Both the position numbers and the translations under genes were made by a program. A DNA stretch of 64,000 nt, taken from IMG/VR virus record IMGVR_UViG_3300020331_000002. One strand, 5' to 3'. Below, piece after piece: positions 1 through 64,000 of the stretch; within the stretch, counting starts at the first letter, position 1; the number at the start of each line of letters is the position of its first letter. The DNA comes from a virus (Duplodnaviria > Caudoviricetes). The notes under the pieces were generated by a model. The model saw only the letters and a list, made by a program, of their open reading frames with translations. It made no database searches and had not been told where the DNA came from.

Positions 1-361
1 AAGGCTTTTTTACTTTTGGTTTGCTGTCCTCCTCGACAGCGACTATGGACTGTGACTTTTCGATAACTTGATCAACGTATTTCCACAGGGAGCCGTATTT
101 GTCGGGAAGTTCTGCGCCGCTATTAAGTGCGTAAAGGTATTTGCCTATTACTGCGAATTCGTAATCGGGCAGCTGGTCCAAGTCTTTGGTTACAGACGTG
201 CCTTTATTCTCTCTGGCCCAGCGAAGGGTTTCGGTTTTGAGTTTCTTTTCCAGCACTTCGGACTGAGCCCAGTGTAGCCAATGTCGCCATTGTTTAAGGC
301 ATTCAGGGCTATTAAGCTCAGTCTTGGTGAAGCGCGGTTTAGTTTGTAATACTTTTGCCAT
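1..361 (-). CDS. hypothetical protein, runs off window (MAKVLQTKPRF...)
   Basis: Manually translated open frame from ATG at 361 to window edge; TAAATA at 391-396; not in ORF track. Confidence 0.7.
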   Translation of the reverse strand, partial: MAKVLQTKPRFTKTELNSPECLKQWRHWLHWAQSEVLEKKLKTETLRWARENKGTSVTKDLDQLPDYEFAVIGKYLYALNSGAELPDKYGSLWKYVDQVIEKSQSIVAVEEDSKPKVKKP

Positions 362-569
362 AATTTCCGTCTGTGTGTTTTAATTATAGTTATTTACGAT
401 GTGCTATGATGCTCGTTCTCTAATCATAGTCACATAAGCAAACAATAATCTCCAGTCATTGCCTGACTCGCTGTGCTAGCAGACATGTACTATCGCAGAT
501 ACTGAAGAGTCGCTTTAAGCGACTCTTCAAACATCAGAATAGAACCATACCTCTTTATATATTTCAAGG

Positions 570-1238
570 CTAGGTGCCTGTCCCGGTGTTTATTCTCCAT
601 ATGTAAAGTGAATAATTCCATATCGAGGCCTTAGAACCGGATAAACCGGCTTTCAGTTGTACATCGATTGTATGCGTGCCTTCAGCCAATGTTAGGATAG
701 AAAAGTCATTGTAGCCGCGTTTGATTGGAGTTCCGGTAGACATGTAGTCGCCTGTAACAAGGTCGTCATTGGTGTCGGCGATTTCGTTTAAGTCTGTGGA
801 TGAATCTAACCGTACTTTCCAGCCGGCTACATTTTGCGAATCGCTACAATTGTAATTAAACCTATAGCCCACAAAGTAAGTACCGCCACCAACAGGCACA
901 CTAAATGTGTTTGACGGTCCTGTTGTCCACGCATCAGAGGTCACGGTAGTCAGTGTCGGTGCACTGAAATAATTAAAGCCTGTAAGCTCTTGAAACTCGA
1001 GTGAGGCGATGGCGGTATTGACATATTCTTGTGTGGCGCTCGAGGCACTAGCAAGGTCTAACCAATCGGTGTTAAGCTCGTTCCTGAATTTTATTGCGCG
1101 TGTGGTTGAGTTAATCCAGACACTTCCAGCGATGACACTAGTAGGTTCTACAGGAGTGTGGTAAATTTTCGGGCTTTTAGATCCAATTTGTATTTCGGAT
1201 TTAACAGTCCCAGTAAAAGCAAGGAATTTATCACTCAT
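570..1238 (-). CDS. putative virion/tail-associated protein
   Basis: 222 aa, Ser/Thr/Gly-rich beta-type composition, QEYVN motif typical of fibre proteins. Confidence 0.5.
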   Translation of the reverse strand: MSDKFLAFTGTVKSEIQIGSKSPKIYHTPVEPTSVIAGSVWINSTTRAIKFRNELNTDWLDLASASSATQEYVNTAIASLEFQELTGFNYFSAPTLTTVTSDAWTTGPSNTFSVPVGGGTYFVGYRFNYNCSDSQNVAGWKVRLDSSTDLNEIADTNDDLVTGDYMSTGTPIKRGYNDFSILTLAEGTHTIDVQLKAGLSGSKASIWNYSLYIWRINTGTGT

Positions 1239-1530
1239 ATCACATTTATTCTTTTTGTTCTTATATTTATCGTGTCCTAAACCTTGAATAGTAAGTATTA
1301 TACTGGAGTATAATCAACTAGGCAAAGGCCGAACAGGAATAGTGTTTTTCGAGAGTTTGTCTTTGAGATTTGTCTTTTTATGTTGTATGCACTTACCACA
1401 AGCCGTACCAACCAAATCCTTTTTGCTAGGCGGGTCGCTTTCCTTAACTGCATGACAAATACAAAGGTATGCCATTTTATTCCTCTCTTATTGTTATTTA
1501 ATACCAGCTCAGATGTAGCTGTGTCAGAAA

Positions 1531-2331
1531 TTAATCACTTAAGTACAGTTCGTTTTCTAGCTCTGCTCTGTATTCTGGATCTCTAATCGCCCGTGCGTAT
1601 CTGTCTGGATCATACGAACTGACTTTACCTGCCAAATAGTACTGATGGGCTTTTATGTTTGATAACTTGCGAGTAACCTGTCCTTCACTCATTATACCGG
1701 TATGGTGATAATGTGATTTTTCCATATACCTTAGTACATGGTCAAGTATCATCGGTGTGTACAGTATGCGGTTTCGGGTTGCTGTGTGGATCAAATGTCC
1801 GAAACTAACTTCTCGTTTATGTGCATTTCCGAGTGGTCTTGAAACAGTCACATAGCGCTTTATATAAAAACTCTTGTGTAGACGATCGGTGTTGTTTTTT
1901 ACTATGGTTTCATATGCACATTGCATGAGGTTCGCAAAAAACTTGGCGCGATCGCCGGCCACGCCGTAATACGGGCCGTCAAGTCTTATCACCTTTTTCG
2001 ACATGAACTGGAAAAACTCATGCTCTTCTAGTAATAAGTACTCACCGACGTGACAGTAATATGGTATTCCTATTCCCATCTTCGCTATAGAAGCGAGAGC
2101 ATTAGCTGTCTTTACCATTTCTTTAGGACTAGGAATATAACCGTCACATACGGCGCTAAGGTCTAGGTCCGGTGTACACAATGAAGTGCCTAGCCGCATT
2201 GCTTGCCAATGTTGGTGATTGCTACCCGACGAATAGTAGTCGAAACCAGTCAGTGATCCAGGCCTACATAACCGAGCTTTCGCTAGGTCTATGTCGATAC
2301 CGACTTTCTCGAAAAGTTCACGATATGTCAT
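1531..2331 (-). CDS. hypothetical protein
   Basis: 266 aa ORF on dominant strand. Confidence 0.75.
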   Translation of the reverse strand: MTYRELFEKVGIDIDLAKARLCRPGSLTGFDYYSSGSNHQHWQAMRLGTSLCTPDLDLSAVCDGYIPSPKEMVKTANALASIAKMGIGIPYYCHVGEYLLLEEHEFFQFMSKKVIRLDGPYYGVAGDRAKFFANLMQCAYETIVKNNTDRLHKSFYIKRYVTVSRPLGNAHKREVSFGHLIHTATRNRILYTPMILDHVLRYMEKSHYHHTGIMSEGQVTRKLSNIKAHQYYLAGKVSSYDPDRYARAIRDPEYRAELENELYLSD

Positions 2332-2369
2332 GCATTACACTCTGTTATGAATAGCTTGGCTAAAAACAC

Positions 2370-2528
2370 TTAGCAAAATGCCTTTAGCCAAGAATCTTCA
2401 CGACCCTTGTGTTTGCGCTTTCTGTTATACTTGGTAGCGTCTTCTTCAACACGCTTCCTAAACATCGGAGTTCTTACCACTTGTTTAATGGCGCTTGGTT
2501 GGCTATGTTTAACTTTCTTCTTGCCCAT
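2370..2528 (-). CDS. arfA: ArfA-like alternative ribosome-rescue factor (52 aa)
   Basis: MGKKKVKHSQPSAIKQVVRTPMFRKRVEEDATKYNRKRKHKGREDSWLKAFC with AGGAGG RBS; matches ArfA pattern AI..L..PLFR.RVE...Y.RK.KH. Confidence 0.55.
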   Translation of the reverse strand: MGKKKVKHSQPSAIKQVVRTPMFRKRVEEDATKYNRKRKHKGREDSWLKAFC

Positions 2529-2570
2529 AATTTCCTCCTGGCGTTAGAAGAGGGCATTGTATTAATGCCC

Positions 2571-2846
2571 TTACATTAGAACTGGTATGATCATCAAAGT
2601 CAACATCAAAGCGTAGAAAATTATCCGTAGGTAGATATTAGTCTTGTGCTTGAATGCCTCGAACCTTTCCAGATACTCGGCCACTTTGCGTGCTGACGGC
2701 AGTGCTAGTAACACCGCAATAATACCCACAAAAGCTTCTAGATACACCGTTAGCACTACGGCAGCGATACAGAGTACCACAACAATAATGCCGTGGCCTA
2801 TACAGTCTACGGTTTCTTCGTCTAAGTCGCTGAATAAATGATTCAT
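2571..2846 (-). CDS. small membrane protein
   Basis: 91 aa with 2-3 hydrophobic segments. Confidence 0.7.
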   Translation of the reverse strand: MNHLFSDLDEETVDCIGHGIIVVVLCIAAVVLTVYLEAFVGIIAVLLALPSARKVAEYLERFEAFKHKTNIYLRIIFYALMLTLMIIPVLM

Positions 2847-2975
2847 AATTAGCCCAGTTCTTCTACTAGGTTGCTGTAATGCATAATTGTTTTTGCATGA
2901 AGCAACGCGTTTTCAATACTAAATGAGTAGCATTCCAAAAAGGCCACTGCATATATGTATATATCCATAACAAGA

Positions 2976-3305
2976 TCACTCCATCGGCGGCACGGTTATT
3001 TTTCCTTGAAACGCAAGTAGAGCAATGGTTTCTGGCTCTATCTTAACAAACGTTTCACGGGTTTTATTAGACGCCCGGTTAGAGTGGCTAGGGGTACCAA
3101 CTCGCACAGATGATCCTATCCACATAGAAGCGCCGGAGGCAGTAGGCTTTTTGATGCGGCCCAGCTTTAAACCCGACGACTTGTAAACACTCACAGCAAC
3201 TATGTCGCCTGCACGTATTTCATTTCCGAGACAGTCAGTCCCTACTTCATCTGATGTATCTGACATAAGTTCCTCAACTTTTTGGCGATATGATTTTTGC
3301 GTCAT
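2976..3305 (-). CDS. hypothetical protein
   Basis: 109 aa, coupled to upstream ORF. Confidence 0.7.
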   Translation of the reverse strand: MTQKSYRQKVEELMSDTSDEVGTDCLGNEIRAGDIVAVSVYKSSGLKLGRIKKPTASGASMWIGSSVRVGTPSHSNRASNKTRETFVKIEPETIALLAFQGKITVPPME

Positions 3306-3637
3306 TACTCTTCTTTAAGATTCAGGAGGACAGGAGTGTCAAACCCGCCTCGTATTTCTCTCTTGTACTTACGCTTATCTTCAATGCCGGTCTCAGAAAC
3401 CTTACCAATTTTGATAATTGCTGCCAAAACTTCAAACACGTCGGCTAGCTCTTCTTCAAGCGCGTCAGTATCACCGCGATAAATTTCAGCCAGAACTTCT
3501 TCGACTTCTTCGTGCGCTTTGTCACATAGTAAGGCAAGGTGATCTTGAGTGGTAAGCTTGTCTACTGGAAGTAGAGGTAGTGGGTCAGATGCAATATCGG
3601 GGATTTTATCCCTGATCAATTTATGCGGGTATTTCAT
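3305..3637 (-). CDS. MazG-like / PRA-PH nucleoside triphosphate pyrophosphohydrolase
   Basis: KLIRDKIP N-terminus, EEVEE and EELADVFEV acidic motifs, KREIRGGF. Confidence 0.85.
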   Translation of the reverse strand: MKYPHKLIRDKIPDIASDPLPLLPVDKLTTQDHLALLCDKAHEEVEEVLAEIYRGDTDALEEELADVFEVLAAIIKIGKVSETGIEDKRKYKREIRGGFDTPVLLNLKEE

Positions 3638-3690
3638 CAGATATTCCTCTTGTTATTATCTCCTTATTATAAGGCAAGAGGCTGTCAAAA

Positions 3691-3942
3691 TCAAGACTTG
3701 GTTGAGAACTTTCCGGAAAATGTGTCTTCGTGTAACGAGTTTGTGAGGTGACTGATATACGCCATATCAGCCGCACGCACTGCGATCATGTTTTCGACAT
3801 AGTCGCGCATGTCATGGGCATCGATAGCCTGATCTAAGGTGCCTGCGAAGCTGCTAATCATAGGTATGGTAGACACACCCGTATAGACAGCGACTCTGGC
3901 CTGATCTTTAAATTGTTGAGCTACTTTTATGCCATCAGCCAT
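3691..3942 (-). CDS. hypothetical protein
   Basis: 83 aa in overlapping operon. Confidence 0.65.
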   Translation of the reverse strand: MADGIKVAQQFKDQARVAVYTGVSTIPMISSFAGTLDQAIDAHDMRDYVENMIAVRAADMAYISHLTNSLHEDTFSGKFSTKS

Positions 3943-4300
3943 CTTTGTCTCCTTGCTTGTTGGATAAAAACCCGGGTATCAGATCCAAGTATGCGTCGGT
4001 GATAGGACACCCTAACAACCTCAAACGAGCAACTGTTTCGGTATCCATCTTCATTGCGCCTTTGCCTTTCCAGTTATCGTACTCGTCATCTACCATACAA
4101 AACGGCAGATACTTTTTCCAGCGCATATATTCATCAACATCGTGTCTGATCATCGGGTGCATCAGAGGTTTCAACTCGTCAGCACTCATTTTACCGCGCA
4201 ATAAGGCTTCCGTAAAAGATCCCGGACTCACACCGTAAATCCAGAACATTTCAACAGCCGAACAAATGTTTGTGTCTAAGCTAAATTTTAAATCGCCCAT
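3935..4300 (-). CDS. hypothetical protein
   Basis: 121 aa in overlapping operon. Confidence 0.7.
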   Translation of the reverse strand: MGDLKFSLDTNICSAVEMFWIYGVSPGSFTEALLRGKMSADELKPLMHPMIRHDVDEYMRWKKYLPFCMVDDEYDNWKGKGAMKMDTETVARLRLLGCPITDAYLDLIPGFLSNKQGDKDG

Positions 4301-4764
4301 GTGAACTCCAGATCACTATCAGAAATCGGCTCGCCGTTCTTGTGCATCATCTTAATAATTTTAACGTAATCCTCGCGCAGCCTCTTCAGTTTATCCTCGC
4401 ATTCTTCGCGTATAATAGATATAGTCTCGTCGAGATTAGATTCCAAAACGCCGGTTGCCATAGTCCAATAATTTCTTTCTATAAAACATTCACGTATCCG
4501 GCGAAGTGCCTGCGCGTCTGTCACTTCTACTTTGACATGCTCGACATAATGCGCACGTAATGCGGCTAGGCGTGATGTAAGCGTATCGGCTATGGATTTG
4601 TCAATAAACATCATCGCGTCGGAGACTACTTCTAAATCAAGGATAGATGTGCTTCGGGGATATTCATAATCACCGTCCTTTTCAATCATGCCAAGTATAA
4701 AATGCAAGTTATCCATATCTTTTTGGATTAGGCTCACATATGGATGTAGTGGATCATTGCTCAT
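4288..4764 (-). CDS. hypothetical protein
   Basis: 158 aa in overlapping operon. Confidence 0.7.
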   Translation of the reverse strand: MSNDPLHPYVSLIQKDMDNLHFILGMIEKDGDYEYPRSTSILDLEVVSDAMMFIDKSIADTLTSRLAALRAHYVEHVKVEVTDAQALRRIRECFIERNYWTMATGVLESNLDETISIIREECEDKLKRLREDYVKIIKMMHKNGEPISDSDLEFTWAI

Positions 4765-5200
4765 TGATATGCTCCTTTACACCCTCGGTTAATGTTTGTT
4801 TAATTTTGGTAGCCAAGTTCCAAAATTTCTCTGCTAGTTTTTGTTCCAACGCATTGTGTTTCAACGTGTAGAGGTCTTTTCTTATTACTTGTCTGCGCAA
4901 TGACTCTATCATCCCGGTACTTCTTCTGAGATCAAGGTGGTGCTGGCGTGTCACCGCTTCTTGTGAACCATCTAGAACACTGCGTGATGCCAAGGCATGT
5001 GAGTATGCATCATACAAATCAATATAGGCACGAATCGCGTCAATCGTCTCTTGCCATTTTAGGGTGTAATCGAGGTTTTCAATCAAAGTTAGCCTAAACG
5101 GTGCAGACGCGAATATACTGTCGCTCTGGTTGACACCGTCAATCTTTGAAACCATAGCGAGTGCATCTATCAGATTAGACCTTAGTTGCTTGGTATTCAT
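4754..5200 (-). CDS. hypothetical protein
   Basis: 148 aa in overlapping operon. Confidence 0.7.
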   Translation of the reverse strand: MNTKQLRSNLIDALAMVSKIDGVNQSDSIFASAPFRLTLIENLDYTLKWQETIDAIRAYIDLYDAYSHALASRSVLDGSQEAVTRQHHLDLRRSTGMIESLRRQVIRKDLYTLKHNALEQKLAEKFWNLATKIKQTLTEGVKEHINEQ

Positions 5201-5874
5201 TATTGTGTCATTCCTTCTGCTATTTTATCAGCCAACGTTCGTACTTCGTTAGTGAGAACTTCGTGCTTGAGTGTCCATTCACCTGATGTCATGAGTTTCT
5301 TTATCGCAATCGCAACCAGCATATATGCGGTAGTAGGCGATACTCGAGTTTCAAGACGCTTGCATAATAAAGCAGGATCACCTAGTATGCCGTTGTCCAT
5401 CAAATTCAACTCACCAAGTAACGCCTTGCACGTTTTGTCAAATTTAGCAACGTCAGTTCCGCGGCCGTGGCGTGCAACGCCCGGGTAGGTTTTAATGATA
5501 TAATTAACGTAAGGCTGCACAGCGAATAAGTCATATCCAATCGGATCAGTTGGTCGTGTAAATTTATGACGTGCTAATTGCAACGCGCACAAATCAACCA
5601 ACATATTAGATGAGTGGGCACGTACCTTGCGCCGCATTTCGAGGCCAAAGCCGTACAGCTTACCGAGTCTCTCGCATAATCGATCAGCGTTGTAGGCAGC
5701 TATACGAAACCGGGCCTGACCTAATATGAGGTGGCCGTTGTCGCGTCTGACATCGTCGATTAACTCACGGTCGTCAGCTGTGAGTTTTTTATACTCGGCT
5801 GGGGTATCATATAACCACCCTAACATAGCGTCGACAAACACCAACAAGGTGTGCCGGTATGGCCTTTTAGACAT
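5200..5874 (-). CDS. hypothetical protein
   Basis: 224 aa in overlapping operon. Confidence 0.75.
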   Translation of the reverse strand: MSKRPYRHTLLVFVDAMLGWLYDTPAEYKKLTADDRELIDDVRRDNGHLILGQARFRIAAYNADRLCERLGKLYGFGLEMRRKVRAHSSNMLVDLCALQLARHKFTRPTDPIGYDLFAVQPYVNYIIKTYPGVARHGRGTDVAKFDKTCKALLGELNLMDNGILGDPALLCKRLETRVSPTTAYMLVAIAIKKLMTSGEWTLKHEVLTNEVRTLADKIAEGMTQ

Positions 5875-6142
5875 TTGCGCATTCCTTCAATACAGAGTCG
5901 ATGTGTGTCACTGCCTCTTCAACTTGCTCTTCGACGGAACCGTTGCACTTGCCTTCTTTGCGCAATTCGACAACTAAGTCGTATCGTTCCATAGGTTGAA
6001 GATGATTGATCCAAATAGAATACGCCGGGTCAACTAAATCAACCGGTGTGCCTAACTCTTCAAACAATTTTTGATCAACTGCTTTGCGTGCCTTCTCTGC
6101 ACTAAGTATTCTGTCTTTAAAAATCATCTTATCACCTTTCAT
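5867..6142 (-). CDS. hypothetical protein
   Basis: 91 aa in operon. Confidence 0.65.
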   Translation of the reverse strand: MKGDKMIFKDRILSAEKARKAVDQKLFEELGTPVDLVDPAYSIWINHLQPMERYDLVVELRKEGKCNGSVEEQVEEAVTHIDSVLKECANV

Positions 6143-6174
6143 CTATTAAGCAAGAATTAAGTTTCTCGCTACTG

Positions 6175-6948
6175 TTAGATATTATAGGGCAACTCAGTCA
6201 GAATAGCAAACTTATTTTCAACAAGGTCTTCTATTAGTGCAACTCTTTCTTTTTTAAGTATCAAGATAGCTTCTTCTATCACAGCATCAAGCTTTTGGCG
6301 TGCCAACTCCAGCTGTATTGTCCAGCCACCGTCAGCGCCGAAGTCAACTATGTCACTGCAAAAGTTACCGGTATACTCTAAACCTGCATCGAATATAAAA
6401 TCAATAAACTCAGTACAGCCGCTTATTATATCCGCTGCCAAATGAGCGTGCTTTGTGCGGTTTAAGAAAGTCCATGAACACAAGTCGTAATTGATTTGGT
6501 CATAGTCATAGTAGCCGTTGATTTTGGTTTCGAGTCTGGATATCAACGTGGAATATGCCACCTCTTGACGCGCTATACGACAAGCTCGTTTAAATTGCTG
6601 AGAGCCGTATTCTTCATCCAGTAACTGTACCGCTTTGATAATAGTCCCGAACGCTAGCTTATTTGAGATACCGATCTCATTCTTGGGCGCCGTCTGTGCT
6701 ACCGTGCCCCACGTAGGAAACGAGTCGCCTGACATTCGTGTGTTGGTCATAAGCCGAGAAATCGTATACGCCTTGTTTTCGAAATTGCGCCTGATCACGC
6801 TTCCTTGGTCTACCTTACCGGCGTAAAAATGCAAGTATCGAATATACCAGAACGTGCGATCACCGGCCCAACAAACCATAGGCGATGGATCGAAATGATT
6901 TAAGTTTCCGAGGTTGAGTATTAGTAACTTATGTTTTTGGATGTTCAT
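6175..6948 (-). CDS. hypothetical protein
   Basis: 257 aa ORF. Confidence 0.75.
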   Translation of the reverse strand: MNIQKHKLLILNLGNLNHFDPSPMVCWAGDRTFWYIRYLHFYAGKVDQGSVIRRNFENKAYTISRLMTNTRMSGDSFPTWGTVAQTAPKNEIGISNKLAFGTIIKAVQLLDEEYGSQQFKRACRIARQEVAYSTLISRLETKINGYYDYDQINYDLCSWTFLNRTKHAHLAADIISGCTEFIDFIFDAGLEYTGNFCSDIVDFGADGGWTIQLELARQKLDAVIEEAILILKKERVALIEDLVENKFAILTELPYNI

Positions 6949-7492
6949 TATATCGTGGTAACCCTAGTACGGCAAGCATATGGTCTATTTCATCTTCCGT
7001 CATAGCGGCCATGTCTTCAGCAGCCGGAATGTAAATATCATCAACAAAATTCTTGATGTGATCTCGCTCTCGCTTCGTTGATTCAAGAAGGTGATCATTA
7101 TCACGAACAAGTATAGTCCTACGACCGCGTGATGTGATCCAGTTACGTGTGCGCTTGTGTATGTTAGACGACAACATCGCTAAGCTTGTATAGCCGCGGT
7201 TTGCTAGCCTGATAGCATCAAATGCGCCTTCACTCAAAAATATAACCTCTGGACTCCAGTGAAAAGTCTCCATACCAAACAACGGCACCATGCCTTCCTT
7301 GCTTGATTTCGAAAAGTACTTGCTATTTGAATCAGTTGTGTCTTTAGACCCATTCGGGTAATATTGTAATATACCGGCTAGACGCAACCTATCATCAGCC
7401 AACCAAAACGTGACTTTGTCAGCTTCGTCATCAACATGACAGTGGTACATATCCACGTCAAGATGTCGTTGCTTCAAATGTTTTCTTATCAT
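6929..7492 (-). CDS. Toprim-domain (primase-like) protein
   Basis: IFLSEGAFDAIRL and LVRDND Toprim motifs. Confidence 0.75.
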   Translation of the reverse strand: MIRKHLKQRHLDVDMYHCHVDDEADKVTFWLADDRLRLAGILQYYPNGSKDTTDSNSKYFSKSSKEGMVPLFGMETFHWSPEVIFLSEGAFDAIRLANRGYTSLAMLSSNIHKRTRNWITSRGRRTILVRDNDHLLESTKRERDHIKNFVDDIYIPAAEDMAAMTEDEIDHMLAVLGLPRYNEHPKT

Positions 7493-8070
7493 TCCAAACC
7501 TAACTCTTCAGTCAATTTTAGTTGGTCGATTAATTTGCGCATACGCTCACGCGGGCGCAATTCGGAAATTTTTACTTCGGTACGTTCGTCCTGAAATTGA
7601 TTTCCGCGGTGGATGTACAGTAGCGACTTGTTTTTGTCGTAGTAAACATCGTGAGTATCATAGTGCATGAGGAACTCAATATCCTCCCATGCGGCGTACT
7701 TATTGCCGAAATTAGGCGTGCGCTTTCCCCTGCGATACATGTTTACCGCAATCTCGTTCAATTGTCGTGCATAGCGACATATTCTAGGAGCGCCACTGAC
7801 TTCTTTAGTCCAGTAACGGACTTGGCCGGGTGTAAGTGTTCTATACTTTAAAAAGTACTCGGCATGTTGTGTACCGATAAAAGAATCGAACGAAGTAAAC
7901 CCACGTCCGTTATGTTCAACGGTAGTAGCTGCTTCTTTCTCGTCTTCAGTTTGACGGTTGTACAGATTTACGAGTGCTTTGCCTATATAAACGGAGACGT
8001 AGTTGGTGCCCTTTTCGGACAATACCAGTGCCATGCTTTCGCGACTGATAATAGTGTGTTTGACTGCCAT
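7489..8070 (-). CDS. conserved phage hypothetical protein
   Basis: 193 aa; RQTEDE...NGRGFT motif recognisable from phage proteins. Confidence 0.7.
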   Translation of the reverse strand: MAVKHTIISRESMALVLSEKGTNYVSVYIGKALVNLYNRQTEDEKEAATTVEHNGRGFTSFDSFIGTQHAEYFLKYRTLTPGQVRYWTKEVSGAPRICRYARQLNEIAVNMYRRGKRTPNFGNKYAAWEDIEFLMHYDTHDVYYDKNKSLLYIHRGNQFQDERTEVKISELRPRERMRKLIDQLKLTEELGLE

Positions 8071-8465
8071 AGTTTATACCTGTTAAATTGAATGTTTATC
8101 AAATTGTAAGGTATAAATTGACCAAAGTAAAGAAAAGATTGAATAAAAAATGGCACACAAGGTAAAAGTAAAAAATCAAAAATCAAGGACTAGGCCTTCA
8201 ACGGCGCACGCCCACAACCCAAAGCATACTATCAACTAATCAAAGGACATCATTATCGATCAAAAATCACATGTATTGGCTTGCAATATTCTAATATTCG
8301 ATTTATCAATATCCTGCGGAAAGACTAGTAATCTACATTTAGTTAACTCGTATACGAGTAATAGGTTTTTACTTTTATTATTCCTAGTGTGCCAAAATCG
8401 GGGCCAGAAACGATCGAAATCACGCCCCTATCTAACAAGGTGCCTAAGCACCCCGTGAGAATTCG

Positions 8466-9050
8466 TTAAACTATTTCAAATTCACGTAGTGTGTCGATAA
8501 CGTCATCTGACAGTGTGATTTTGTTTGCAAGGTTCAGCTCAAGAAGCTCTTCGTCAATTTCACGAAGTCTGCGCTTCTTCAAGTTAATGATGTCTTTGAT
8601 ACGGCTAACATGATCTTCCGACATGATGACCACATCAGCTGTACCGGATCGGTAGTTAAACTCGTCCGAGTTTGTGCGCTCTGCTTTTGACTTGATGCGT
8701 TGATCTAATTCATCAGGGCCCGAAATCAGTGGCTGATGAATGTGGCGCGGGTCGAAGCGCTGTAGCATTTTAATTACTTCTTTTGCTTCGTTGTACTCAG
8801 ACAACAAAACATTAATGCCGTACTTGGCATTTGCTAGCGACAGTTCTTTTCGGATGAAAAACATTGCTGCCGTTACTTCTTCAATTTTTTCGATAGTGTT
8901 CCAGATACTATCTGACGCCTTTTGCGCGGACTGCACTGCCTTTTCCGGACTGTCGAGTGAAATTGACTTAGACATAGCAAAGTCAGTGTTGTGTAGTTCA
9001 GCTGACAGTAGCTTCGCCAGGGCTGAAGCCTTCTTTAGATTTACTTGCAT
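8466..9050 (-). CDS. hypothetical coiled-coil protein
   Basis: 194 aa with AAGGA RBS; promoter-like sequence upstream. Confidence 0.75.
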   Translation of the reverse strand: MQVNLKKASALAKLLSAELHNTDFAMSKSISLDSPEKAVQSAQKASDSIWNTIEKIEEVTAAMFFIRKELSLANAKYGINVLLSEYNEAKEVIKMLQRFDPRHIHQPLISGPDELDQRIKSKAERTNSDEFNYRSGTADVVIMSEDHVSRIKDIINLKKRRLREIDEELLELNLANKITLSDDVIDTLREFEIV

Positions 9051-9237
9051 CGGATTTCCTTCCTTTATAATGAATATTGAATCGCACGTGATTTCTGCGA
9101 ATTACTTTCTTTTTCATTTATTTTTCCTTATTATACATTATTAATTTTCAGTTGCAAGACCTTTTTGGGCATTTCTTAAAAGAAAAGTGAGTAGGGAATC
9201 TGACTTACTACCTACTCACTACCCGGATTGTGAATTA

Positions 9238-9651
9238 CTACTGCGCAGGAGTAGTATACGCCTCACGTTTTCCGAACATGATACGTGTGCTATCTCTGCG
9301 CTCATAGAAACGTCCATTTTCTGGGTTGCGTTCGACCAAAATAGGTCCGTTAGATTTCATTTTAAATACATGTTTCTCACCGCTTTTGTTGCGGGTAATT
9401 TTGTATTCCTGGATAGTTGCGTGTTTGCCGTTACGATCAGTTCTCGTTGCGCGGTCTTCTTGAACCACTACATAAGAAAATCGACCATGTGTAAACACGT
9501 CTATTACCGTGGCTGGCGTCTTGCCTTTCCACGTAACTAAGGTTGCTGGTTCGCCTATTTCGCGACCCTGTACAGGGTCAGGCCTCGGCTGTATTGGTGC
9601 TTTGATAGCTACCCCCACACCCTTAACCACATTTACTCGAATATTAGACAT
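9238..9651 (-). CDS. hypothetical protein (early)
   Basis: 137 aa downstream of TTGACT/TATAAT promoter. Confidence 0.75.
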   Translation of the reverse strand: MSNIRVNVVKGVGVAIKAPIQPRPDPVQGREIGEPATLVTWKGKTPATVIDVFTHGRFSYVVVQEDRATRTDRNGKHATIQEYKITRNKSGEKHVFKMKSNGPILVERNPENGRFYERRDSTRIMFGKREAYTTPAQ

Positions 9652-10021
9652 ACAAAAATTTCTCCGTGTTGTGTTAATTACACTGAGATTATTATACAGA
9701 AACGACCATAAGTCAACAAATTTCCTTAAAATAATTAAAAAACTTCGAAGACAAATTACGTAATGTTAACTCTGATTATTTGTAGTCATGAACCAGCGCA
9801 CCAAAAAAGTTCTTAAAAGTCTGTGTTTAAAATTGTTTTTCACAAACTTAATACTACCAAGTCCCTTGTCGATCTTGTCCGATTCCAGCTTTTACTAGGA
9901 GCACCTACAGTGTGCGCTCGAATAAAACAAAAGTAGCATCCCTGGACAACGTGATATAATATACGAAAGTATATTTGGCCTTGCAAGCATTTTCTGTATG
10001 TTTTACAAGGCCGTGTATATC

Positions 10022-10486
10022 TTACACTCTACGCCTTATAGACAGCGAAAGTCCAGTCGGTTTTACTTTATGCCACGCACGCACTGCCAAGTAATATATC
10101 TTAGCCATATTGAAGCCTAAGTCCTCCAACATCTCTTTAAAGATTACATCAATCTGCTTGATGGTAACCCATTCCATTTCTTTCGGGTACTCGTCTTTGA
10201 TTTGGAGAAGAACATCATGGACTAACGTGGCACGCCACAATTCAGGCCTTCCAATACTGGTGTCCCACTTGCCGTCCCATGTGCCAATAATCATTGGACC
10301 TATTCTGAATTTAGGTGAAGCACCGTCCCATGCGTATCCCGGATGTACCGTTAGTTCACCGGCTTTTGTTAGTGTTGCTAGAACTTTAGTACCGTCGGCT
10401 GTAGTAATGTTGAGGTCGGTATAAGGTTCTATATCGAAGCTCTCAGAAACATTTTCTGTGAGCGTGTAGAAGTAATTTTTAGACAT
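10022..10486 (-). CDS. DUF1353-like protein
   Basis: HPGYAWDGAS and ATLVHD motifs. Confidence 0.7.
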   Translation of the reverse strand: MSKNYFYTLTENVSESFDIEPYTDLNITTADGTKVLATLTKAGELTVHPGYAWDGASPKFRIGPMIIGTWDGKWDTSIGRPELWRATLVHDVLLQIKDEYPKEMEWVTIKQIDVIFKEMLEDLGFNMAKIYYLAVRAWHKVKPTGLSLSIRRRV

Positions 10487-10545
10487 ATCACTTTCCTTAG
10501 TTAAGTATTAGTGATATTTACTTAGATATGAAAATTGGGGCGGTT

Positions 10546-10854
10546 TTAATCCCAGCCCCAAGGATCCTCCCAGCGCTTGTTAGGTTTGAACTCGTAACAA
10601 GTAGTGGGGTCAATTGCCATTTTGCGACACGCATCGCGTTCATAACAGCGACGGGCGCGATTGTCGTAATGCTTGACGTCGCGCAGATAACCGCGCCAGT
10701 GGCCAATATCACGAGTGTAAGTCCTCATGTAAAACTTTTCGTCAAATTCATAATACCAATGAGAATCAAGACTCTTATTAATTTGACGTTCGATGTGTGC
10801 CTTTAGCTCACCTTTCGTTTTACAGTAATGGCGCTTACGTACAGTTCTAGACAT
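10546..10854 (-). CDS. hypothetical basic protein
   Basis: 102 aa with GGAGG RBS. Confidence 0.7.
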   Translation of the reverse strand: MSRTVRKRHYCKTKGELKAHIERQINKSLDSHWYYEFDEKFYMRTYTRDIGHWRGYLRDVKHYDNRARRCYERDACRKMAIDPTTCYEFKPNKRWEDPWGWD

Positions 10855-10910
10855 AGTGTCCTCCGTTGAAAATTAATTCAACGAAAAACTAGTGCTGGTC
10901 CTAACATAAT

Positions 10911-11261
10911 TTATACCGATTCAGTTGATTCCGGAACAGGGAATGTAGCGTAAAACATGCCGTCGCCTTTAGTCTGTAACTCAGATCCAAGGTCGCTTAG
11001 CTTTACAAATAACCCCGATTCACCGGATATTGTATACGCTGTGATTGTGCGCATAGTAATGCCAAAAAGTTGGCTATGATATTCAAGAGTGCAACGTTGC
11101 GAGCCTGTAACATCAGTTAACATCACTGGCGCCATTTTTACATTAGCGTCCGCTCGTAACGTGGTGCCAATCAAACCGTCTTCGATTACTACTGCCGGGA
11201 AGGCATTTAAGTCGTAATCAATTTGTACTTCTTGCTCTTCCGCTACTACCACTTCTGTCAT
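10911..11261 (-). CDS. hypothetical protein
   Basis: 116 aa. Confidence 0.7.
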   Translation of the reverse strand: MTEVVVAEEQEVQIDYDLNAFPAVVIEDGLIGTTLRADANVKMAPVMLTDVTGSQRCTLEYHSQLFGITMRTITAYTISGESGLFVKLSDLGSELQTKGDGMFYATFPVPESTESV

Positions 11262-11331
11262 GTTAAATCCTACGTGTTTGTTAATGTATAGGTATTTAAC
11301 GTGCGGTACTCAGTGTTGCGTCAAAAAGTAC

Positions 11332-11580
11332 TCATTTTTTTCGCTTGCGTGCCTTACTGCGTACAGCCTGGTAATAAGATCTTTCATCTTCCTTACTGTC
11401 AAATACTGTACGGTAGCCGAATCCGCGAGTCGAAGCAGTCATTTTGCCGTTATATTTGGCAAGATTACGCGCTTTTGCGCGTAACCTAGCATATTGCTTT
11501 CTGCCTGCATGAGTCCTTATCTCTGGCACAACCGACAATAATATTTGCCGGTTAAACCATTTTCGGATGCGCCTTAGCAC
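11332..11580 (-). CDS. hypothetical basic protein
   Basis: 82 aa, GTG start overlapping upstream stop. Confidence 0.6.
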   Translation of the reverse strand: MLRRIRKWFNRQILLSVVPEIRTHAGRKQYARLRAKARNLAKYNGKMTASTRGFGYRTVFDSKEDERSYYQAVRSKARKRKK

Positions 11581-11750
11581 TAAAACTCTCGTGAGCGATC
11601 AGTCAAAATGATAATCGCATCAGGGTCAGCAAGCTCTGGTTTAGACTCACGACCACTTACAAATTGCATCTCATTGACACGGCGCAAATAATCCGGCTTG
11701 TCTACATGAGAGTTGATTTCGCTTATTAAGTCGTCGAGTAATTGATCCAT
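11580..11750 (-). CDS. hypothetical protein (56 aa, MDQLLDDL...)
   Basis: Manually translated; below ORF-track cutoff. Confidence 0.55.
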   Translation of the reverse strand: MDQLLDDLISEINSHVDKPDYLRRVNEMQFVSGRESKPELADPDAIIILTDRSREF

Positions 11751-11768
11751 TTGCCTAAACCCTTAAAG

Positions 11769-11968
11769 TGGTGCCCGGCTTCATTTCATGTATTCTATCC
11801 ACTAACATCAAAGCCTCCAAGCGCTATGACTAGTATTAGCAACTAACGCAAACCCAGCCCGTAAGCACTATGTTTTCTATTATATTCCACAGTCAATTCA
11901 CTACTCGGGGTAGAGCGTACTAAACATTTAATGATCGTCGTGGACGGGCAGTTGTAAACCCGCCGGGC
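11769..11968 (-). ncRNA. putative 200-nt RNA closed by tRNA-like acceptor stem with ACCA end
   Basis: 5' GCCCGGC pairs with 3' GCCGGGC followed by ACCA; ORF-free; internal CCCGU/ACGGG helix. Confidence 0.45.
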
Positions 11969-12021
11969 GTTGTTAATTAAGCCGTGATTGTAACAAACCA
12001 AATCACACTTGCAAGGTGTTT

Positions 12022-12252
12022 TTAAGAAATCTTGTATTTCAATATCTTGTCTAAGTGAGCACTCATTTGGTTATAAGCTTTGACACTAATGCCGTCGGTG
12101 TTATTGCCGATCGCATCGTCAAGCGCCTTTATTGCTAAGCCTAGCTCAACAGGCACACCAAGCCTTGACGCTTGCGCTTGTCTTTTTGCTGCTAATTCTT
12201 CCGCAGCTTCATCCGCTTGCTTGTCGTGCCAATATTGTTGTCCTGAACTCAT
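12022..12252 (-). CDS. hypothetical protein
   Basis: 76 aa. Confidence 0.65.
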   Translation of the reverse strand: MSSGQQYWHDKQADEAAEELAAKRQAQASRLGVPVELGLAIKALDDAIGNNTDGISVKAYNQMSAHLDKILKYKIS

Positions 12253-12256
12253 AAGC

Positions 12257-12532
12257 TCATCCTCTTAGTATATCATTCACTTTCATTGTTTTGACTTTAC
12301 CGCGTCTTTCGTAGAGTATAGTCTTCACGCCTATTTCTTGCAGTAATTTGACACACTCTTCATATGCTTCACGCGTTAGGTTCTCGCCATGTGCGCCTGA
12401 AATATACACGGTCGTATCCGATATATGCTGTATTGTAAAAATACCAGTATATGGTTTACGATCTTCATATCCGTCGGAATCCTCGTATACCCTAATTTGG
12501 CTGACTATTCTGCTTAAATGTGCGCCGTACAT
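12257..12532 (-). CDS. hypothetical protein
   Basis: 91 aa. Confidence 0.65.
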   Translation of the reverse strand: MYGAHLSRIVSQIRVYEDSDGYEDRKPYTGIFTIQHISDTTVYISGAHGENLTREAYEECVKLLQEIGVKTILYERRGKVKTMKVNDILRG

Positions 12533-12564
12533 AAAATATCTCCTATTATAGAGATATTTACCGG

Positions 12565-12804
12565 TTACTCACTCGGGTTCCAAATCCAGAGCATTACTTT
12601 TTTGGAAGCCTTGTATTCAGTCCAGCCTTTTGGTATATCACCAACTCTGCCATTTTTACGCGCTTCGGATGTTGACTTTACCACCTTTAACTCTTTCAAC
12701 AAGTTAGGTATTGGCATATCATCTACAAAGATAACTTCTTCGTCACCGTACAAGATGTCGAGATCGTTTTGTGTCCACGGACTTGATCTTACTACTACAT
12801 TCAT
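12565..12804 (-). CDS. S4-like RNA-binding mini-protein (resembles TyrRS C-terminal domain)
   Basis: LLKELKVVKSTSEARKNG pattern typical of S4 domains. Confidence 0.55.
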   Translation of the reverse strand: MNVVVRSSPWTQNDLDILYGDEEVIFVDDMPIPNLLKELKVVKSTSEARKNGRVGDIPKGWTEYKASKKVMLWIWNPSE

Positions 12805-13133
12805 TGATTCATGCGCCTAAAGTGTTTGGCTAAGCTGCGAGTCCTGCACTCTGACAGGTAGCGTCTCAGTTTTGATACTTTTACATGGAACAAATTAGCG
12901 GCCTCGGAATCAGTACAGTCGTGTTCGTTAAGATACTTGGCTGCTCTGCGTACTGCATTACAGTGACGTCTGTACTGCCGTGCCACTTCTTTTTCGGTAT
13001 GATTAAACTTTTCGGCGATGCTTTTTGAGCACGTAACTACCACAGGATCAGAATCGTTTAAGATTGAAATACCTGTTGTGCTCAATACCAGGCGTTCCAT
13101 TTCCCTGTTTGCTTGGTAATATTTTCCTGGCAT
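12801..13133 (-). CDS. hypothetical protein, possible HTH
   Basis: 110 aa; SEAANLFHVKVSKLRRYL resembles an HTH. Confidence 0.6.
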   Translation of the reverse strand: MPGKYYQANREMERLVLSTTGISILNDSDPVVVTCSKSIAEKFNHTEKEVARQYRRHCNAVRRAAKYLNEHDCTDSEAANLFHVKVSKLRRYLSECRTRSLAKHFRRMNQ

Positions 13134-13146
13134 ACATCCTCCGTGT

Positions 13147-13401
13147 TTACTTCACGCCCATTATGCCCTCGATTTCTTTCTTAGACATCATGACATATGT
13201 GTTGTCAATTACTTTGCACCACTTGCCGTTGATTTTGGTAGCCACCTCACTGCGGTATTGATTACAGCAAGGATCGTGACCATCAGGGAATCGTGCATTA
13301 AGGCTCACTTTTTCACGATCATGTGGATACGTTGAAGCGTGGTAAACCTCGCCTCGTTTAATCCCTAGTCTCGTGTCGTTTTTCAAAATCATTACTTCCA
13401 C
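13147..13401 (-). CDS. hypothetical protein
   Basis: 84 aa. Confidence 0.65.
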   Translation of the reverse strand: MEVMILKNDTRLGIKRGEVYHASTYPHDREKVSLNARFPDGHDPCCNQYRSEVATKINGKWCKVIDNTYVMMSKKEIEGIMGVK

Positions 13402-13669
13402 TGGGTATTCCTTTTTCTAGAGCTTGTATTTCGCCGGTGTCGGTGTCTAATACGTAGACAAATACACGGCAGTATGAACGTATTGTTTCGTCACGGCATT
13501 GTTTACGGTCTGTAAGTGAATCTAACCGCTCGCATCCTGACAATATGGTGTTGAATGCAACGCGGTCTTCTCCGACCACATCAGTACAATCGTGTTCAGT
13601 AAATGGATGGAATCGGGAACAACCGGCGATAAACAATAATGGGACTAACACGCTGAATAGTTTTCTCAT
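13358..13669 (-). CDS. putative lipoprotein
   Basis: Start re-called at 13669 (MRKLFSVLVPLLFIAGC lipobox). Confidence 0.65.
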   Translation of the reverse strand: MRKLFSVLVPLLFIAGCSRFHPFTEHDCTDVVGEDRVAFNTILSGCERLDSLTDRKQCRDETIRSYCRVFVYVLDTDTGEIQALEKGIPSGSNDFEKRHETRD

Positions 13670-13856
13670 ACTTCGCTGCTCCGTTATGAATAAGGCCCGG
13701 GCGCTTTGAGCAGAACAGACGGCCAGTGCTGTATCTACCCATAACGCCCTTGAAGGCATAGAATCATCCCTCTATATGTTTTTTGCGCACGGCATACGCG
13801 CCGCGGTGGGATTCGCACCCAAATGAAACATGCCAACCAATTTAACTGGTTGAAAA

Positions 13857-13980
13857 GGGTGGAGAGCAAGGAATTGAACCTCATCTTCCGGCTTGGGCTG
13901 AATGAAAACATGCTGTTAGAATACTAATACAGTATTCGTTATTTTCGTGGCCGGCGTGCAACCGTTACACTTTCTCTCCA
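13857..13980 (-). ncRNA. tRNA-like RNA with 50-nt insert in anticodon loop carrying the UAACAGCA module
   Basis: Acceptor UGGAGAG/CUCUCCA, D arm GUG/CAC with GG, AC stem CCGGC/GCCGG, T arm with UUCAAUU loop; 57-nt loop instead of 7. Confidence 0.8.
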
Positions 13981-13999
13981 TATTCGCTATTATACATTT

Positions 14000-14239
14000 T
14001 TACTTGTCGGCGTCAAGTAGTTTTAGCAAATTTTTAAAAAGTTCTGGGTCTAGTCGTGGGGTTGGTGCAGTGGTTGGTGCTGGCGCGACGCGCACAAACT
14101 CGGCTTCTTTATCTCGTTTGCATGTCATGACACATCCGCATGTCATATCAAAAGCAGACTCGCCGAAGCCGTGACTCACTAAGTCTTCTATTTCGGTGAC
14201 GCAGTTGCAATTGGTGCATATTATCAGTTTATCAGACAT
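14000..14239 (-). CDS. small Cys-rich (Zn-binding) protein
   Basis: CTNC...CGC motifs. Confidence 0.6.
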   Translation of the reverse strand: MSDKLIICTNCNCVTEIEDLVSHGFGESAFDMTCGCVMTCKRDKEAEFVRVAPAPTTAPTPRLDPELFKNLLKLLDADK

Positions 14240-14288
14240 TATAGTTGCTCATATAACAGACAGGCTAAAGGTATCGCGGATAGCAGGG

Positions 14289-14660
14289 CTAAAGGTACTC
14301 TATGTCTATTACCTTAGCACTAGGCACGGTGAACTCGGTCTCGCGATCAGTTATATTACCGAAAATGATATCGTTTGGGTTGAACTCAAACGTTACCAAA
14401 ATTTCTTCTTCTGCTAGGCCGCTGTAATAGTCAAGCACATAATCACGGTCAAGTGACATATAAATGCCATTACCGGGCATTCGCATTGTGTCGCCTTTCT
14501 TTATATCAAGTACGATACGATTGTTAGCGCCTGCGACTACCTTACCGTTTTCTATGGCCATAACTTTATAGCCGGTCATTGTTTGTTCTCCAGCAATGTT
14601 TTCGGCCATGCTGCGCAGTGCAGCTGACAGATCATCCTGAAAAAGTTCATCTAAAATCAT
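14289..14660 (-). CDS. hypothetical protein (late)
   Basis: 123 aa, TAAATA upstream at 14685-14690. Confidence 0.7.
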   Translation of the reverse strand: MILDELFQDDLSAALRSMAENIAGEQTMTGYKVMAIENGKVVAGANNRIVLDIKKGDTMRMPGNGIYMSLDRDYVLDYYSGLAEEEILVTFEFNPNDIIFGNITDRETEFTVPSAKVIDIEYL

Positions 14661-14711
14661 ACAAGTCCCCGTTAGTTGTTACACTATTTATATGATTTTA
14701 GTTGAACGCTT

Positions 14712-14969
14712 TCAATCCTGTGCGGGAAAGCGAACAGCTACCTGGTTACCGTTTGTGTCAATGCCATTGGCAGTCCAGGTCTTGTTAATATGATTTTGAC
14801 GCACCATAGCAGTCAATGTCACAGATTCACCGGTAGTGAACTCTACGAACATCTTACACATATGGGTGTCAACGAATTGCAGATCATCAAAGTCCACAGA
14901 TGCGACAACGCGGGTGTCATACCCGCGATATCGTTTACTAAACCATTTGAGTGTTATTACTTCCATCAA
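14712..14969 (-). CDS. hypothetical protein
   Basis: 85 aa. Confidence 0.65.
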   Translation of the reverse strand: MMEVITLKWFSKRYRGYDTRVVASVDFDDLQFVDTHMCKMFVEFTTGESVTLTAMVRQNHINKTWTANGIDTNGNQVAVRFPAQD

Positions 14970-15343
14970 CCTCTCGCTTGTTTCATTGCTTCAATATCAT
15001 CTTCATCGTACAAATACGCATCACCAACAGCGTCGTGAGCTGGGCTACCGTAACGCGGCGCCACACTGTACCATAAATCTGAACGATGTAATTTAGGATA
15101 GCGACCTTCAGAAATTTTATGGCGCATAATTTCTAAGCGCTCACGTTGCAAGTCTAAATCTTCACTTGCCGCTACGTGACGATAACGCTTACCGTTGAAT
15201 AGTTCAACTTGAAAATAATAAACATCAACAATGACGTTGTCACCGTCTTCAGTGTAATGACCGGCTTTGTATTGCTGATCAGAAACAATCTCAAGCGAAT
15301 GTATTTGAACGCCTTCTAGGGCCTTAGTGTACTGGTCTGTCAT
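14966..15343 (-). CDS. hypothetical protein (early)
   Basis: 125 aa after early promoter. Confidence 0.75.
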   Translation of the reverse strand: MTDQYTKALEGVQIHSLEIVSDQQYKAGHYTEDGDNVIVDVYYFQVELFNGKRYRHVAASEDLDLQRERLEIMRHKISEGRYPKLHRSDLWYSVAPRYGSPAHDAVGDAYLYDEDDIEAMKQARG

Positions 15344-15377
15344 ATCGTTTTACCTTGTTTGTTAGCTTACAATAGAT

Positions 15378-15420
15378 ATGATAGCGCCTTGAGCGTCAAT
15401 GTCAAGGCCTTTTTGAAGAA
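15378..15420 (-). promoter_or_regulatory. phage early promoter (conserved class)
   Basis: TTCAAAAAGGCC-TTGACA-TTGACGCTCAAGGCGC-TATCAT. Confidence 0.75.
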
Positions 15421-15430
15421 AAATTAAAAA

Positions 15431-15628
15431 TTATTTCGGTAAACGGTCGAGCACTTCTTTTGCTGCTTCGTCCATCCTCGCATCTAGCAGGTTTGAGATT
15501 TCGTTCATGTAACCCAAGCGCAGATTAACGTCGTGGCCGTCGCAGTCGTTTTCAATGTAACGAAAGCGTTCTTCGTGTAGTTGCTCAGTTGTCATTGTTT
15601 GTAACTTTTCTAGTGCTTTGTTTTTCAT
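15431..15628 (-). CDS. hypothetical protein
   Basis: 65 aa with GAGG RBS. Confidence 0.65.
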   Translation of the reverse strand: MKNKALEKLQTMTTEQLHEERFRYIENDCDGHDVNLRLGYMNEISNLLDARMDEAAKEVLDRLPK

Positions 15629-15676
15629 GATATTACCTCATTAATTGGGAGGAAGGAAGGGTTGTCAAAACAACCC

Positions 15677-15949
15677 TTAGCGCAAGTAAGTTTGCTTCAA
15701 ACTGTCAATCCAGTTTGTCATGCTTACTAGTTGCTTCTGAGTCATGCGCTCAGTGCCTGCCAATTCAAGCACCTCGTCTAACATGTAACCAATTTGGTCA
15801 CTGTTAGCGTAGTAAGGGTTATTTTTGCTCAACACATAGCCAGTGTTGCGAGTACGGCGTTTAACAAAAGCTTTTAGGTCAGCCACAGTGTGCTTCGGCT
15901 TTTCAATCAACGCTAAATGTTCTTTTTTAATGCTGCTCAAAGTGTTCAT
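15677..15949 (-). CDS. hypothetical protein (early)
   Basis: 90 aa after early promoter. Confidence 0.7.
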   Translation of the reverse strand: MNTLSSIKKEHLALIEKPKHTVADLKAFVKRRTRNTGYVLSKNNPYYANSDQIGYMLDEVLELAGTERMTQKQLVSMTNWIDSLKQTYLR

Positions 15950-15990
15950 AGTGTCTTACCTTTGTTTGTTAAATGTCGTCTTCAGTATCT

Positions 15991-16040
15991 ATATTACTAC
16001 CTTGACGACCAAAGTCAACACCTGTTTGAAAAAATTTCAA
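15991..16040 (-). promoter_or_regulatory. phage early promoter (conserved class)
   Basis: TTTTTTCAAACAGGTG-TTGACT-TTGGTCGTCAAGGTAG-TAATAT. Confidence 0.75.
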
Positions 16041-16053
16041 TTATTTTTCGACA

Positions 16054-16497
16054 CTACTTTAGAAAGCTTTTTGCCATTAAGCTACCAGCAGGAATAATAA
16101 TATAGTACACCGCGTTGTCACCGTGTCCCATTTCATTCCAGAAAAACAGCACGTAATCACCTGAGTTTACTTCCTGGATTACTAACGACTCACCGTGCAT
16201 GTCATTAATGCTGAACGGATCCGTAGCGGAGTCGTATTGCACGGGCGATGATATAAATTCAAGGCCCTCTCGCTCTACGCCAATTAAATCAGCTATCACT
16301 GACTCGTCAGAGTCAACAATATAAAGGTAGAAGCTTTCTACGCCGGGATCAAGGTTTATGATACCGTTACATAGCACGTTCGACACCATACCGGGCGGGA
16401 TAGGGGTATGTAAAACAGAGCCGGGGCGTATAAAAGAAAGTGACGAAAGTCCTGATCTAACAATGCCATCAACGGTGTTTGCGATTAACTGTGTCAT
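16054..16497 (-). CDS. hypothetical protein
   Basis: 147 aa. Confidence 0.7.
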   Translation of the reverse strand: MTQLIANTVDGIVRSGLSSLSFIRPGSVLHTPIPPGMVSNVLCNGIINLDPGVESFYLYIVDSDESVIADLIGVEREGLEFISSPVQYDSATDPFSINDMHGESLVIQEVNSGDYVLFFWNEMGHGDNAVYYIIIPAGSLMAKSFLK

Positions 16498-16559
16498 AAT
16501 ATTACCCTTGTTATAAAAAAGTTCAAAGATAATATTACATATATGAGGTTTGAACGCAA

Positions 16560-16718
16560 GACTATTCGCGAGTTGCCTTGCCGGTCATTTCTTTCTACCT
16601 TCTAGTTGCCATTTAGTAAGGCTGACCCCGGACCTTCCCCTAACTAAGTTAGGCTAGCTGGTTAAGTAGCTGGCTAGGCTCCACAGCACATACGGCCCCA
16701 GTTTGTCGCGATCCGGTC
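16560..16718 (-). ncRNA. putative structured RNA (~160 nt)
   Basis: ORF-free; nested helices UCGCGA/UCGCGA, GCCUAGCC/GGCAAGGC, CUAAC/GUUAG, GGUCA/UGACC. Confidence 0.45.
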
Positions 16719-16726
16719 TTTTTCGT

Positions 16727-16978
16727 TTAATCTTTGGTTGTCTTTTCAACATCCTCGATGTTCTGCATTACATCTTGCCTAAATGCTTTATACGCGCTCG
16801 CTAGCACATCAGGCCGCGTTAACCCGATCCACCACGACATGATGTTATTGATTCTATTCGAATCGTCAGAGGGAGCCTGCGGCGTTTTAAACCAATGGAA
16901 TACAGTTAGCATACCCAACAGTGTGAAGAATATACCACTAACCGAGAGTAAAAACAAAAATAGTGACAGAATCATAGA
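16727..16978 (-). CDS. small membrane protein
   Basis: Start re-called at MILSLF (GGAGG RBS); TM helix. Confidence 0.65.
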   Translation of the reverse strand, partial: SMILSLFLFLLSVSGIFFTLLGMLTVFHWFKTPQAPSDDSNRINNIMSWWIGLTRPDVLASAYKAFRQDVMQNIEDVEKTTKD

Positions 16979-16991
16979 ACCTCCTTTTCTT

Positions 16992-17486
16992 TTATTTACT
17001 GTCACCAAGCGCGGAGTTTATCAGTTCTGCCTCGCCGCTTAAAACGATGTCAAATTCAGCTTGCGCTTTCTTGAAAGCTCGCTTCTTTTTCTCTTTGAGC
17101 GCGGATATTTCGTCAGCATAGACATTGATAAAGTGTGCTTTGCCTTCCGTGTTCAAGAAGTTCCATAAGTAGAAGACTGACACAAAATCATTATACGGGT
17201 TGTCAAGCTTTGCGCGTATTACCTGTACTGTATTAAAGTACTCAACACCGCCGAGATCGTATACGCGAGCTCCGGTGATTTCGATATTATAATCTTTATT
17301 TTCGTGACGAGTCCAGCCATTACTTTTGCCAAGAAAATCACCCTCGACTTCAGTAAACTCGATATCAAAATATGACATGAATGTTTTCATTTCAATACGA
17401 GTCGGCTTCTTGAAATTGATTGTATTCCTATCAACAGCACCGGCGATAGTCTCAATACCAGGCGATAGGCTAAAAGCTTCTTTCAT
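16992..17486 (-). CDS. hypothetical protein
   Basis: 164 aa. Confidence 0.7.
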   Translation of the reverse strand: MKEAFSLSPGIETIAGAVDRNTINFKKPTRIEMKTFMSYFDIEFTEVEGDFLGKSNGWTRHENKDYNIEITGARVYDLGGVEYFNTVQVIRAKLDNPYNDFVSVFYLWNFLNTEGKAHFINVYADEISALKEKKKRAFKKAQAEFDIVLSGEAELINSALGDSK

Positions 17487-17504
17487 TACTTACTCAATAA
17501 AGGC

Positions 17505-17580
17505 TGGAGCACACTGCGGGATTCGAACCCGCGTATCTGGATTTGCAATCCAGTGCCTATATCCTCTCGGCCAAGCGTGC
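17505..17580 (-). tRNA. tRNA-Cys(GCA)
   Basis: Cloverleaf, AC arm CUGGA-UUGCAAA-UCCAG, U73, CCA. Confidence 0.92.
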
Positions 17581-17587
17581 TCTATGA

Positions 17588-17827
17588 TTAAGAACTAGCA
17601 GATGCAACAAGCGCAACGGCGTCAACTAGTGCAAGGATTTCATTTTCAGTTTTGTTTTCCAAATTTTCAAAACATAGATCCATTGACACACAATCTACGA
17701 ACTGAAGCTCAAATGAGTCAGTCATTGTCGGAATTACACCGACGTGAAACATGATCGGTGCCTTACCGCGAATATGTTTAGTCAATTCGTTAAAGAATTC
17801 TTTCGAAATAATCTTCTTGTTTGGCAT
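17588..17827 (-). CDS. hypothetical protein
   Basis: 79 aa. Confidence 0.6.
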   Translation of the reverse strand: MPNKKIISKEFFNELTKHIRGKAPIMFHVGVIPTMTDSFELQFVDCVSMDLCFENLENKTENEILALVDAVALVASASS

Positions 17828-17835
17828 CTTTTTTC

Positions 17836-18414
17836 CTAGTATGTACTTACGTCTTGAGCGAACTCGTCGCCAAACCCAACCAATAACTCAGTCATGTTTT
17901 GGCAATCAAGATAGTTGGCAGCGTGCACGTCTGCAAATATAGCAACGTCGCCGCGCTCACGGGGCTCTAACATTTCTGTCGACTTAACTAAAGTTTCGAC
18001 GTCCATTTCATAGTGTGCTTTAATATACGCGCCGTTTACAATGCTTCCTAAGCGCTGGCCATCGGCGTTGCCGCCATATAACATGAATTCTTCAGCGACG
18101 TAGTTACCTACGGGCATCGAGAAAGACTCACTATCGATTACTGCAATACGGTATTCGCCGATTTCGCATACTAGCAGACCGTTCAAGCCGTTCAGGCCTT
18201 CGTGCTTTGCTAGATCAGCCGGGTCGAGCATAGATATAACTTCGTCTATGTGTTCTTGGCTTTCGCATAGTGCAAGGCTTGTGCCGTCAGCGCCGCTGAT
18301 GTCGAGTGTAAAGCTAGTAGGCGGCTTTACGTTAGGTTGACAGTAATACGTGCCTTTGAGGTCAAGCTTACTGCCTGGATAGTGGATTTCTACCTTGTGT
18401 GGTACGAGTTTCAT
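17836..18414 (-). CDS. hypothetical protein
   Basis: 192 aa with GGAG RBS. Confidence 0.75.
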   Translation of the reverse strand: MKLVPHKVEIHYPGSKLDLKGTYYCQPNVKPPTSFTLDISGADGTSLALCESQEHIDEVISMLDPADLAKHEGLNGLNGLLVCEIGEYRIAVIDSESFSMPVGNYVAEEFMLYGGNADGQRLGSIVNGAYIKAHYEMDVETLVKSTEMLEPRERGDVAIFADVHAANYLDCQNMTELLVGFGDEFAQDVSTY

Positions 18415-18787
18415 GATCGTTCTCCGTTACGTAAAGCCTAATTACTTTACTATGCACAGTGTAGCACCGGATCCAAATCAGTCAACTGTTTTGTGAAAAA
18501 TAAATTATTTCTTTTTCTTCTTTTCTTTTTTGGCTGGCGCTACTTTTTCTTCAACTTTTATTTTAGGTGCGCTAACTGCTTGAGGTTCAATGTTATTTGC
18601 AAACACCGATTCTATTAGTTCAACAAACCATATTCCGTTTTTTCCCATATATCCTCCGTTATTATGATGATGGTGACCCTAGTGAAATTTAAACAAGCTT
18701 GATAGGCAATGTTCGATTCAGAAGGAGACGGTCTTATAAGTATATACTAGAAAATTTCATTAATTACCGGCATGTGGTGTAAAGAAG

Positions 18788-18908
18788 TGGTAGGGAGTGC
18801 AGGACTCGAACCTGCGACCCACGGCTTACAAGGCAATAAGGATATGCTGTTAGAATACTAAAACAGTATTCATGTTTACGTTGCTCTACCCAACTGAGCT
18901 AACTCCCT
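18788..18908 (-). ncRNA. tRNA (UGU anticodon, Lys-like body) interrupted by 44-nt insert carrying the UAACAGCA module
   Basis: Perfect acceptor, D and T arms and CCA; removing 18835-18878 restores ACGGC-CUUGUAA-GCCGU. Confidence 0.85.
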
Positions 18909-19119
18909 AGAAGTTTCTGATGAACTGTCTTAAGTCTTTGACACCTCCACATCCGAGTATTATTAATCCGCCTAGCGGCACTGCGCTAAAAATACCCACA
19001 AGCACGTTAAACGCGAAACAGTATATTATAGCCATTGCCAAACCCACATTAAGGGTCAATATGCCTGCCATCAAAAGCATTGCACAAAAACGGATTAATG
19101 TTTTAAATGTATTTTCCAT
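18907..19119 (-). CDS. small membrane protein
   Basis: 70 aa hydrophobic. Confidence 0.6.
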   Translation of the reverse strand: MENTFKTLIRFCAMLLMAGILTLNVGLAMAIIYCFAFNVLVGIFSAVPLGGLIILGCGGVKDLRQFIRNF

Positions 19120-19140
19120 TTTCTTAGTATGAACCCAAGC

Positions 19141-19416
19141 TTACTTTTTGTCAAGGAATTTTTTAAAATCACTGTAAATTTCTATGCCAGCTTCTTCAAC
19201 TTCCGCCTGTGTCAAAAACGCAGAGTCTGAGTACAAGGTACCGTCGCGTTTAATGAAGTAAAACCGATCATCGACTTTGCCCAAAACAGCACCCCGGCCC
19301 AAAAGTCCGGGCACCATATCAATCAACGAGGCTGCGCCAAACACGGTTGCCTTAAACAGTTCAGCATCAGGCACGATACCGATTAAAATGTCAGTGACGT
19401 CATTTATAGTAGCCAT
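19141..19416 (-). CDS. hypothetical protein
   Basis: 91 aa with GAGG RBS. Confidence 0.7.
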   Translation of the reverse strand: MATINDVTDILIGIVPDAELFKATVFGAASLIDMVPGLLGRGAVLGKVDDRFYFIKRDGTLYSDSAFLTQAEVEEAGIEIYSDFKKFLDKK

Positions 19417-19423
19417 GATAACC

Positions 19424-19765
19424 TCACTTAAACTTAACCGGTAGTGTTATATAATTGTTTGTATCGAATTCTACGATGCGCATGAGAGCCCAGCGTTCAG
19501 CGATAATATTGCGCTTTTTCCCTTTGACAGAAAGTTGGCAACGGAAGCGACCGTCCCAGAAGCTGCGCTTGAGCTTCTTTAGCTGGCCGGATTTAATCGA
19601 GAACACTTCTTCGCGCTCAATAGAAACGTAGTATCCGGGCGCATTTGAAATTGGATGTAAGAGATTCGAGTCGTTTAGATCAACGATATCACAGGGCGGG
19701 GATAGGTGTTGTTCATTAAAGCGGTCTAGCGCCGCTAGCACAGCTTCTTTAATTCTTTTAATCAT
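19424..19765 (-). CDS. hypothetical protein with NUMOD4/HNH-like N-terminal element
   Basis: PISNAPGYYVS....VFSIKSG..KKLK pattern. Confidence 0.5.
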   Translation of the reverse strand: MIKRIKEAVLAALDRFNEQHLSPPCDIVDLNDSNLLHPISNAPGYYVSIEREEVFSIKSGQLKKLKRSFWDGRFRCQLSVKGKKRNIIAERWALMRIVEFDTNNYITLPVKFK

Positions 19766-19781
19766 AGTAACCTCGAGTTAA

Positions 19782-19888
19782 GGTTGCCGGGCCAAGGAAT
19801 CGAACCTCGTTCGGGTGCATACTTGCGAAGTTTGCTGCGACAAATCTAAACAGACTTAATGGAGTCCCTCAGAATCATTCACCCGGCA
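19782..19888 (-). ncRNA. tRNA-like RNA (acceptor + T arm) with CGCAGCAA module and no anticodon arm
   Basis: UGCCGGG/CCCGGCA stem, CGAGG-UUCGAUU-CCUUG T arm, hairpin-GUCGCAGCAA-hairpin core. Confidence 0.65.
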
Positions 19889-19932
19889 TAATAGGTACGT
19901 ATAAGGATAGTACCTATTTGATTAAAAGTCTA

Positions 19933-20403
19933 TTAGTTTCCAGGATGTCTACGATGCCATTCGCGCTCTTGTTCAGCTTCGGCGTCGTCGTGCCATTGTT
20001 GCTTTTCGTCACTTGTTGCTTCGAACTCAATCTCAGAGCCATTCACATCATATGTGACATTGTCGAAATACTTCTCGTTCGTGTCGAAGAATTCCTGCAC
20101 TTGGTCTGGGTTCGCTGTGCGCTTTGCTTCGCTAGCCAAACGCTGGATTTCTTTGTCAGTGATGTAATCGTTTGGACCAAACGAATCGGAGTTGGCGATT
20201 TCACGATCCATGTAAATCTCTACCGGATCCTTAGTGCCTGCCATCTTATTGAGATAACGTAGCATAGATACTAGGAGTTCTGCCACTGCCATGTTTTGAC
20301 ACATGTAGAATTGATCGTCTACACTGTGGTCAATAACAAGAGCAAGGTCTACGTTTAAAGAGCTCTCCATGAGCTTTGTTGATTTGGTGATTTTATCAAA
20401 CAT
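19933..20403 (-). CDS. hypothetical acidic protein (late)
   Basis: 156 aa, TAAATA at 20440-20445. Confidence 0.7.
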   Translation of the reverse strand: MFDKITKSTKLMESSLNVDLALVIDHSVDDQFYMCQNMAVAELLVSMLRYLNKMAGTKDPVEIYMDREIANSDSFGPNDYITDKEIQRLASEAKRTANPDQVQEFFDTNEKYFDNVTYDVNGSEIEFEATSDEKQQWHDDAEAEQEREWHRRHPGN

Positions 20404-20478
20404 TATGAATTACGCCTTGTCGTTGTGTTTTAACGTGTGTATTTAGCACTCATCAAAACACAACGTCAAGATCTTTAC

Positions 20479-21423
20479 TCATCGTTTTGATTTCTTCTTA
20501 GGTTTTGGTCTGTAAGCTGGTTTTGGTTTCGGCTTAAGCTTTGGCTTTGACGTGTATGATGAAGTCGGCTTCGGAGTAAAAGAACTCGCGGTGGCTTTAG
20601 TAACCGGTTTACGGGTAGTTATTGTCTGATTAGCTTTAGGCGTTTGTGTAGTGGTAGACGATGCTGCTTTGGCATTGGCGTTAGCCGCTGCGCGGTTCTT
20701 CTTACAGGTAGTAGTGGTGCAGTTATTCCAAGCGCTGTCTTTGTTGCCCGTCTTCTTGCTACCCCAGCCACCTTGCGCTACTGAGCTCGATTGTGTTTTG
20801 GGCTTCGTGTCGGTTGTCTTTGGCTTTGATTTGATCTTAGACGACACTGTCTGTTTAGTCTCTGTATACTTACGCTTGCGCACGTTATACATCGCATCGC
20901 TCGACGACTTACGTCTACGGTAATCAGCCTCTGTAATTGACTTTCCTTCTGACGACGTGTAGTTATTAACAGTGACGTTGGTAGTGCGCCAACCGCCTGG
21001 ATTAGAGCTTTCCCAGCTGTTACGAGTTAAAGCATATGCCGCTGACGCTGCTAGAACACCAGTCGCTATCTGATACGACACGTAGTTTCTAGACTGCTGC
21101 GCATAAATGCTATTAGGGTCATGCCATTCCCAGTTACCGAATGCGTTCCAATAACCGTATTGTAGGTTGCCACGGTAATCAACATACGCGCCAGGTGCTA
21201 CAGGGCGGTTATAATACGCCATTCTTTCTTCATGTCTGGATTTGTTTAGTTGCTCGTAATAGCCGGATTCAATCCTTGCTAATTCCAGTTCATGTTGACG
21301 TGCGCGTCGTAGCTCTTTTTCTTCAGCTGTTTCGCATCCGCTTAAGCTTGTACCTACGACTATAATGCAGAATGCCACTACCAAGGTGGTTATTGCGTTC
21401 CTTACCGATTTACTGATTTTCAT
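20479..21423 (-). CDS. putative lipoprotein with Lys/Pro/Thr-rich tail
   Basis: Signal plus SLSGC lipobox; low-complexity C-terminus. Confidence 0.7.
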   Translation of the reverse strand: MKISKSVRNAITTLVVAFCIIVVGTSLSGCETAEEKELRRARQHELELARIESGYYEQLNKSRHEERMAYYNRPVAPGAYVDYRGNLQYGYWNAFGNWEWHDPNSIYAQQSRNYVSYQIATGVLAASAAYALTRNSWESSNPGGWRTTNVTVNNYTSSEGKSITEADYRRRKSSSDAMYNVRKRKYTETKQTVSSKIKSKPKTTDTKPKTQSSSVAQGGWGSKKTGNKDSAWNNCTTTTCKKNRAAANANAKAASSTTTQTPKANQTITTRKPVTKATASSFTPKPTSSYTSKPKLKPKPKPAYRPKPKKKSKR

Positions 21424-21445
21424 GCTCTTTCCTTATGTGGTGAAT

Positions 21446-21459
21446 GGGGCCGAAGCCCC
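21446..21459 (-). terminator. UUCG-tetraloop hairpin GGGGC-UUCG-GCCCC
   Basis: Just downstream of SPFH gene; lacks a clear U tract. Confidence 0.5.
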
Positions 21460-21475
21460 AAACGTTTTGATTACA

Positions 21476-23458
21476 TTACTCGCCTTTCTTATCCGTAGAT
21501 AGGAACTGTGCAATGTTGTTGGTCGTGCCAAGTAATGTGGCTGCCGCTGTGGTGCTTTCGCCACCGTCGCCGCCTACAAATACAGTAGCAGTTTTAACCA
21601 TCTCTGGGTTCTTGACAGCGCCGTCTACAGCCATTTTAAATAACACCTGTTCTTGTACTTTCTCTTCACCCATTACTGCTACTAGCTCGCGCTGGCCTTT
21701 CGCAGCTTCAATGTCGCGGTCACGCATACCTTCACCCTCTTTCTTAAGTTCATAAGCGCGGGCGTCAGCTAACTTTTCACGTTCAGATTTGATCTTGTCA
21801 GCTGCTTGGTCACGTAGTTCAGCAGTAACAACGATCTTCTGATTCTCTGCTTCTACACGAGCTGCCTCTGAGTCTTTACGCTGCTCGTAGGTAGCTTGCT
21901 CTTCCTTAAACGTGTTTTGTAACTGTCGAGCGTAGTTAGCACGCATACGCGGGATAAGAGACTCAACTGGTAAGTTAGGATGACCCATAGTCTGGATGTT
22001 AATGCCCAGGCCGTAGTCAGAAACAAACTCATTAAGAGCTGTAATGCTTTCCGATTCAATCTCTGCACGGTTGTTAATCAAGTCAAATAAACGTCGACTT
22101 TCTTCAACACATTCTTGATCCTTATAAGTACCCGCGGCGTATTTTAGTTTTTTGCCTTCGTACACATCGTTTTCGTAAACGGCACATCGCATGATGTCCT
22201 GGCCCTGGGCTGCAATACGGAACGTACTTTCAATTGGGTTTTTAAGGAACTGCTCCACCGCATGTAAGCCTGTGTTTCTGTCTTGCACGAAGTCACCAAT
22301 CGTCGCAACTACTAGCGGCGCGTCAACAACTTGGTATTTCGTTTTAAGATCAATAGGCACAGTCCAGCCTTCTACCACTACATCAATGGCTTCGCCTTCT
22401 GCGTTAGCTGGTTTAGTGATAGTGTCAGATCCAATAATGTTTTTGATCTTGCCGTCATCTTCCATTTCAAACGATACGGTTTTCTTGACGTATCCGCCGA
22501 AACGATCAAAGTCTTGTTGGCGAGTAGGTACGTGGGTAATCGTATACACTTTAGGGTGGAAACGATACGTTTTAGGCTCAAGGTGTTCGTTCCAAACACC
22601 GGCACAGCCCTTAGGTACTAAGTAAGTAACCGCGCCATTAAACGAACGTACTTCTCTACGATTATCATTACAAAATGCACTAGGCAAGTCGTCTGTAGCT
22701 GAGCGCACAACACCTACTTCACCTGTCTTAATGTCTTCCGCTGGGTAGTTTCTAAAGCTGTATAGGATTTTGTTTGCCATGATCACACCACCCGTTACAA
22801 GTGTTGATTGATCACCGCGGTATCCAAGCTTGTTGCCGTCTTTGTCAGTTTTGGATAAGAATGTCGCAGCATCAAGGAATTCGTTTTGGTCCTTCCATTT
22901 TGGTGCAAGAATCATGTCGTCTGACATTGGACGACCATCACGTGTATTCACGATAGCGAAGTGGTTCGCAGGAATGCTGTGAGGCTTGGTCAGGTCAATT
23001 TCAGTACCGTTGATCTCAATCTCGTCTAGCTCGGTATACAAGACATCAATTAGCGGGAACCATTTAAAACCAGGCGTGAATACTGTCGCTTGCGGGCCTT
23101 TCATGCCACCAAACGGGTTCGCTGTCATTGGCTTGGTCGCAACATAGTGTCCAACTGGAAGTGGCTCACCACCATATACACGAGAGAAGTGTTTGATTTC
23201 ACCATCACTAACGTATACTGAGTTGAGGTCAACCATCAACACAATTACCAACACTGCTGCGATCACTGCCGGAAACTTGGAAACGACACGAACGATGCCC
23301 TTAGCAACTTTTGCTTGAGGTGATTCGTTTCGTCTACTGTACTGATCTTGATGCGAATGTTGCTCTGCTTGTTTTTGCTGGTTTTCTCGCTTCTTGCGCG
23401 TTAGTGCGAAGTACACGAGATAGATTATTCCTACGAGTAGGAGTAGTAGCTTGAACAT
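21476..23458 (-). CDS. SPFH/band 7 (flotillin-like) membrane protein
   Basis: Two N-terminal TM segments, SPFH core (PIDLKTKYQV...IESTFR...LINNRAEIE...GHPNLP), C-terminal AE/EA coiled coil. Confidence 0.85.
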   Translation of the reverse strand: MFKLLLLLVGIIYLVYFALTRKKRENQQKQAEQHSHQDQYSRRNESPQAKVAKGIVRVVSKFPAVIAAVLVIVLMVDLNSVYVSDGEIKHFSRVYGGEPLPVGHYVATKPMTANPFGGMKGPQATVFTPGFKWFPLIDVLYTELDEIEINGTEIDLTKPHSIPANHFAIVNTRDGRPMSDDMILAPKWKDQNEFLDAATFLSKTDKDGNKLGYRGDQSTLVTGGVIMANKILYSFRNYPAEDIKTGEVGVVRSATDDLPSAFCNDNRREVRSFNGAVTYLVPKGCAGVWNEHLEPKTYRFHPKVYTITHVPTRQQDFDRFGGYVKKTVSFEMEDDGKIKNIIGSDTITKPANAEGEAIDVVVEGWTVPIDLKTKYQVVDAPLVVATIGDFVQDRNTGLHAVEQFLKNPIESTFRIAAQGQDIMRCAVYENDVYEGKKLKYAAGTYKDQECVEESRRLFDLINNRAEIESESITALNEFVSDYGLGINIQTMGHPNLPVESLIPRMRANYARQLQNTFKEEQATYEQRKDSEAARVEAENQKIVVTAELRDQAADKIKSEREKLADARAYELKKEGEGMRDRDIEAAKGQRELVAVMGEEKVQEQVLFKMAVDGAVKNPEMVKTATVFVGGDGGESTTAAATLLGTTNNIAQFLSTDKKGE

Positions 23459-23548
23459 ATATGCTCCTTGTGTGTGTATGAGTATGTTCGGTTAGGTTTT
23501 ACATTATAGTCATATAGCCGTTCTGTCTAGATAACTATGAATTTTTTA

Positions 23549-23815
23549 TTAATACGAACGTCGCTGCCCGGCTCTTATTTGCGAGTAGCCTGACTTGGAC
23601 TTTACTTCGCCGATGGCGTCGACACAATGGTTTATCGACTTATCAATGCTGCGGCCTAGCTCATCCAATTCTTCATAGTCACCGAGCTTGGGTTCATGTA
23701 TCTTGTTAAATCTTTCTTTAATGCGTGTGAGGTCTCTGTGGATAGACTCCAGCACGCCCAAGTCGCCTGGAGATTCTAAAAGTAGTGCTATTTGTTTGAA
23801 ATCTTGATTGTTCAT
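23549..23815 (-). CDS. hypothetical protein
   Basis: 88 aa. Confidence 0.65.
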   Translation of the reverse strand: MNNQDFKQIALLLESPGDLGVLESIHRDLTRIKERFNKIHEPKLGDYEELDELGRSIDKSINHCVDAIGEVKSKSGYSQIRAGQRRSY

Positions 23816-23873
23816 TTGTTATCCTCAATTAGCACAGTATTTAATTAACTGCGCACGGATAACGCCGTATCAG

Positions 23874-24158
23874 TTACCAATCAATGTGCAAATCAAGCAT
23901 TTCGCTGTATACAAAACCGTCTTCTTCGTCATACGAATCGTTGAGCTCAGAGGTATACCTTTTGATTTCTTCTTCTTCGAAGCCAGCACGCTTCATGACA
24001 TCGGCAATTGCGTCAATCGCTTCTTGCTTATTTTTACATTCAACAAAGCCGTCTTCAACTGATAAAATCATTTCAAGGTCGTAGCTACCATCGTTTGGCA
24101 GGTCTAAAATAATAGCGTCATTGGCGTCAATAATTTTAAACGTGTTCGGTTGTGCCAT
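23874..24158 (-). CDS. hypothetical acidic protein (early)
   Basis: 94 aa after early promoter. Confidence 0.7.
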   Translation of the reverse strand: MAQPNTFKIIDANDAIILDLPNDGSYDLEMILSVEDGFVECKNKQEAIDAIADVMKRAGFEEEEIKRYTSELNDSYDEEDGFVYSEMLDLHIDW

Positions 24159-24190
24159 TTTTTTTGCCTTGTTTTGTTAAGTTCGTATAC

Positions 24191-24240
24191 ATTATAGCTA
24201 TTTGATGCTCAATGTCAATACCTGTTTGAAAATAATTTCA
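24191..24240 (-). promoter_or_regulatory. phage early promoter (conserved class)
   Basis: AAATTATTTTCAAACAGGTA-TTGACA-TTGAGCATCAAATAGC-TATAAT. Confidence 0.8.
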
Positions 24241-24297
24241 AAATAGAAACAAAAAGAGCCCTGTTAAAAACAGAGCTCAGTGTAGTATGAAGTTATA

Positions 24298-24498
24298 TCA
24301 CGCCAGTGTTATGACGTTACCCTTACGGACTGCAAAGCCTTCATTCAAAACGCGATGCACCCAGCGTATTGCTGTTTTTTCAGTGCAGCCAAACTTCGCA
24401 CTAACTAGGCCGCGTACTTGCCAATCAAAAGCTACAAACTCAGTTTCTGACAAAAACTCTGCTACTGCTTGAGGGTTAAATTTAGCCATTTTTGACAC
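24298..24498 (-). CDS. small possible DNA-binding protein (early)
   Basis: 66 aa, wHTH-like pattern; promoter at 24522-24555. Confidence 0.6.
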   Translation of the reverse strand: MSKMAKFNPQAVAEFLSETEFVAFDWQVRGLVSAKFGCTEKTAIRWVHRVLNEGFAVRKGNVITLA

Positions 24499-24561
24499 CC
24501 TGTGTTGTTAAGTTCGTATACATTATAGCAATGTGAACACCAAACACAAGGCCTAATTGAA

Positions 24562-24777
24562 TTATTTCTTCTGAATATACTTGTATATTGCGGCGCACTT
24601 GCCGAGAACTTCTTCTATTTGGTTATCGAGTTCAACCAACGCACGATCAAGGCTAGGGTCTGCAAGGTCAGGCATGTCGTTTTCAAGCTTTTGTTTGGCT
24701 GCTTTGATAGCCATGTATGTGTTTCGAATTGGCTTGGTTACCGCTGTCGAGCGTTCAGTAATACTACTAATTTTCAC
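24562..24777 (-). CDS. candidate capsid-targeted internal protein
   Basis: MKISSITE N-terminus; TAAATA at 24802-24807. Confidence 0.55.
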   Translation of the reverse strand: MKISSITERSTAVTKPIRNTYMAIKAAKQKLENDMPDLADPSLDRALVELDNQIEEVLGKCAAIYKYIQKK

Positions 24778-24821
24778 GGGCTACTCCGATCTTATTCGCA
24801 GTATTTAGCCGCCGGCTCAGA

Positions 24822-25013
24822 TTACCATACAAATCGCACGCCAGGGACAAGGGTGGGCTCGAGTGCGTCGGTGTCATCGTTAGCATCATGCTCTGCTGCC
24901 GTGATGTAGGCATCAACTACTTCTAAGTCAACACCATTGCCGATCAGTTCGATTGCTAGTGTGTCAAGGGCTTCTTGCTTTGATTTGAATTTACGTTCTT
25001 TCATAGTCTTCAC
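24822..25013 (-). CDS. hypothetical protein
   Basis: 63 aa. Confidence 0.6.
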   Translation of the reverse strand: MKTMKERKFKSKQEALDTLAIELIGNGVDLEVVDAYITAAEHDANDDTDALEPTLVPGVRFVW

Positions 25014-25069
25014 CTTTCTTTTTAGTACGTGAAGACTATAGCATCTGCCAATTAAACAATCAAGATGAT

Positions 25070-25510
25070 TTAAAAGTAAAAAGATTCATCGTCTTCACGA
25101 TAGTTTTTAAGGTTAGGTAGTATTTTGCCGTCGTTGTAATTCTCGGTGATTTCCTTTTTGTATCCCATGGCGCTAGCGCAATAGAATTTATCACCAGGAC
25201 ATAATAGGTAGTTATTGAGGAAGAACGGTCTCAAAACACTGTCACCGTTGTGCCACGGTTGTGTTTCAATATACCCGTTGCGTTCGAGATGGCCGCGCAG
25301 TTTCTGAAAGGCTGGATGATAGTCATGCGATACAGACCCAAACGATTCTTGTTTCGAGTTATAGTACTTCAAACCAGAAAAGACACTACATAAGTATTCC
25401 GGATTAATAAAGTAATACGGAGGACAGTCTAGATCAAGCTCAAGCTGATAATACACACCTTGACTTACTGCGATGTCATGGATTAAGCCTATTGGCACTG
25501 CGCCGAACAT
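25070..25510 (-). CDS. hypothetical protein
   Basis: 146 aa. Confidence 0.7.
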   Translation of the reverse strand: MFGAVPIGLIHDIAVSQGVYYQLELDLDCPPYYFINPEYLCSVFSGLKYYNSKQESFGSVSHDYHPAFQKLRGHLERNGYIETQPWHNGDSVLRPFFLNNYLLCPGDKFYCASAMGYKKEITENYNDGKILPNLKNYREDDESFYF

Positions 25511-25815
25511 TCTTCTACCCCCGTTACTAAATCTAGCATTGCAGCAAGGAACCTTTCAACATCACACAGGTGCCACATGTTGATATCGACATTTGCGGTG
25601 TGCATGTCTTGTCCTGCGAACACCCATTTCTCAGACACCATGGTGTCTATTTTTTCGATGTTTGTTTTGTTAGTTGTAATTGAAAGGCTGCCACTAGAAG
25701 TGACATTTATGATAACTTTATTCTCGTACAAACGAGATATGATATTTTTGCCCTGTGTATCGGGATAAAAGAACTCGCCCAAGTATATAGGACGAATGAG
25801 GTTTGCTACGAGCAT
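25489..25815 (-). CDS. hypothetical protein
   Basis: 108 aa. Confidence 0.65.
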   Translation of the reverse strand: MLVANLIRPIYLGEFFYPDTQGKNIISRLYENKVIINVTSSGSLSITTNKTNIEKIDTMVSEKWVFAGQDMHTANVDINMWHLCDVERFLAAMLDLVTGVEECSAQCQ

Positions 25816-25837
25816 GGATCCCTTCTTGTTATAATAG

Positions 25838-26045
25838 TGGTGCCCCGTGAGTCACTAGACTCATAAATGAAACGACAGGTTTATTGTACTGCCACGCTTA
25901 GGAGGCCACCACAGCCGTTCCCCTAGGTGATCAACGTCCTACTTATGCAGACAGTACATGAGTGGTTAGTCCATATAGCGGCCTACATACTTTCAAACTC
26001 AACAGTGACCAGAGAGATCATTTCATAAGTGCCATGCACCGGGGC
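25838..26045 (-). ncRNA. putative 208-nt structured RNA with acceptor-like stem and ACCA end
   Basis: GCCCCG/CGGGGC-ACCA; helices AUGAAAUGA/UCGUUUCAU, GUACUGUC/GGCAGUAC, GAGUC/GACUC. Confidence 0.6.
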
Positions 26046-26182
26046 ATAGAACTTTTACGACTTCTTGTCGTTTTGTTTCTTTTCTAACTCTTCAACACGT
26101 TTTGTTAACTCTTTGACCTGTTCTATTAATTTAGATACAGGATCTACACCAGCTGTAATCGTTAACATACTTTGTCTCTATT

Positions 26183-26269
26183 TGGCAGTGGGTGTGGGAT
26201 TCGAACCCACGTGCCCCGAAGGACAATTGCTTTCCAGGCAATCGCGTTAGACCGCTCCGCCAACCCACT
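26183..26269 (-). tRNA. tRNA-Ser(GGA)
   Basis: Cloverleaf, long variable arm, G73, CCA. Confidence 0.92.
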
Positions 26270-26289
26270 AAAATTCGGATATAAACTTA

Positions 26290-26592
26290 CTACGCTTTGA
26301 CCACATATGTGATTGACATGTTACTGTTAATCATTGTGGGCGTTCTGTGCTTGGTGCGCTTAAGGTCACCTTTCTTTAACAACCGTTTCAAGTCTGGATC
26401 CTTGTCCAGTACAATACAACCACGGAAATTTACAGGAATAGCCATACCTTCTTTACAATATGCAAGGATACGGTCTCTGCGCTCCTTGCCGTATGGCGCT
26501 CTATAAAGCCATTGTTGCACTTCTTCTTGTACCTCGAAGCTTGCGGCTTTGAGCCATGCATCGGGGTTACTGATGGTTTCTGCGGTCATCAT
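26290..26592 (-). CDS. hypothetical protein
   Basis: 100 aa. Confidence 0.7.
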   Translation of the reverse strand: MMTAETISNPDAWLKAASFEVQEEVQQWLYRAPYGKERRDRILAYCKEGMAIPVNFRGCIVLDKDPDLKRLLKKGDLKRTKHRTPTMINSNMSITYVVKA

Positions 26593-26611
26593 AGACTCCC
26601 TTAAGTGTTAA

Positions 26612-26936
26612 CCATTTTGTGTAATACCTCATGGTAGGACCTGATCCCTACTTCGTCAAGCCAAGCTTGATTTACCGGTACCTTTAAACCTGCCTTTCCT
26701 CGAGTAAACGAGCACAAAGTATTACACAAAATGGCACCAGCACCCCGCCGCATTCACAACGCTTATCTGGCTTATCCGCTCCGCATTCAGCGCAGAGACT
26801 AACAAGGTGATTACTGCAACGGTTGACAGGATTAGTAGGATTCCCGGGGTATCCACACCCCGCCTGTCATTGCTCGCCTGCATGGTGCGGTTCTATTAAT
26901 CCTAGCGATTGAATCCCGTGGACTGAATTAATCACC
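26612..26936 (-). ncRNA. putative structured RNA region (two domains)
   Basis: 16-bp perfect inverted repeat 26612-26627/26719-26734 enclosing 3 hairpins; second domain closed by GGUGAUUA/UAAUCACC (26806-26936). Confidence 0.55.
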
Positions 26937-26973
26937 AATAGACGCTCGATACCGCATCGTTACAATAATTCGG

Positions 26974-27585
26974 TTACAAGTCGTTTACTTCAACGACTCG
27001 TACAAAGTCAATAATAAATTGTACAATATAATCCCAAGAATGACCGTTTTCAATGTTGTATTCAGCAATACGACACAGCGCGTCGAGCGTAGCTTCGTAT
27101 TCTTCATCATCATCACCATCAACGGTGCACGTTCCTTCGTCGTACATTTCTTTGGCCGCTTCAAAATCCATTTCCAAGTCGTGTACGAGCATTGCAGCCA
27201 AGTCACAATCATGGATGGCAACATCGTCCATTTCAGCACCGAAACAAATCATATGTTCGTGCACGAACTCATTAACTTCGGGTCTCAGTGAGTCACCATC
27301 AGTAAACAAAATGAAGTAGTCAGCCACTTCAAATACGATAATCTCGTCGGAGCCAATATTGTCGACCAGTGCCTCAATATCACTCTCATCTAACATACCT
27401 AAGAAAGTTTGGATATCAGACTCGTTAGACGTCACATAAACACTAGCATAATCGCTACCTGTCAAAAAAGACGTATCGTCTACGTCACCGCGCACGGTGT
27501 CTGAGTCAGCAGGCAAGTATGATGTATATTCAACATCAAGCGTTTCGTGTACTAACTTACGTTTTTCGGTGGTGAATTCCATCAC
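26974..27585 (-). CDS. hypothetical acidic protein
   Basis: 203 aa, GGAGG RBS. Confidence 0.75.
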   Translation of the reverse strand: MMEFTTEKRKLVHETLDVEYTSYLPADSDTVRGDVDDTSFLTGSDYASVYVTSNESDIQTFLGMLDESDIEALVDNIGSDEIIVFEVADYFILFTDGDSLRPEVNEFVHEHMICFGAEMDDVAIHDCDLAAMLVHDLEMDFEAAKEMYDEGTCTVDGDDDEEYEATLDALCRIAEYNIENGHSWDYIVQFIIDFVRVVEVNDL

Positions 27586-27598
27586 GCCTCCAAAGAAA

Positions 27599-27674
27599 TG
27601 GTGCCCCCAACTGGATTCGAACCAGTGACCTAACGATTATGAGTCGTCCGCTCTGCACGCTGAGCTATAGGGGC
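27599..27674 (-). tRNA. tRNA-Ile2(CAU) (or Met)
   Basis: CAU anticodon; GCCCCUA acceptor and ACGA/UCGU stem resemble ileX-type. Confidence 0.85.
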
Positions 27675-27768
27675 TTTAGATAACTTCTTAAAACTTGTGT
27701 CTATTATACAACCATTTAGGTTGTTTGCAAGAAAAACTTTTAATTATTTTCCACATTGACACGGTGAT

Positions 27769-27843
27769 TGGAGCGGATAAGGGGAGTCGAACCCCTTCAC
27801 TACGGCTTGGAAGGCCGAGGGCGTCACCAGTGAGCTTACCCGC
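27769..27843 (-). tRNA. tRNA-Gly(UCC)
   Basis: GCGGG acceptor, CU-UCC-AA loop, U73, CCA. Confidence 0.92.
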
Positions 27844-27854
27844 GTATTATGTTA

Positions 27855-28304
27855 CTAAGCATGATTCACATAAGCCGTACTAATAATACAAGCAGTGTGA
27901 TAATCAGCTTCCTGTTTAAAAGCGTTAAAGAGTTCAGCGTACTGTTCCTTAACAGATAATTCTTGATCCATGTCAGTAATTTTGAAACGACATTTATGAC
28001 CACACAGCTTCATGCTAATTGAACGGCCGATGTCTGTTTTTGGATTACTGTCACAGTAAACGTAAAGGCCAATACGTTCTAGTGCAATACCGCCGCCCCA
28101 TTCTACGACTAGGCGATACGTGTTATCAATTGCATTACCGCGTATGTTAAGGAAACAACGGGTACTTCTGAACGTAGTGTCAACGTCGACGTTGTACTTT
28201 TGCTTGAGTTGCTCAATATAATCGACTAACTGCGCCTTTATAAAAGCAAAGCTGTCAAGTTCTTTAACAGCTTCGCCCATACTAATCATGCCTGGTAATC
28301 TCAT
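27855..28304 (-). CDS. hypothetical protein
   Basis: 149 aa. Confidence 0.7.
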   Translation of the reverse strand: MRLPGMISMGEAVKELDSFAFIKAQLVDYIEQLKQKYNVDVDTTFRSTRCFLNIRGNAIDNTYRLVVEWGGGIALERIGLYVYCDSNPKTDIGRSISMKLCGHKCRFKITDMDQELSVKEQYAELFNAFKQEADYHTACIISTAYVNHA

Positions 28305-28369
28305 CTTTGTAGCCTTCTTTCTTAAAGTTCACAAAGAGTATAACAAACGATTCCCAGTTTACAAGACTT

Positions 28370-28915
28370 TTAAGATACTACTTTGACCCACTGGTTATAA
28401 AACGCATCGCGACCAAAGCCAAGGTACATATCGTCACCAACGAGAACAAGAGCTACTTCACGTGAACTTGTCTTAGTTGCGGACGGATTAGGTGCCGCAA
28501 GATATTTGCTCCAGTCAGCACTAACGATACCGTGTTTGTCAAGAACGCTTTCGATATCTTCATAATAAACAACGTTATTGCCGTGGCCTATTTGGCGCCA
28601 ATTAGAAGGCTTAGTGTTCCACTCTGCACCCAAGTCATGTAACGCTTGGTAAATTTCACTTACTGCGTCATCGTCTTGTTCTGTTATCGACATTAGCTTA
28701 CGCATTGCGCTAGGCTGTTCAGCACTTTCGTCCATATCTTCGCCTATTTCATCAGCCATCATGTCTTCAAAGTCCATAAGCTTATTCATGATATTATCAT
28801 AAAATGCTTTGACTTTATCTGATGATGCTTGATCATCGACTTGAAGCATCAAGTAATTGCGCTCTTTAGTCAGCGCATTATAAGTGGCGTTCGCCAATGA
28901 GTTAAATTTTGACAT
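28370..28915 (-). CDS. candidate internal head protein (internal MRKLMSITE motif)
   Basis: 181 aa acidic; family motif at about aa 70-79. Confidence 0.6.
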   Translation of the reverse strand: MSKFNSLANATYNALTKERNYLMLQVDDQASSDKVKAFYDNIMNKLMDFEDMMADEIGEDMDESAEQPSAMRKLMSITEQDDDAVSEIYQALHDLGAEWNTKPSNWRQIGHGNNVVYYEDIESVLDKHGIVSADWSKYLAAPNPSATKTSSREVALVLVGDDMYLGFGRDAFYNQWVKVVS

Positions 28916-28955
28916 TCTGATATCCTATTCTTTTTATTTTTCGTTATTAGGATTT

Positions 28956-29031
28956 TGGAGCGGGTAACGGGGCTCGAACCCGTGGCCTCTACCTTGGCAA
29001 GGTAGCGCTCTACCAACTGAGCTACACCCGC
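28956..29031 (-). tRNA. tRNA-Gly(GCC)
   Basis: Canonical cloverleaf with CCA. Confidence 0.95.
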
Positions 29032-29039
29032 ATAATTGG

Positions 29040-29288
29040 TTATTCGCCTACGTACTCGTGATACTTTTCACAATGTCGATCTGAACAAGTCTGGTCAGTA
29101 TAAGTCATAGTACCGCATTCAGGACAAGGAATACTTCCTTCTCTTCCTTCACGCACTTGGGATTCGCTTCTGCGAGAACGGCGCTTATCTGAGCTTTCCG
29201 GTTGGTTTATGTCAGCTTGTTGATCGTCGTGGCCCATGCTATCACTTTCAGTAATGGCATTCATAAATTTACGCATTGTATCAGACAT
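29040..29288 (-). CDS. candidate internal head protein (MSDTMRKFMNAITE), C-terminal Zn ribbon
   Basis: Family N-terminus, TAAATA at 29313-29318, CPEC...CSDRHC. Confidence 0.65.
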   Translation of the reverse strand: MSDTMRKFMNAITESDSMGHDDQQADINQPESSDKRRSRRSESQVREGREGSIPCPECGTMTYTDQTCSDRHCEKYHEYVGE

Positions 29289-29311
29289 TAGTATGTCACT
29301 CCTATTTTTAG

Positions 29312-29707
29312 TTATTTAGCATGTTGCTCAAGGACTGATCTATTATCTTCTTCATCCGGATGCTTGTTTCTGCGTGCATCGGCTTCTTGCCTCATACTGA
29401 CTAAATGCTTGCCGGGCTTACCGAGTACCACATCGTGAATAGGTTCTATACGTATAGTATCAATAATTTGACAATACTTTGCTCTTAACTCGTCACTTAT
29501 CTTAGTATACTCGGTACGCGAGCCAAAAAAGAAATTACTAACTTCTTTAGGAGATCCTGCGATTAACCATTTTAGATGATTGACTGTTTTACCGATTCTT
29601 TCAACTAAATGGCCGTAATTGCATCCCGCAACAAGTGAGTCACCGTCTAAAAGAAATTCAGTATCACCATCTTTCAAAGTGTAAACAACGATGTATATTT
29701 TGGCCAC
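29312..29707 (-). CDS. hypothetical protein
   Basis: 131 aa, GAGG RBS. Confidence 0.7.
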   Translation of the reverse strand: MAKIYIVVYTLKDGDTEFLLDGDSLVAGCNYGHLVERIGKTVNHLKWLIAGSPKEVSNFFFGSRTEYTKISDELRAKYCQIIDTIRIEPIHDVVLGKPGKHLVSMRQEADARRNKHPDEEDNRSVLEQHAK

Positions 29708-29728
29708 AGTATTGCCTCGTTAAGAAAT

Positions 29729-29880
29729 TGGGCGAGCCGCCGGGATTCGAACCCGGGAATACAGAATACTTCCGCTATTTGCATTTCACTTGGCATTGTC
29801 CGTACCTTTAAACCCCTCATACCAATACTTGGCTTAAAGAACCGATGCACCGATTCTTAAAGTTGCAAGGAGTCAGCCCG
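29729..29880 (-). ncRNA. tmRNA-like/tRNA-like RNA, 152 nt, G3-U70 pair
   Basis: CGGGCUG/CGGCUCG-C-CCA acceptor, CCGGG-UUCGAAU-CCCGG T arm, no D or anticodon arm. Confidence 0.7.
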
Positions 29881-29890
29881 ATTGTTAAAA

Positions 29891-29970
29891 TGGCGCAGGT
29901 GTAGGGAGTCGAACCCTCAAGTCTCTCGACACGGTTTTGGAGACCGCTTTGCTCGCCAATGCGCACCTAC
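29891..29970 (-). tRNA. tRNA-Trp(CCA) with extended variable arm
   Basis: GCGGU-CUCCAAA-ACCGU; variable hairpin GUC-GAGA-GAC; G73, CCA. Confidence 0.85.
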
Positions 29971-30159
29971 TTAATTCAAATTACCTAGTATCGCAGTAAG
30001 CACGATACCGACTTCTAGTCCCAGTAAAACGCCTACACAAGCGCAGGGAATCATATAACGATATTCACTCTGCCGTGCATGGACAGGTTTTCTTGCATAG
30101 AACACCAACGGTGCAGCCATGCCTAATAACAATCCGATAATACCGCATACGATTATCAT
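29971..30159 (-). CDS. small membrane protein
   Basis: 62 aa, two TM segments. Confidence 0.6.
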   Translation of the reverse strand: MIIVCGIIGLLLGMAAPLVFYARKPVHARQSEYRYMIPCACVGVLLGLEVGIVLTAILGNLN

Positions 30160-30176
30160 AATTCACCCAAATAAAT

Positions 30177-30261
30177 TGGTACGGATGGAGAGACTTGAAC
30201 TCTCACGTCTTTCGACACTGGAACCTAAATCCAGCGTGTCTACCAATTCCACCACATCCGC
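30177..30261 (-). tRNA. tRNA-Leu(UAG)
   Basis: Class II cloverleaf, A73, CCA. Confidence 0.95.
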
Positions 30262-30265
30262 GTTG

Positions 30266-30526
30266 TTACTTTTTAACTTTCTCGCCGAGCGGAAGATCGT
30301 CTAGCTCATACGCTTCGTAATCGCCGAGCACCGTCTCTGCGTGCTCTATTGCATCTTCCACTGACCAAAACGGTTTAGGTGGTATATCATCTTCATGATC
30401 ACCTAACCCTTTTGCTACGTACCGTCTTGTATCTAACATTAGGTACACATTAAAGCGCTCATACGGGTCTTTGTATTCTATGAATGCCTTAAACTCGTAT
30501 AAAGGCAATAAATCGTCTAACAACAT
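30266..30526 (-). CDS. hypothetical protein (late)
   Basis: 86 aa, TAAATA at 30553-30558. Confidence 0.65.
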   Translation of the reverse strand: MLLDDLLPLYEFKAFIEYKDPYERFNVYLMLDTRRYVAKGLGDHEDDIPPKPFWSVEDAIEHAETVLGDYEAYELDDLPLGEKVKK

Positions 30527-30568
30527 ATTCGTACATCCTTATGGTATACGAATATTTATGCATTTGAT

Positions 30569-30865
30569 TTAATGCTCGAAAATATCGTCGCAGGTTATTT
30601 CACCATCAATTACGGCTCTAACTAGCGCACGTTTTTCGTCAGCTTTTCCAATAACGGGACAACCAGCAGTTTCAAAGTAAAAATCACACTTATTACAACC
30701 TGCGTTGGTTGAGCCTGATACAAAATCTTCGAACGTTGGTGTCATCATGGCCAACGCTTGCTCGCGCTGCATATCATACGAAGCAACAACTTTATCAATG
30801 GCGGTTGCTAGATGATTGATGAACCATGCTCGTAGATCATTTGAAATCTTTATACCTTTGCGCAT
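30569..30865 (-). CDS. hypothetical protein
   Basis: 98 aa, GAGG RBS. Confidence 0.7.
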   Translation of the reverse strand: MRKGIKISNDLRAWFINHLATAIDKVVASYDMQREQALAMMTPTFEDFVSGSTNAGCNKCDFYFETAGCPVIGKADEKRALVRAVIDGEITCDDIFEH

Positions 30866-30942
30866 AAGTAAACCTCATGTGCTATCTAAAACATAGCGTT
30901 AGTATAAGGCCTTTTTTAGCATTGTAAAGACTTATCTGGCAT

Positions 30943-30975
30943 AAAAAATGCGGCTAACTTTCGTTGCCGCATTTT
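30943..30975 (-). terminator. rho-independent terminator
   Basis: AUGCGGCAAC-GAAA-GUUAGCCGCAU then U tract. Confidence 0.75.
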
Positions 30976-30997
30976 GTGAACTACTTAATTTAATTTA

Positions 30998-31405
30998 CTA
31001 AGCAGAACGCATAATTGTGGCATAAATTTCTAACAGGTCGTTGAGTTGGAAAACTTCTTCTTGTAGAAAGTCGATTGCTTCCATAGCAACGTCGTTGCCG
31101 TATCCTACACGCTTAGCCCAATCAAAAAAGTACTGCTCAACAGCACGGTATTGATCGTCGCTAGCTGTACCGAAGTTAGAGATACCGAATTGCTTGAGGA
31201 AGCGGCCAGGGCGACGGCGTTTCATCTCAGCTGTGATTTCCCACGCTACGTGAACGATTTGCTCAGGCACGCCATAATCGCTAGCAAAGTCCATGACTTC
31301 TTCAGACTCAATTGTAGCGCCAGGCAGGGCAGCAATGTCAGCAGCATATTGACCAACTTCTGAATCTTCTTCAGTCATAAGGTTCATAATTTTTCTCATA
31401 TCCAT
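30998..31405 (-). CDS. candidate internal head protein (MDMRKIMNLMTEE)
   Basis: Family N-terminus; TAAATA at 31474-31479. Confidence 0.65.
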   Translation of the reverse strand: MDMRKIMNLMTEEDSEVGQYAADIAALPGATIESEEVMDFASDYGVPEQIVHVAWEITAEMKRRRPGRFLKQFGISNFGTASDDQYRAVEQYFFDWAKRVGYGNDVAMEAIDFLQEEVFQLNDLLEIYATIMRSA

Positions 31406-31508
31406 AAAGCGGTCTCCTTTAAAATGCTAATTGGAATGGTTGTCGCATGCATATCTCGCATAAATTACAAGAGTATTTAGTACGATATCGCATTGCTAGT
31501 TTCGAATA

Positions 31509-31709
31509 TTATCGCCTTATCAGTTCTACACGACATTTTCGCTTTATTTTGGCAGAAAGTTTTTTTGCTTTGGCCTGTAAGCGAAGCCACTCAATGGCAA
31601 TTTCGTTGCCGTGGTCACTTTCTATATGCAACATTCTTTCTTCAAGTTCGCCGATGCGATCGAGAACCTCAGCTTCCTTCTTAAGCAGTTTCAGGAGTTT
31701 ATGTGACAT
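31509..31709 (-). CDS. hypothetical coiled-coil protein
   Basis: 66 aa. Confidence 0.55.
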   Translation of the reverse strand: MSHKLLKLLKKEAEVLDRIGELEERMLHIESDHGNEIAIEWLRLQAKAKKLSAKIKRKCRVELIRR

Positions 31710-31724
31710 TATGTGCCTATAATA

Positions 31725-31801
31725 TGGCAGGTGCGGCAGGATTCGAACCTGCGACCCTTGGCTTAGAAGGCCAATGCTCTATCCAGCTGCGCTACGCACC
31801 C
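31725..31801 (-). tRNA. tRNA-Arg(UCU)
   Basis: Canonical cloverleaf with CCA. Confidence 0.95.
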
Positions 31802-31813
31802 ATTAAAGATGAT

Positions 31814-32107
31814 TTAATCAAACGGCCAGTTCGGGTCTTGTTCAGAGAATTCCATCATAGAGCCATGGAAATCAAGGTTAATTGAACCTACCTTAGCTTC
31901 GTGATAAAATATACCTATCACCGAGTCGTCTTGGTTGTATATTACCTCAACACGGTGCCCGTCAATTTCTGACTGTTCAATGTCGTCGCTGCTAACCTCC
32001 ATGGTGAGGTCTTCCCAACGACTGTAATTAACTTTTTTGAAGTTTCCGGATTCAGTAAGTGGCTTACCTTCCATCACGTTCATAAATCCGCGCATTGTAT
32101 CTGACAT
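31814..32107 (-). CDS. candidate internal head protein (MSDTMRGFMNVMEG)
   Basis: Family N-terminus; TAAATA at 32133-32138. Confidence 0.65.
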   Translation of the reverse strand: MSDTMRGFMNVMEGKPLTESGNFKKVNYSRWEDLTMEVSSDDIEQSEIDGHRVEVIYNQDDSVIGIFYHEAKVGSINLDFHGSMMEFSEQDPNWPFD

Positions 32108-32163
32108 ATTAAGTTATCCTATATAATGTACGTATTTAGTGACAGTGGCTCAACTACTGTATA

Positions 32164-32337
32164 TTAAGACTCACTCTCGTGTATCTTCTTCCACTGTTCA
32201 ACAGCATCAAAAAACAAGTCACTCACGGCATCTGCACCGGCGTCTGCAATAGATATCATCGTTTCTGAATCGTTCCATTGCGAGAGCCACTTCATGGTTT
32301 CATCAAACCATTTAATTTTATCTTCGTCTGTCATTAT
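32164..32337 (-). CDS. hypothetical protein (MTDEDKIKWF...)
   Basis: Start re-called to avoid tRNA overlap. Confidence 0.55.
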   Translation of the reverse strand: MMTDEDKIKWFDETMKWLSQWNDSETMISIADAGADAVSDLFFDAVEQWKKIHESES

Positions 32338-32377
32338 GTATACGCCTTTAAAACAGTACACACTTGCAAATTTAATT

Positions 32378-32461
32378 TGGTGCACGGTGTGGGACTCGAA
32401 CCCACACGCCTAAGGCCACGGCTTTTAAAGCCGCTATGTCTACCAATTTCATCACCCGTGC
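32378..32461 (-). tRNA. tRNA-Leu(UAA)
   Basis: Class II cloverleaf with CCA. Confidence 0.92.
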
Positions 32462-32472
32462 ATGAAAGACAG

Positions 32473-32904
32473 TTAGATAACTGCCTTTGCGATTGCTGAA
32501 GCCGATTTACCGTCGTACAAGCCTTCGTGATTAGCTTTAAGGTGCTTCATCACTTGGCCCATATTACAACCAGGGTTGGCTTCTACGAATGAAACGATTG
32601 TGCCTCTCAGCTCATCTTCATTCATTTGTTTAGGAATGTACCCGTTTACCACGTCAAGCTCAAGCTCATAAGCGGCAAGCTCTGATACCTGATTGCGCTC
32701 TTTCATGTTAGTGATAGTTTCATCAATTGACTTGACGAACTTTTTGCACACTTGCACAACCTCTGCATCAGTCGATAGACGCTTTCCATCGTCTAAGCCG
32801 ATGCGCGAAGCTTCAGAATACAACGTGGTTAAAATACTAACTCTGGCGCTGTCTCGTGCTTTCATAGCTGCCATACGGTCAGCCTTTATCTTTTCTATCA
32901 ACAT
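32473..32904 (-). CDS. yqeY: GatB/YqeY-domain protein
   Basis: LIEKIKADRMAAMKARD...PKQMNEDEL...MGQVMKHLK...DGK. Confidence 0.9.
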   Translation of the reverse strand: MLIEKIKADRMAAMKARDSARVSILTTLYSEASRIGLDDGKRLSTDAEVVQVCKKFVKSIDETITNMKERNQVSELAAYELELDVVNGYIPKQMNEDELRGTIVSFVEANPGCNMGQVMKHLKANHEGLYDGKSASAIAKAVI

Positions 32905-32921
32905 TTCTTTGTTTCCTTCGG

Positions 32922-33200
32922 TTATGTGCCGGCTACAGTGTCGCGGTAAGCGGTGTCGAGTTTCCCAACAACTTTTACTTTCATAATACGGTGCGGCGGG
33001 TAGTGTTCAAAATATTCTTCGCCTTCGGGGTTTTCAGGATTGTGGCGATAGCCAGTTGCAACAATAGCGGAAGAGTGTTCGCGGGCTTTATTTGCGTTCG
33101 CCACGTTGTATTTGAATACTCGGCCATCGTCAATGTAAACTTGGATTTCCATTAGTGTTACTCCGTGTATGTAGAAATGCAGGATCATGTCGCCAAACAC
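32922..33200 (-). CDS. hypothetical protein
   Basis: Likely starts at MEIQVY; 76-92 aa. Confidence 0.65.
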   Translation of the reverse strand: MFGDMILHFYIHGVTLMEIQVYIDDGRVFKYNVANANKAREHSSAIVATGYRHNPENPEGEEYFEHYPPHRIMKVKVVGKLDTAYRDTVAGT

Positions 33201-33224
33201 TCACCTGCATTGAGGACAAACTAA

Positions 33225-33578
33225 TTAATAATCGTCGGTAGGATCAAACACAAGATAAGTATAACGGCCGCCATATGCATTCACTGTGTGAACACGAGCG
33301 TATACGCCGCCTTCAGTGTCTACGCCACGATTACTACCGTAGGCTACTTGCACCTTAGATCCGTGCTTGGCTTTCACTTTTTGCAAGTCACTGATCAACT
33401 CGTCGATGTCATGTGCGCCAGATATTCTGTCGCCTGCATCTTCGTGCGGTTCATCTTCATCATCGTCTGGCATGTCGTAATCGTCTTCATTAACTTGTTC
33501 GACGTTCTCTTCAACAGCCCTGTTTTGTTCTGTTTCATCGCCAATGGCATCCATCAGCGAGCGCATATAATCCGACAT
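33225..33578 (-). CDS. candidate internal head protein (MSDYMRSLMDAIGDE)
   Basis: Start re-called at 33578 (GGAG RBS; TAAATA at 33607-33612); track start overlaps tRNA. Confidence 0.65.
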   Translation of the reverse strand: MSDYMRSLMDAIGDETEQNRAVEENVEQVNEDDYDMPDDDEDEPHEDAGDRISGAHDIDELISDLQKVKAKHGSKVQVAYGSNRGVDTEGGVYARVHTVNAYGGRYTYLVFDPTDDY

Positions 33579-33630
33579 GTAGTTCTCCTCGTTGTCGCTT
33601 TCTTTGTATTTAGCTACGACAAGGTCGATA

Positions 33631-33705
33631 TGGTAGAGACACCGTGGGTCGAACACGGAGCACCAGCCTTATGAGAGCCGGGCGAATACCTTCCATTCTG
33701 TCTCT
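33631..33705 (-). tRNA. tRNA-Met(CAU), elongator type
   Basis: AGAGACA/UGUCUCU-A-CCA, CU-CAU-AA loop, no GGG/CCC. Confidence 0.8.
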
Positions 33706-33711
33706 AGTATT

Positions 33712-33801
33712 TGGCGGAGAGTACAGGATTCGAACCTGTGCGCCCCTTTCGGGACTCTCGATTAGCAGTCGAGCGCGATAGACCTACTCTGCCAACTCTC
33801 C
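33712..33801 (-). tRNA. tRNA-Ser(GCU)
   Basis: Class II cloverleaf, G73, CCA. Confidence 0.95.
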
Positions 33802-33808
33802 TTTAAAC

Positions 33809-33905
33809 TAGTACCAGGTACGGGATTCGAACCCGCAGGGTCATTATTGCAGACCGCGACAAGCACTTCCGTGATGCCGCGCCTTCCCATTCGGCGCAAC
33901 CTAGT
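33809..33905 (-). ncRNA. atypical tRNA-like gene (CGG loop, A33, long variable arm, ACUA end)
   Basis: Paired acceptor, D and T arms; loop CACGGAA; about 25-nt variable region. Confidence 0.65.
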
Positions 33906-33908
33906 ATA

Positions 33909-34002
33909 TGGCGGTGAGGGTGGGATTCGAACCCACGGCCGATGTTACCACCGACGTTTGATTTCAAGTCAAGTGCAATAAACCAGACTCTGCCACCTCA
34001 CC
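33909..34002 (-). tRNA. tRNA-Ser(UGA)
   Basis: Class II cloverleaf, G73, CCA. Confidence 0.95.
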
Positions 34003-34205
34003 ATAAACCTTTACAAGCTGTTTATATCAGCTATAGCTTCTTTGAGAGATTCACGCGCACGTTTTTCGCGCTCGAGTTCTTCAACTCTTTTTTCTAGCTT
34101 TTTTACAAGCTTAACAAGATCACCGTGTGTCATTGTCATTGTGAACCTCTATTTAATATGGCGCCGGCCCTGCGATACAACAGGGGATCACCCGGCATTG
34201 TAAAC

Positions 34206-34280
34206 TGGTAGGTTAGGTGAGTATCGAACTCACTACAACTGCTTTGTAAGAACAGCGCCTCACCTGTCGGCCTCTAACCT
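34206..34280 (-). tRNA. tRNA-Val(UAC)
   Basis: Cloverleaf with CCA. Confidence 0.9.
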
Positions 34281-34287
34281 ATAATTC

Positions 34288-34584
34288 TTAAACTGCTTCG
34301 TGTGTAAACTTACACATTACTCGGTAGAATATCTGCGTTGCAGCATACTTGTCGATATTGTCAAGAAACATTTGGAAGAACTTCTTCTCCGAGTCACTAT
34401 TGTCCATAGCAACTGCTTTATTCAAAGTATCTACATATGTTTCTCTAGGAATCAACATAAAGTTTGCGTATTCTACACGACCCCATTCGATTAACTGCTT
34501 AAATGTTTCGGGGTCTAACTCCGCTTTAAGCTCGTTGACGCGCTCTGTAAGCTCGTCTATGAAGTTATTTTTGTAATCTTCCAT
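34288..34584 (-). CDS. hypothetical protein
   Basis: 98 aa. Confidence 0.7.
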   Translation of the reverse strand: MEDYKNNFIDELTERVNELKAELDPETFKQLIEWGRVEYANFMLIPRETYVDTLNKAVAMDNSDSEKKFFQMFLDNIDKYAATQIFYRVMCKFTHEAV

Positions 34585-34703
34585 AACGTTACTCGTTAAG
34601 TTTTAATCTATAATAGCACGTCTGTAGAAGCTTACAAGAATAATTTCTACTTTATTTAAAAATAAAAAAGTGCCAAAGTAATTACTACAATGACACCTTA
34701 AAA

Positions 34704-34776
34704 TGGTTGCGGGTGCAGGTAACGATCCTGCCGGTCCTGGGTTATGAGCCCTGGTTGAACACCATGTTCACCCGCG
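34704..34776 (-). tRNA. initiator tRNA-fMet(CAU) #1
   Basis: C1:A72 mismatch, GGG/CCC in AC stem, unusual AUCGUUA T loop. Confidence 0.85.
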
Positions 34777-34783
34777 ATAGATT

Positions 34784-34862
34784 TGGTTGCAAGGGCGGGA
34801 TTTGAACCCGCGTCCGCTAGGGTTATGAGCCCTGCCATCTGCCAGACTGATTGTACCTTGCT
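34784..34862 (-). tRNA. initiator tRNA-fMet(CAU) #2
   Basis: A1:A72 mismatch, CAGGG/CCCUA AC stem, CCA. Confidence 0.85.
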
Positions 34863-34868
34863 ATTGTT

Positions 34869-34948
34869 TGGCGCGGCAGGTAGGAGTCGAACCCACATGT
34901 TTCCAATTACTCTTTCGACTGGTTCGTAGCCAGAGGAGATACAACCGC
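34869..34948 (-). ncRNA. rearranged tRNA-Arg(ACG)-like RNA lacking a 5' D arm
   Basis: Acceptor GCGGUUG/CUGCCGC-G-CCA, CUGG-CUACGAA-CCAG, D-loop-like UAAUUGG located 3' of anticodon arm. Confidence 0.7.
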
Positions 34949-34958
34949 ATTAAACTTT

Positions 34959-35453
34959 TTAACCTTTTTCGTCAAGAAGGATATCTGTTATAATTTCTTC
35001 AAATGCGTGGTAGTCTTCCATACCATCCCAATTGCCTTCGTTATAAAAAATATCCGTCGTTAGTGATACTATCTCGCGTCGACGATTACGTGGCATTGCC
35101 TTCCAATCATCTATCGAAGTAACGCCTTCTCTACGCAAGGCCGACAAAATAGCAACAGAAAAACTGTCATCATTGTTGCCTGACTTATTAGCATCATTTA
35201 ACACCGAATCTATCATATCAGCAAACATTGCTGAATCCGGCATCGCTTCATCGTCAATCCAGCCATGATTGTAAAACAAGTCACTAGCTTGATCGCCGTA
35301 GCGATATTTTTCGCGTCTTGACAACGCGTTCCAGTCAGCCAGTGTGTTGATATTATCACGAGCTAACATCTGCAATACACCTGACTTAACAACGGCATCG
35401 TTACCGCTAGTGTCTTCCATCAAGTTCATTAATTTTCGCATCTGATCTGACAT
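34959..35453 (-). CDS. candidate internal head protein (MSDQMRKLMNLMED), two internal repeats
   Basis: Family N-terminus; repeated L.R....T..DW..(L/M).R....E.......DLFYN.GW unit. Confidence 0.7.
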   Translation of the reverse strand: MSDQMRKLMNLMEDTSGNDAVVKSGVLQMLARDNINTLADWNALSRREKYRYGDQASDLFYNHGWIDDEAMPDSAMFADMIDSVLNDANKSGNNDDSFSVAILSALRREGVTSIDDWKAMPRNRRREIVSLTTDIFYNEGNWDGMEDYHAFEEIITDILLDEKG

Positions 35454-35462
35454 AAATGTTCC

Positions 35463-35942
35463 TTATTTGATCTGCAATATGCTTGCTACTTGTCGTAATG
35501 CGACTTCGCGCATCGCTTGCGACTTGTATCTTTCTTGCATAAAACTCAAAAGTTGGTTTATGCCATCTTCGAAATCATCATACGCAGAGTTAGGGTCACC
35601 AATACCGTAAGCACCGATGATAACACCGTTAGCAAAGTATTCACCGTCTTCTGCTATTTCAAGGACTTCGGCTTCTTCTTTAGCTTGCGCGGCCTGGATG
35701 ACCTTAGTAGCAAACTCGTACGGAGCCATAGCGCCATATGATAAGAGTTGCTTGCCTACTTTTTGCGTATAAGACTCTACCGAACCTTGTTCTATACCGT
35801 ATATTAACGCCGACGCTTTATCGTAAAACTGATCAACTGATATAGCATCAGAGTTTTCCGAAATAGCTGTGTCAATATTTTGATTTAATGGCTCGGATTG
35901 ACCTTCCATTAAATTCATTATTTTGCGCATCTGATCTGACAC
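35463..35942 (-). CDS. candidate internal head protein (MSDQMRKIMNLMEG)
   Basis: Family N-terminus; TAAATA at 35976-35981. Confidence 0.7.
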   Translation of the reverse strand: MSDQMRKIMNLMEGQSEPLNQNIDTAISENSDAISVDQFYDKASALIYGIEQGSVESYTQKVGKQLLSYGAMAPYEFATKVIQAAQAKEEAEVLEIAEDGEYFANGVIIGAYGIGDPNSAYDDFEDGINQLLSFMQERYKSQAMREVALRQVASILQIK

Positions 35943-35992
35943 TTAGTATCTCCTATAAACTATTCGTATATAGCTTATTTACGCATTTAAGT

Positions 35993-36069
35993 TGGAAGGG
36001 GTGGCAGGATTCGAACCTGCGAGTACCGGGATCAAAGCCCGGGGCCTTAGACCGCTTGGCAACACCCCT
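35993..36069 (-). tRNA. tRNA-Gln(UUG)
   Basis: CCGGG-CUUUGAU-CCCGG, CCA. Confidence 0.92.
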
Positions 36070-36075
36070 ACAAAC

Positions 36076-36152
36076 TGGTCGGTGTAAGACGACTTGAACG
36101 TCTGACCCCTTGGTCCCAAACCAAGTGCTCTACCAAACTGAGCTATACACCG
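36076..36152 (-). tRNA. tRNA-Pro(UGG)
   Basis: C1-G72, UUUGGGA loop, CCA. Confidence 0.95.
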
Positions 36153-36158
36153 TTTAAC

Positions 36159-36236
36159 TGGTTGTCCCTGCTGGATTTGAACCAGCGATCAGCGATTATC
36201 AGTCGCACGCTTTAGACCAGACTAAGCTAAGGGACA
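36159..36236 (-). tRNA. tRNA-Ile(GAU)
   Basis: Cloverleaf with CCA. Confidence 0.92.
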
Positions 36237-36244
36237 ATAAACCT

Positions 36245-37345
36245 TTATCGTTTACGTAGAGTAATCTCAACGCCTTTAATTGCATTGAGTTCATCTACGA
36301 TTTGTTGAGGATCTACCTCTATGTCGGTACGACGTCTAGGCACATACTCAATGTCTCTACCTATTAATTGAATACGTTTAGGCAAAACACGCAATATAAA
36401 CGGACCACCAACCTGTAGATTTCTATTAGTTAGGTCATAGTAATAACCGAGCATTTTGAGCGCTTTCGCCACTTCGTCCGATACTACTTGTTTTTTCACC
36501 TGTTTTGATGGCTTGTCCGAAACGACATACTCTTCTGCAGGTGTATCGTCGTCATACTCAAGTGCTAACTCAACCACAGCCTTTACGTGTTTCTTTGCAA
36601 TAAACAAAACGCCGTCGTCCATGTCATGCTCTTCGTCATCTAATTCAAGATCCGAAACAAGACCAGCGATTTCACTTGCTGACCACCCGGGCATGGTTAA
36701 TTGTACCATATTACGCTTGGACTCTCTGACTGACTTTTTCGGACCGTTGCTTTGGCTAGCATAATACTTACTGAACTCTTCGTCAGCATATTCAGCCATT
36801 TCTTCAATGAAATCCCAGCGAGGGCCATCTTCAGCATATGCCAAATCCGGAACTATTTTTGTCAGCACTTCGTTTTCAACTGCCGACCCATCATCATCTA
36901 GAATTGCGCGGGTCAAGTCATGTAAGCGATCTCTGTCGTCGCCAAATAACTCGTTGCCAGCGTCATGTGCCATGCCATCTAATTTAGACATCAAACGGCC
37001 GAAAACATGTCTTCTTGCTTTAGCATGAATGTTCTGCGATTCTTGAGATTGTTCTGCTATTTGTATATCAAACGATACGCTACCGTAGCCGAGCTTGGCA
37101 ATTGCCCTTTCAACGGCGTCTTCGTTAGTTCCAGAGAACGTTACAAAAGCAACTAAATCACGGCCTCTTATTTCAGCCTCGTGTACTTGACCGTATTCAT
37201 CAAGGATATCTTCAATAGCATAACCGTCGCTACTATCAACACCTGATACGACCACACGGTAGCGGCCTTCTAAGCGATACTCTTCGGCGCTTTCGTTAAC
37301 ACCTTCAACTAAATTCATTAATTCGCGCATTTTTTCAGACATCAT
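36245..37345 (-). CDS. candidate internal head protein (MSEKMRELMNLVEG), multi-domain
   Basis: Family N-terminus, internal VNE/VRE sites, TAAATA at 37374-37379. Confidence 0.7.
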   Translation of the reverse strand: MMSEKMRELMNLVEGVNESAEEYRLEGRYRVVVSGVDSSDGYAIEDILDEYGQVHEAEIRGRDLVAFVTFSGTNEDAVERAIAKLGYGSVSFDIQIAEQSQESQNIHAKARRHVFGRLMSKLDGMAHDAGNELFGDDRDRLHDLTRAILDDDGSAVENEVLTKIVPDLAYAEDGPRWDFIEEMAEYADEEFSKYYASQSNGPKKSVRESKRNMVQLTMPGWSASEIAGLVSDLELDDEEHDMDDGVLFIAKKHVKAVVELALEYDDDTPAEEYVVSDKPSKQVKKQVVSDEVAKALKMLGYYYDLTNRNLQVGGPFILRVLPKRIQLIGRDIEYVPRRRTDIEVDPQQIVDELNAIKGVEITLRKR

Positions 37346-37389
37346 TGTCTCCCATAAACTATGTCATATAGCTTATTTACGCAGGTAAT

Positions 37390-37489
37390 TGGTGGACCCC
37401 CGCGGACTTGCACCACACGCCTCAATACTACCCCCACTTTATTTCTTTTAAGACACCGGATTTACAGTCCGGGGTGGGGAAAGGGATCC
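37390..37489 (-). ncRNA. rearranged tRNA-Tyr(GUA)-like RNA lacking a 5' D arm
   Basis: GGAUCCC/GGGGUCC-A-CCA; CCCCAC/GUGGGG helix enclosing CCGGA-CUGUAAA-UCCGG; degenerate T loop UGCAAGU. Confidence 0.7.
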
Positions 37490-37551
37490 TTAATCTGTTA
37501 CAAAAAACTGTTTTGGGAGGGGTCGCTACCAACCCCTCAATAAAACAATTC

Positions 37552-38043
37552 TTAAAAGTGCGGGTTTCTGTCATTGTGAACACCGCGTGCAAGCGTCCAA
37601 GTGCCTGCGCGTTTATAAGTAGCAGTGTTGCCTTGACGCCAAAACACTCCGCCGTCGCTTGTTGTAACTTTCTTCATAGTTTTAGAAATCTTTTCAATTG
37701 TACCGCACGGATACCAGTCACCGTTGAAACCGTAACTTACTACGTCACCAATCTTTGGCATGCGCTCTACTGCATAATCATCGTGACGCTCTACAGCAAT
37801 ATAGGTATCACCGGTTTCTTCACTTAACTGCTCAGCGATTCGTTGCGCAATAAAGCTAGAGCCGCAATAATTAAGGGTAACAAACTGGGTCATTATTTCT
37901 TTGTAAAAGTCCGGCGCTTTTTCTTCATCGCCGCCTGCCATCTTTAGTGCAGTTTCACGGACTTCTTCTGCCCATGCTTCAGTGTAGTCTTCGTTACGAT
38001 CAATAATGTTACCAGTTTCTAAATCTACTCTATAATGTATCAT
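37552..38043 (-). CDS. conserved phage hypothetical protein (early)
   Basis: 163 aa after early promoter. Confidence 0.75.
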   Translation of the reverse strand: MIHYRVDLETGNIIDRNEDYTEAWAEEVRETALKMAGGDEEKAPDFYKEIMTQFVTLNYCGSSFIAQRIAEQLSEETGDTYIAVERHDDYAVERMPKIGDVVSYGFNGDWYPCGTIEKISKTMKKVTTSDGGVFWRQGNTATYKRAGTWTLARGVHNDRNPHF

Positions 38044-38083
38044 AATTTGCTACCTTGTGTTTGTTTAATCAACCTACACAGAC

Positions 38084-38131
38084 ATAATAGCAAAATGACA
38101 TTCAAGTACAAGACTTGTTTGAAAATAATTT
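38084..38131 (-). promoter_or_regulatory. phage early promoter (conserved class)
   Basis: AAATTATTTTCAAACAAGTC-TTGTAC-TTGAATGTCATTTTGC-TATTAT. Confidence 0.75.
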
Positions 38132-38144
38132 AAAATATATTTTG

Positions 38145-38228
38145 CACAGCGGACGGGTCTCGAACCCGCAATGCGATATTCGCGCTGCCTTGAAAGGGCA
38201 GTGACTTTACCAGTTTGTCCACCGCTGT
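38145..38228 (-). tRNA. tRNA-Glu(UUC) with long variable arm, CCA not encoded
   Basis: CUGCC-CUUUCAA-GGCAG; variable GCGA-AUA-UCGC; ends G-CAA. Confidence 0.85.
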
Positions 38229-38300
38229 GGAAAATATACTTATTCTGGGCAAAAATAAAGCGACTTAATAGCCGCTTGATCATGGCATTAAGGGTTGTTA

Positions 38301-39011
38301 CTATGCGCGTCTGCGAACAGCTATTCCTAGTACCGCTAAAAGCGCAAGCGCTAATGATCCCGGTTCCGGAACCGCTGTTACGCCATCTAACTGCAAATCA
38401 TATGAACGCTGCATTAGCCCAGTATCAGGCGATGCAATATTACCGCGCACTTGGATGGCTCCTATATTTGTGAAGTCAGTATTACTAAATTCACTCGAAA
38501 GGAAAAACGCATCACGTCCTGGACGATCAACGCCCGGTATCGGTAACTCAACAGTTTCGGCGGTTCCGTTAGGACCTGACCAAAACGTTACGTCAAACCA
38601 AGCATCCAAATCTGATTCAATCATAGTTGTAATGAATTTTATCGGGCCGCCGATAGCAGTTAAGTCAAGTCCGCCTAAGCCGAAAGGATTAATTGCATTT
38701 GATCCGTCAACGCCGTCCCATTGAATGGTAAACATTGATTCATTACCTGCGCCTGAACTAAAGAAAAAGTTATCAGCCGCTACGTTTACAGAAGCGCCTT
38801 GGTTGTACACGTCAACAACGCTTGTTATTTCTAAATCTCGTTCTCCACCGATCATAGAACCCAATACCGAGCTAAACAAAGTTTCGCCTTGCATCACTGC
38901 TAATGGTCCTTGATCATCAGAGAAGTCGTCGATTGTTATCATACCTGCGTTGGCCGAGGTAGTTATACCCAGGGCCAATACAGCGCCTAACAATAGAGAT
39001 TTTATTTTCAT
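38301..39011 (-). CDS. PEP-CTERM sorting-domain protein
   Basis: Signal peptide (ANA/G), C-terminal VPEPGSLALALLAVLGIAVRRRA. Confidence 0.92.
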   Translation of the reverse strand: MKIKSLLLGAVLALGITTSANAGMITIDDFSDDQGPLAVMQGETLFSSVLGSMIGGERDLEITSVVDVYNQGASVNVAADNFFFSSGAGNESMFTIQWDGVDGSNAINPFGLGGLDLTAIGGPIKFITTMIESDLDAWFDVTFWSGPNGTAETVELPIPGVDRPGRDAFFLSSEFSNTDFTNIGAIQVRGNIASPDTGLMQRSYDLQLDGVTAVPEPGSLALALLAVLGIAVRRRA

Positions 39012-39219
39012 ATAAATGATCCTTTTGAAGTTATCCAGTTGCTCTTAGCAACATATACACTATACACTACTTTATTACAAGGTCAAGAAGTTTCTTTAAC
39101 TCGCAAAACAGTATTTAATAGTCATGTATGAATAACACGCGATTTTGACCTCTTATTCACAAAAAGCCAAAATCGCGTGTTATGCGATGACCATAATGAT
39201 CACCGCGCTACACTACCAA

Positions 39220-39498
39220 TTATTTTTGCAAATCGTAATATTCGTACTCATAACGGCCACCTTCGATCTCGCCCCACTGCTCCCAGCCGTTCTTTGAAAC
39301 ATGCATTGTGTTTGTTGCGTGCTCAGGAGTAATGATAAAACGTACATCAAAACCAGCAGCGTGTGCCTCAGCTTTTACACTTTCAAAGTCTTCAGCGCTG
39401 TGTGCAGCGCCGTGCCATACGTTTTCAGTTGCGCCAACCATCTCTTCTGCGATGTTCCAGTTCGCTACTACAAACATTGTTTCTTTACGTGCATTCAT
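39220..39498 (-). CDS. hypothetical protein (early)
   Basis: 92 aa after early promoter. Confidence 0.7.
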   Translation of the reverse strand: MNARKETMFVVANWNIAEEMVGATENVWHGAAHSAEDFESVKAEAHAAGFDVRFIITPEHATNTMHVSKNGWEQWGEIEGGRYEYEYYDLQK

Positions 39499-39544
39499 AA
39501 TTTATTACCTTGTTTTGTTTGTCTGCATCATTGCCTACATATCT

Positions 39545-39592
39545 ATAATAGCAAAATGACATCCAAACACAAGGCCTTTTTGAAAATAATTT
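39545..39592 (-). promoter_or_regulatory. phage early promoter (conserved class)
   Basis: AAATTATTTTCAAAAAGGCC-TTGTGT-TTGGATGTCATTTTGC-TATTAT. Confidence 0.75.
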
Positions 39593-39643
39593 CAAAAAAA
39601 TTTATATGTATAATATCTCGAAAAATCCTATACATATAAAGTT

Positions 39644-39728
39644 TGGTGGGTTGGGTGGGATTCGAACCCACGAAGCTTTACGCGCTAGATTAAAAGTCTA
39701 GTATCTTTAACCACTCGATCACCAACCC
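39644..39728 (-). tRNA. tRNA-Lys(UUU) with long variable arm
   Basis: CUAGA-CUUUUAA-UCUAG; 13-nt variable region; CCA. Confidence 0.88.
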
Positions 39729-39796
39729 ATATCGTTTTCGTACTTTCGTCTTTCGTTTCATTTTCTTTCTCCTGTTATTAATGCAAGTGTAGCATG

Positions 39797-39870
39797 CAGG
39801 GACGACGGGACTTGAACCCGCGCTCTCCGCAGTGACAGTGCGATATTTTGACCAACTAAACTACGCCCCT
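39797..39870 (-). tRNA. tRNA-Asp(GUC), CCA not encoded
   Basis: UCGCA-CUGUCAC-UGCGG; flanks extend acceptor stem by 12 bp. Confidence 0.88.
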
Positions 39871-39893
39871 GCATGCTACACTCATATCGTATT

Positions 39894-39985
39894 TGGCGGA
39901 CGGTGCTGGATTTGAACCAGCGCGGGGGATATTCTCCACCTCCGGGTTAACAGCCCGGCGCAATCGGCCACTATGCGAACCGCCC
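39894..39985 (-). tRNA. tRNA-Asn(GUU) with long variable arm
   Basis: CCGGG-CUGUUAA-CCCGG; about 20-nt variable hairpin; CCA. Confidence 0.88.
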
Positions 39986-40001
39986 ATAAACTTTTAAAGT
40001 T

Positions 40002-40077
40002 TGGTGGAGTATACCAGACTCGAACTGGTCAGGCTATCATCTTGCAAGGATGATCCGGGTGCCCATGCCCATACCCC
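40002..40077 (-). tRNA. tRNA-Ala(UGC)
   Basis: G3-U70, A73, UCAUC-CUUGCAA-GAUGA. Confidence 0.88.
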
Positions 40078-40085
40078 GTTAAACT

Positions 40086-40160
40086 TGGTGCCGAGTGGTG
40101 GTACCGCCCCACCCTCTAAGGATTTTCAATCCATCGCTAATCTGTCTCAGCTAACTCGGC
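40086..40160 (-). tRNA. tRNA-Phe(GAA), non-canonical T loop
   Basis: GCCGAGU/ACUCGGC-A-CCA; T loop GGCGGUA. Confidence 0.85.
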
Positions 40161-40165
40161 TAAAA

Positions 40166-40239
40166 TGGTGCCGGCGGAGAGAATCGAACTCCCGTAGACG
40201 CATTACAAGTGCGCTGCATGGCCACTGTGCTACGCCGGC
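40166..40239 (-). tRNA. tRNA-Thr(UGU)
   Basis: GCCGGCG/CGCCGGC-A-CCA, CUUGUAA loop. Confidence 0.92.
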
Positions 40240-40265
40240 TGAATATCTGTCTAAATACATTCGGG

Positions 40266-40339
40266 GGTAATAGACGAGCAACGATCTCGCATCTTCCAGG
40301 GTCACATCCTGGGGCTCTGCCAATTGAGCTACTATCACC
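40266..40339 (-). tRNA. tRNA-His(GUG), CCA not encoded
   Basis: G-1:C73, CCAGG-AUGUGAC-CCUGG; T loop AUCGUUG. Confidence 0.85.
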
Positions 40340-40453
40340 CCAGAATGTACTTGCGTACACACTGGGTTCTGTTTTAACGCTAGAACCAGCGTTTAGACCA
40401 GATATAAGTTTATATCCAAATTGTTAAAGAACGTTTCGACTCCTACGGAGTCC

Positions 40454-40495
40454 AGGCATAAAAAAAGCAGCCTGTTGGCTGCCTTTATGCTTTTC
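40454..40495. terminator. terminator hairpin
   Basis: A7-GCAGCC-TGTT-GGCTGC-CTTT. Confidence 0.7.
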
Positions 40496-40509
40496 AATTT
40501 CGTACGAGG

Positions 40510-40767
40510 TTAGATAATCTCTTTCTCGTCTAATTGCATAAAGGCAGTGTTAAAATCTTGATACTCTGGTTTATGGTTCGTTTGATTATTATCATCCGAC
40601 GCAATTCCAGATTCACGGATACTTCTTGTCGCGTTTACCGGAGCATACGATTTTTCGTTGCTTGGCATGATAAACGTTTCTTCACTACGCGGAATTTCAG
40701 CTACAACTACGCGTGGTGGCGTAATGTCGCTTAATTCTTTTGTTGCTGTAGTAATAAATGTTGCCAT
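40510..40767 (-). CDS. hypothetical protein (late)
   Basis: 85 aa, GAGG RBS, TAAATA at 40818-40823. Confidence 0.65.
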   Translation of the reverse strand: MATFITTATKELSDITPPRVVVAEIPRSEETFIMPSNEKSYAPVNATRSIRESGIASDDNNQTNHKPEYQDFNTAFMQLDEKEII

Positions 40768-40863
40768 TGTATCCTCGATTAATATTCAATAGGAACCGTA
40801 GTTCCTTGCTATAGTTTTATTTAGCACCGCAAAACCATTTTTTACGGCAGCTAGTAATAAAAC

Positions 40864-40918
40864 AGGCTAGTTTTTTTAAAACGCCAATGTTTTTTAAAAA
40901 AATTGCTGTTCCTAGCCT
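40864..40918 (-). ncRNA. AACAGCAA module copy A
   Basis: AGGCUAG-GAACAGCAA-[U7A4...U4A7 hairpin]-CUAGCCU. Confidence 0.75.
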
Positions 40919-40947
40919 AAGTCGTTTGTTCTAAAAACATGGTGTCT

Positions 40948-40975
40948 ATTATACATGCTTTTAAAACGTTGTCAA
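40948..40975 (-). promoter_or_regulatory. sigma70-like promoter driving module A
   Basis: TTGACA-N16-TATAAT. Confidence 0.8.
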
Positions 40976-41009
40976 GAACTTTTTTCAACTTTCTTGACTT
41001 TAATAAGTC

Positions 41010-41074
41010 GGGTTGCTTTTACTAGGTTCGAAGGATGAGTTCGAATTTTCGTAAAGTTTTGCTGTTAGCAACCC
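41010..41074 (-). ncRNA. AACAGCAA module copy B
   Basis: GGGUUGC-UAACAGCAA-[UUCGAA...UUCGAA hairpin region]-GCAACCC-GACUUA. Confidence 0.75.
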
Positions 41075-41304
41075 ATAATAGATATACACCGTGATGCACA
41101 TGTATTATGAGTAAAAATAGCAGCGAACTATCCAAAGGGTTGGGAGTTCTCCAGATAGTCGCTACCCAAGAGAGTGGATGAACACTCTAGACAAACAAAA
41201 TAAGTCGGGCTACATTATCTAAAGTCAAATTAAAAGTTTGATGATCGATAATATTGCTGTTAGTAGCCCATAATAGATATACACCGTGATGCACATGTAT
41301 TATG
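41072..41304. repeat. 38-nt perfect direct repeat (41072-41109 and 41267-41304), itself a hairpin
   Basis: cccataatagatatacaccgtgatgcacatgtattatg twice. Confidence 0.95.
41207..41269 (-). ncRNA. AACAGCAA module copy C
   Basis: GGGCUAC-UAACAGCAAU-[AUUAUC...GAUAAU]-GUAGCCC-GACUUA. Confidence 0.78.
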
Positions 41305-41449
41305 GGTTCTAACATTACACCCGGTTTTGGGTCCTAAATTGCCGTACTCCCGGGGTAACATTAAAAATTAACGCCGTATCCAAATATATGCGTTCAGGTC
41401 AAATCGGATAAAAATCACCTACTAACACATAAGAAGAACTTTGTTAAAC

Positions 41450-41513
41450 TGGATGCATTAAGTACTGGTTTGATTAGAAGTCAAAAGTAATTAAATGTTG
41501 CTGTTAGCATCCA
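41450..41513 (-). ncRNA. AACAGCAA module copy D
   Basis: UGGAUGC-UAACAGCAAC-[AUUUAAUUACU...AGUACUUAAU]-GCAUCCA. Confidence 0.78.
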
Positions 41514-41562
41514 AAACTTTTTAGCTTTACGGAAACTTTGTTTCCCTAACGCTGTCTTATCT

Positions 41563-41590
41563 ATTATACTTCATTTGATCGCTGTGTCTA
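41563..41590 (-). promoter_or_regulatory. sigma70-like promoter upstream of module D
   Basis: TAGACA-N16-TATAAT preceded by A/T tract. Confidence 0.65.
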
Positions 41591-41640
41591 GAACTTTTTT
41601 TAATTTTTTCAAATTAATTTTCTAACCAACAATCTTTTTA

Positions 41641-41673
41641 AGTGCTAGGGGCCGAAGCCCCTATACAAGCACT
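41641..41673 (-). terminator. UUCG hairpin (AGGGGC-UUCG-GCCCCU) within longer stem
   Basis: Inverted repeat agtgct...agcact. Confidence 0.6.
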
Positions 41674-41925
41674 GTGAGATCAGATGATATTATACTAGCG
41701 TAGTTCACAGGATTGTCTTCACCGGAAGGTCCCACGAAAAACATTTTCAATACCCGGGCAAGGTAAAAGCAGCAACCAAATTATACAAAGGTATATAGCT
41801 AACTCCCGCGGATCCTCTCACTGCTGGTGTTACTTCGCCACCAAACGATAACTAGACTAATATAGTTACCGACCCAGCTAGGCGTCTATGATGCAGGCTG
41901 TACTCTCGACAGCCGTCACTAAAAT

Positions 41926-42258
41926 CTAGCTAGGTTCAACTACGTCTGGTCGCACGTAAATGTCAATCGGCGATGCGTCACCGTACATACACCACTCACC
42001 ACCAAACAAATAAATTCCGGTTAAGTCGTTTCCGACTGGCTTGCCATCAATACTTAATGGCTTTACTTTTACAGTTAAATGCTTTGCTTCAAGACTGGTT
42101 ATGTTTTCACAACCATGTGCCTTAGCAACTTCCGATACAGACGAGTAACTCTCGCCTTTACACACAATCGAATCAACGAACCATAGTGCGTGATCTGTTT
42201 CGCCTTTAAATGCTACTAAGATCGTATCGTTCTTAACAATCTTTTGCTGTATAGTCAT
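41926..42258 (-). CDS. hypothetical protein
   Basis: 110 aa. Confidence 0.7.
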   Translation of the reverse strand: MTIQQKIVKNDTILVAFKGETDHALWFVDSIVCKGESYSSVSEVAKAHGCENITSLEAKHLTVKVKPLSIDGKPVGNDLTGIYLFGGEWCMYGDASPIDIYVRPDVVEPS

Positions 42259-42338
42259 TATTGCGCCTTGTTTGTTTTGTGTTTACGTAATCTATACTAG
42301 CACCAATTTAGTAGTTGTCTACAAGTTTTTTCAACTTT

Positions 42339-42824
42339 TTACCAACCATGTGCACCGTACGAGAACCGGCCTCGCAAGAACTGTACCATCAAGCGCGGAG
42401 CAGGTATACGAGAATCAACGGGGACGAGTCTCATTGTCTCTGATTTCGGTGTGTCCCGAAAATCCTGATATTGATTTTGTCCATCAAAGTATATTGAACG
42501 CTCGGAGCCTTCTATTCGTAAATGGAAGCTATGCGGGCCTACAAACTGATAACTATCATCTGAAGTGCGATACTTTTTTGTGTCGCGGGCAAGAATTTTT
42601 ATACGATGTAAGCCCTCCATCACAGCACGAATTGACTGTATCAGACCCGCCGACGATACTTCCACGTTGCCCATTATTACTTGCTTAAGTAACTCTTCAT
42701 CATCAGTGCAATAGTAGTACCCTGAATTCGGTATAAGGCATTCAGAATTTACGATATGAATATTATCGTATGTTACTTTGACCTTTTTGAACAATAGCGC
42801 GTCGGATGGTATCGAAAGATCCAT
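42339..42824 (-). CDS. hypothetical protein (start uncertain)
   Basis: Open frame overlapping 3' end of cytidyltransferase gene. Confidence 0.5.
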   Translation of the reverse strand: MDLSIPSDALLFKKVKVTYDNIHIVNSECLIPNSGYYYCTDDEELLKQVIMGNVEVSSAGLIQSIRAVMEGLHRIKILARDTKKYRTSDDSYQFVGPHSFHLRIEGSERSIYFDGQNQYQDFRDTPKSETMRLVPVDSRIPAPRLMVQFLRGRFSYGAHGW

Positions 42825-43386
42825 TTTGTTCTCCGTATAGTTCTTCAAATACTTGGCGGGCTTGTGTTTCATCACCGCGTGATAGAAGCTCACGCAAGTC
42901 CGTAGAGTTGTATACATTACCAGTCGAGTTAACTACGTTGTCAATAACGATAACTTGACCTCGGGTGTCTGCGGCTTCCGTGCTATTATTAAACCGACGG
43001 TAGTATCCAAGCCCGCCGTCTTTCTTATGTGTTGTTCCGGCTTCGTCAAATTTGAAACGATCAACATCCTTTTCACCAACAGCGACAATATATCGTATCA
43101 TCTCAGGCTTGCGGCCTAGGCGTTCGATAACCAAGTCACTGCGCATTGGACTCGCCACTTCTATTACGTATTCAGAAGGGACTCCGCTGGCTACTATTAA
43201 TGATTTACGAGTTTCAAAATCAAGTGGGCTTCGCTCGTTTACGACATTACTCGTTGCAATATAACAGTGGCCGAATTGTTCGACTACTTTGTCGTATACT
43301 GCCTTGTGTCCGGGATGAAATGGCTGGAAACGACCGGGATAAACCGCGATCGTCTCAAGCTGTACTATGTCAGCAACCCGCATCAC
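42763..43386 (-). CDS. cytidyltransferase-like (HxGH) nucleotidyltransferase
   Basis: YPGRFQPFHPGH, AVGEKD, NSTDLR motifs. Confidence 0.88.
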   Translation of the reverse strand: MMRVADIVQLETIAVYPGRFQPFHPGHKAVYDKVVEQFGHCYIATSNVVNERSPLDFETRKSLIVASGVPSEYVIEVASPMRSDLVIERLGRKPEMIRYIVAVGEKDVDRFKFDEAGTTHKKDGGLGYYRRFNNSTEAADTRGQVIVIDNVVNSTGNVYNSTDLRELLSRGDETQARQVFEELYGEQNGSFDTIRRAIVQKGQSNIR

Positions 43387-43691
43387 GCAACCTTTGAAAG
43401 AGGCGTGGTAGTTGCTACCCGAAGAGTTCTATCGAACTGTTCAAGCGTAGGTAAGTTAGAATGGAATTTTATAGTCTTTTCTTCCGTGTCATAGTCGTAC
43501 GTGTTACCTTCAACGTCGGTAAACGAAACAGCATAAACGGTTCCGTCGGATCCGGTCACTTTAAAAGCTGGATCAGAAGACATTAATTTAGGATCACGTT
43601 TTTTCGCAGCCGAAAGATAGGTAGCTAGCGTTTCTTTAGTTGACTTCTGCGTCATATCCAGAACCATGACTTGCTTTGTGTTTGTACTCAT
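43383..43691 (-). CDS. hypothetical protein
   Basis: 102 aa in operon. Confidence 0.7.
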   Translation of the reverse strand: MSTNTKQVMVLDMTQKSTKETLATYLSAAKKRDPKLMSSDPAFKVTGSDGTVYAVSFTDVEGNTYDYDTEEKTIKFHSNLPTLEQFDRTLRVATTTPLSKVA

Positions 43692-44038
43692 AGTTGTTTT
43701 TCCTTATTTCTTGTATAAGCCGACACACCCAACACGGCGCCGAATGCCAAGTGAAATGTGCCAGCGCCGCCTAAAGTAATAGGCTCCCAGCGCTCACGTT
43801 GAGTTGGTACAGCCGTCAGCATCTTAGACTGCACAGCATCTGATTCTAACGTGCGTACTAACTCTACGTAAGCAGGCATATCGAAGTTTTTAGCATTCAC
43901 CTCAATATATGTTGGCATAATAATAAAGTCAAAAATACAAATAATCAAGTACACAAATGCCGCCGTAGGTCTCCAAGATCTTTGGTACCATTTCTCCTGC
44001 GGCGCTTTGGTCTTTAATTCACATTTTTCACAAGTCAT
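43688..44038 (-). CDS. 3TM holin-like protein
   Basis: WRPTAAFVYLIICIFDF...WEPITL..AGTFHLAFGAVLGVSAY.R..EK pattern. Confidence 0.75.
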   Translation of the reverse strand: MTCEKCELKTKAPQEKWYQRSWRPTAAFVYLIICIFDFIIMPTYIEVNAKNFDMPAYVELVRTLESDAVQSKMLTAVPTQRERWEPITLGGAGTFHLAFGAVLGVSAYTRNKEKQL

Positions 44039-44040
44039 AA

Positions 44041-47000
44041 TTAGCCTCTATAATATTTCGGATGTGCAATCTCTACCTGGAACTGAGGGTCTTGTTCAAA
44101 GAACTTATTAAAGTAATTATCCGGGATCGGCTTTTCAAACGCCGGTATTAAGTCAGCGACATCTTGCGGTGTAACATCAGGCTCAATCACAGGCCATTTA
44201 AAATCGAACGTATCGACACGGAATTTAACGGTATTGTCTATCTCCGGTATTATACCGTAACGTAATCGACCGTTTCTTCTCCCTTCAAGCGTCTGCGGTG
44301 CGTATTGGATAAGTCCGTCCTCTGCGACGATACGAACACCGTCGCCATACTTTAATTCTTCCAGTGCTGCTGTCGGCCACTCGACTGCCTCGACTTTCGC
44401 ATTACCTATATCAAGCACGGTAAGGACCCCGTCTACCGGATCATGTTCTTGCGCTTGTATAGGATGCATCTGCTTAAGTACGTCTGGCAGATCTGTAATA
44501 AGCGAGTTGGACGTAATCGTAACAAGATCCTGCCTATAATAATGATCTTCTACTGCGTAAACGTCGGCCGCCTCGTCGAACCTTGCCGGTATCATATCAG
44601 CTTTAAACACATATGGACGGTTTCCGACGTCGTCGAGCAGCATACCGACTACCGGTATGTATTTGTCGTGTTCTGCTAGTACTGATACTACAAGATGGCG
44701 CGCCCACACGTCTGATTCTAAGTGGTGATCTATGGCCTCAGGCGCTAAATCGTCTGCCTCATAGGATACCGCTACAGCCTTCATAATCGCTTGAGTGTCT
44801 GTAATATACGATTTTACTACCCTGTCAAATGAAACAGTACTGATATCGAATACCGGTCTGATGTCCAGATGCTCGGGAACATCGTCACGGTAGCCGGTTT
44901 TTAACGGCCCTGTATCGACATGAACCTTAAACGGGTTGTACATTAAAGCGACATTGTCGTGATGGTATAGATCTTCAACAGGGGTTTGCTTATCTGTGAG
45001 TACCCACTTATCGTCGAATATGGCTTCTACCAAACCAGGAACAGTAGCAACTTCGTGATCTATCTCATATGCCGTATGCTGATATTGTTGGTCTATTATG
45101 TAGAAAGTGCCTTGCAATCTAGTCGGCGCCGCTATTGCAGGGCGGGAATATACTGGCTTGCCGTCTACATGATAATAATAATCAAACACCTTATGTTCAA
45201 GGTGTTCCGGCATATGCTCCCAACCATTATAGTCGGGGTCATAACCAAAGAGCGTATCTATGTCACGGCGAGCGTATTGGCCCCAAACCGGAACCGACTC
45301 TGTCCATGGCGTGCCTTCATACGGGTTCCATGCTTCTATCGGCGTGCCGGGCGAAGACATATGCGGATCGGTTACGTGACCTACTCGCATCGGCTCAGGT
45401 TCGTAATCATCAGCTGACTGGAAATCGAAGCCCCACTCCAGGATAACAGGATCTGAATCCCTGTTATCGATGTCACCTGCGCCGAATTCTGTGCTCAAAA
45501 CGTAACGTGTATTCCGCGAAAGTACTGGCCGAAACACCGCGCGTTGTGCTGTGTTAGTCACAACAGGGCGCACTCTATCTAGCACCACGCCTTCGCTGTC
45601 TTTCAGAACTAGCCACTTGACGTCATCGGGGTTGGTAAACACAGTGTTGCCTTTAGCAAACAACACTGTCAGTTTTACTTCACGATCCTCGGTTTCAAAG
45701 TCTATGTCATTAGGGTAAACACTATACCCGTCAGGATCATCTAGCGAGTTTAAGATAATTCCTGCGCTAGAGGACGTAGAGTATAATCTATTTGCATTTA
45801 ATTCAGGCAGAGCATCAGCGCCATCATCGTACTTGGCATCTCTAGACCAACCTTTGAATTGGTGATCTAAGGTGTTAACCGGCGACGCTGCGTTGCCACT
45901 TGCTGCGGCTAGTAACTCAGGCACAGTTAGCGGCCAGTTATAGGCAGTAATATCCTGCACAACTAGGTTCGGGTTTATGTTTGCCAAACTACTCACTACA
46001 CCAAGTGACAGATGATGCGTGCGCATCATTCCTTGGTCAAGCGGCAGAGTTGTTTCTTGAATACAACGTTCATTTACATACACTCGTATCAGTCCTCTAT
46101 CATATACAATACTTATAAGAACTCGCTCGTTATATTTTGTTGCGCTTGCCATTGCTGTATGGATTCTATCAGCTACGTTCAGCTTTAGTGGACCATCGTT
46201 TACGTCTTTTACAAAAGCGCCGTCAGACGAAACACCGTCGCGCCATATACCGATTGTTCTCGGAAATATGTCATGCTCGGTCGGCACGCCCCACAATATA
46301 TCATGCTGTGCAAAAACGCCTATACCACCGTCTTGTGCTGGATTGTTGGTTTCTTGCCATGCATTAGTCCTGATACTCAAAGTCCATTGATCGTACGTCT
46401 GTGGCGCTAGAGCACAGCTATCTATACTATACCAACCAGCAGGATACATACCGTATGTGCCGTCTGGGAATTGATATTTCGCAGGGTCACCATTATTGCG
46501 CGAGTCCAAGTCAGTACGCTTAAATCGCAATACATCATAATACGTATTATCCGGTGTATCGAAAGACACCATCATCGAACGTCCTTTTTCTCGCGTATCC
46601 TTACCGACTAACGAATGGGCAAATACGAACCGTCTTATAGTAATTTCAGAACTCGGATCCTGGTGCGGGTCATAGAACTCTACTTTATACGTGCCGGCGT
46701 ATGGTACTTCTATATCATACCATCTAGACTCAGTCTCAACCGCAGGATCATATTCTGTGTCAGATATAATTTTAGCGGTTGTCAGGTTATGAAGTCGTAA
46801 CGTCGTGCGATCAGTGTTGCCATGTGTCGAGTCAATATACACACGCACTCGGGCAGGTCCAGAAGCTTGGAACGATACATATTCGCCATGCGCAAATACC
46901 AAATCAGTTCTATCTGATGAAAAGTCATATGCGGCATTTATTAGATTATTGACCGACTGTACTGCTGCCGAACGCACTACTACGTTAGATATATCAAGCA

Positions 47001-50000
47001 ACTCACCAGTCGGTGCAGCAACGCCGACCGTACCGATCACACTGTCGAGTATGTCCACCGCGTCATTACCGCCCAATTGAATAAACATCATATCAGTACC
47101 ATCAATTACCCTATCAAACACAATGAGGTCAGATACCGTGTCTGTGTAATCGTACGGCGACACAGGGAATATAACTGATTTCGGTGTCAGGTATAATGCC
47201 TCTGGGTTCACGTAGTCACTGATCACAAGACGGTTACCCAAGTAAATTTTAATGTTATCGCCGCGTACCGTATATGTTAGCCACAAATCGCCGTTGAGAT
47301 CTAAATCACCAGATTTTACTACCAGTAAATCGTCGCTAGCAACGCGCAGGTCAGTGCCGCCGAACAGTCTATTAGAGCGTGCATCAGTAGCATCATTTGA
47401 AAATTTAACAACCCATTCCTCTAGGCCTGACCCTGTGCCTTCTATATCGAAATTAGTTTGATTAGTCTTACCAATTCGCATAAAATCACGCACATTGACA
47501 GTCGAACCGACGGCCTTGTTTAACTTCAACACCACGGTATATTCATCTAGAACATCAGTTAAGCCAAATGCATCTAGAGTCATACCAAACCTGTTAGCTA
47601 GTTCGCCAGGCGTCCAGTTGTACACTGCACCATCAAGTGCCTTAGTACCTGCCGGTATACCTGTTCCTGTAGTTAAGTTGCTGATATATGTTGGCGAGTT
47701 TTCATTATTGGCCAGGTGCAAGACCCGACGAGTGACACCTTTGCCGGCGCCAATGGTCTCGATAACCAAATCGTTTGTTTCGTATACCAGAATGCTTTCT
47801 AATCTAGAATCGACCTGGTAATCAAAGTCGTTGGACATAGAGAACTTATACGTGCCCGGAGGTAGCAAGTCCGGCATTAACCATGTATCACCACCGACGT
47901 GCTTGAACGTAGGGTCATCCGTATCCGCTGTGGTCCAGGTGTCACCTGTTGCTATATTTTCTATGACCACAGGCGCGTGATACTCGTCTTTCGCGTTCCA
48001 GACAAGCTGCATGTACGACGGCTCATCTAAAGTGTATAACTGTGTGCCAAACTTTAACCTAGCATCTGTTTCTAATACAGCGCCGTGGAATCGGGTTGAG
48101 CGCTTGCCGCCGAAATCGCAGCGCCAGACGCGTTCCAGATTAAACCATCTACGACCGACGAAGTTATAATCACCCCACTGCCTAGTTGTATTTGAGCGAG
48201 TTGTGTTTGTTCTGTACCCGTCGTAAACTGGGTTCATATAGTATCCGTTTAAGCCGTCTTCGAATATATCGCCTGCAGGTATTCTATAAAACTGCATACC
48301 ACGCGGGATACCAGTGGCCGGGTGACTGAATTCATCATAGAATCCAGCGCGTGCACGAATCGCATGTACTTCGACCGGATCATCTGTCTTAAATTCAACA
48401 ACAAAGTACCCTGGATACAAGTATCGTTCTCGCCAATATGCTCGTCTACTTAACTTTGCTGCGGTAAGACTTGTAGTCGGTTCCATGTATTCGTCATGTA
48501 TGTTCGGGGCAACCCACGGACCTGTTTTCAAATAATTACTTGCGTCGCGTGGTATTGAGCTGCCGCCGGCTGCAAGTGGGTTACCTTTATACCCATATGC
48601 CAACGGATTTCCCAGATAGTTACCGAACTTGCCCGGTAGTTTTTGCATAAAGCCTGATGAGTTAGGGTCGTCTAGCGCCGACTCTATTAAACTAATCGTA
48701 TACGGTATAGGGTCGCCGTTCTTATCATAAAACGTAATTTCGCCTATCGTCGCACCAGTGTTATAGAAATTCCACCAGTAGTGTCCTGCATCATTAGTCT
48801 CTTCCCACGTAGGTTTGAGTTCAGGCACATCATTAACAGACGCAATAACAGGCATAGGACCCGGGTCAGGATTAGTAGACGGGTCGCTATCGTGGGCGTC
48901 TTTTGCAATTTGCCACTCAGCCTGTCGGCGCGCTTCCTCTGCTTGCCTGCGGTTTTCCCACTCATTTGCGTGCCAGGCGTTAGCATCGGAACGTGCACGG
49001 AAAACTTGAGTTCCAGATCCGTTACGTATCACGTCGTCTATATACGGCGGCTTTTCAACACCAATAACCATATATTTTGCAGTGAACACGTTTGTTTCGT
49101 TAACCGACGGACGATTCGCGCGAATCTGTTGCCTGTAAACCTCGCTCTCAGTATTAAACGGCCAGCCAGAATCTAACTGGTTTACGTTATCAGCTAGCAC
49201 GGTGGCGCCCTGTGTGGCTTTCCTGGTATTATACCAGTTGTTTAACATACCGATATACTGAAAGTTGCCTCCTTGTGCATCCTGGCCGCCAGTTACCCGT
49301 TTAGCAGTAACAATCTTGCCGTTTTCTGATACTGATACAAAGTTAAAGCCACCGTCGTGATGTAACGGACCCAGGCGTTCTAGATAAAACGCGTCACTTA
49401 TTGTAGTAGGCTCGGAAAATGTAAAAAGCAGGCCGTCAGTTATATCTATTTCGCGAGTAACAGTGATATAACCTACACCGCCGCCGTTATACAACAAATC
49501 GTCTGCAGAGAAGCCGGCGTATTGATCCGCAACCCAACCGTCACTTAAGCTCACAGTAAGATTCTCATACTCACTAACCTGTGATCCAGATGTTATTAAT
49601 GAGCCGTAATCATAAACGTAACCCTCTGCGTCAATAAACCCCCAAGCCCCTATGAACGCGTCAGACGGGCCGCTTGCTGTTGCGAAACCGGTTAATGCAA
49701 TATTCTTTATGGCAAGAACGTTGTCGGCGGGCTCAAAATACGACACAGATCTATTGGTGAAATATTCAAACGGTGCGTATAACAGGTCTTCTTTTGCCAT
49801 GCGTAAGCGTGCGCCCCAGCCAGGCGGGAGCGTAACCGCGGGAGCAAGGAGACCGGTAGTAAGATCGCCGTCTTCCAGGATAGTTCCGTAACCTGTATCA
49901 TAACCGTTTTTAGCTATCAATACTTGGTTGGTAGAAGCGTCTACCAGAAACTGTATAACGTCGCCTTTATAAAATCCAGGCACATCGAATGTCGTGGCCG

Positions 50001-50451
50001 AAACAGACCCGTTACTATAGACTGAGTTAGTTCTTGAATCATAACCCACACTCACTAAGCCTTGATCGAACTGCTTGTCGCCTAATGCGAATACGTTTAT
50101 TCTACGATCATTTAGAATACCTATATCAGCTAGACCAACACGCGCCGACCATTCATCGACTGAGTTTTCCGGGTAGGCTTCTGCTTCAGTAATTTCTATT
50201 TCAAAATAGAACAGTTTGTTAGTTTTAAAGTCAAGCACTGTATCAGCTAGAACCATACCGAAGCTTCGTTCAATTAACTCTAACTGAGGTGCGCTGCCGT
50301 AACTCACGTACGGATCGGAGTATGTATTCATTACAGACTCTTGGTCTTCCGATATAACAAATCTAGACTGCTTAGCATGTCTTGGTACCAAATCAGGATT
50401 AAAGCCTGGCTTTAGTGTAGAAGTGCTATGTGGTATTTTTAACTGTGCCAT
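44041..50451 (-). CDS. very large virion/tail protein with N-terminal SPRY and LamG-like domains
   Basis: 2136 aa; YFEIEI...RVGLA...GDVIQFLVD SPRY pattern; concanavalin-like repeats. Confidence 0.7.
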   Translation of the reverse strand: MAQLKIPHSTSTLKPGFNPDLVPRHAKQSRFVISEDQESVMNTYSDPYVSYGSAPQLELIERSFGMVLADTVLDFKTNKLFYFEIEITEAEAYPENSVDEWSARVGLADIGILNDRRINVFALGDKQFDQGLVSVGYDSRTNSVYSNGSVSATTFDVPGFYKGDVIQFLVDASTNQVLIAKNGYDTGYGTILEDGDLTTGLLAPAVTLPPGWGARLRMAKEDLLYAPFEYFTNRSVSYFEPADNVLAIKNIALTGFATASGPSDAFIGAWGFIDAEGYVYDYGSLITSGSQVSEYENLTVSLSDGWVADQYAGFSADDLLYNGGGVGYITVTREIDITDGLLFTFSEPTTISDAFYLERLGPLHHDGGFNFVSVSENGKIVTAKRVTGGQDAQGGNFQYIGMLNNWYNTRKATQGATVLADNVNQLDSGWPFNTESEVYRQQIRANRPSVNETNVFTAKYMVIGVEKPPYIDDVIRNGSGTQVFRARSDANAWHANEWENRRQAEEARRQAEWQIAKDAHDSDPSTNPDPGPMPVIASVNDVPELKPTWEETNDAGHYWWNFYNTGATIGEITFYDKNGDPIPYTISLIESALDDPNSSGFMQKLPGKFGNYLGNPLAYGYKGNPLAAGGSSIPRDASNYLKTGPWVAPNIHDEYMEPTTSLTAAKLSRRAYWRERYLYPGYFVVEFKTDDPVEVHAIRARAGFYDEFSHPATGIPRGMQFYRIPAGDIFEDGLNGYYMNPVYDGYRTNTTRSNTTRQWGDYNFVGRRWFNLERVWRCDFGGKRSTRFHGAVLETDARLKFGTQLYTLDEPSYMQLVWNAKDEYHAPVVIENIATGDTWTTADTDDPTFKHVGGDTWLMPDLLPPGTYKFSMSNDFDYQVDSRLESILVYETNDLVIETIGAGKGVTRRVLHLANNENSPTYISNLTTGTGIPAGTKALDGAVYNWTPGELANRFGMTLDAFGLTDVLDEYTVVLKLNKAVGSTVNVRDFMRIGKTNQTNFDIEGTGSGLEEWVVKFSNDATDARSNRLFGGTDLRVASDDLLVVKSGDLDLNGDLWLTYTVRGDNIKIYLGNRLVISDYVNPEALYLTPKSVIFPVSPYDYTDTVSDLIVFDRVIDGTDMMFIQLGGNDAVDILDSVIGTVGVAAPTGELLDISNVVVRSAAVQSVNNLINAAYDFSSDRTDLVFAHGEYVSFQASGPARVRVYIDSTHGNTDRTTLRLHNLTTAKIISDTEYDPAVETESRWYDIEVPYAGTYKVEFYDPHQDPSSEITIRRFVFAHSLVGKDTREKGRSMMVSFDTPDNTYYDVLRFKRTDLDSRNNGDPAKYQFPDGTYGMYPAGWYSIDSCALAPQTYDQWTLSIRTNAWQETNNPAQDGGIGVFAQHDILWGVPTEHDIFPRTIGIWRDGVSSDGAFVKDVNDGPLKLNVADRIHTAMASATKYNERVLISIVYDRGLIRVYVNERCIQETTLPLDQGMMRTHHLSLGVVSSLANINPNLVVQDITAYNWPLTVPELLAAASGNAASPVNTLDHQFKGWSRDAKYDDGADALPELNANRLYSTSSSAGIILNSLDDPDGYSVYPNDIDFETEDREVKLTVLFAKGNTVFTNPDDVKWLVLKDSEGVVLDRVRPVVTNTAQRAVFRPVLSRNTRYVLSTEFGAGDIDNRDSDPVILEWGFDFQSADDYEPEPMRVGHVTDPHMSSPGTPIEAWNPYEGTPWTESVPVWGQYARRDIDTLFGYDPDYNGWEHMPEHLEHKVFDYYYHVDGKPVYSRPAIAAPTRLQGTFYIIDQQYQHTAYEIDHEVATVPGLVEAIFDDKWVLTDKQTPVEDLYHHDNVALMYNPFKVHVDTGPLKTGYRDDVPEHLDIRPVFDISTVSFDRVVKSYITDTQAIMKAVAVSYEADDLAPEAIDHHLESDVWARHLVVSVLAEHDKYIPVVGMLLDDVGNRPYVFKADMIPARFDEAADVYAVEDHYYRQDLVTITSNSLITDLPDVLKQMHPIQAQEHDPVDGVLTVLDIGNAKVEAVEWPTAALEELKYGDGVRIVAEDGLIQYAPQTLEGRRNGRLRYGIIPEIDNTVKFRVDTFDFKWPVIEPDVTPQDVADLIPAFEKPIPDNYFNKFFEQDPQFQVEIAHPKYYRG

Positions 50452-50500
50452 TAATTTACCTATTTATATTTTAATAATATTTAGTTTGACAGCCAGGCAT

Positions 50501-50527
50501 AAAAAAAGCGCCCACGGGCGCTTTTTT
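50501..50527. terminator. bidirectional terminator
   Basis: A7-GCGCCC-AC-GGGCGC-T6. Confidence 0.85.
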
Positions 50528-50539
50528 ACTTTTTACACA

Positions 50540-51979
50540 TTAGCCGTCGATTATAGCTAAACGGTAACCAGGGTTACCGGCTGTGTCAGTTTCATATGCC
50601 CAGATACGATAGTCTTGGTTGTTAACAGTCAACGCGTGGTGAGTTTGACCAACACCTGACGTAAGCAAGTAAACACCAGTGCCTGAACTTATATCGCCGC
50701 CAAAGTGACCTAGTCCGATGTTGTGTGCGCCGAACGGGATTAGAATCGGCTGATATGCCAAGCTTGAATCTAAGTGCAAGTTAACGTCTAGTCCTAGTGC
50801 GCCAACGATATCGTTAGGATCAGTAATACGAGGACCAACACCGCCAGAAGCAGTACCGTAAGATGGTGAAGCGCCACCTAGAGTCGACAGTTGCATCATG
50901 CAGTAATCGACACTCGAATCCATGTTGTATTCGCCGAAATCATTTATACACTTAAAGTAATCATAGCGCTCATACGCCGTGCCTATATTTTTCAAGTTAG
51001 GCATAGAGTCAAACTTAAAGAAAGGCATAACTGATGGGCCACCGCCACCGCCGAGGCTGTTAGTCAACATTTCAGTCGAAATAGGCACAGTAGTAAACAC
51101 ATACGGGTCATACGCGTTTTCAATCGTGTCCCATGGACTTAGACGGGTGTGTTCGAATAAGAATGGCGAGCCTGAGCTCGTAGACAAGTTATTGTAAAAC
51201 GACTGGAAACCCACGTGACGATCAGACGCTGTAATAAGAAGCATCGTCTCACCTTGCGCTTGTTTGAAAGCGAAGCTGATTTGTTCTTTATGTAGACGCC
51301 AGTTAGCACTGTTATTCAAGTCTTCAGCACGCGGCACACCAGATCCATCGTTATACGGGTTATAAAGTCCGTTATTGATTACTTTGTTTGAGCCCGTGGA
51401 GAATACCATGTTGTGGTATGCCGGGTAAATTTCGCCATTAATGCCGGACACTGCTGGATCCGGTGTAGCACCGACTGATGTCCACTGCGGTCCGTTAACT
51501 TTCAGAGTCGCATCATCTACATGAGCATGGAAGCGCACTAATACACAGCGGTCCATTCGTACTGTACGAACGCCAGTACCGTTTTCATCAAGTGTTGCCA
51601 TGCCTTCTACTGTAGAAGAGCCCGGATTAGCGTTAGCAAAAAAGTCCCACGATATGCCTTCTCCGGAAGGATCACCGGGCGGAACGCCTAGTCCAGGAAG
51701 CCTTTGCGGAATAAATAGTTCCATATAACGGAAGCGCGTCGGGTCATCAGACATTGGCTGTTTTAAGAACACACTCTTGTCAGCGCCTGCGGTGTTTTGT
51801 AACCTACCTTGCTCTACCCAGTTAGACGTGGTAACAGTAGTACTGATATAACTATCGTCCGGCTGGATACGAGCGCTTAGGGTCGCAATGTTGGTTTCGC
51901 CAGTTAACACACGGGCGATGTCGTTCATTACATCTACTGGATCGACATTTTCAATGTCATAGTGTAGAGCTGCGTACAT
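50540..51979 (-). CDS. putative virion structural protein
   Basis: 479 aa, Gly/Ser/Asn-rich; TAAATA at 52019-52024. Confidence 0.6.
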   Translation of the reverse strand: MYAALHYDIENVDPVDVMNDIARVLTGETNIATLSARIQPDDSYISTTVTTSNWVEQGRLQNTAGADKSVFLKQPMSDDPTRFRYMELFIPQRLPGLGVPPGDPSGEGISWDFFANANPGSSTVEGMATLDENGTGVRTVRMDRCVLVRFHAHVDDATLKVNGPQWTSVGATPDPAVSGINGEIYPAYHNMVFSTGSNKVINNGLYNPYNDGSGVPRAEDLNNSANWRLHKEQISFAFKQAQGETMLLITASDRHVGFQSFYNNLSTSSGSPFLFEHTRLSPWDTIENAYDPYVFTTVPISTEMLTNSLGGGGGPSVMPFFKFDSMPNLKNIGTAYERYDYFKCINDFGEYNMDSSVDYCMMQLSTLGGASPSYGTASGGVGPRITDPNDIVGALGLDVNLHLDSSLAYQPILIPFGAHNIGLGHFGGDISSGTGVYLLTSGVGQTHHALTVNNQDYRIWAYETDTAGNPGYRLAIIDG

Positions 51980-52035
51980 TTTATAAATTCTCCTTGATCA
52001 AGAAATCTTATTTCTTATTATTTAGCGGTCTGGTG

Positions 52036-53316
52036 TCACAGGACTATTGTTTCTAAGTTCTTTTTTATAGACACATCAGGGTCATCGTATAGTTGCGAGC
52101 TGCGGTTATCGCCCGCAACAACATACTCAATATCCTGACCTACTTGCCTGCGTATTATTGTATGGGTGGCGCCTGTATCAAAATCAACAACATTGTTTAA
52201 TATCAACGTAGGTGACAAAATTGTTTTCTCACCGTCAGTGTCGTTAGTGTCACTGGCCACGCCCATTTGTTCGTAACCGTTGAAGCCAAAGCCCCAGAGC
52301 TCACCGTTATCGTAAAGCACAAGTGTATGGCTAGAGCCGCATTTAACTTTTACAGGTGTACCGGTAGCGCCGGTATTAATTAAAACAGGGGTACTAGTTT
52401 TGTCATGTGTTAAGAAGGTTGGGGCTGTTATATCACCTAGCTGTCCGTAGAAATTGTGCCCGAGAGCGTAAAGTTCGCCGCCTTTGATATAGACTGTATG
52501 TGCGCCGCCACATGCCACCTCGTCAACTCCGGTATCAATTGACACAGGATCAGCGTTTTGTGAGGCAGTACCAGTCTGGTATATTGCGCCTACTTGTCCG
52601 TAGCGATTATACCCTAGAGCCATTAATTTGCCGCCGTTGGTGATGTATGCTCCGTGATAGTAGCCTAGGCTTACTTTATCCGGATGAACGTCTGTTATGT
52701 TAGTCTGCATAGCAAAAACAGCACGTTGAGAAGATCCATAAAAGCCGAGTTGGCCTGATTCGTTTGCGCCAGCTGTCCAAATGTTGCCGTCAAAGTCCAT
52801 TGCCCATGAATAATAGCCGCCAGCCCATGCACGCATAACATTTCTTTTTAACGGGCCACCTGTTTCTTTAATAGTAACCGAATTATAACGAGATTCAGAG
52901 TACCCTAGTTGCCCTTGTCTGTTACTACCCGTTACATACAAAGCGCCGTTACTAGCCAATAAGAGCGCATGCTTAACGCCAGTGGATATGTCTAGTACTT
53001 TTTGTGCTTTGCCGGTAAAGTAATTGTTATCTCTGTCTAAGAGACCCCAACTACCATAGTCAGGGCTATCTTCAGTGCCGCCATCCGGTAAACCTGCTTC
53101 TTCGTTTTCGTTGGCATACTGTAGGCCAAGTTGACCATACGTGTTATCACCGCTTACATTCAATGCACCGGTTACTGGATCCAGAATAATACTGAACGCA
53201 CGACTTACGCTGTAGAGGTTAATTAGATCGGTAAGCTTTGCGTTATCGTTGACAGCTTGGCCTATTATCACACCGCCTGTGAATACCTGGGAGCCTGTTA
53301 GGGTAATTAGTGCCAT
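52036..53316 (-). CDS. RCC1-repeat (beta-propeller) protein
   Basis: Seven G-x-N-x-x-G-Q-(L/V/M)-G-type repeats and GxxH motifs. Confidence 0.92.
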   Translation of the reverse strand: MALITLTGSQVFTGGVIIGQAVNDNAKLTDLINLYSVSRAFSIILDPVTGALNVSGDNTYGQLGLQYANENEEAGLPDGGTEDSPDYGSWGLLDRDNNYFTGKAQKVLDISTGVKHALLLASNGALYVTGSNRQGQLGYSESRYNSVTIKETGGPLKRNVMRAWAGGYYSWAMDFDGNIWTAGANESGQLGFYGSSQRAVFAMQTNITDVHPDKVSLGYYHGAYITNGGKLMALGYNRYGQVGAIYQTGTASQNADPVSIDTGVDEVACGGAHTVYIKGGELYALGHNFYGQLGDITAPTFLTHDKTSTPVLINTGATGTPVKVKCGSSHTLVLYDNGELWGFGFNGYEQMGVASDTNDTDGEKTILSPTLILNNVVDFDTGATHTIIRRQVGQDIEYVVAGDNRSSQLYDDPDVSIKKNLETIVL

Positions 53317-53738
53317 TAGTCCTCCTGTGACTCTTCGGCTTCGTCTTGCATAATAGTGGAAACGAATTTGGTGAATACTCGGTCAACATAACGTTCAATC
53401 TCACTAGTCACAATCGGCTTAAGAATGTACTTGTCAACCGGCCATTTAGCGAACTCTTCTACTATGTTCTTGTCATAATACGACGTACATACTGCGACAT
53501 GAGCGTCTGTTTTCTTTTCAGTGAACATATACTCCAATGTCTTTAACCCGCTGTCCTGTGAGTCTAAACAAATGTCCTGGAATATGAGGTGATAGCTCAT
53601 TAAGTCTAATAAATTGATGGCGTTCTCTAAGTCATACGCCTGCATAACATCGGCATTACTACCTAAGGTTTTTTCGACAGCCAGCTTGATAATCTCGCTG
53701 GTGACACGGCAGTCTTCTATTATAAGCACTTTAAACAT
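53316..53738 (-). CDS. stand-alone response-regulator receiver (CheY-like)
   Basis: VLIIED, FQDICL (phospho-Asp), VCTS, ILKP motifs. Confidence 0.88.
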   Translation of the reverse strand: MFKVLIIEDCRVTSEIIKLAVEKTLGSNADVMQAYDLENAINLLDLMSYHLIFQDICLDSQDSGLKTLEYMFTEKKTDAHVAVCTSYYDKNIVEEFAKWPVDKYILKPIVTSEIERYVDRVFTKFVSTIMQDEAEESQED

Positions 53739-53870
53739 GTTTAATCCTCCGGGACAGTAAAAGAGATTGTACCGTCCGTTGTTTAAGCTTATTTAGTTGT
53801 AAAACTTCTTGACAAGTTTGAATATGAAACTAATATTAACAACGACATAGACAAACAAGAGTAAATACTT

Positions 53871-54014
53871 ATGCAACGTGATTATATCAACATGTACCAA
53901 AAAGAAGAGAAAGGCATGTCAAACGAAACAAAGTCTACCATCAAGTGGGCGCTTGCTGCGTTAGTATGTACATTCATTGTTGTATGGATGGCAGCGCCGT
54001 ACTTACTAGCGTAA
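53871..54014 (+). CDS. small membrane peptide (47 aa)
   Basis: Manual translation, one TM helix, upstream TTGACA promoter. Confidence 0.5.
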   Translation: MQRDYINMYQKEEKGMSNETKSTIKWALAALVCTFIVVWMAAPYLLA

Positions 54015-54030
54015 TAAAAGTTTTTGAAAC

Positions 54031-54054
54031 AAAAGCGCCTACGGGCGCTTTTTT
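54031..54054. terminator. bidirectional terminator
   Basis: AAAA-GCGCCT-AC-GGGCGC-T6. Confidence 0.8.
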
Positions 54055-54072
54055 GTTACCTGAAATAAATTG

Positions 54073-54120
54073 AAATTATTTTCAAATAGGTATTGTGTTT
54101 GAGTATCATTTTGCTATTAT
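54073..54120 (+). promoter_or_regulatory. phage early promoter (conserved class)
   Basis: AAATTATTTTCAAATAGGTA-TTGTGT-TTGAGTATCATTTTGC-TATTAT. Confidence 0.75.
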
Positions 54121-54169
54121 AACGATGTAGGCAATAATGCACTACGCAGACAAACAAAGGTATAAAAAT

Positions 54170-54583
54170 ATGAACACAACTACTATTAAAGTTTTACAAA
54201 TCCAACTTAGCGATGAAATGTACGACAAAGTAAACGCTGGTGAGTTTGTCCCAGAATTCATGCTTAAACGTGATATGGGCTTTGACGGTTCTGAGCGTTG
54301 GAAGCCAGAAAACATCAACGCATATACGCACGTTGCTGACGTAGTTGTTGAAGAGCGCGAAGAAGAAGCCATGCTGAATGACGCAATGGCCAAAACTCAA
54401 GACTTAAGCAACTACGGCAAAACAGTTCATCCAATTTTACCAAAGCGCAAAGTCGTGATTGACGGTGAAGAGCACGAGTTCAACAATATGGAAACGCCGA
54501 GCTCAGGTACTGTGTTTATCGTAAACGGCAACTACTACATAACCGAATTTGTTGGCTTTAAAAAAGTTACTGTTAGCCAGTAG
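54170..54583 (+). CDS. hypothetical protein (early)
   Basis: Start re-called at MNTTTIK (AAGG RBS). Confidence 0.7.
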   Translation: MNTTTIKVLQIQLSDEMYDKVNAGEFVPEFMLKRDMGFDGSERWKPENINAYTHVADVVVEEREEEAMLNDAMAKTQDLSNYGKTVHPILPKRKVVIDGEEHEFNNMETPSSGTVFIVNGNYYITEFVGFKKVTVSQ

Positions 54584-54950
54584 TTCCGCTATCCAATACG
54601 CTACAGAGCTCCGACAGGGGCTCTACATACTCCCGGATATAATTGCCGGGGGTTCTTTTATCAGCTGGACCTTTACGTTTATACGTCACTTGCCGCGCAA
54701 TGCTTTTTATCCGCTCTGATACGGGCGCGTCATAGCTGCCGTTGGTGCGCATGTTTACTTTCAACGCATGTGCTGCCTGCGACAGTGTGCGAACTTCCGT
54801 TATTAGTATCTCGTTACCGTCTGTCCCGAATTCGCGTGCTATATACTCCATGTCGCTGCGCGGATCACTTGTGTCATCTATGCATAATCCGTATGCAACA
54901 TCGTCAAATACTTGCCCTATGGTTGTTGGCAGGTGCCTCACAGTTTGCAT
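54573..54950 (-). CDS. hypothetical protein
   Basis: 125 aa convergent ORF. Confidence 0.5.
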   Translation of the reverse strand: MQTVRHLPTTIGQVFDDVAYGLCIDDTSDPRSDMEYIAREFGTDGNEILITEVRTLSQAAHALKVNMRTNGSYDAPVSERIKSIARQVTYKRKGPADKRTPGNYIREYVEPLSELCSVLDSGTTG

Positions 54951-55190
54951 ATTTTACTACCTTGATGGGTTGCCTATAGTAACACATTAGCACCGGTAAA
55001 TTTTTTTGCAAACTTTTTTATTGGAAAACCTTTTTCAAAACAAGAACCTGTTAGAAACTGAAAACTTTTTTAATTTTTTTTCCAAAAACACTTGCGCACC
55101 TGTCAAAAAGACCTATAATAGATAATGTAGGTTAAATAAGTAACCCACTAAACAAACTTTTGATTTTTTGATTTTATAAGGTAAGACATT

Positions 55191-55514
55191 ATGACAAACG
55201 CAAACACTAACGTAAAAACTACTTTTAACGCTGTTCGTACTGCTAATGGTTATGACTACACTCACGTTAACCAAGACGGTGCGCAACACAAAATGACTTT
55301 TGTGTGGAAGAAAGGCACTCGCGGTAACCCAATACACCTTAAGGTTGCTGACGACAACAAAGCAGTTCTTTCACTAATGATCGGCGGTGCTAAGACGCGT
55401 GCTGATGCTGATAAAAAAGCTCGTGACTATATCCAAAAGCACAACCTACGTAAACAGCTTCGTGATTGGGCGAAAGGCAAAATTGATCGTCCGATGCTTG
55501 TTAAAGCGAAGTAA
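55191..55514 (+). CDS. hypothetical basic protein (early)
   Basis: 107 aa, highly biased codons, promoter at 55092-55119. Confidence 0.75.
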   Translation: MTNANTNVKTTFNAVRTANGYDYTHVNQDGAQHKMTFVWKKGTRGNPIHLKVADDNKAVLSLMIGGAKTRADADKKARDYIQKHNLRKQLRDWAKGKIDRPMLVKAK

Positions 55515-55526
55515 TTAATAATTTAC

Positions 55527-55554
55527 AAAAGCCTACTTTTATAGTAGGCTTTTT
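55527..55554. terminator. bidirectional terminator
   Basis: AAAAGCCTACT-TTTAT-AGTAGGCTTTT. Confidence 0.75.
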
Positions 55555-55574
55555 CATACCTGATATACGAAGGA

Positions 55575-55784
55575 ATGAATATGAAAAAAACTAATCCAGC
55601 CATTTTAGCAGTGTACAAGAGATGCCAACAGGGCGACAATTCTGCTCGTAAGGAGCTCGTAGAACATCACAAAAAGAAGTTTCCGCGCCACAGCATTCAC
55701 GCTAGCAAAGAAAACTTCGACACTATGTTGAGCTCTAACGGCGCTCCTAAGTTTTATCATATGCTGTACTTGCACCTAACTTAA
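55575..55784 (+). CDS. hypothetical protein
   Basis: 69 aa. Confidence 0.6.
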   Translation: MNMKKTNPAILAVYKRCQQGDNSARKELVEHHKKKFPRHSIHASKENFDTMLSSNGAPKFYHMLYLHLT

Positions 55785-55877
55785 TCAAACAGAAATTCTT
55801 TTTGAAAAAGTCTTGCGGCTGTCATTGTTTCATCTATAATAGATTATGTAAGTTGATTTATTAAAAAGGTTGAAATT

Positions 55878-56078
55878 ATGACACAGTTACTAGCAGATAT
55901 CAAAGCGTTTTGTTTAGCACACTACGAAGAAGGTTATGATTCTTGTGTAGAGTGCTGGGACGACAAAGATTATGTTGAGTTCATCGAAGAGTGGGGTGTC
56001 AAATCAGTTGACGATTTTGTTAAAGAATACGCCCCGATAATCAGTCACGCTAACGAAATCCGCAGCACTGCCTTTTAG
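55878..56078 (+). CDS. hypothetical protein (early)
   Basis: 66 aa, promoter at 55813-55841. Confidence 0.7.
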   Translation: MTQLLADIKAFCLAHYEEGYDSCVECWDDKDYVEFIEEWGVKSVDDFVKEYAPIISHANEIRSTAF

Positions 56079-56097
56079 TGCTGCAAGGAGTCTTGAT

Positions 56098-56388
56098 ATG
56101 CCATCGCCAAATATACCGCAAGAACTTCGTCAAGCTTGGGCCGAAATACATGGGTTCAAGCTACGTGAAATGATCAAAGCCGAATGCCCTGATGTTGAAG
56201 TACGTTCGTGTGACTCAAAACGACGTCACTATAAACTGAAAGGCAAAGTGCGAACTGTCAACTTGTACGCGTCAACGGGTACAATATCAGTCGAACCGCA
56301 CGGTGATATGAAAGGTTTTAACCAACGTTTAATGATGCCAGAACGCGCAATTAAACGAGCTGTTACTATAGCGAACATCGGCTACTAA
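56098..56388 (+). CDS. hypothetical protein
   Basis: 96 aa, AAGGAG RBS. Confidence 0.7.
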   Translation: MPSPNIPQELRQAWAEIHGFKLREMIKAECPDVEVRSCDSKRRHYKLKGKVRTVNLYASTGTISVEPHGDMKGFNQRLMMPERAIKRAVTIANIGY

Positions 56389-56412
56389 AAACTGTCACTT
56401 ATTTCAGCCAAC

Positions 56413-56440
56413 AAAAAAGCCGCTCGAAAGCGGCTTTTTT
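56413..56440. terminator. bidirectional terminator
   Basis: A6-GCCGCT-CGAA-AGCGGC-T6. Confidence 0.85.
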
Positions 56441-56462
56441 CATCTTAGCTATTCAACTAGGA

Positions 56463-59279
56463 TTATGAGTTGCGGTATTCAACTACAACCACACCTGCAC
56501 CTTCTGTCGCGCCATTCGGAGTAACAGTGAACTGAGCAGTAACGTCAGAGCCACCCACAGTAACAAGAGGAGTAGTTTCGAACACACCTTGTACTTCAGG
56601 ATCGTTTTCGTCAGCTGACATGTACACCACAGCAGAGCTGTCGTCGAACAATACTTCAGCAGCAGTATCAGCGATGCTGTTAACTTTGAAGCTAACGCGC
56701 ATAACAGTAGATCCTGCAGGGATAGTACCAAGTGACACAGTGCCCGCCGCAGTTAGATCAACAGCCGCACTTAGTGAAGCAATAGATCCAGGTACTACGT
56801 TACCAGCAATTTCTTCGTCAACGTATGCTTTGGTTACAAGCGTTGTATCAGTACCAGAAGTACGGATGTCAGCAGCAACGTCAGCAGAGTCGTTAGCGAT
56901 GTCGATTAGACCAGTACCCTTAGTAGCAAGAGTAAGACCAACATCAGTGTCAGAACCAGTTGCGCGTAATACAGGAGCAACGCCAGCAGCACCAGCAACA
57001 AACTCAAGGTTGTTTACCGCGCCTGCAGGAGAGTTAGCAACTTCAGCAACAAGGTTGCCGTTCGCGTCAATTAGCTTAACAGTACCGTTGGTACCTGTGC
57101 CAGAAGCAGAACCACCACGTAGTTCAACATCACCAGCTTGGCCGTCTTCAGCAGCACCACCAGAGATTACAACATCACCAGCGTTTTGGTTACCGGTGTT
57201 TTCACCAGCCTCAATTACAAGAGACTCACCAGTGTCGGCAGTAATTGCACCCGCGCCGCCAGAACCAATAATTACTTCGCCAGAGCCGTTAGGAAGAAGA
57301 ACTAAGTCTTGGTCCGCGCCTAGTGTAGTAATAGTGTTTCCAGAGATGTTGATGTCTGCAACATCTAGGCCGCCAGCAGCGTCGATGTCAACTTTGTCAT
57401 TTACTGAGTCGTAAATTACGCCAGCGCTTTGGTCGAAATCACCACTTGCGTCAGTGAATACTAGACCACCATCTACTGTAAGAGTAGAGTCAGCAAGACC
57501 AGCCGCAGAGAATGTGCCGCCAACTGATAGGTTACCAACAACATCAGCGTCGCCGCCTACGTCAAGGTTACCAGAGAAATCACCAGCGCCAGTTACTGTT
57601 AGTACGCCTGCAGAAAACGCCAGTGCCGCGTCGTCAACAAGTTGTCCATTAGCGCCAGCAAGTACTAGGCGACCAGAGGTTAAGTTAGCAGCTTCAACAG
57701 TGTCACCTTTAACAACTGTAGAAGAAAGTGCACCAGTAGCAGAGTCGAACGTAAAGGCTGCGTCGTCAACTAGTTGGCCGTTAGCGCCTGCAAATACTAC
57801 ACGACCTTCAGCAAGGTTAGATGCAATAATTTGGTTAGCTTGTAGGCCAGATGCATCCCAAACACCTGCTTGTACGCCATCAACAGTAATAGTGATCGCG
57901 CCAGTTCCTGAATCAGATACTGCTACACTTGTATCGCCTTCTTCAATAGAGTTAGCAGACGTGTAGTTGTCGCCGATATAAGTACCAAGCGTGTCAAGAG
58001 TTACTTTTTCGTTTGCGCCAGTTGAAGCGTTAAAGAACACAACTTCGTCTAGTACATCAAGAGCTTCTGCCGCAGCAGTTAAGCCATTAATGTCAAGACC
58101 AACAGTCATGTTACCAGATACGCCGTCGCCGTTAGCGATTACGATACCAGCTTCATCAGCAGCACTAGATGCTTCTAGTGTACGAGATGCATAAGTACCA
58201 GCCGCTGTGCGAACTAGAATGCCGTCAGCAGTCGCGCTTACTAGGTCTTTGTCGGCCAATAGTTGGTTGAAAGAGATCTTTTCAATTGTACCGCCGTTGT
58301 TAACGATAACTTCTTGTGAACCGTCAGCCGGTGCAGTTACCGCAGCAAGTGAAGCAAAGTCAAAAGAAAGAGTTGGGTCGCCAGCGATGCCGTCTGCGTT
58401 AGTCCATACTAGGCCGTCACCTGATTGGAAAGTACGAGATGCATAAGTGTCGTCAGCAGTGCGTGCAACGAAACCATCTGCGCTGATGCCTTTAACTACG
58501 TCAAGCGAGTTGATCATGCTTGCGATAGTAGTCTTAGCCATTGTGCCAGTTGACGCGTCGTAAATTGCGATTTCGTCAGCTTCAGCAGCCACAGCAGACG
58601 CAAGACCAACAGTGTAGTCTAGTTCAACAGTGTTGCCGGTTAGGCTAATACCAGTGTCAGTATTGATTTGGCCAGCTTCAGAGAACTGAACCCAAACAAT
58701 TGCATCAGTGTTAAGATCAATAAGACCAGAACCTTGAACCACCCAACCAGTAGTTGCGCCAGCGGCACCTTGTTCTACGAATACGAAGTTACCGGCTGAA
58801 ACTTCAGCAGCAGGTGAACCGTCTTGGTCCAATGCACGTTGCCATACGCCGTCAGCGCCAGTACCCGCTGTAACTACTTCGTAGATACCATTTTGTAGAG
58901 TGTCAGTTTGGTTCTTAACAAGAACACGATCACCGTCTACAAGAGTTTCGCCGTCTACTACATTAGGAGCAGCAGTAAAGCCACCAGTAGAGTTAGCACC
59001 AGCTGATGCGTCGTAAGTTGCGCCAAGGTCAGCAGTAGTCGCAACACGCACTGAGCCTTTAGGGTCAAGACCAGCAGAAAGGCTGTCTACATACTCTTTA
59101 GTCGTTGCGTCAGATGCGTTTACCGGTGTTGCAACTTGTACACGAGACAGTGTAGAACCATCTTTCGCTGTAGCCTTAAAGGTACCATTGGCTGTGTCAA
59201 ATCCTAGTTTACCGCCGCCTTTGCCAAGCTGTAAACTAGAGCCAACACCCTTAATGCTATAATTAATAATATCAGACAT
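56463..59279 (-). CDS. large Gly/Ala/Thr-rich virion structural (fibre/decoration) protein
   Basis: DATTKEYVD, SVRVATT, DRVLVKNQ....NGIY motifs; start re-called at MSDII (AAGGAG RBS); strong highly-expressed codon bias. Confidence 0.8.
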   Translation of the reverse strand: MSDIINYSIKGVGSSLQLGKGGGKLGFDTANGTFKATAKDGSTLSRVQVATPVNASDATTKEYVDSLSAGLDPKGSVRVATTADLGATYDASAGANSTGGFTAAPNVVDGETLVDGDRVLVKNQTDTLQNGIYEVVTAGTGADGVWQRALDQDGSPAAEVSAGNFVFVEQGAAGATTGWVVQGSGLIDLNTDAIVWVQFSEAGQINTDTGISLTGNTVELDYTVGLASAVAAEADEIAIYDASTGTMAKTTIASMINSLDVVKGISADGFVARTADDTYASRTFQSGDGLVWTNADGIAGDPTLSFDFASLAAVTAPADGSQEVIVNNGGTIEKISFNQLLADKDLVSATADGILVRTAAGTYASRTLEASSAADEAGIVIANGDGVSGNMTVGLDINGLTAAAEALDVLDEVVFFNASTGANEKVTLDTLGTYIGDNYTSANSIEEGDTSVAVSDSGTGAITITVDGVQAGVWDASGLQANQIIASNLAEGRVVFAGANGQLVDDAAFTFDSATGALSSTVVKGDTVEAANLTSGRLVLAGANGQLVDDAALAFSAGVLTVTGAGDFSGNLDVGGDADVVGNLSVGGTFSAAGLADSTLTVDGGLVFTDASGDFDQSAGVIYDSVNDKVDIDAAGGLDVADINISGNTITTLGADQDLVLLPNGSGEVIIGSGGAGAITADTGESLVIEAGENTGNQNAGDVVISGGAAEDGQAGDVELRGGSASGTGTNGTVKLIDANGNLVAEVANSPAGAVNNLEFVAGAAGVAPVLRATGSDTDVGLTLATKGTGLIDIANDSADVAADIRTSGTDTTLVTKAYVDEEIAGNVVPGSIASLSAAVDLTAAGTVSLGTIPAGSTVMRVSFKVNSIADTAAEVLFDDSSAVVYMSADENDPEVQGVFETTPLVTVGGSDVTAQFTVTPNGATEGAGVVVVEYRNS

Positions 59280-59420
59280 TTTTACTCCTTGTTTAAGTAA
59301 TTGATCAATCACTTGCTAGCTTGTCTTGCTAGCATACTTTATTTCCTAAAGTCGCTATTATTTAGCAACTCATGTATTTTAACGTATCAAAACAGGGTCA
59401 TTTGACCGTTTTAACTTTGG

Positions 59421-60542
59421 TTATTCTTGTACCAAGAACACACCGTCTTGATCACGCGCTCCGGATTTATTGGAACCCACTATATATCCATGATACATAT
59501 TAACGTTATTGCCACGAGCACCTGAAAACCTAACCGTGCCGTCATCGTCAACCCATGTTCCGTAAGACTTACTGTCAGGCTCAGAACCGCCGGTAATACC
59601 AAACGTGTCGTGCCAGTTTTGTAGTTCTTCTACACTAAGTGGTCCAGCCGGGGCTCTATTTGTAATTTCAAAGGATCTACCAAAGAAATTAAAAAGCAGT
59701 TCTTCAACTTCTTCCGGTGTTGCTAAACGCAACCCAGCATATTTCGGATCACTTGTTGCTGTATTGATAGGCACAGCGTCAGTGTAAATCAAGCGAAGCC
59801 ATTTAAGTCCTGTAACCGGATCGGTATAGAAGTTACTTGGATTAAAATTGCCGCGTGGGAACGGCGGTGTTTGATCTATATAAGTAGGTTTCGTGCCATT
59901 TCTTACTAAGAAAACCCCGTAATTTGAGTGCTGTTCAGATTCAGCGTGGCGCCAATCATAAACTGTGCCGTCAGGCCATAAGCCGCCAGAGCCTGTACCG
60001 TCTGTTACCGACGGTTGATCAGATGCGTATTCGTACCACCAGCCGTAGGCTGCTCTACTAACGTATCCTATGTACTCTTTAAAGGCTTCCCTAACGTCTG
60101 GAGGCACAGCTTTGCTATATGCGCTGAGGCCAGGAGTGGGGTCAAACAAAAAATCAGTAAAAGTCTGGTCAGTATCCAGGATAATGTTGTTAAAGAAAGT
60201 GATTACTTCCCAGTTATTTGCTACTCGCCATCCACTGTATTCAGTCGCAAGTAATGCTTCTACGTCCGGGATAGACTTGGTAATAGTAGCTGGCATTTTA
60301 AGCCAGTCTAATCCGGTGTAATAGTCGCTGGTGACCAAGCCATCGCCTGCCTGCCAGTCGCTGTGACCGAAGCCCGACGTCTGATCCCCATCTGGTTCAG
60401 TCGGTAGTGACCCGTTTTCTTTGTAATATAATACTTCTGATTTAATTCTTGGCACTTTGTCATTCCTCACTACGGGCATATTGATTGGATCTGGTGATTT
60501 TAGCTTATGTGGTCTTACCGGACCTCTAAATCTAATTGGCAT
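59421..60542 (-). CDS. tandem paralog 1: conserved N-terminus plus two DUF1566-like (D..TGL.W) domains
   Basis: MPIRFRGPVRP..., DYYTGLDWL, DPVTGLKWL. Confidence 0.65.
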   Translation of the reverse strand: MPIRFRGPVRPHKLKSPDPINMPVVRNDKVPRIKSEVLYYKENGSLPTEPDGDQTSGFGHSDWQAGDGLVTSDYYTGLDWLKMPATITKSIPDVEALLATEYSGWRVANNWEVITFFNNIILDTDQTFTDFLFDPTPGLSAYSKAVPPDVREAFKEYIGYVSRAAYGWWYEYASDQPSVTDGTGSGGLWPDGTVYDWRHAESEQHSNYGVFLVRNGTKPTYIDQTPPFPRGNFNPSNFYTDPVTGLKWLRLIYTDAVPINTATSDPKYAGLRLATPEEVEELLFNFFGRSFEITNRAPAGPLSVEELQNWHDTFGITGGSEPDSKSYGTWVDDDGTVRFSGARGNNVNMYHGYIVGSNKSGARDQDGVFLVQE

Positions 60543-60556
60543 AATAGTTCCTTATA

Positions 60557-61675
60557 TTATTCTTGTACTAAGAATACGCCGTCTTGGCCACGCGCGGTAG
60601 ATGTATCTGAGCCCGTGTCATATCCGTGATATATATCGTTTAGATTTAGTGTGCCCGTTAGCCTAATTATACCGTTCTCGTCAAGCCATGCGCCGTAAGA
60701 TTCACCTAAACCTCTGCTAGCACCAGTGACACCAAACGTGTCTTGCCAATTTTCTCGTTCTTCCACACTAAGTGATCCAGACGGAGTGCCATTTGAAATC
60801 ACAAAGGACCTACCAAAGAAATTAAAAAGCAGTTCTTCAACTTCTTCTGGTGTTACTAGTCGCAAGCCTGCATATTTCGGATCGCTTGTTGCTTCATCGA
60901 TAGTCACAGCAATTGTGTAATTCAAGCGAAGCCATTTAAGCCCAGTTACCGGATCAGTATAGAAGTTACTTGCATTAAAGTTGCCGCGCGGGAACGGCGG
61001 TGTTTGGTCTACATATGTAGGTTTCGTACCGTTTCTTACTAAGAATACACCGGTGGCCGCCCGTTGTTCAGATGCGTCGTAACGCCAGTCGTATAATGAT
61101 GTATTAGACCATACGCCGCCACCGCCTATACCGTCTGTTACCGACGGTTGATCAGATGCGTATTCGTACCACCAGCCGTACGCAACACTGCCATCAGGTG
61201 AACCGATCCACTCTCTAAGTGCTGTGGCTACTACTACGGTTACATCGTTGTTCACAGCGGGAGCGCCGGGCGCTGGGTCACCTAAGTTAGTAAATTCAGG
61301 ATCAGCATGCACTATTATGTTATTAAAAAATGATATGACTTCCCAGTTGTTTGCTATACGCCAGCCAGAATATGTAGTCGCAAGTAATGCTTCTACGTCC
61401 GGGATAGATTTACCAACGGTTGCCGGCATTTTAAGCCAGTCTAATCCGGTGTAGTAATCGTGCGTGACAAGTCCGTCGCCTGCCTGCCAGTCGCTGTGAC
61501 CGAATCCTGACGTCTGGACTCCATCAGGTTCAGTCGGTAGTGACCCGTTTTCTTTATAATACAATACATCGGATTTAATTCTCGGCACTTTGTCATTCCT
61601 CACTACAGGCATATTGATTGGATCTGGTGATTTTAATTTACGTGGCCTCACCGGGCCTCTAAATCTAATTGGCAT
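60557..61675 (-). CDS. tandem paralog 2: two DUF1566-like domains
   Basis: Same architecture as paralog 1. Confidence 0.65.
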   Translation of the reverse strand: MPIRFRGPVRPRKLKSPDPINMPVVRNDKVPRIKSDVLYYKENGSLPTEPDGVQTSGFGHSDWQAGDGLVTHDYYTGLDWLKMPATVGKSIPDVEALLATTYSGWRIANNWEVISFFNNIIVHADPEFTNLGDPAPGAPAVNNDVTVVVATALREWIGSPDGSVAYGWWYEYASDQPSVTDGIGGGGVWSNTSLYDWRYDASEQRAATGVFLVRNGTKPTYVDQTPPFPRGNFNASNFYTDPVTGLKWLRLNYTIAVTIDEATSDPKYAGLRLVTPEEVEELLFNFFGRSFVISNGTPSGSLSVEERENWQDTFGVTGASRGLGESYGAWLDENGIIRLTGTLNLNDIYHGYDTGSDTSTARGQDGVFLVQE

Positions 61676-61873
61676 TATTTTGATACCTTTATTATTCTTC
61701 CAGTGCTATCTCGAAACAGTATAAGTATTTAAGATATATCATCTAGTTACGTGTTAGTGTGCCAGGATAAAATCCCAGCACACTACGAGCACAGTGTCGT
61801 ATTAGACGCGCACATCAGTGAGACCTGTCGCTATTCCGTGTTTCATATGCGCTTGTTTATTCACCAGTATTTA

Positions 61874-63460
61874 CTATCGTTTGATTAGGAATATTCCCAA
61901 TCTTGCATCAGGCGATGCAAGACCTGTACCGTAATCATAGCGGTGATGGAATTGCAGTGTACTTCTTGAACCCGATAGCAAACGAGAGCCTTGATCGTCA
62001 AGCCACATAGCACCAGCGAAGCCGTTTGAATTCACACCCATAGCCGATTCCCATGCTTGTTCTTCTTCGTTAGTAATCGACCCACTGTAAGTAAACGTGT
62101 TAGGCGGAAGATCTCTACCTATAATGCGCCTAATCATCGGGTCTATTTCTGCATCAGTTGCCAAGCGCAGGCCAACGAAGCGGTAATCGGTATTGATGCT
62201 TTCGAAACTCTGGCCAGTTGAATTTGGTATTTTAAGCCATTCAAGACCAGAAACCGGATCAACATAAAAGTCTTCGTCAGTAAATGCCGGTTTTCTGTTT
62301 CCGTCACGAACAAGGTAAATAGAATCTCCACGGTTGTTCTGGTCTTTATAAACATTGTAAGTCGCATTGTTGTGGTGATGAGTATATTCGTAATATAACG
62401 GTATGCTACTTGAGCTGAAGTTGGCGGCACCTGTCATGTAGGCAACATCATCATCGCCTATATATTCACCAAAGACTGCGCCTGTCTTTCCGGGGTTAGT
62501 TAGTGCATCCGAAAATCTACCGTAAACGGCAGATCCCATATTACCGACGGCAGGCATGTTGTAATTAGGCGTTGGAAGATAGCCAACCAAGTCTTCAACA
62601 AGTTCGTTAACTTCGGTTTCTGTCGCTATACGTAAACCCGCATACTCGGGCTTGGATAGTACATCATTTAACACCTCATCGATTGAATAGTTAAGCTTGA
62701 GCCATTCCACACCGGTCTTGAAGTCAACATAAAACTTCGCAGGACCGTAATTGCCGCGCGGGAACAACGGCATTTGATCAGCGTAGGTCGGTGTGGTACC
62801 GTTTCTTACAAGGAAAACACCTGTATTCGCCCTCGCAGTAGACGAGCTATATCTATAATCATACACAGTGCCGTTTTGCCATACGCCACCACCGCCTATA
62901 CCGTCTGTTACCGACGGTTGATCGGAAGAATACTCGTAGTACCATCCGTATGCTGCGGAAGACACATAGCCGATGTACTCTCTTAAGGCATTGTCTATAT
63001 TTGTGGCCAGACTCTTGGTTACGCTAGGCGACCCAGGAGTCGGGTCAAATAAATTGTTGGGATCAAATGTCGGCTCAGTATCTATTATCATATTGTTAAA
63101 AAACGTTGCCACTTCGTAGTTGTTAGCTATACGCCAGCCAGGGTAGTCCGACGCAAGAGCCGCCTCTACCTCAGGTATAGTCATACCAGCAGTAGCTTGC
63201 ATCTTAAGCCAATCTAGTCCGGTATAATAGTCGCTGGTGACCAAGCCATCGCCGGCTTGCCAATCATTGTGGCCTATCCCCGCGACTAAGCCTTTATGCG
63301 TAACTGGGTTATCGTCTACCGGCAACGATCCGTTTTCCTTATAGTAAAGTACTTGTGATTTAATTCTCGGCACCTTTTCTCCCCTTATTGTAGGCATCGC
63401 AATCGGATCTGGTGATTTTAGTTTTCGTGGTCTCACCGGCCCACTAAATTTAATTGGCAT
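61874..63460 (-). CDS. tandem paralog 3: three DUF1566-like domains
   Basis: DYYTGLDWL, DFKTGVEWL, DPVSGLEWL. Confidence 0.65.
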   Translation of the reverse strand: MPIKFSGPVRPRKLKSPDPIAMPTIRGEKVPRIKSQVLYYKENGSLPVDDNPVTHKGLVAGIGHNDWQAGDGLVTSDYYTGLDWLKMQATAGMTIPEVEAALASDYPGWRIANNYEVATFFNNMIIDTEPTFDPNNLFDPTPGSPSVTKSLATNIDNALREYIGYVSSAAYGWYYEYSSDQPSVTDGIGGGGVWQNGTVYDYRYSSSTARANTGVFLVRNGTTPTYADQMPLFPRGNYGPAKFYVDFKTGVEWLKLNYSIDEVLNDVLSKPEYAGLRIATETEVNELVEDLVGYLPTPNYNMPAVGNMGSAVYGRFSDALTNPGKTGAVFGEYIGDDDVAYMTGAANFSSSSIPLYYEYTHHHNNATYNVYKDQNNRGDSIYLVRDGNRKPAFTDEDFYVDPVSGLEWLKIPNSTGQSFESINTDYRFVGLRLATDAEIDPMIRRIIGRDLPPNTFTYSGSITNEEEQAWESAMGVNSNGFAGAMWLDDQGSRLLSGSRSTLQFHHRYDYGTGLASPDARLGIFLIKR

Positions 63461-63475
63461 ATTAATTCCTTATAT

Positions 63476-64000
63476 TTATTCTTGTACTAAAAACACGCCG
63501 TCTTGATCACGCGCGGTGGATGTATCTGTACCCACGCCGTAACCATGATACATATAGCTTCTATAGTCGCGTGGACCGGTGATTTTGATCTCGCTGGTGC
63601 CGCCGGTATCGTCTATCCACGAGCCGTACGAGTTGCCAGCCGACGGACCGGTGATACCGAACGTGTCTTGCCATGCCACTCTTTTTTCAGTGGATAATCT
63701 GGTGGTCGGTGATCGAATTTGTTTAACAAACGATTTTCCGAAGAAGTTGAATAGTAATTCGTCAACTTCGGCTAACGTAACCATACGCATGCCCGCATAT
63801 TTTGGGTCGCTTATTACTTCATCGATAGGCACACCGGTTGTATGCGTTAATCGAAGCCATTTAAGTCCGGTAACCGGGTCAGTGTAAAAGTCACTTGGAT
63901 TAAAGTCACCTCCAGGTTCAGTCGGTAGTGACCCGTTTTCTTTATAATACAATACATCGGATTTAATTCTCGGCACTTTGTCATTCCTCACTACAGGCAT
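63476..64000 (-). CDS. tandem paralog 4 (5' end beyond window): one DUF1566-like domain
   Basis: Shares MPVVRNDKVPRIKSDVLYYKENGSLP; DPVTGLKWL. Confidence 0.65.
   Translation of the reverse strand: MPVVRNDKVPRIKSDVLYYKENGSLPTEPGGDFNPSDFYTDPVTGLKWLRLTHTTGVPIDEVISDPKYAGMRMVTLAEVDELLFNFFGKSFVKQIRSPTTRLSTEKRVAWQDTFGITGPSAGNSYGSWIDDTGGTSEIKITGPRDYRSYMYHGYGVGTDTSTARDQDGVFLVQE

What the first reader, a model, noticed from the sequence alone, without database searches (positions are those of the whole stretch)
34869..34948. Arg(ACG) RNA with the same mirror architecture
No D arm lies 5' of the anticodon arm. A short CUC/GAG helix encloses CUGG-CUACGAA-CCAG, and the D-loop motif UAAUUGG sits between the anticodon and T arms. 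Two independent examples (Arg, Tyr) imply a recurrent alternative tRNA fold. Similar odd genes may already be known from other phage tRNA clusters.
Basis: partly seen in the sequence, partly recalled or inferred. Interest (0 to 1): 0.62.

Follow-up and report, generated by a model that had tools for sequence, protein, structure and literature searches.

The report
Phage arginine tRNA with rewired D-arm
This 80-base phage gene very probably encodes a working arginine tRNA that does not fold as the textbook cloverleaf, because half of its D-arm lies after the anticodon arm instead of before it; many phages carry such genes, tRNA finders miss them, and I found no paper describing them.

Summary
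Confirmed. 34869-34948(-) has an acceptor stem, G73-CCA, a T arm and an ACG anticodon arm. No D arm precedes the anticodon arm. A 3-bp helix encloses it instead, and a D-loop-like UAAUUGGA follows. ARAGORN and Rfam miss it.

About 170 distinct phage relatives (Felix O1-, phi92-, crAss-like, Streptomyces BE) share the layout. Evidence:
- The enclosing helix covaries: 94% paired, against 16-43% when slid.
- The predicted 15-48 tertiary pair covaries: A-U ≥95, G-C ≥112, mismatches 10.
- Anticodons are only Arg or Ile. The base after GG is A in all 67 Arg members (the ArgRS determinant A20) and U in 99 of 100 Ile/CAU members.
- Between Streptomyces phages Yaboi and Persimmon, four Arg slots swap rewired and canonical genes with the anticodon unchanged.

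Best reading: a working tRNA in which segments 10-21 and 22-45 are exchanged. Expression, charging and decoding are untested.

This scan reported the same family earlier on other DNA. Ten literature searches found no description.

The parts
34869..34948 (-). Rewired tRNA-Arg(ACG) gene, 80 nt with encoded CCA
   Evidence: 85.9 bits with family model R1, which was built from an alignment including it; canonical tRNAs score at most 34
34942..34948 (-). Acceptor stem 5' strand (positions 1-7)
   Evidence: all 7 pairs covary in the family
34939..34941 (-). U8, A9 and the position-22 equivalent (UAU). U8 and A9 are invariant, partly by construction of the descriptor
34936..34938 (-). CUC, the strand equivalent to D-stem 23-25, now 5' of the anticodon arm
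   Evidence: covaries with 34910-34912
34919..34933 (-). Anticodon arm: 4-bp stem and 7-nt loop; anticodon ACG at 34925-34927
   Evidence: the same loop in all 15 ACG members
34913..34918 (-). Linker UCGAAA joining the anticodon stem to the displaced D strand (YNGAAA subtype)
34910..34912 (-). GAG, the strand equivalent to D-stem 10-12, now 3' of the anticodon arm
34902..34909 (-). Displaced D loop: U13 A14 A15 U16 U17 G18 G19, then A20 (34902), the bacterial ArgRS determinant
   Evidence: identity table in PMC9976931
34897..34901 (-). Linker to the T stem ending in A-U48; U48 (34897) covaries with A15
34880..34896 (-). Canonical T arm (5 bp, 7-nt loop)
34869..34879 (-). Acceptor 3' strand, discriminator G73 (34872) and CCA
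34704..34862 (-). Two CAU-anticodon tRNA genes directly downstream with short spacers, probably co-transcribed (inferred)
37390..37489 (-).

Best explanation
A functional phage tRNA-Arg(ACG) with a rewired core. Relative to the cloverleaf, two internal segments have changed places: the order is acceptor, U8-A9, [22-45: D-stem 3' strand plus anticodon arm], [10-21: D-stem 5' strand plus D loop], 48, T arm. The D stem is rebuilt as a helix enclosing the anticodon arm (shown by covariation). The D loop lies in the junction before the T arm and keeps its elbow contacts: 15-48 shown by covariation; 8-14, 18-55 and 19-56 inferred from invariance. The backbone links 9-10, 21-22 and 45-46 are replaced by 9-22, 44-linker-10 and about 21-48, which should still give the L shape (inferred). 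Host ArgRS would charge it through A20, C35, G36 and G73. A34 would be edited to inosine so that it reads CGU/CGC/CGA, 68% of the Arg codons counted in the window (inferred). It is this cluster's only ACG tRNA. Why phages keep the rewired form is open. My preferred guess is escape from tRNA-targeting nucleases or from homing endonucleases that cut the canonical gene.
For: Enclosing helix: 94% of cells paired, 110 double changes, 0 of 500 shuffles reach it, slid controls 16-43%. RNAalifold finds the same structure unaided. In an independent set 56 of 57 have all 3 pairs Watson-Crick. Levitt-pair test set up as a prediction: rewired hits A-U at least 95 and G-C at least 112 (both capped), A-C 8, G-U 2. 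Base 20 follows the anticodon: A in 60/60 Arg and U in 41/42 Ile, the same within each of three linker subtypes, and again 7/7 Arg and 58/58 Ile in later sets. Discriminator: A in all Ile members; G/A/U in Arg (two C in the later set). This matches the bacterial identity table of PMC9976931. Rewired and canonical genes with the same anticodon rarely co-occur (odds ratio 0.25, p about 0.001, pooled over related loci). Four slot-for-slot swaps with unchanged anticodon between Yaboi and Persimmon, with near-identical acceptor stems in two of them. 76 of 103 lie within 500 nt of a canonical tRNA gene.
Against: No expression, charging, modification or decoding data. The single sequence does not prefer this fold. 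Members are related, and the tree is too poorly resolved to count independent changes: 11 versus 12 changes, only 3 supported pairs. Some phages keep both forms for one anticodon (7 of 52 cases, including Zooman and A3Wally). Only 40 of 103 encode CCA, so the rest need host CCA addition. No 3D model was possible. The host of this phage is unknown.
Confidence: 0.72

Rival explanations
1. Same fold, charged with arginine, but used outside normal decoding: a decoy or mimic that occupies ArgRS/IleRS, anticodon nucleases or other tRNA-sensing defence proteins, or donates the amino acid elsewhere.
For: The family is limited to two amino acids and is almost only viral: 8 hits in 185,579 species genomes, all in MAG contigs, most beside tRNA genes, none in E. 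coli genomes. Synthetase determinants would be kept in a decoy too. Some phages hold both forms.
Against: Perfect 7-nt loops with U33 and purine 37, seven different anticodons, and one-for-one replacement of the canonical gene with the same anticodon are what decoding predicts. A decoy need not track four Arg anticodons slot by slot.
Confidence: 0.2
2. A precursor that is cut and re-ligated into an ordinary cloverleaf, like the permuted tRNA genes of red algae and archaea.
For: RNA ligase genes lie near some members (Zooman, A3Wally).
Against: The acceptor and T arm are in normal order, so a simple permutation does not apply; three cuts and three joins would be needed. The dedicated linker and the covarying 15-48 pair fit the RNA folding as written. 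I saw no splice motif in the alignment.
Confidence: 0.03
3. A decayed or scrambled tRNA gene, or a by-product of homing-endonuclease insertion, with no function.
For: Several members sit next to HNH genes. The fold is not favoured in single-sequence folding.
Against: 97% pairing with 707 double changes across 103 sequences, tertiary covariation and identity elements tied to the anticodon. Endonuclease genes are no more frequent among ORFs next to these RNAs (roughly 8 of 61) than next to canonical tRNAs (roughly 12-16 of 100).
Confidence: 0.05

Closest known systems
Canonical bacterial and phage tRNA-Arg (ICG and UCU isoacceptors; Rfam RF00005), e.g. the ACG gene at the matching slot of Streptomyces phage Yaboi (L018:25804-25878)
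   Same: 7/5 acceptor-T branch, T loop, U8, G18G19, A20, C35, G36, purine 73, 7-nt anticodon loop, position in tRNA arrays
   Different: No D hairpin. The D-stem strands flank the anticodon arm, the D loop follows it, the anticodon stem is often 4 bp, and the length is 78-82 nt.
D-armless mitochondrial tRNA-Ser(GCU/UCU) (reviewed in PMC7609411, PMC4394434)
   Same: No D hairpin 5' of the anticodon arm
   Different: Those have lost the D elements. Here the D stem, G18G19, position 20 and the 15-48 pair are retained elsewhere in the chain, in a bacterial-type tRNA.
Allo-tRNAs and 8/4 or 9/3 tRNAs (Mukai et al., PMC5389517)
   Same: Non-standard tRNAs from metagenomes and phages that standard finders handle poorly
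   Different: Those alter the acceptor/T partition and stay cloverleaves. This keeps 7/5 and changes the strand order of the core. A term search of the paper found no such layout.
Permuted tRNA genes (Cyanidioschyzon, Thermofilum) and tRNA-like domains (tmRNA, YrlA, viral TLS); from my own knowledge
   Same: tRNA shape or elbow built from a different linear order
   Different: Permuted genes mature into normal cloverleaves. tmRNA and YrlA lack a decoding anticodon arm. No Rfam match to these at 34869-34948 beyond a weak T-arm tmRNA overlap below the gathering score.

Membership tests
Canonical cloverleaf tRNA (RF00005) | 7-bp acceptor stem, discriminator and CCA end | tested here: met
   (6 of 7 pairs here; all seven covary in the family)
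Canonical cloverleaf tRNA (RF00005) | 5-bp T stem with UUCRANY loop | tested here: met
Canonical cloverleaf tRNA (RF00005) | Anticodon stem with 7-nt loop, U33, purine 37 | tested here: met
   4-bp stem here
Canonical cloverleaf tRNA (RF00005) | D hairpin between acceptor 5' strand and anticodon arm | tested here: not met
   Only 8 nt lie between them; not called by ARAGORN or Rfam; 2 of 103 members overlap any ARAGORN call
Canonical cloverleaf tRNA (RF00005) | L-shaped tertiary core (15-48, 8-14, 18-55, 19-56) | tested here: inconclusive
   15-48 covaries; the others are only conserved, partly by search design; no 3D structure
Bacterial arginine identity set | A20, C35, U/G36, A/G/U73 | tested here: met
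   All present by sequence; A20 is assigned through the displaced D loop
Bacterial arginine identity set | Actually arginylated and used on the ribosome | not testable with these tools
   needs biochemistry
D-armless mitochondrial-type tRNA | D stem and D loop lost, replaced by a short loop | tested here: not met
   D-stem equivalent and D-loop motif are retained and covary
Allo-tRNA (8/4, 9/3) | 8/4 or 9/3 acceptor-T branch | tested here: not met
   7/5 throughout
Permuted tRNA gene | 3' half encoded before 5' half, with splice-motif ends | tested here: not met
   acceptor and T arm are in normal order
Rewired phage Arg/Ile tRNA family (this scan; model R1) | Helix enclosing the anticodon arm, then UA(A/G)NNGG...A(U/C) before the T stem | tested here: met

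The most novel reading that the evidence does not exclude
A widespread, undescribed class of natural bacterial-type tRNAs that reaches the L shape with a non-cloverleaf strand order, is charged by host ArgRS/IleRS and decodes on ribosomes. It is present in laboratory phages such as Felix O1-like FO1a and phi92, and the rewiring may let it escape enzymes that attack cloverleaf tRNAs or their genes.
Probability: 0.62. Interest if true: 0.92.

Novelty: new variant of a known kind. Interest (0 to 1): 0.85.

Why it matters
The cloverleaf is treated as universal for bacterial-type tRNA, with departures known mainly from mitochondria. A natural family that rebuilds the core from swapped segments, keeps synthetase identity elements and replaces canonical genes one for one would show that strand order in the tRNA core is free to change. 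It is directly testable in cultured E. coli, Salmonella and Streptomyces phages. It also means phage tRNA inventories miss Arg and Ile genes, which affects arguments about why phages carry tRNAs, and it offers a new scaffold for tRNA engineering.

Tried and rejected
Rfam and ARAGORN: no call. First degenerate pattern in viral contigs: mostly chance hits, two real members in one locus. T5 tRNA-Arg and T5 stable RNAs I, III, IV, 1, 2, 2H, 3: not this fold, and the model finds no member in T5. Tyr RNA as a second member: rejected; a loose Tyr pattern gave only noise. Homing-endonuclease enrichment next to these genes: no clear excess per adjacent ORF, although HNH genes flank several swap sites. 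Tree-based independence test: unresolved. Extra secondary pairs or a pseudoknot in the Arg/Ile family: the mutual-information scan (acceptor/T 3' strands not included) found only the anticodon stem, the enclosing helix and the 35-20 link. Host or phage identification: no informative family or tblastn hits; no genome is held. Promoter scan: nothing above chance. Literature: ten searches found no description, but the library lacks most subscription papers.

Full report
Observation. The window is part of a large virus with a minus-strand cluster of at least 23 tRNA genes between 17.5 and 40.3 kb. The encoded CCA ends and initiator-like tRNAs point to a bacteriophage (inference); its proteins gave almost no family hits and the host is unknown. 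ARAGORN and Rfam do not call it. Folded alone, the sequence does not prefer this structure: 1.1 kcal/mol above the MFE, enclosing-helix probability about 5%. The case therefore rests on relatives.

Relatives. BLAST found unannotated or mislabelled matches in Microbacterium, Streptomyces, Rhodococcus, Mesorhizobium, crAss-like and T5-like phages. From one of these it reached about 250 enterobacterial phage records, including FO1a (Felix O1), phi92, PBECO4, Sugarland and Mydo. T5 has none. A pattern that specified only the D-loop motif directly before a T arm gave 122 hits in viral contigs, 95 of them with the whole layout upstream. A descriptor that did not require the enclosing helix collected 103 distinct sequences; later scans added 65 and 8 from genome contigs. 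Those 8 were the only hits in 185,579 species genomes, all MAG contigs and mostly beside tRNA genes. The gene has no match in E. coli genomes. The family is essentially viral.

Secondary structure. On the 103-row alignment the 19 pairs are 97.3% paired with 707 double changes. The three-pair enclosing helix alone is 94.1% paired with 110 double changes, no shuffle reaches it, and slid versions fall to 16-43%. RNAalifold returns the same structure unaided, and the helix gives the top mutual-information pair overall. In the independent G15-C48 set, 56 of 57 have three Watson-Crick pairs. The secondary structure is nested, not a pseudoknot.

Is the displaced segment a real D loop? Two tests say yes. 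First, if it is positions 13-19, its third base should pair with the base before the T stem (Levitt pair 15-48). Second, the base after GG should act as position 20. Anticodons are only Arg (UCU 37, ACG 15, CCU 4, UCG 4) or Ile-type (UAU, GAU, CAU). That base is A in 60 of 60 Arg members and U in 41 of 42 Ile members, in each of three linker subtypes, and in 7 of 7 and 58 of 58 further sequences. The discriminator is A in all Ile members and G, A or U in nearly all Arg members. Giege and Eriani (PMC9976931, Table 1) list A20, C35, U/G36 and A/G/U73 for bacterial Arg, and U20 and A73 among the elements for Ile. The caveat is relatedness: the tree of these short RNAs is too weak to count independent switches.

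Does it replace a normal tRNA? In loci with at least 5 canonical tRNAs, rewired and canonical genes of the same anticodon co-occur less than expected: 7 both, 45 rewired only, 58 canonical only, 94 neither; odds ratio 0.25 (loci are partial and related). The clearest case is Streptomyces phages Yaboi and Persimmon. After Gly(GCC), Yaboi has a rewired Arg(UCU), annotated as Val(aac), and Persimmon a canonical one. Before Ile(GAU), Yaboi has a rewired Arg(CCU) and Persimmon a canonical one. After Lys(UUU) and after Thr(GGU) the order is reversed: Persimmon has rewired Arg(UCG) and Arg(ACG), each beside HNH genes, where Yaboi has canonical genes. In two of the four slots the acceptor stems are nearly identical. 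In this window the rewired gene is the only intact-loop ACG tRNA found, next to a canonical Arg(UCU), and CGU/CGC/CGA make up 347 of 514 Arg codons in 34 ORFs.

Mechanism. Shown by comparison: the enclosing helix, the 15-48 pair, the tie between base 20 and the anticodon, and slot-for-slot exchange with canonical genes. Inferred: segments 10-21 and 22-45 are exchanged, so that D stem and anticodon stem form one arm closed by a linker from 44 to 10, while 9 joins 22 and about 21 joins 48. From my knowledge of the tRNA-Phe core these positions lie in neighbouring stacked layers, so the L shape should survive; I could not model this. Also inferred: processing by host RNase P, charging by ArgRS, I34 editing (the loop equals that of E. 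coli tRNA-Arg2, from memory) and decoding. I put a working tRNA at 0.72 and a charged decoy at 0.20. The selective reason is unknown. Endonuclease genes flank several swap sites but are not clearly enriched over canonical tRNA neighbours.

The Tyr RNA. 37390-37489 also lacks a D arm, but the Arg/Ile model does not find it. Three Pseudomonas-phage homologs show a covarying 6-bp helix around the anticodon arm, crossed by a covarying 4-bp variable-arm stem.

Comparison and novelty. It fails the cloverleaf's D-hairpin test, so it is not an RF00005 member, but it most likely works like a tRNA-Arg. It differs from mitochondrial D-armless tRNAs, allo-tRNAs (PMC5389517) and permuted genes. Term searches of a 2020 review of non-canonical tRNAs (PMC7609411) showed nothing like it, and ten full-text searches found nothing, within a library that lacks most subscription journals. 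Other agents in this scan reported the same family on other DNA. I looked those notes up only after forming this reading and obtaining the main covariation results, and I do not count them as evidence. Verdict: real feature, new variant of tRNA architecture, interest 0.85.

Noticed in passing
window 37390-37489 (-); L150:582-670; L277; L278: D-armless Tyr(GUA) RNA with a pseudoknot: a 6-bp helix around the anticodon arm crosses a 4-bp variable-arm stem; both covary in three Pseudomonas podophages.
   Followed up: partly
window 18788-18907 (-): tRNA-Thr(UGU)-like gene with normal D and T arms and CCA, but about 44 nt (containing an 8-bp hairpin) inserted in the 5' strand of the anticodon stem; missed by ARAGORN and Rfam.
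   Followed up: no
window 34159-34196 (-): About 38-nt minihelix-like hairpin ending in G-CCA, right after tRNA-Val; stable fold (z -2.0).
   Followed up: no
window 34704-34777 (-): Initiator-like CAU tRNA (C1-A72 mismatch, three G-C anticodon-stem pairs) with an atypical T loop (AUCGUUA), missed by both finders; it follows a second CAU tRNA.
   Followed up: no
window 33811-33905 (-): tRNA-shaped gene called Pro(CGG) by ARAGORN, lacking U33, with a long extra arm and no CCA.
   Followed up: no
window 29891-29970 (-), about 29731-29850 (-), about 19780-19885 (-): Further uncalled tRNA-like genes: a Trp(CCA) with short D arm and extra arm, and two longer RNAs ending in a T arm plus acceptor-like strand.
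   Followed up: no
L035, L044, L055 and about 15 other viral loci: tRNA-Ile(UAU) genes with a normal D arm and a long variable region that also ends in UAAUUGG...AU before the T stem; possibly an intermediate between canonical and rewired forms.
   Followed up: partly
L018:16687-16765; L020:4001-4079; L021: Public annotations mis-call members: Yaboi's rewired Arg(UCU) is labelled Val(aac), Trina's is tRNA-OTHER; A3Wally's tRNA names do not match their anticodons.
   Followed up: yes
window 38301-39011 (-): ORF inside the tRNA cluster with a C-terminal PEP-CTERM motif, a possible hint to a Gram-negative host.
   Followed up: no
one search set (L279-L394): Many rewired Ile members carry the UAU anticodon, rare in bacteria, often with C38 or U38 in the loop.
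   Followed up: no

Follow-up and report, generated by a model that had tools for sequence, protein, structure and literature searches.

A tRNA-like gene in the window, by which we mean the whole stretch of 64,000 nucleotides analysed here, almost certainly belongs to a large structural class of tRNA-Tyr, as judged from the alignment of its relatives. Comparison of the aligned sequences indicates that in this class half of the D arm is relocated to the variable arm, and that a pseudoknot stands in place of the cloverleaf. We further consider it probable, on the conserved features set out below, that the gene encodes a working tRNA-Tyr of a non-cloverleaf class with a permuted D arm.

An earlier note on this DNA had picked out paired acceptor strands, an ACCA end, a perfect Tyr anticodon arm and, enclosing that arm, a CCCCAC/GUGGGG helix; all four can be read on the minus strand from 37489 to 37390 (Table 1). 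The acceptor and anticodon stems of the window copy are separated by a gap of 9 nt (UU, CCCCAC and a single C that lies between the H5' strand and the anticodon arm), in which no hairpin can form. The RNA had been called D-arm-less on first reading, a description that we revise, since the CCCCAC/GUGGGG helix (helix H) would be the equivalent of the D stem, made through long-range pairing with the variable-arm loop. Similarly, the T arm had been described as degenerate; with an acceptor stem of 8 bp and a T stem of 4 bp, it is instead short, and its loop (UGCAAGU) is unusual. The window copy thus has a 12-bp acceptor/T branch that is split 8/4, not 7/5, together with the ACCA end and a 7-nt anticodon loop, CUGUAAA, whose A36-A37-A38 context we take to be that of bacterial tRNA-Tyr. 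A single U separates the P3' strand (GGCG) from the T arm.

Table 1. Parts of the permuted tRNA-Tyr gene in the window (H, D-stem equivalent; P, stem at the variable-arm site)
Feature	Position	Strand	Remarks
Permuted tRNA-Tyr(GUA), whole gene	37390..37489	-	100 nt including encoded CCA; covariance model R1, 73.5 bits, E = 6e-21
Acceptor stem, 5' strand; DNA GGATCCCT, RNA GGAUCCCU	37482..37489	-	8 nt; partner is 37394-37401
UU connector, acceptor stem to helix H	37480..37481	-	in all members, but imposed by the search pattern and hence no independent support
H5' strand, CCCCAC	37474..37479	-	joins the anticodon stem; geometric match to D-stem positions 20-25
Anticodon arm, CCGGA-CUGUAAA-UCCGG	37456..37472	-	GUA at 37463-37465; U33, A37
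P5' strand, UGUC, variable-arm stem	37452..37455	-	abuts the anticodon stem
Linker L2, UUAAAAGAAAUAAA	37438..37451	-	A/U-rich, 14 nt, in the variable-arm loop
H3' strand, GUGGGG	37432..37437	-	predicted equivalent of the D-stem 5' strand, moved into the variable-arm loop
Segment L3; DNA GTAGTATTGA, RNA GUAGUAUUGA	37422..37431	-	predicted D-loop equivalent
P3' strand, GGCG	37418..37421	-	with UGUC, two G-C and two G-U pairs
T arm, stem GUGG/CCGC (4 bp), loop UGCAAGU	37402..37416	-	family consensus loop UUCRAYU
Acceptor stem, 3' strand; DNA GGGGGTCC, RNA GGGGGUCC	37394..37401	-	
Discriminator A73 and encoded CCA	37390..37393	-	

Within its family the window copy is an outlier, with a long L2 (14 nt, compared with a usual length of 6-7 nt and 89% A+U across the family), no YGG after H3', the UGCAAGU T loop and two G-U pairs in P, and it has the lowest R1 score of all members. 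It falls into a minority type (GUAGU..., loop UGCAAGU) along with members L073 and L089, and a variant T loop of this kind is also present in L078. The predicted fold energy of the window copy is not exceptional relative to shuffled sequences (z = -0.94), making the energy of a single-sequence fold uninformative when taken alone. A scan for a sigma-70 promoter and a terminator around the window gene found none, and an upstream word that is shared, TAACAGAT, occurs about as often as chance predicts (3 occurrences, 2.85 expected). Two conventional folds were tried by hand and rejected, namely a canonical cloverleaf, for which no register yields a D arm, and an intron-containing tRNA, for which no register yields a second anticodon arm.

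A close relative of the window phage, represented by a complete viral contig of 306.5 kb with terminal repeats, carries the gene as well, and was the only match of the first two, narrow, search patterns; a third pattern, placed on the 3' side of the anticodon loop, returned chance matches for the most part. Megablast of 1.4 kb against GenBank phages gave no match, while distant blastn revealed an unannotated homologue in Pseudomonas phage SCYZ1 and, starting from this phage, further homologues in phages Rembedalsseter and Lyrsu01-03. For the commonest family type, blastn against GenBank phages returned nothing at 1e-4 and, at E<=10, only Pseudomonas phages and relatives of the KVP40 type. A pattern that set only the 5' half of the RNA (UU, CC...C, part of the anticodon stem, and the loop) matched at least 119 viral contigs, and about 100 of the matches listed have the full architecture, representing 84 unique sequences. 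We assembled 81 relatives, about 75 of them from viral contigs and three from Pseudomonas podophages, with further copies in tRNA arrays of Planctomycetota. A covariance model, R1, was used to align 81 members, and it separates members (at least 72 bits) from the best non-member (49 bits). As the sample was drawn with one sequence pattern, which imposed the columns UU, CC..C, CGG and CUGUAAA, the diversity of the family is under-represented and some columns are fixed by the search. In all 81 members the acceptor stem has 8 bp, the T stem 4 bp and helix H 6 bp, and a helix P crosses H; the RNAs measure 85-96 nt before CCA.

The helices of the family covary. Across the 81-member alignment, 95.4% of the cells in the five helices are paired, compared with 75.0% in shuffled alignments, and cells with changes on both sides number 431, compared with 108 in the shuffles; shifting the partners by 1-3 columns lowers pairing to 37-55%. 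The eighth acceptor pair (8-92), which underlies the 8/4 split, covaries (GC in 51 members, UG in 17, AU in 8, UA in 3 and CG in 2). Pairing in helix H reaches 99.8%, three of its pairs covary, and its variants include CCCUAC/GUAGGG, CCCGUC/GACGGG, CCACAC/GUGUGG, CCUAAC/GUUAGG and CCUGUC/GACAGG. Helix P (4-5 bp) follows the anticodon stem without a gap and stops 1-2 nt short of the T stem; it is 95% paired, with both-side changes at four pairs, and because it was left out of model R1, its support is independent of the fit to the model. In an alignment-free census, 83 of the 101 unique matches listed have a perfect 6/6 complement to their own H5' in the 30 nt that follow P5', whereas the same 101 sequences gave 8 hits with the reversed H5' and 15, on average, with the H5' of another member. 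The window copy and that of the complete relative differ at 2 of 100 nucleotides, at RNA positions 13 and 56, which together form a single pair of helix H (C-G in the window copy, U-A in the relative), while the flanking 2.2 kb are 94.5% identical.

The position of P is the site of the variable arm in class II tRNAs, and the loop of P is not free, since it holds H3'. H and P therefore cross, which makes the predicted RNA pseudoknotted. In normal tRNAs, the strand of positions 22-25 runs through position 26 into the anticodon stem; H5' runs straight into the anticodon stem, suggesting that it replaces the 3' strand of the D stem. In the fold proposed here, H5' would replace positions 20-25 and pass through position 26 to the anticodon stem, while H3' would replace positions 10-15. 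The YGG after H3' would fall at Y17-G18-G19 and contact the T loop as G18-G19 does. This YGG occurs in 73 of the 81 members, all 73 of which have a UUCRA T loop, while 6 members have neither and 2 are discordant; joint loss of the GG and of the UUCRA loop is what a contact between the two would predict. Through the UU connector, the acceptor stem would be linked to H at its elbow end, close to the site at which U8 meets A14 and A21 in normal tRNAs, and the A/U-rich linker would bridge P5' to H3'. From this layout we infer that the D arm has been circularly permuted and runs through the loop of the variable arm, an arrangement in which the stacking of helices, the elbow and the L shape could all be kept, with H and P formed simultaneously. 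As for its origin, a tandem duplication followed by two deletions would give such an order of segments.

Standard tools do not recognise this form. The tRNA genes that ARAGORN finds in the window are all on the minus strand, at 17.5-40.3 kb, and our tally agrees with the one given earlier, of 26 tRNAs for 19 amino acids and no other Tyr (23 called by ARAGORN at default settings, to which Phe, Trp and a third CAT are added at a relaxed threshold). Inspection of the ARAGORN output, which the earlier note had proposed as a check, confirmed that the window RNA is not called in any bacterial mode, be it with default or lowered thresholds, intron options or tmRNA mode; the mitochondrial mode reports only a 56-nt fragment. 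The Rfam tRNA clan gave no match for the window copy, either in 30 kb at E<=1 or in 161 nt at E<=10, and ARAGORN called 0 of 84 sequences of the family. The highest scores of other members with standard models, 27 bits for tRNA-Sec and 26 bits for RF00005, are both under the cut-offs. Genome-wide absence of a canonical tRNA-Tyr was checked on the complete 306.5-kb relative, in which none was found among 25 Rfam tRNA matches. A canonical tRNA-Tyr elsewhere, combined with a lack of conservation, had been named in the earlier note as grounds for abandoning a role for this RNA; in the complete relative genome the canonical gene is absent and the RNA is conserved.

Recognition by bacterial TyrRS relies on G1-C72, A73, G34/U35 and a long variable arm. 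G1-C72 and A73 are each present in 81/81 members, the window copy included, and CCA is encoded in 74/81. The window copy also has the GUA anticodon and a helical variable arm, P, between the anticodon and T stems. A search of the complete relative genome for a phage TyrRS (PF00579) found none, which would leave charging to the host enzyme. In metatranscriptomes, the gene is spanned by contigs from one marine sample (two runs), although contigs cannot show transcription, ends or strand; those of two other runs cover the neighbouring ORF only.

The distribution of canonical tRNAs around members of the family points to a vacant tyrosine slot. In 80 loci analysed with ARAGORN, Tyr was found in 5, and each other amino acid in 25-43. 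Likewise, among the 25 loci with at least 15 ARAGORN tRNAs, a canonical Tyr is present in 2 and each other amino acid in 18-24. Canonical and permuted Tyr genes occur together in arrays L042, L081, L116 and L134, which, along with the canonical Tyr of Thalassoglobus neptunius (see below), leaves the idea that the permuted form is essential unsupported.

The family extends to small phages and to bacteria. In the three Pseudomonas podophages, a sigma-70 promoter lies 20-36 nt upstream of the gene, with matches of 12/12, 11/12 and 10/12, and Rembedalsseter has no tRNA-like gene besides the permuted one. When one genome per species was scanned, members of the family turned up in Planctomycetota MAGs and in a cultured planctomycete, Thalassoglobus neptunius KOR42; of 151 sampled Planctomycetota, 6 have a strong match. 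These planctomycete copies reside within dense tRNA arrays and do not encode CCA, and five such genomes have one copy each. The T. neptunius copy shares a 12.4-kb array contig with 24 other tRNAs, none of them a canonical Tyr; the canonical tRNA-Tyr of this species is in a chromosomal Thr-Tyr-Gly-Thr cluster. We rejected the idea that the permuted gene is the housekeeping tRNA-Tyr of Planctomycetota, given this canonical Tyr and the presence of the permuted form in only 6/151 genomes. Its location in arrays and the retention of canonical Tyr suggest that the class belongs to spare sets of tRNAs, in phages and bacterial arrays, and not to the housekeeping set.

If the gene encodes a working tRNA-Tyr, RNase P would cut the RNA out of a transcript, the host TyrRS would charge it via G1-C72, A73, G34-U35 and the variable arm, which keeps its normal junction, and the charged RNA would read UAY codons for the phage. 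The earlier note had offered two possibilities, a functional tRNA or a decoy; the former is favoured by the covarying family, the invariant G1-C72, A73 and GUA, and the filling of the Tyr slot in arrays that are nearly complete otherwise, and the latter is the less likely of the two. We consider it unlikely, though still worth serious consideration, that the RNA is a mimic of tRNA-Tyr that acts outside the ribosome, as a decoy or sponge that would occupy or mis-trigger host sensors or nucleases aimed at tRNA-Tyr (PtuAB-type or anticodon nucleases), or that would take up a host tRNA-binding factor. That it is the only or nearly the only tRNA gene in small podophages, behind very strong promoters, fits an anti-defence RNA and a translation factor equally well, the body of the RNA is unlike that of every known ribosome-competent bacterial tRNA, and hosts with the permuted gene can retain a canonical Tyr. 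Yet a decoy ought to imitate whatever the nuclease recognises and could do without the marks for charging, whereas here it is precisely the variable and D arms that changed. Features for charging and for EF-Tu are also retained (G1-C72, A73, CCA and the 12-bp acceptor/T branch), and in 23/25 large arrays the canonical Tyr is replaced, not accompanied.

Two other readings fare worse. A charged carrier with a role outside decoding, which might donate an amino acid, serve as a primer, or regulate host TyrRS or the stringent response, seems improbable to us. Non-translational uses of tRNA occur in bacteria and the identity elements of the acceptor branch are conserved, both of which count for such a carrier; but the anticodon arm is intact, with its CUGUAAA loop and its stem of 5 bp, there is no conserved partner gene (the neighbours are other tRNAs), and slot-filling in arrays points to decoding. 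It is scarcely credible that the gene is a degraded pseudogene of tRNA-Tyr or resembles a tRNA by chance. Such an origin would agree with its rejection by tRNA finders and with the annotation of the related KVP40 gene as a pseudo-tRNA, but it is contradicted by covariation, with compensatory changes in five helices over 81 members and a compensatory pair as the sole change in the gene between two phages whose flanks are 94.5% identical; the dedicated promoters upstream in the podophages also argue against it.

A possible selective force behind a working tRNA-Tyr of this shape is suggested by phage defence systems. The target of PtuAB, in both Septu and retron-Eco7, is host tRNA-Tyr, which is cut in the variable arm at C48/A49; the tRNA-Tyr of T5, which has a very strong promoter, is reported to be resistant through its distinctive variable loop (PMC13096335; PMC11555353). 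The evasion of tRNA nucleases by phage tRNAs is an established theme (PMC10264068, PMC11464382). By analogy, a tRNA-Tyr whose variable-arm loop is locked into a D stem is a plausible escape form, and we tentatively speculate that the rewired D and variable arms were selected as an escape from nucleases that cut the variable arm of tRNA-Tyr. The most far-reaching version of our reading, in which a pseudoknotted tRNA with a permuted D arm is charged with Tyr and read by the ribosome, has spread by escape from PtuAB-type nucleases, and has look-alikes for Arg(UCU) and Arg(ACG) as well, is conceivable as a whole but doubtful.

If the RNA works as a tRNA, the rule that bacterial and phage tRNAs are cloverleaves would be broken, and TyrRS, EF-Tu, RNase P and the ribosome would have to accept a D stem assembled across a pseudoknot. 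As the permuted form is invisible to ARAGORN and the Rfam tRNA models, phage tRNA censuses, as well as arguments based on codon usage and on 'missing' isoacceptors, would be wrong for Tyr in many large phages. The class also provides a testable tie to tRNA-targeting phage defences, as the variable arm of tRNA-Tyr, the target of PtuAB, is the part that has been remodelled, and it may offer a natural scaffold for the engineering of orthogonal tRNAs.

The permuted tRNA-Tyr class is apparently undescribed; full-text literature searches gave no account of a tRNA in which the variable-arm loop supplies part of the D stem, and among the viral structured RNAs catalogued in 2023 there is mention only of unnamed tRNA-like candidates (PMC10690425). 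Several known systems share some of its features. The (8/4) allo-tRNAs and the tRNA-Sec-like tRNAs, which are Ser, His, Cys or Sec species, keep the cloverleaf order, with a D hairpin that has a tetraloop (PMC5389517). They have in common with the permuted class the 8/4 split, a 6-bp D stem, a long variable arm and a location in phage tRNA clusters, but their D hairpin is local, and neither a Tyr species nor a pseudoknot is among those of Mukai et al. 2017 (PMC5389517). Mitochondrial tRNAs that lack a D arm, such as tRNA-Ser(AGY), likewise have no hairpin between the two stems and escape detection; however, these forms are truncated and have lost the stem, whereas the window RNA is 100 nt long and its 6-bp D-stem equivalent would be rebuilt through long-range pairing (PMC7609411).

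Mimicry of tRNA by RNAs of non-cloverleaf connectivity is also seen in tRNA-like structures (TLS) of the TYMV type and in mimics of the YrlA type. In contrast to the permuted tRNA-Tyr, the TLS has its pseudoknot in the acceptor arm at the 3' end of an mRNA, YrlA has neither an acceptor end nor an anticodon function, and neither of the two is part of a tRNA set. Permuted tRNA genes are also known from Cyanidioschyzon merolae, in which Soma et al. (2007) reportedly found circularly permuted genes whose circular intermediate restores a normal cloverleaf. There the whole gene is permuted, whereas here the ends are normal, only the strands of the D arm are permuted and the mature RNA would stay permuted.

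Two further systems are tyrosine tRNAs themselves. Bacterial class II tRNA-Tyr(GUA), including those of T5 and T6, shares with the permuted class G1-C72, A73, CCA, the 12-bp acceptor/T branch and the loop CUGUAAA, as well as the site of the variable-arm stem, a GG segment paired with a UUCRA T loop, and a location in phage tRNA clusters. It differs in its cloverleaf, with a local D hairpin, a 7/5 split, no crossing helices and detectability by RF00005 and ARAGORN; in the permuted class, the loop of the variable arm would contain the GG segment along with the 3' strand of the D-stem equivalent. The other is 'tRNA-Pseudo-2' of Vibrio phage KVP40 (NC_005083 177438-177519), a Tyr(GUA) gene in a T4-type tRNA cluster that scores 35 bits with R1 and is annotated as tRNA-Tyr in phage VH1_2019. 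Its anticodon arm (GCGGA/UCCGU) resembles that of the family and its acceptor branch can be read as 8/4, and both this gene and a copy on a viral contig (L009) have GUA, a 5-bp D stem and an AAGGU loop. Unlike the permuted class, 'tRNA-Pseudo-2' keeps the canonical order of arms, with a D hairpin 5' of the anticodon arm and an ordinary variable-arm hairpin. We therefore propose, from this comparison of sequences, that the KVP40 gene and the L009 copy, in both of which the arms are in canonical order, represent the unpermuted form, and that the KVP40 gene is plausibly of the type from which the permuted tRNA-Tyr would have descended.

The window holds a second tRNA-like RNA that lacks a local D hairpin, with the anticodon ACG (Arg). 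Its segments run in the order acceptor, UAU, CUC, C, anticodon arm, CGAAA, GAG, UAAUUGG... and a normal T arm, and it was called neither by ARAGORN nor by Rfam. The covariance model of the permuted tRNA-Tyr family (R1) gives it only 17.6 bits. In the complete 306-kb relative of this phage, by contrast, the same site is occupied by a canonical tRNA-Arg(ACG) of 78 nt. Because different forms are found at one site between near-identical flanks, the sequences indicate a cassette-like swap between the D-hairpin-less and the canonical Arg(ACG) forms.

The viral tRNA arrays that carry the permuted tRNA-Tyr also contain further tRNA-like genes missed by ARAGORN, one of which has a UCU anticodon, a CCCGAC/GUUGGG helix followed by GG, and an R1 score of 49 bits, while the anticodon loops of others read UAU, GCU and UAA. 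Tyr may not be the only specificity with the rewired architecture.

Coordinates of the tRNA-like genes, tRNAs and hairpin discussed here
Feature	Location	Strand	Remarks
tRNA-like RNA, ACG (Arg)	window 34869-34948	(-)	80 nt, 3' end GCCA
tRNA-like gene, UCU (Arg)	L136:3808-3891	(+)	missed by ARAGORN; permuted layout as in Tyr family
tRNA-like gene	L078:4075-4161	(+)	missed by ARAGORN; viral tRNA array
tRNA-like gene	L105:636-713	(+)	missed by ARAGORN; viral tRNA array
tRNA-like gene	L036:6491-6569	(+)	missed by ARAGORN; viral tRNA array
KVP40 'tRNA-Pseudo-2'	NC_005083 177438-177519 = L140 1480-1561		GUA anticodon
'tRNA-Pro(CGG)'	window 33811-33905	(-)	ARAGORN, 95 nt
'tRNA-Stop(UUA)'	L006 (306-kb relative) 17502-17598	(-)	ARAGORN, 97 nt; position corresponding to window 'tRNA-Pro(CGG)'
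tRNA-Phe	window 40086-40160	(-)	ARAGORN, relaxed threshold only
tRNA-Trp	window 29891-29970	(-)	ARAGORN, relaxed threshold only
Hairpin GAGGGGU-UGGUAGCG-ACCCCUC	window 37525-37546	(-)	7 bp; 36 nt upstream of permuted tRNA-Tyr gene
Annotated tRNA-Tyr	L003 340-426	reverse	87 nt; Pseudomonas phage Ab22, LUZ24-like

The gene called Pro(CGG) in the window and Stop(UUA) in the relative is overlong in both; one possibility is a variable tRNA, perhaps of the suppressor type. The T loop of the Phe tRNA, GGCGGUA, resembles the GGCGGAA loop of L078, a member of the permuted family, and the variable region of the Trp tRNA holds an extra hairpin. The hairpin upstream of the permuted gene has a loop similar to a tRNA D loop and is followed, after a 10-nt gap, by a U-run; possibly it serves the upstream ORF as a terminator, and a simple terminator scan made no call there.

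Dense accessory arrays, with 20-30 tRNAs per 5-8 kb and no encoded CCA, occur in Planctomycetota (L277, which is the 12.4-kb contig 74 of Thalassoglobus neptunius KOR42, L153 and L163). Against the Rfam model, the scores of these array tRNAs are below those of the dispersed housekeeping tRNAs, and one was called Phe(AAA).

In KVP40 'tRNA-Pseudo-2', the acceptor stem, the ACCA end, the GUA anticodon arm, the variable arm and the T arm are all intact; the D arm, with a 5-bp stem and a 5-nt loop, is atypical. Its counterpart in phage VH1_2019 is annotated as tRNA-Tyr. The KVP40 gene probably encodes a functional Tyr tRNA, and its pseudo label would then be an error. The tRNA-Tyr annotated in LUZ24-like phages is flanked by Asn and Pro, a place that the permuted form occupies in SCYZ1-like phages. 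It is odd in its own right: its acceptor stem contains two U-U mismatches, its D region is enlarged and its anticodon is at position 38.

What the first reader, a model, noticed from the sequence alone, without database searches (positions are those of the whole stretch)
40864..41513. Array of four structured RNA modules with an invariant unpaired AACAGCAA bulge
An ORF-free 650-bp stretch just upstream of the tRNA cluster holds four minus-strand copies of one fold: a 7-bp stem, then (U/G)AACAGCAA unpaired on the 5' side, a variable AU-rich hairpin, and the closing stem strand. The stems differ in sequence yet always pair (AGGCUAG/CUAGCCU, GGGUUGC/GCAACCC, GGGCUAC/GUAGCCC, UGGAUGC/GCAUCCA), which is covariation within one genome. 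Copies A and D sit just behind their own sigma70-like promoters, and GACUUA flanks A, B and C. I recognise no named RNA family here. Inference: a protein-binding or processing RNA motif such as a decoy/sponge, an antitoxin mimic, or a Y-RNA-like partner of a Ro60/RtcB RNA-repair system.
Basis: partly seen in the sequence, partly recalled or inferred. Interest (0 to 1): 0.92.

Follow-up and report, generated by a model that had tools for sequence, protein, structure and literature searches.

The report
Phage Y-like RNAs for Ro60-like protein
The four repeated RNA folds are real and belong to a widespread family of small phage RNAs, missing from Rfam, that travels with a Ro60-like ring protein (a Y-RNA-type partnership); in this marine jumbo phage their tips copy the anticodon loops of three tRNAs.

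Summary
Observation confirmed. Exactly four minus-strand modules have a perfect 7-bp closing stem, an unpaired (U/G)AACAGCAA and a variable hairpin (shuffles give 0.2).

The same "handle" (covarying 7-bp stem, [U][A/U]ACAGCAA, an A-rich 3' side, then G) occurs in at least 82 distinct copies with 56 different stems in 28 viral loci. Its cargo is either a short hairpin, as here, or a YrlA-type tRNA-like domain that gives sub-threshold Rfam YrlA hits.

The handle RNAs lie directly beside a DUF2828/vWA "Ro-like" gene in mycobacteriophage Zakai, Listeria phage LP-124, Campylobacter phage CP81 and E. coli phage JH2. 17 of 19 module-bearing viral records encode that protein; the other two are fragments. 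This phage has one about 140 kb away, and its AlphaFold model matches only Ro60 structures at full length.

Best reading (0.72): four short, YrlB-like Y RNAs that partner the phage Ro60-like protein. Three tips equal the phage's own tRNA-Arg, Lys and Met anticodon loops.

They do not reach the Rfam YrlA threshold and lack the published GNCGAA motif, so this is a new variant of a known kind. Binding and function are inferred.

This scan found the same family earlier on other phage DNA. I found no published description in the searchable library.

The parts
41563..41590 (-). Sigma-70-like promoter upstream of module D (TAGACA, 16 nt, TATAAT)
   Evidence: 11 of 12 consensus positions. The -10 hexamer ends 50 nt before the first base of D's stem.
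41450..41513 (-). Module D: stem UGGAUGC/GCAUCCA, unpaired UAACAGCAA, irregular inner helix, 5-bp apical stem with loop CUUCUAA; G at 41449 follows
   Evidence: 77.6 bits. The loop is identical to the anticodon loop of the phage's tRNA-Arg(UCU).
41264..41310 (-). About 40-nt hairpin just 5' of module C; its 3' arm uses the GGG that also starts C's closing stem
   Evidence: repeat D1, inverted repeat I3.: -18.7 kcal/mol, z -4.8. A role as a processing site or alternative fold is inferred.
41207..41269 (-). Module C: stem GGGCUAC/GUAGCCC, UAACAGCAA, helix AUUAUC/GAUAAU, 5x5 internal loop, 5-bp apical stem with loop CUUUUAA; G at 41206
   Evidence: 85 bits. The loop is identical to the anticodon loop of the phage's tRNA-Lys(UUU).
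41111..41167 (-). Stable hairpin followed by UAUUUUUAC between C and B: terminator-like or processing element
   Evidence: -22.4 kcal/mol, z -3.8. Not listed by the terminator scan, so its role is inferred.
41068..41115 (-). Second copy of the roughly 40-nt hairpin, just 5' of module B
   Evidence: repeat D1, 94% identical; inverted repeat I4.: -16.8 kcal/mol, z -4.4.
41010..41074 (-). Module B: stem GGGUUGC/GCAACCC, UAACAGCAA, helix UUUAC/GUAAA, apical stem with loop CUCAUCC (CUCAUAA in the sister genome); G at 41009
   Evidence: 92.3 bits; five substitutions cluster in the apical hairpin. The sister haplotype's loop equals the tRNA-Met anticodon loop.
40948..40975 (-). Sigma-70 consensus promoter upstream of module A (TTGACA, 16 nt, TATAAT)
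   Evidence: 12 of 12 consensus positions.
40864..40918 (-). Module A: stem AGGCUAG/CUAGCCU, GAACAGCAA, 11-bp AU helix, 10-nt loop; followed by GUUUUAUU
   Evidence: 33.5 bits, E 2e-4, found by a model that did not include it. Compensatory one-base-pair deletion in the sister genome.

Best explanation
The four modules are genes for small (about 55-70 nt) Y-RNA-like RNAs of the short, YrlB-like kind. They are transcribed from the minus strand from two sigma-70-type promoters and are probably trimmed to the closing stem.

Each RNA has a constant handle: a 7-bp terminal stem whose sequence is free to vary, the single-stranded UAACAGCAA on the 5' side, an A-rich 3' side, and a G after the stem. 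I infer that the handle is the docking site for the phage's own Ro60-like ring protein (DUF2828 helical domain plus a MIDAS vWA domain). That protein is encoded about 140 kb away in the same genome.

The variable head is what the particle displays. In three of the four RNAs it is a 5-bp stem with a 7-nt loop identical to the anticodon loops of the phage's tRNA-Arg(UCU), tRNA-Lys(UUU) and tRNA-Met(CAU).

Bacterial Rsr-Y RNA-PNPase particles and the Thermus phage Ro60-Yrl-PNPase complex are the working analogies. On that basis, the RNAs most likely act as adaptors that tether the Ro-like ring to another RNA-handling enzyme, or as baits that hold a protein which reads tRNA anticodon arms.

Shown here: the fold, its covariation, family membership, co-occurrence with the Ro-like gene, and the Ro60 fold of that protein. 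Inferred: binding, processing, and the role of the heads.
For: Structure:
- Perfect stems in four copies against 0.2 expected by chance.
- The motif is unpaired in the folds.
- A compensatory indel occurs in the sister genome.
- Across 45 distinct aligned family members, all 7 closing-stem pairs change on both sides; 98.7% of cells are paired, against 29-49% when the 3' partner is slid.

Family:
- One tandem-motif scan of IMG/VR gave 47 loci. The model finds about 50 matches in them.
- There are 82 distinct perfect-stem modules with 56 different stems. C is at stem position 7 in 67 of 82, and G follows the stem in 76 of 82.
- Long members carry a T arm, a closed acceptor stem and a D arm, and hit Rfam YrlA at 31-48 bits, below the threshold of 69.

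Partner protein:
- Cassettes directly flank the Ro-like gene in mycobacteriophage Zakai, Listeria phage LP-124, E. coli phage JH2 and Campylobacter phage CP81.
- A homolog is present in 17 of 19 module-bearing viral records; the two without one are fragments.
- This phage's copy (G001 55895-57268) gives a model with pLDDT 92. The top 13 PDB matches are all Ro60, full length, with E 1e-9 to 3e-5. The MIDAS motif DxSGSM is invariant.

Literature:
- Y RNAs with tRNA-like domains lie next to Ro60 genes in bacteria and mycobacteriophages, alongside short hairpin forms with small pyrimidine-rich loops (PMC4201824).
- A phage Ro60 binds Y-like RNAs and host PNPase (PMC12135203).
- Three highly transcribed regions lie within 2 kb upstream of the Rsr-like gene of a P100-like Listeria phage (PMC12282133). 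In the related phage LP-124, three handle RNAs lie directly upstream of the homologous gene.

Heads: the loops equal the phage's own tRNA anticodon loops.
Against: - No binding data exist for any handle RNA with any DUF2828-type protein.
- In this genome the RNAs and the protein gene are about 140 kb apart. The classical criterion is less than 2 kb and the same strand.
- The handle motif is not the published Ro-binding motif (GGUCCGA or GNCGAAN0-1G).
- The four RNAs do not hit Rfam YrlA at all.
- Pfam TROVE and phmmer against PDB do not recognise the protein. Its kinship to Ro60 rests on predicted fold and domain order.
- Transcription is not proven. Metatranscriptome contigs cover the region, but they could stem from DNA in the libraries.
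- Anticodon-like loops are seen in only part of the short family members elsewhere.
Confidence: 0.72

Rival explanations
1. The RNAs are decoys in their own right. They mimic anticodon arms to soak up host tRNA-cutting defence nucleases or tRNA-modifying enzymes. The handle serves only for stability or is bound by some other protein, independent of the Ro-like protein.
For: Three heads have 5-bp stems with 7-nt loops identical to the anticodon loops of tRNA-Arg(UCU), Lys(UUU) and Met(CAU). The protein gene is unlinked in this genome. Five substitutions cluster in B's head between two 98%-identical genomes, which looks like fast evolution at the displayed part.
Against: The invariant part is the handle, not the head. 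The handle tracks the Ro-like gene closely (17 of 19 records, with direct adjacency in four lineages). Many short members elsewhere have heads that do not resemble anticodon loops. This reading is also compatible with the best explanation if the decoy is displayed on a Ro particle.
Confidence: 0.12
2. The modules act in cis as processing or termination structures of the transcript that runs into the tRNA cluster. They would punctuate RNase cleavage and not be stand-alone functional RNAs.
For: They lie just upstream of a 23-tRNA cluster on the same strand. They are interleaved with stable hairpins and U-runs. 43 of 82 family members have a tRNA within 1 kb.
Against: An invariant 8-9-nt single-stranded motif with freely covarying stems across phages of many bacterial phyla is not expected of mere punctuation. 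Two modules have their own consensus promoters. Related cassettes carry complete tRNA-like domains known from Y RNAs.
Confidence: 0.06
3. The unpaired AAC-AGC-AA run is an (A-R-N)n site for the distal face of host Hfq, and the array is a CrcZ-like Hfq sponge.
For: The motif reads as three A-R-N triplets and is presented single-stranded four times. This rests on the sequence and on general knowledge of Hfq sites.
Against: The exact motif is kept in phages of Mycobacterium, Listeria and Campylobacter, where Hfq is absent or of a different type. A loose A-R-N requirement would not keep CAGCAA invariant.
Confidence: 0.03
4. The modules are minimal, armless tRNAs or pieces of permuted tRNA genes that are cut and ligated into working tRNAs.
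For: A 7-bp stem, anticodon-like loops and a length near 65 nt. Long relatives look like circularly permuted tRNAs when rotated.
Against: There is no CCA and no D or T arm, whereas about 19 of the 23 genuine tRNAs in this window encode CCA. The 'permuted tRNA' layout is exactly the known YrlA tRNA-like domain (PMC4201824). No RtcB was detected.
Confidence: 0.03

Closest known systems
Bacterial and phage Y RNAs bound by Ro60/Rsr: YrlA, YrlB, Yrn1/2 (Chen et al. 2014, PMC4201824; Rfam RF02553) and Yrl1/2 of Thermus phage phiLo (PMC12135203)
   Same: Small RNAs whose 5' and 3' ends form a stem next to a conserved unpaired motif. They are encoded in genomes with a Ro60-fold protein, often in several copies and near tRNAs. 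One subclass has a tRNA-like domain (T arm, closed acceptor stem, D arm). [quoted passage not shown]
   Different: The conserved motif is (U)(A/U)ACAGCAA as a 5' bulge, not GGUCCGA or GNCGAAN0-1G. The partner protein is the DUF2828/DUF7788 branch, which Pfam TROVE does not recognise. The four RNAs here give no Rfam YrlA match at all. They lie 140 kb from the protein gene. No binding has been shown.
Class I RNAs of Dictyostelia (PMC7919456; search pattern GTTGRCCTTACAGCAA ... GTCAACTG in PMC5054030)
   Same: They are 42-65 nt long. A short terminal stem covaries. A conserved, largely unpaired motif directly 3' of the 5' stem strand ends in ACAGCAA. The rest is variable. A short conserved tail follows the 3' stem strand.
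   Different: They are eukaryotic nuclear genes with a DUSE promoter and a 6-bp stem, and their known binding protein is an RRM protein. They were reported as unique to Dictyostelia. No Rfam family matched the window's modules at E<=10; whether Rfam holds a Class I model was not checked. Shared ancestry or a shared partner was not tested here.
tRNA anticodon stem-loops
   Same: Three heads have a 5-bp stem and a 7-nt loop of the form C-U-NNN-A-A, identical to the loops of the phage's tRNA-Arg(UCU), tRNA-Lys(UUU) and tRNA-Met(CAU).
   Different: The stem sequences differ from those tRNAs. There are no D or T arms and no CCA. Module A has a 10-nt loop that is not anticodon-like.

Membership tests
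Y RNA (Ro60 partner RNAs, broad sense) | The 5' and 3' ends pair into a stem that adjoins a conserved unpaired or bulged segment and a variable remainder | tested here: met
   Folds. Covariation of all 7 stem pairs across 45 distinct members. 82 modules with 56 different stems.
Y RNA (Ro60 partner RNAs, broad sense) | Carries the published Ro-binding motif (GGUCCGA in animals, GNCGAAN0-1G in bacteria; PMC4201824) | tested here: not met
   The motif here is UAACAGCAA or GAACAGCAA. Family variants all keep CAGCAA.
Y RNA (Ro60 partner RNAs, broad sense) | A Ro60 ortholog is encoded in the same genome, classically within about 2 kb on the same strand | tested here: inconclusive
   A Ro60-fold protein is present in this phage, but about 140 kb away. 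The gene is adjacent to handle RNAs in Zakai, LP-124, CP81 and JH2. It is present in 17 of 19 module-bearing records.
Y RNA (Ro60 partner RNAs, broad sense) | Physically bound and stabilised by Ro60 | not testable with these tools
   This needs pull-down, gel shift or a structure.
YrlA (Rfam RF02553) | tRNA-like domain with T arm, closed acceptor stem and D arm; score at or above the gathering threshold (69 bits) | tested here: not met
   No YrlA match in the region, the window or the whole sister genome. Long relatives with the same handle score 31-48 bits.
ACAGCAA-handle phage RNAs (no published name found; seen repeatedly by this scan) | 7-bp covarying terminal stem ending in C, then U, then (A/U)ACAGCAA unpaired, an A-rich run before the 3' strand, and G after it | tested here: met
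   All four copies fit.
Dictyostelid Class I RNA | 6-bp terminal stem, 11-nt motif CCUUACAGCAA, CUGU tail, DUSE promoter, dictyostelid nuclear gene | tested here: inconclusive
   The stem plus ACAGCAA layout is shared (PMC5054030, PMC7919456). The promoter and host criteria do not apply. No Rfam family matched at E<=10.
tRNA | Cloverleaf with D and T arms, and CCA or a processable 3' end | tested here: not met
   ARAGORN in its standard tRNA mode finds none here, even at lowered threshold; its permissive mitochondrial mode calls a few. No CCA, while most real tRNAs of the window encode it.
Type III antitoxin RNA arrays (ToxI-like) | Near-identical short tandem repeats next to an endoribonuclease toxin gene | tested here: not met
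   The units share only the motif; stems and heads differ and spacing is irregular at 156-244 nt. Neighbouring ORFs gave no such family. A toxin was not searched for exhaustively.

The most novel reading that the evidence does not exclude
The ACAGCAA handle marks a second, very large and so far undescribed branch of Ro/Y-RNA particles. The partner protein is found in 709 cultured phages, and its family has about 6,000 clusters at 50% identity (E<=0.001) in metagenomes. On this reading the variable heads are a display rack for tRNA parts: whole tRNA elbows in the long forms and, in this jumbo phage, anticodon arms of Arg, Lys and Met. These heads would serve as baits or shields against host tRNA-targeting defences. 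The same handle in Dictyostelium Class I RNAs would reflect a shared protein partner or a transfer between phage or bacteria and amoebae.
Probability: 0.15. Interest if true: 0.85.

Novelty: new variant of a known kind. Interest (0 to 1): 0.66.

Why it matters
Ro60 with its Y RNAs is a classic RNA-surveillance particle whose bacterial and viral roles are still unclear. Here the RNA half of a much larger phage branch becomes recognisable by a simple signature: a covarying stem plus ACAGCAA. That allows hundreds of phage genomes to be annotated, including workhorses such as Felix O1-type coliphages, P100-like Listeria phages and Campylobacter phages.

It gives a likely identity to the highly abundant unexplained transcripts reported next to the Rsr-like gene of a Listeria phage. 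It also offers tractable systems for asking what a viral Ro particle does.

In this jumbo phage the RNAs display exact copies of anticodon loops. That points to a concrete, testable link between Ro-like particles and the conflict over tRNAs between phages and hosts.

Tried and rejected
- **Rfam.** Nothing on the region at E<=10.
- **blastn against cultured phages.** No hit for the region in near or distant mode. No tblastn hit for two large neighbouring proteins.
- **Close relatives.** They gave only one other haplotype, in two records (IMG/VR UViG_3300020380_000001 and a Tara contig).
- **Neighbouring nucleotidyltransferase.** Distant homologs led to unrelated contexts without modules.
- **Armless or minimal tRNA.** ARAGORN in its standard tRNA mode finds nothing here; in permissive mitochondrial mode it calls some, but there is no CCA and no arms. 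Rejected.
- **Permuted tRNA genes needing cleavage and ligation.** For a while the best fit for the long relatives. Replaced once the layout was recognised as the YrlA tRNA-like domain. No RtcB was detected in five genomes. An Rnl2-type ligase domain is present in all five, but its link to the RNAs is unknown.
- **Pfam TROVE searches of module-bearing records.** All negative, including known Ro-like mycobacteriophages, so that model is too narrow.
- **phmmer against PDB.** Negative.
- **Metatranscriptome contigs.** They cover the region in four runs from three studies. They break at the 54-nt repeat and cannot prove transcription, ends or strand.
- **Hfq-sponge idea.** Rejected on host range.
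- **Complex prediction.** Not used, because it does not take RNA.

Full report
**What is there.**
Read on the minus strand, the stretch 40864-41513 holds four units of one design:
- a 7-bp closing stem;
- one spacer base, U in three units and G in one;
- the octamer AACAGCAA;
- a variable inner hairpin;
- the complementary stem strand, followed by G.

The octamer occurs six times on the minus strand of the 64-kb window and never on the plus strand; four of the six are here. A scan for CAGCAA preceded by a 7-nt strand with a perfect Watson-Crick partner 12-130 nt downstream returns exactly these four. 200 shuffles give a mean of 0.2 and at most 2. Folding leaves the octamer unpaired in all four.

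Two near-consensus sigma-70 promoters sit upstream of D and A. Stable roughly 40-nt hairpins precede C and B and compete with the first three stem pairs.

**Source and close relatives.**
The window belongs to an uncultured marine jumbo phage. An IMG/VR record of 306.5 kb with terminal repeats and a Tara Oceans contig are about 98% identical in this region. A covariance model built from B, C and D finds A and nothing else in the window or in that whole genome.

The two haplotypes differ in two informative ways. Module A lost one U and one A from opposite arms of its AU helix, which is a compensatory change. Module B has five substitutions packed into its apical hairpin. These turn the loop CUCAUCC (window) into CUCAUAA (sister genome).

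**The heads.**
Modules D, C and B end in a 5-bp stem (a sixth pair can form in B) with a 7-nt loop: CUUCUAA, CUUUUAA and CUCAUAA/CUCAUCC. These loops are letter for letter the anticodon loops of the phage's own tRNA-Arg(UCU), tRNA-Lys(UUU) and tRNA-Met(CAU), although the stems differ. The modules are not tRNAs. They have no D or T arm and no CCA, whereas about 19 of the 23 genuine tRNAs in the window encode CCA.

**The family.**
One scan of IMG/VR for two CTAACAGCAA motifs 170-200 nt apart returned 47 loci. The model found about 50 matches in them. My own scan counts 82 distinct modules with perfect 7-bp stems in 28 loci:
- 56 different stem sequences;
- C at stem position 7 in 67 of 82;
- an A-rich run before the 3' strand;
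- G after the stem in 76 of 82.

On the model-based alignment all seven stem pairs show changes on both sides. 98.7% of cells are paired, against 29-49% when the 3' partner is slid. That alignment is fitted to the model, so it leans that way. The independent perfect-stem scan agrees.

The cargo is short (27-50 nt) in 55 modules and long in 27. The long ones first looked like circularly permuted tRNAs: anticodon-like hairpin, T arm, acceptor 3' strand, short linker, acceptor 5' strand, D arm.

**Identification.**
Part of the loci are cluster L mycobacteriophages. In phage Zakai three cassettes, short, long and short, lie immediately downstream of the gene annotated 'Ro-like RNA binding protein'. 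The long cassettes match Rfam YrlA below threshold, at 31-48 bits against 69.

YrlA is the bacterial Y RNA whose tRNA-like domain has exactly this T arm, closed acceptor stem and D arm order. It was reported next to Ro60 genes in more than 250 bacteria and 22 phages, together with shorter hairpin Y RNAs that have small pyrimidine-rich loops (PMC4201824). So the 'permuted tRNAs' are Y-RNA tRNA mimics, and the window's four RNAs correspond to the short form.

**The protein partner.**
The Zakai protein hits Pfam DUF2828 and DUF7788 (vWA-like), not TROVE. This explains why TROVE searches of 19 module-bearing records found nothing. Searching with the protein itself, or with a profile, finds a homolog in 17 of 19 of those records. 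The two without one are fragments of 6 kb and of 37% completeness.

This phage's copy lies at 55.9-57.3 kb of the sister genome, about 140 kb from the RNAs. Its AlphaFold model (pLDDT 92, pTM 0.90) matches Ro60 structures from Thermus phage phiLo, Deinococcus, Xenopus and human as the top 13 PDB hits. These matches run over the full length, and vWA domains alone follow. A DxSGSM MIDAS motif is invariant.

The family has about 6,100 clusters at 50% identity (E<=0.001) in a 1.84-billion-protein library. It occurs in 709 cultured phage genomes: Felix O1-type, Listeria P100-like, Campylobacter, Vibrio, Staphylococcus, Enterococcus and cluster L mycobacteriophages.

Handle RNAs lie directly beside the gene in Listeria phage LP-124 (three, upstream), Campylobacter phage CP81 (two, upstream) and E. 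coli phage JH2 (three, downstream, one with a tRNA-like domain). Their motif variants are UUACAGCAA, CUACAGCAA, ACACAGCAA and AUUCAGCAA, so CAGCAA is the invariant core.

A multi-omics study of a P100-like Listeria phage reported three very highly transcribed regions within 2 kb upstream of its Rsr-like gene and guessed that they might be Y RNAs (PMC12282133). In the related phage LP-124, three cassettes lie directly upstream of the homologous gene. I did not lay them on that study's coordinates.

**Mechanism.**
- *Shown:* a conserved, covarying RNA fold; a family-wide handle; tight genomic association with a Ro60-fold protein; tRNA-like or anticodon-like heads.
- *Inferred:* the handle docks on the Ro-like ring, and the heads are displayed to recruit or trap a second factor.

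The working analogies are Y RNA tethering Rsr to PNPase in bacteria (PMC4201824) and Yrl RNAs forming a ternary complex with phiLo Ro60 and host PNPase (PMC12135203). Whether the anticodon-loop heads act as adaptors or as decoys for tRNA-targeting defence enzymes cannot be decided here. No RtcB was detected in five genomes. An Rnl2-type ligase domain is present in all five.

Expression evidence is weak. Contigs of four metatranscriptomic runs from three studies cover the region, but contigs cannot exclude DNA carry-over and they break at the internal repeat.

**Comparison and novelty.**
The RNAs work like Y RNAs but fail two membership tests. They lack the published GNCGAA-type motif and they do not reach, or even touch, the Rfam YrlA model. 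The partner is a Ro60 branch that Pfam files as a domain of unknown function.

In the searchable literature I found no description of the ACAGCAA handle in phages.

The same layout, a short terminal stem followed by CCUUACAGCAA, defines the Class I RNAs of Dictyostelium (pattern in PMC5054030; features in PMC7919456). Earlier reports of this scan raised that lead. I verified it only at the level of the motif.

Those earlier reports had already found the same RNA-protein pairing in Felix O1-type and gut phages. I reached the Ro/Y reading independently before reading them.

My verdict is a new variant of a known kind. The particular points of this window are:
- only short forms are present;
- the RNAs are unlinked from the protein gene;
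- they are placed at the head of the tRNA cluster;
- three heads copy anticodon loops.

Noticed in passing
window 41010-41074 versus L001 7183-7255: Five of the roughly 32 substitutions that separate two 98%-identical genomes over 2 kb fall within 20 nt of module B's apical hairpin. They switch the loop between CUCAUCC and the canonical tRNA-Met loop CUCAUAA. A third, more divergent metatranscriptome haplotype shares the sister-genome state at the two of these positions its contig covers.
   Followed up: partly
window 44041-50451 (-): A 2136-aa ORF without any Pfam, PHROG or cultured-phage match is only 82% identical to its counterpart in the sister genome, while the DNA at the RNA array is about 98% identical. 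It looks like a hypervariable giant protein.
   Followed up: no
window 38144-38228, 39644-39728, 39894-39985, 33811-33905 (-): Several tRNAs that normally have short variable loops (Glu, Lys, Asn, Pro) are 85-95 nt long.
   Followed up: no
window 42763-43386 (-): A 206-aa cytidylyltransferase-like (PF01467, weak) protein lies 1.3 kb upstream of the RNA array. Distant homologs (30-36% identity) occur in other large phage contigs, but in different contexts.
   Followed up: partly
L069 6300-7511 (Listeria phage LP-124): An RtcB-like RNA ligase gene lies 1.3 kb downstream of the DUF2828 Ro-like gene and its three handle RNAs. This echoes the bacterial rsr-yrlBA-rtcBA arrangement. No RtcB was detected in the five other genomes checked.
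   Followed up: partly
L071 3325-3462 (Campylobacter phage CP81); L063 2719-2789 (mycobacteriophage Zakai): Public annotations mislabel handle RNAs. A small hypothetical ORF overlaps the CP81 cassettes, and the tRNA-like domain of Zakai's long cassette is annotated as tRNA-Thr.
   Followed up: partly
window 34784-34898 (-): A weak tmRNA-like Rfam match (24.9 bits, below threshold) lies inside the tRNA cluster.
   Followed up: no
G001 63259-64065 (sister genome, outside the window): A 693-aa ORF with an Rnl2-type RNA ligase domain lies about 6 kb from the Ro-like gene.
   Followed up: no
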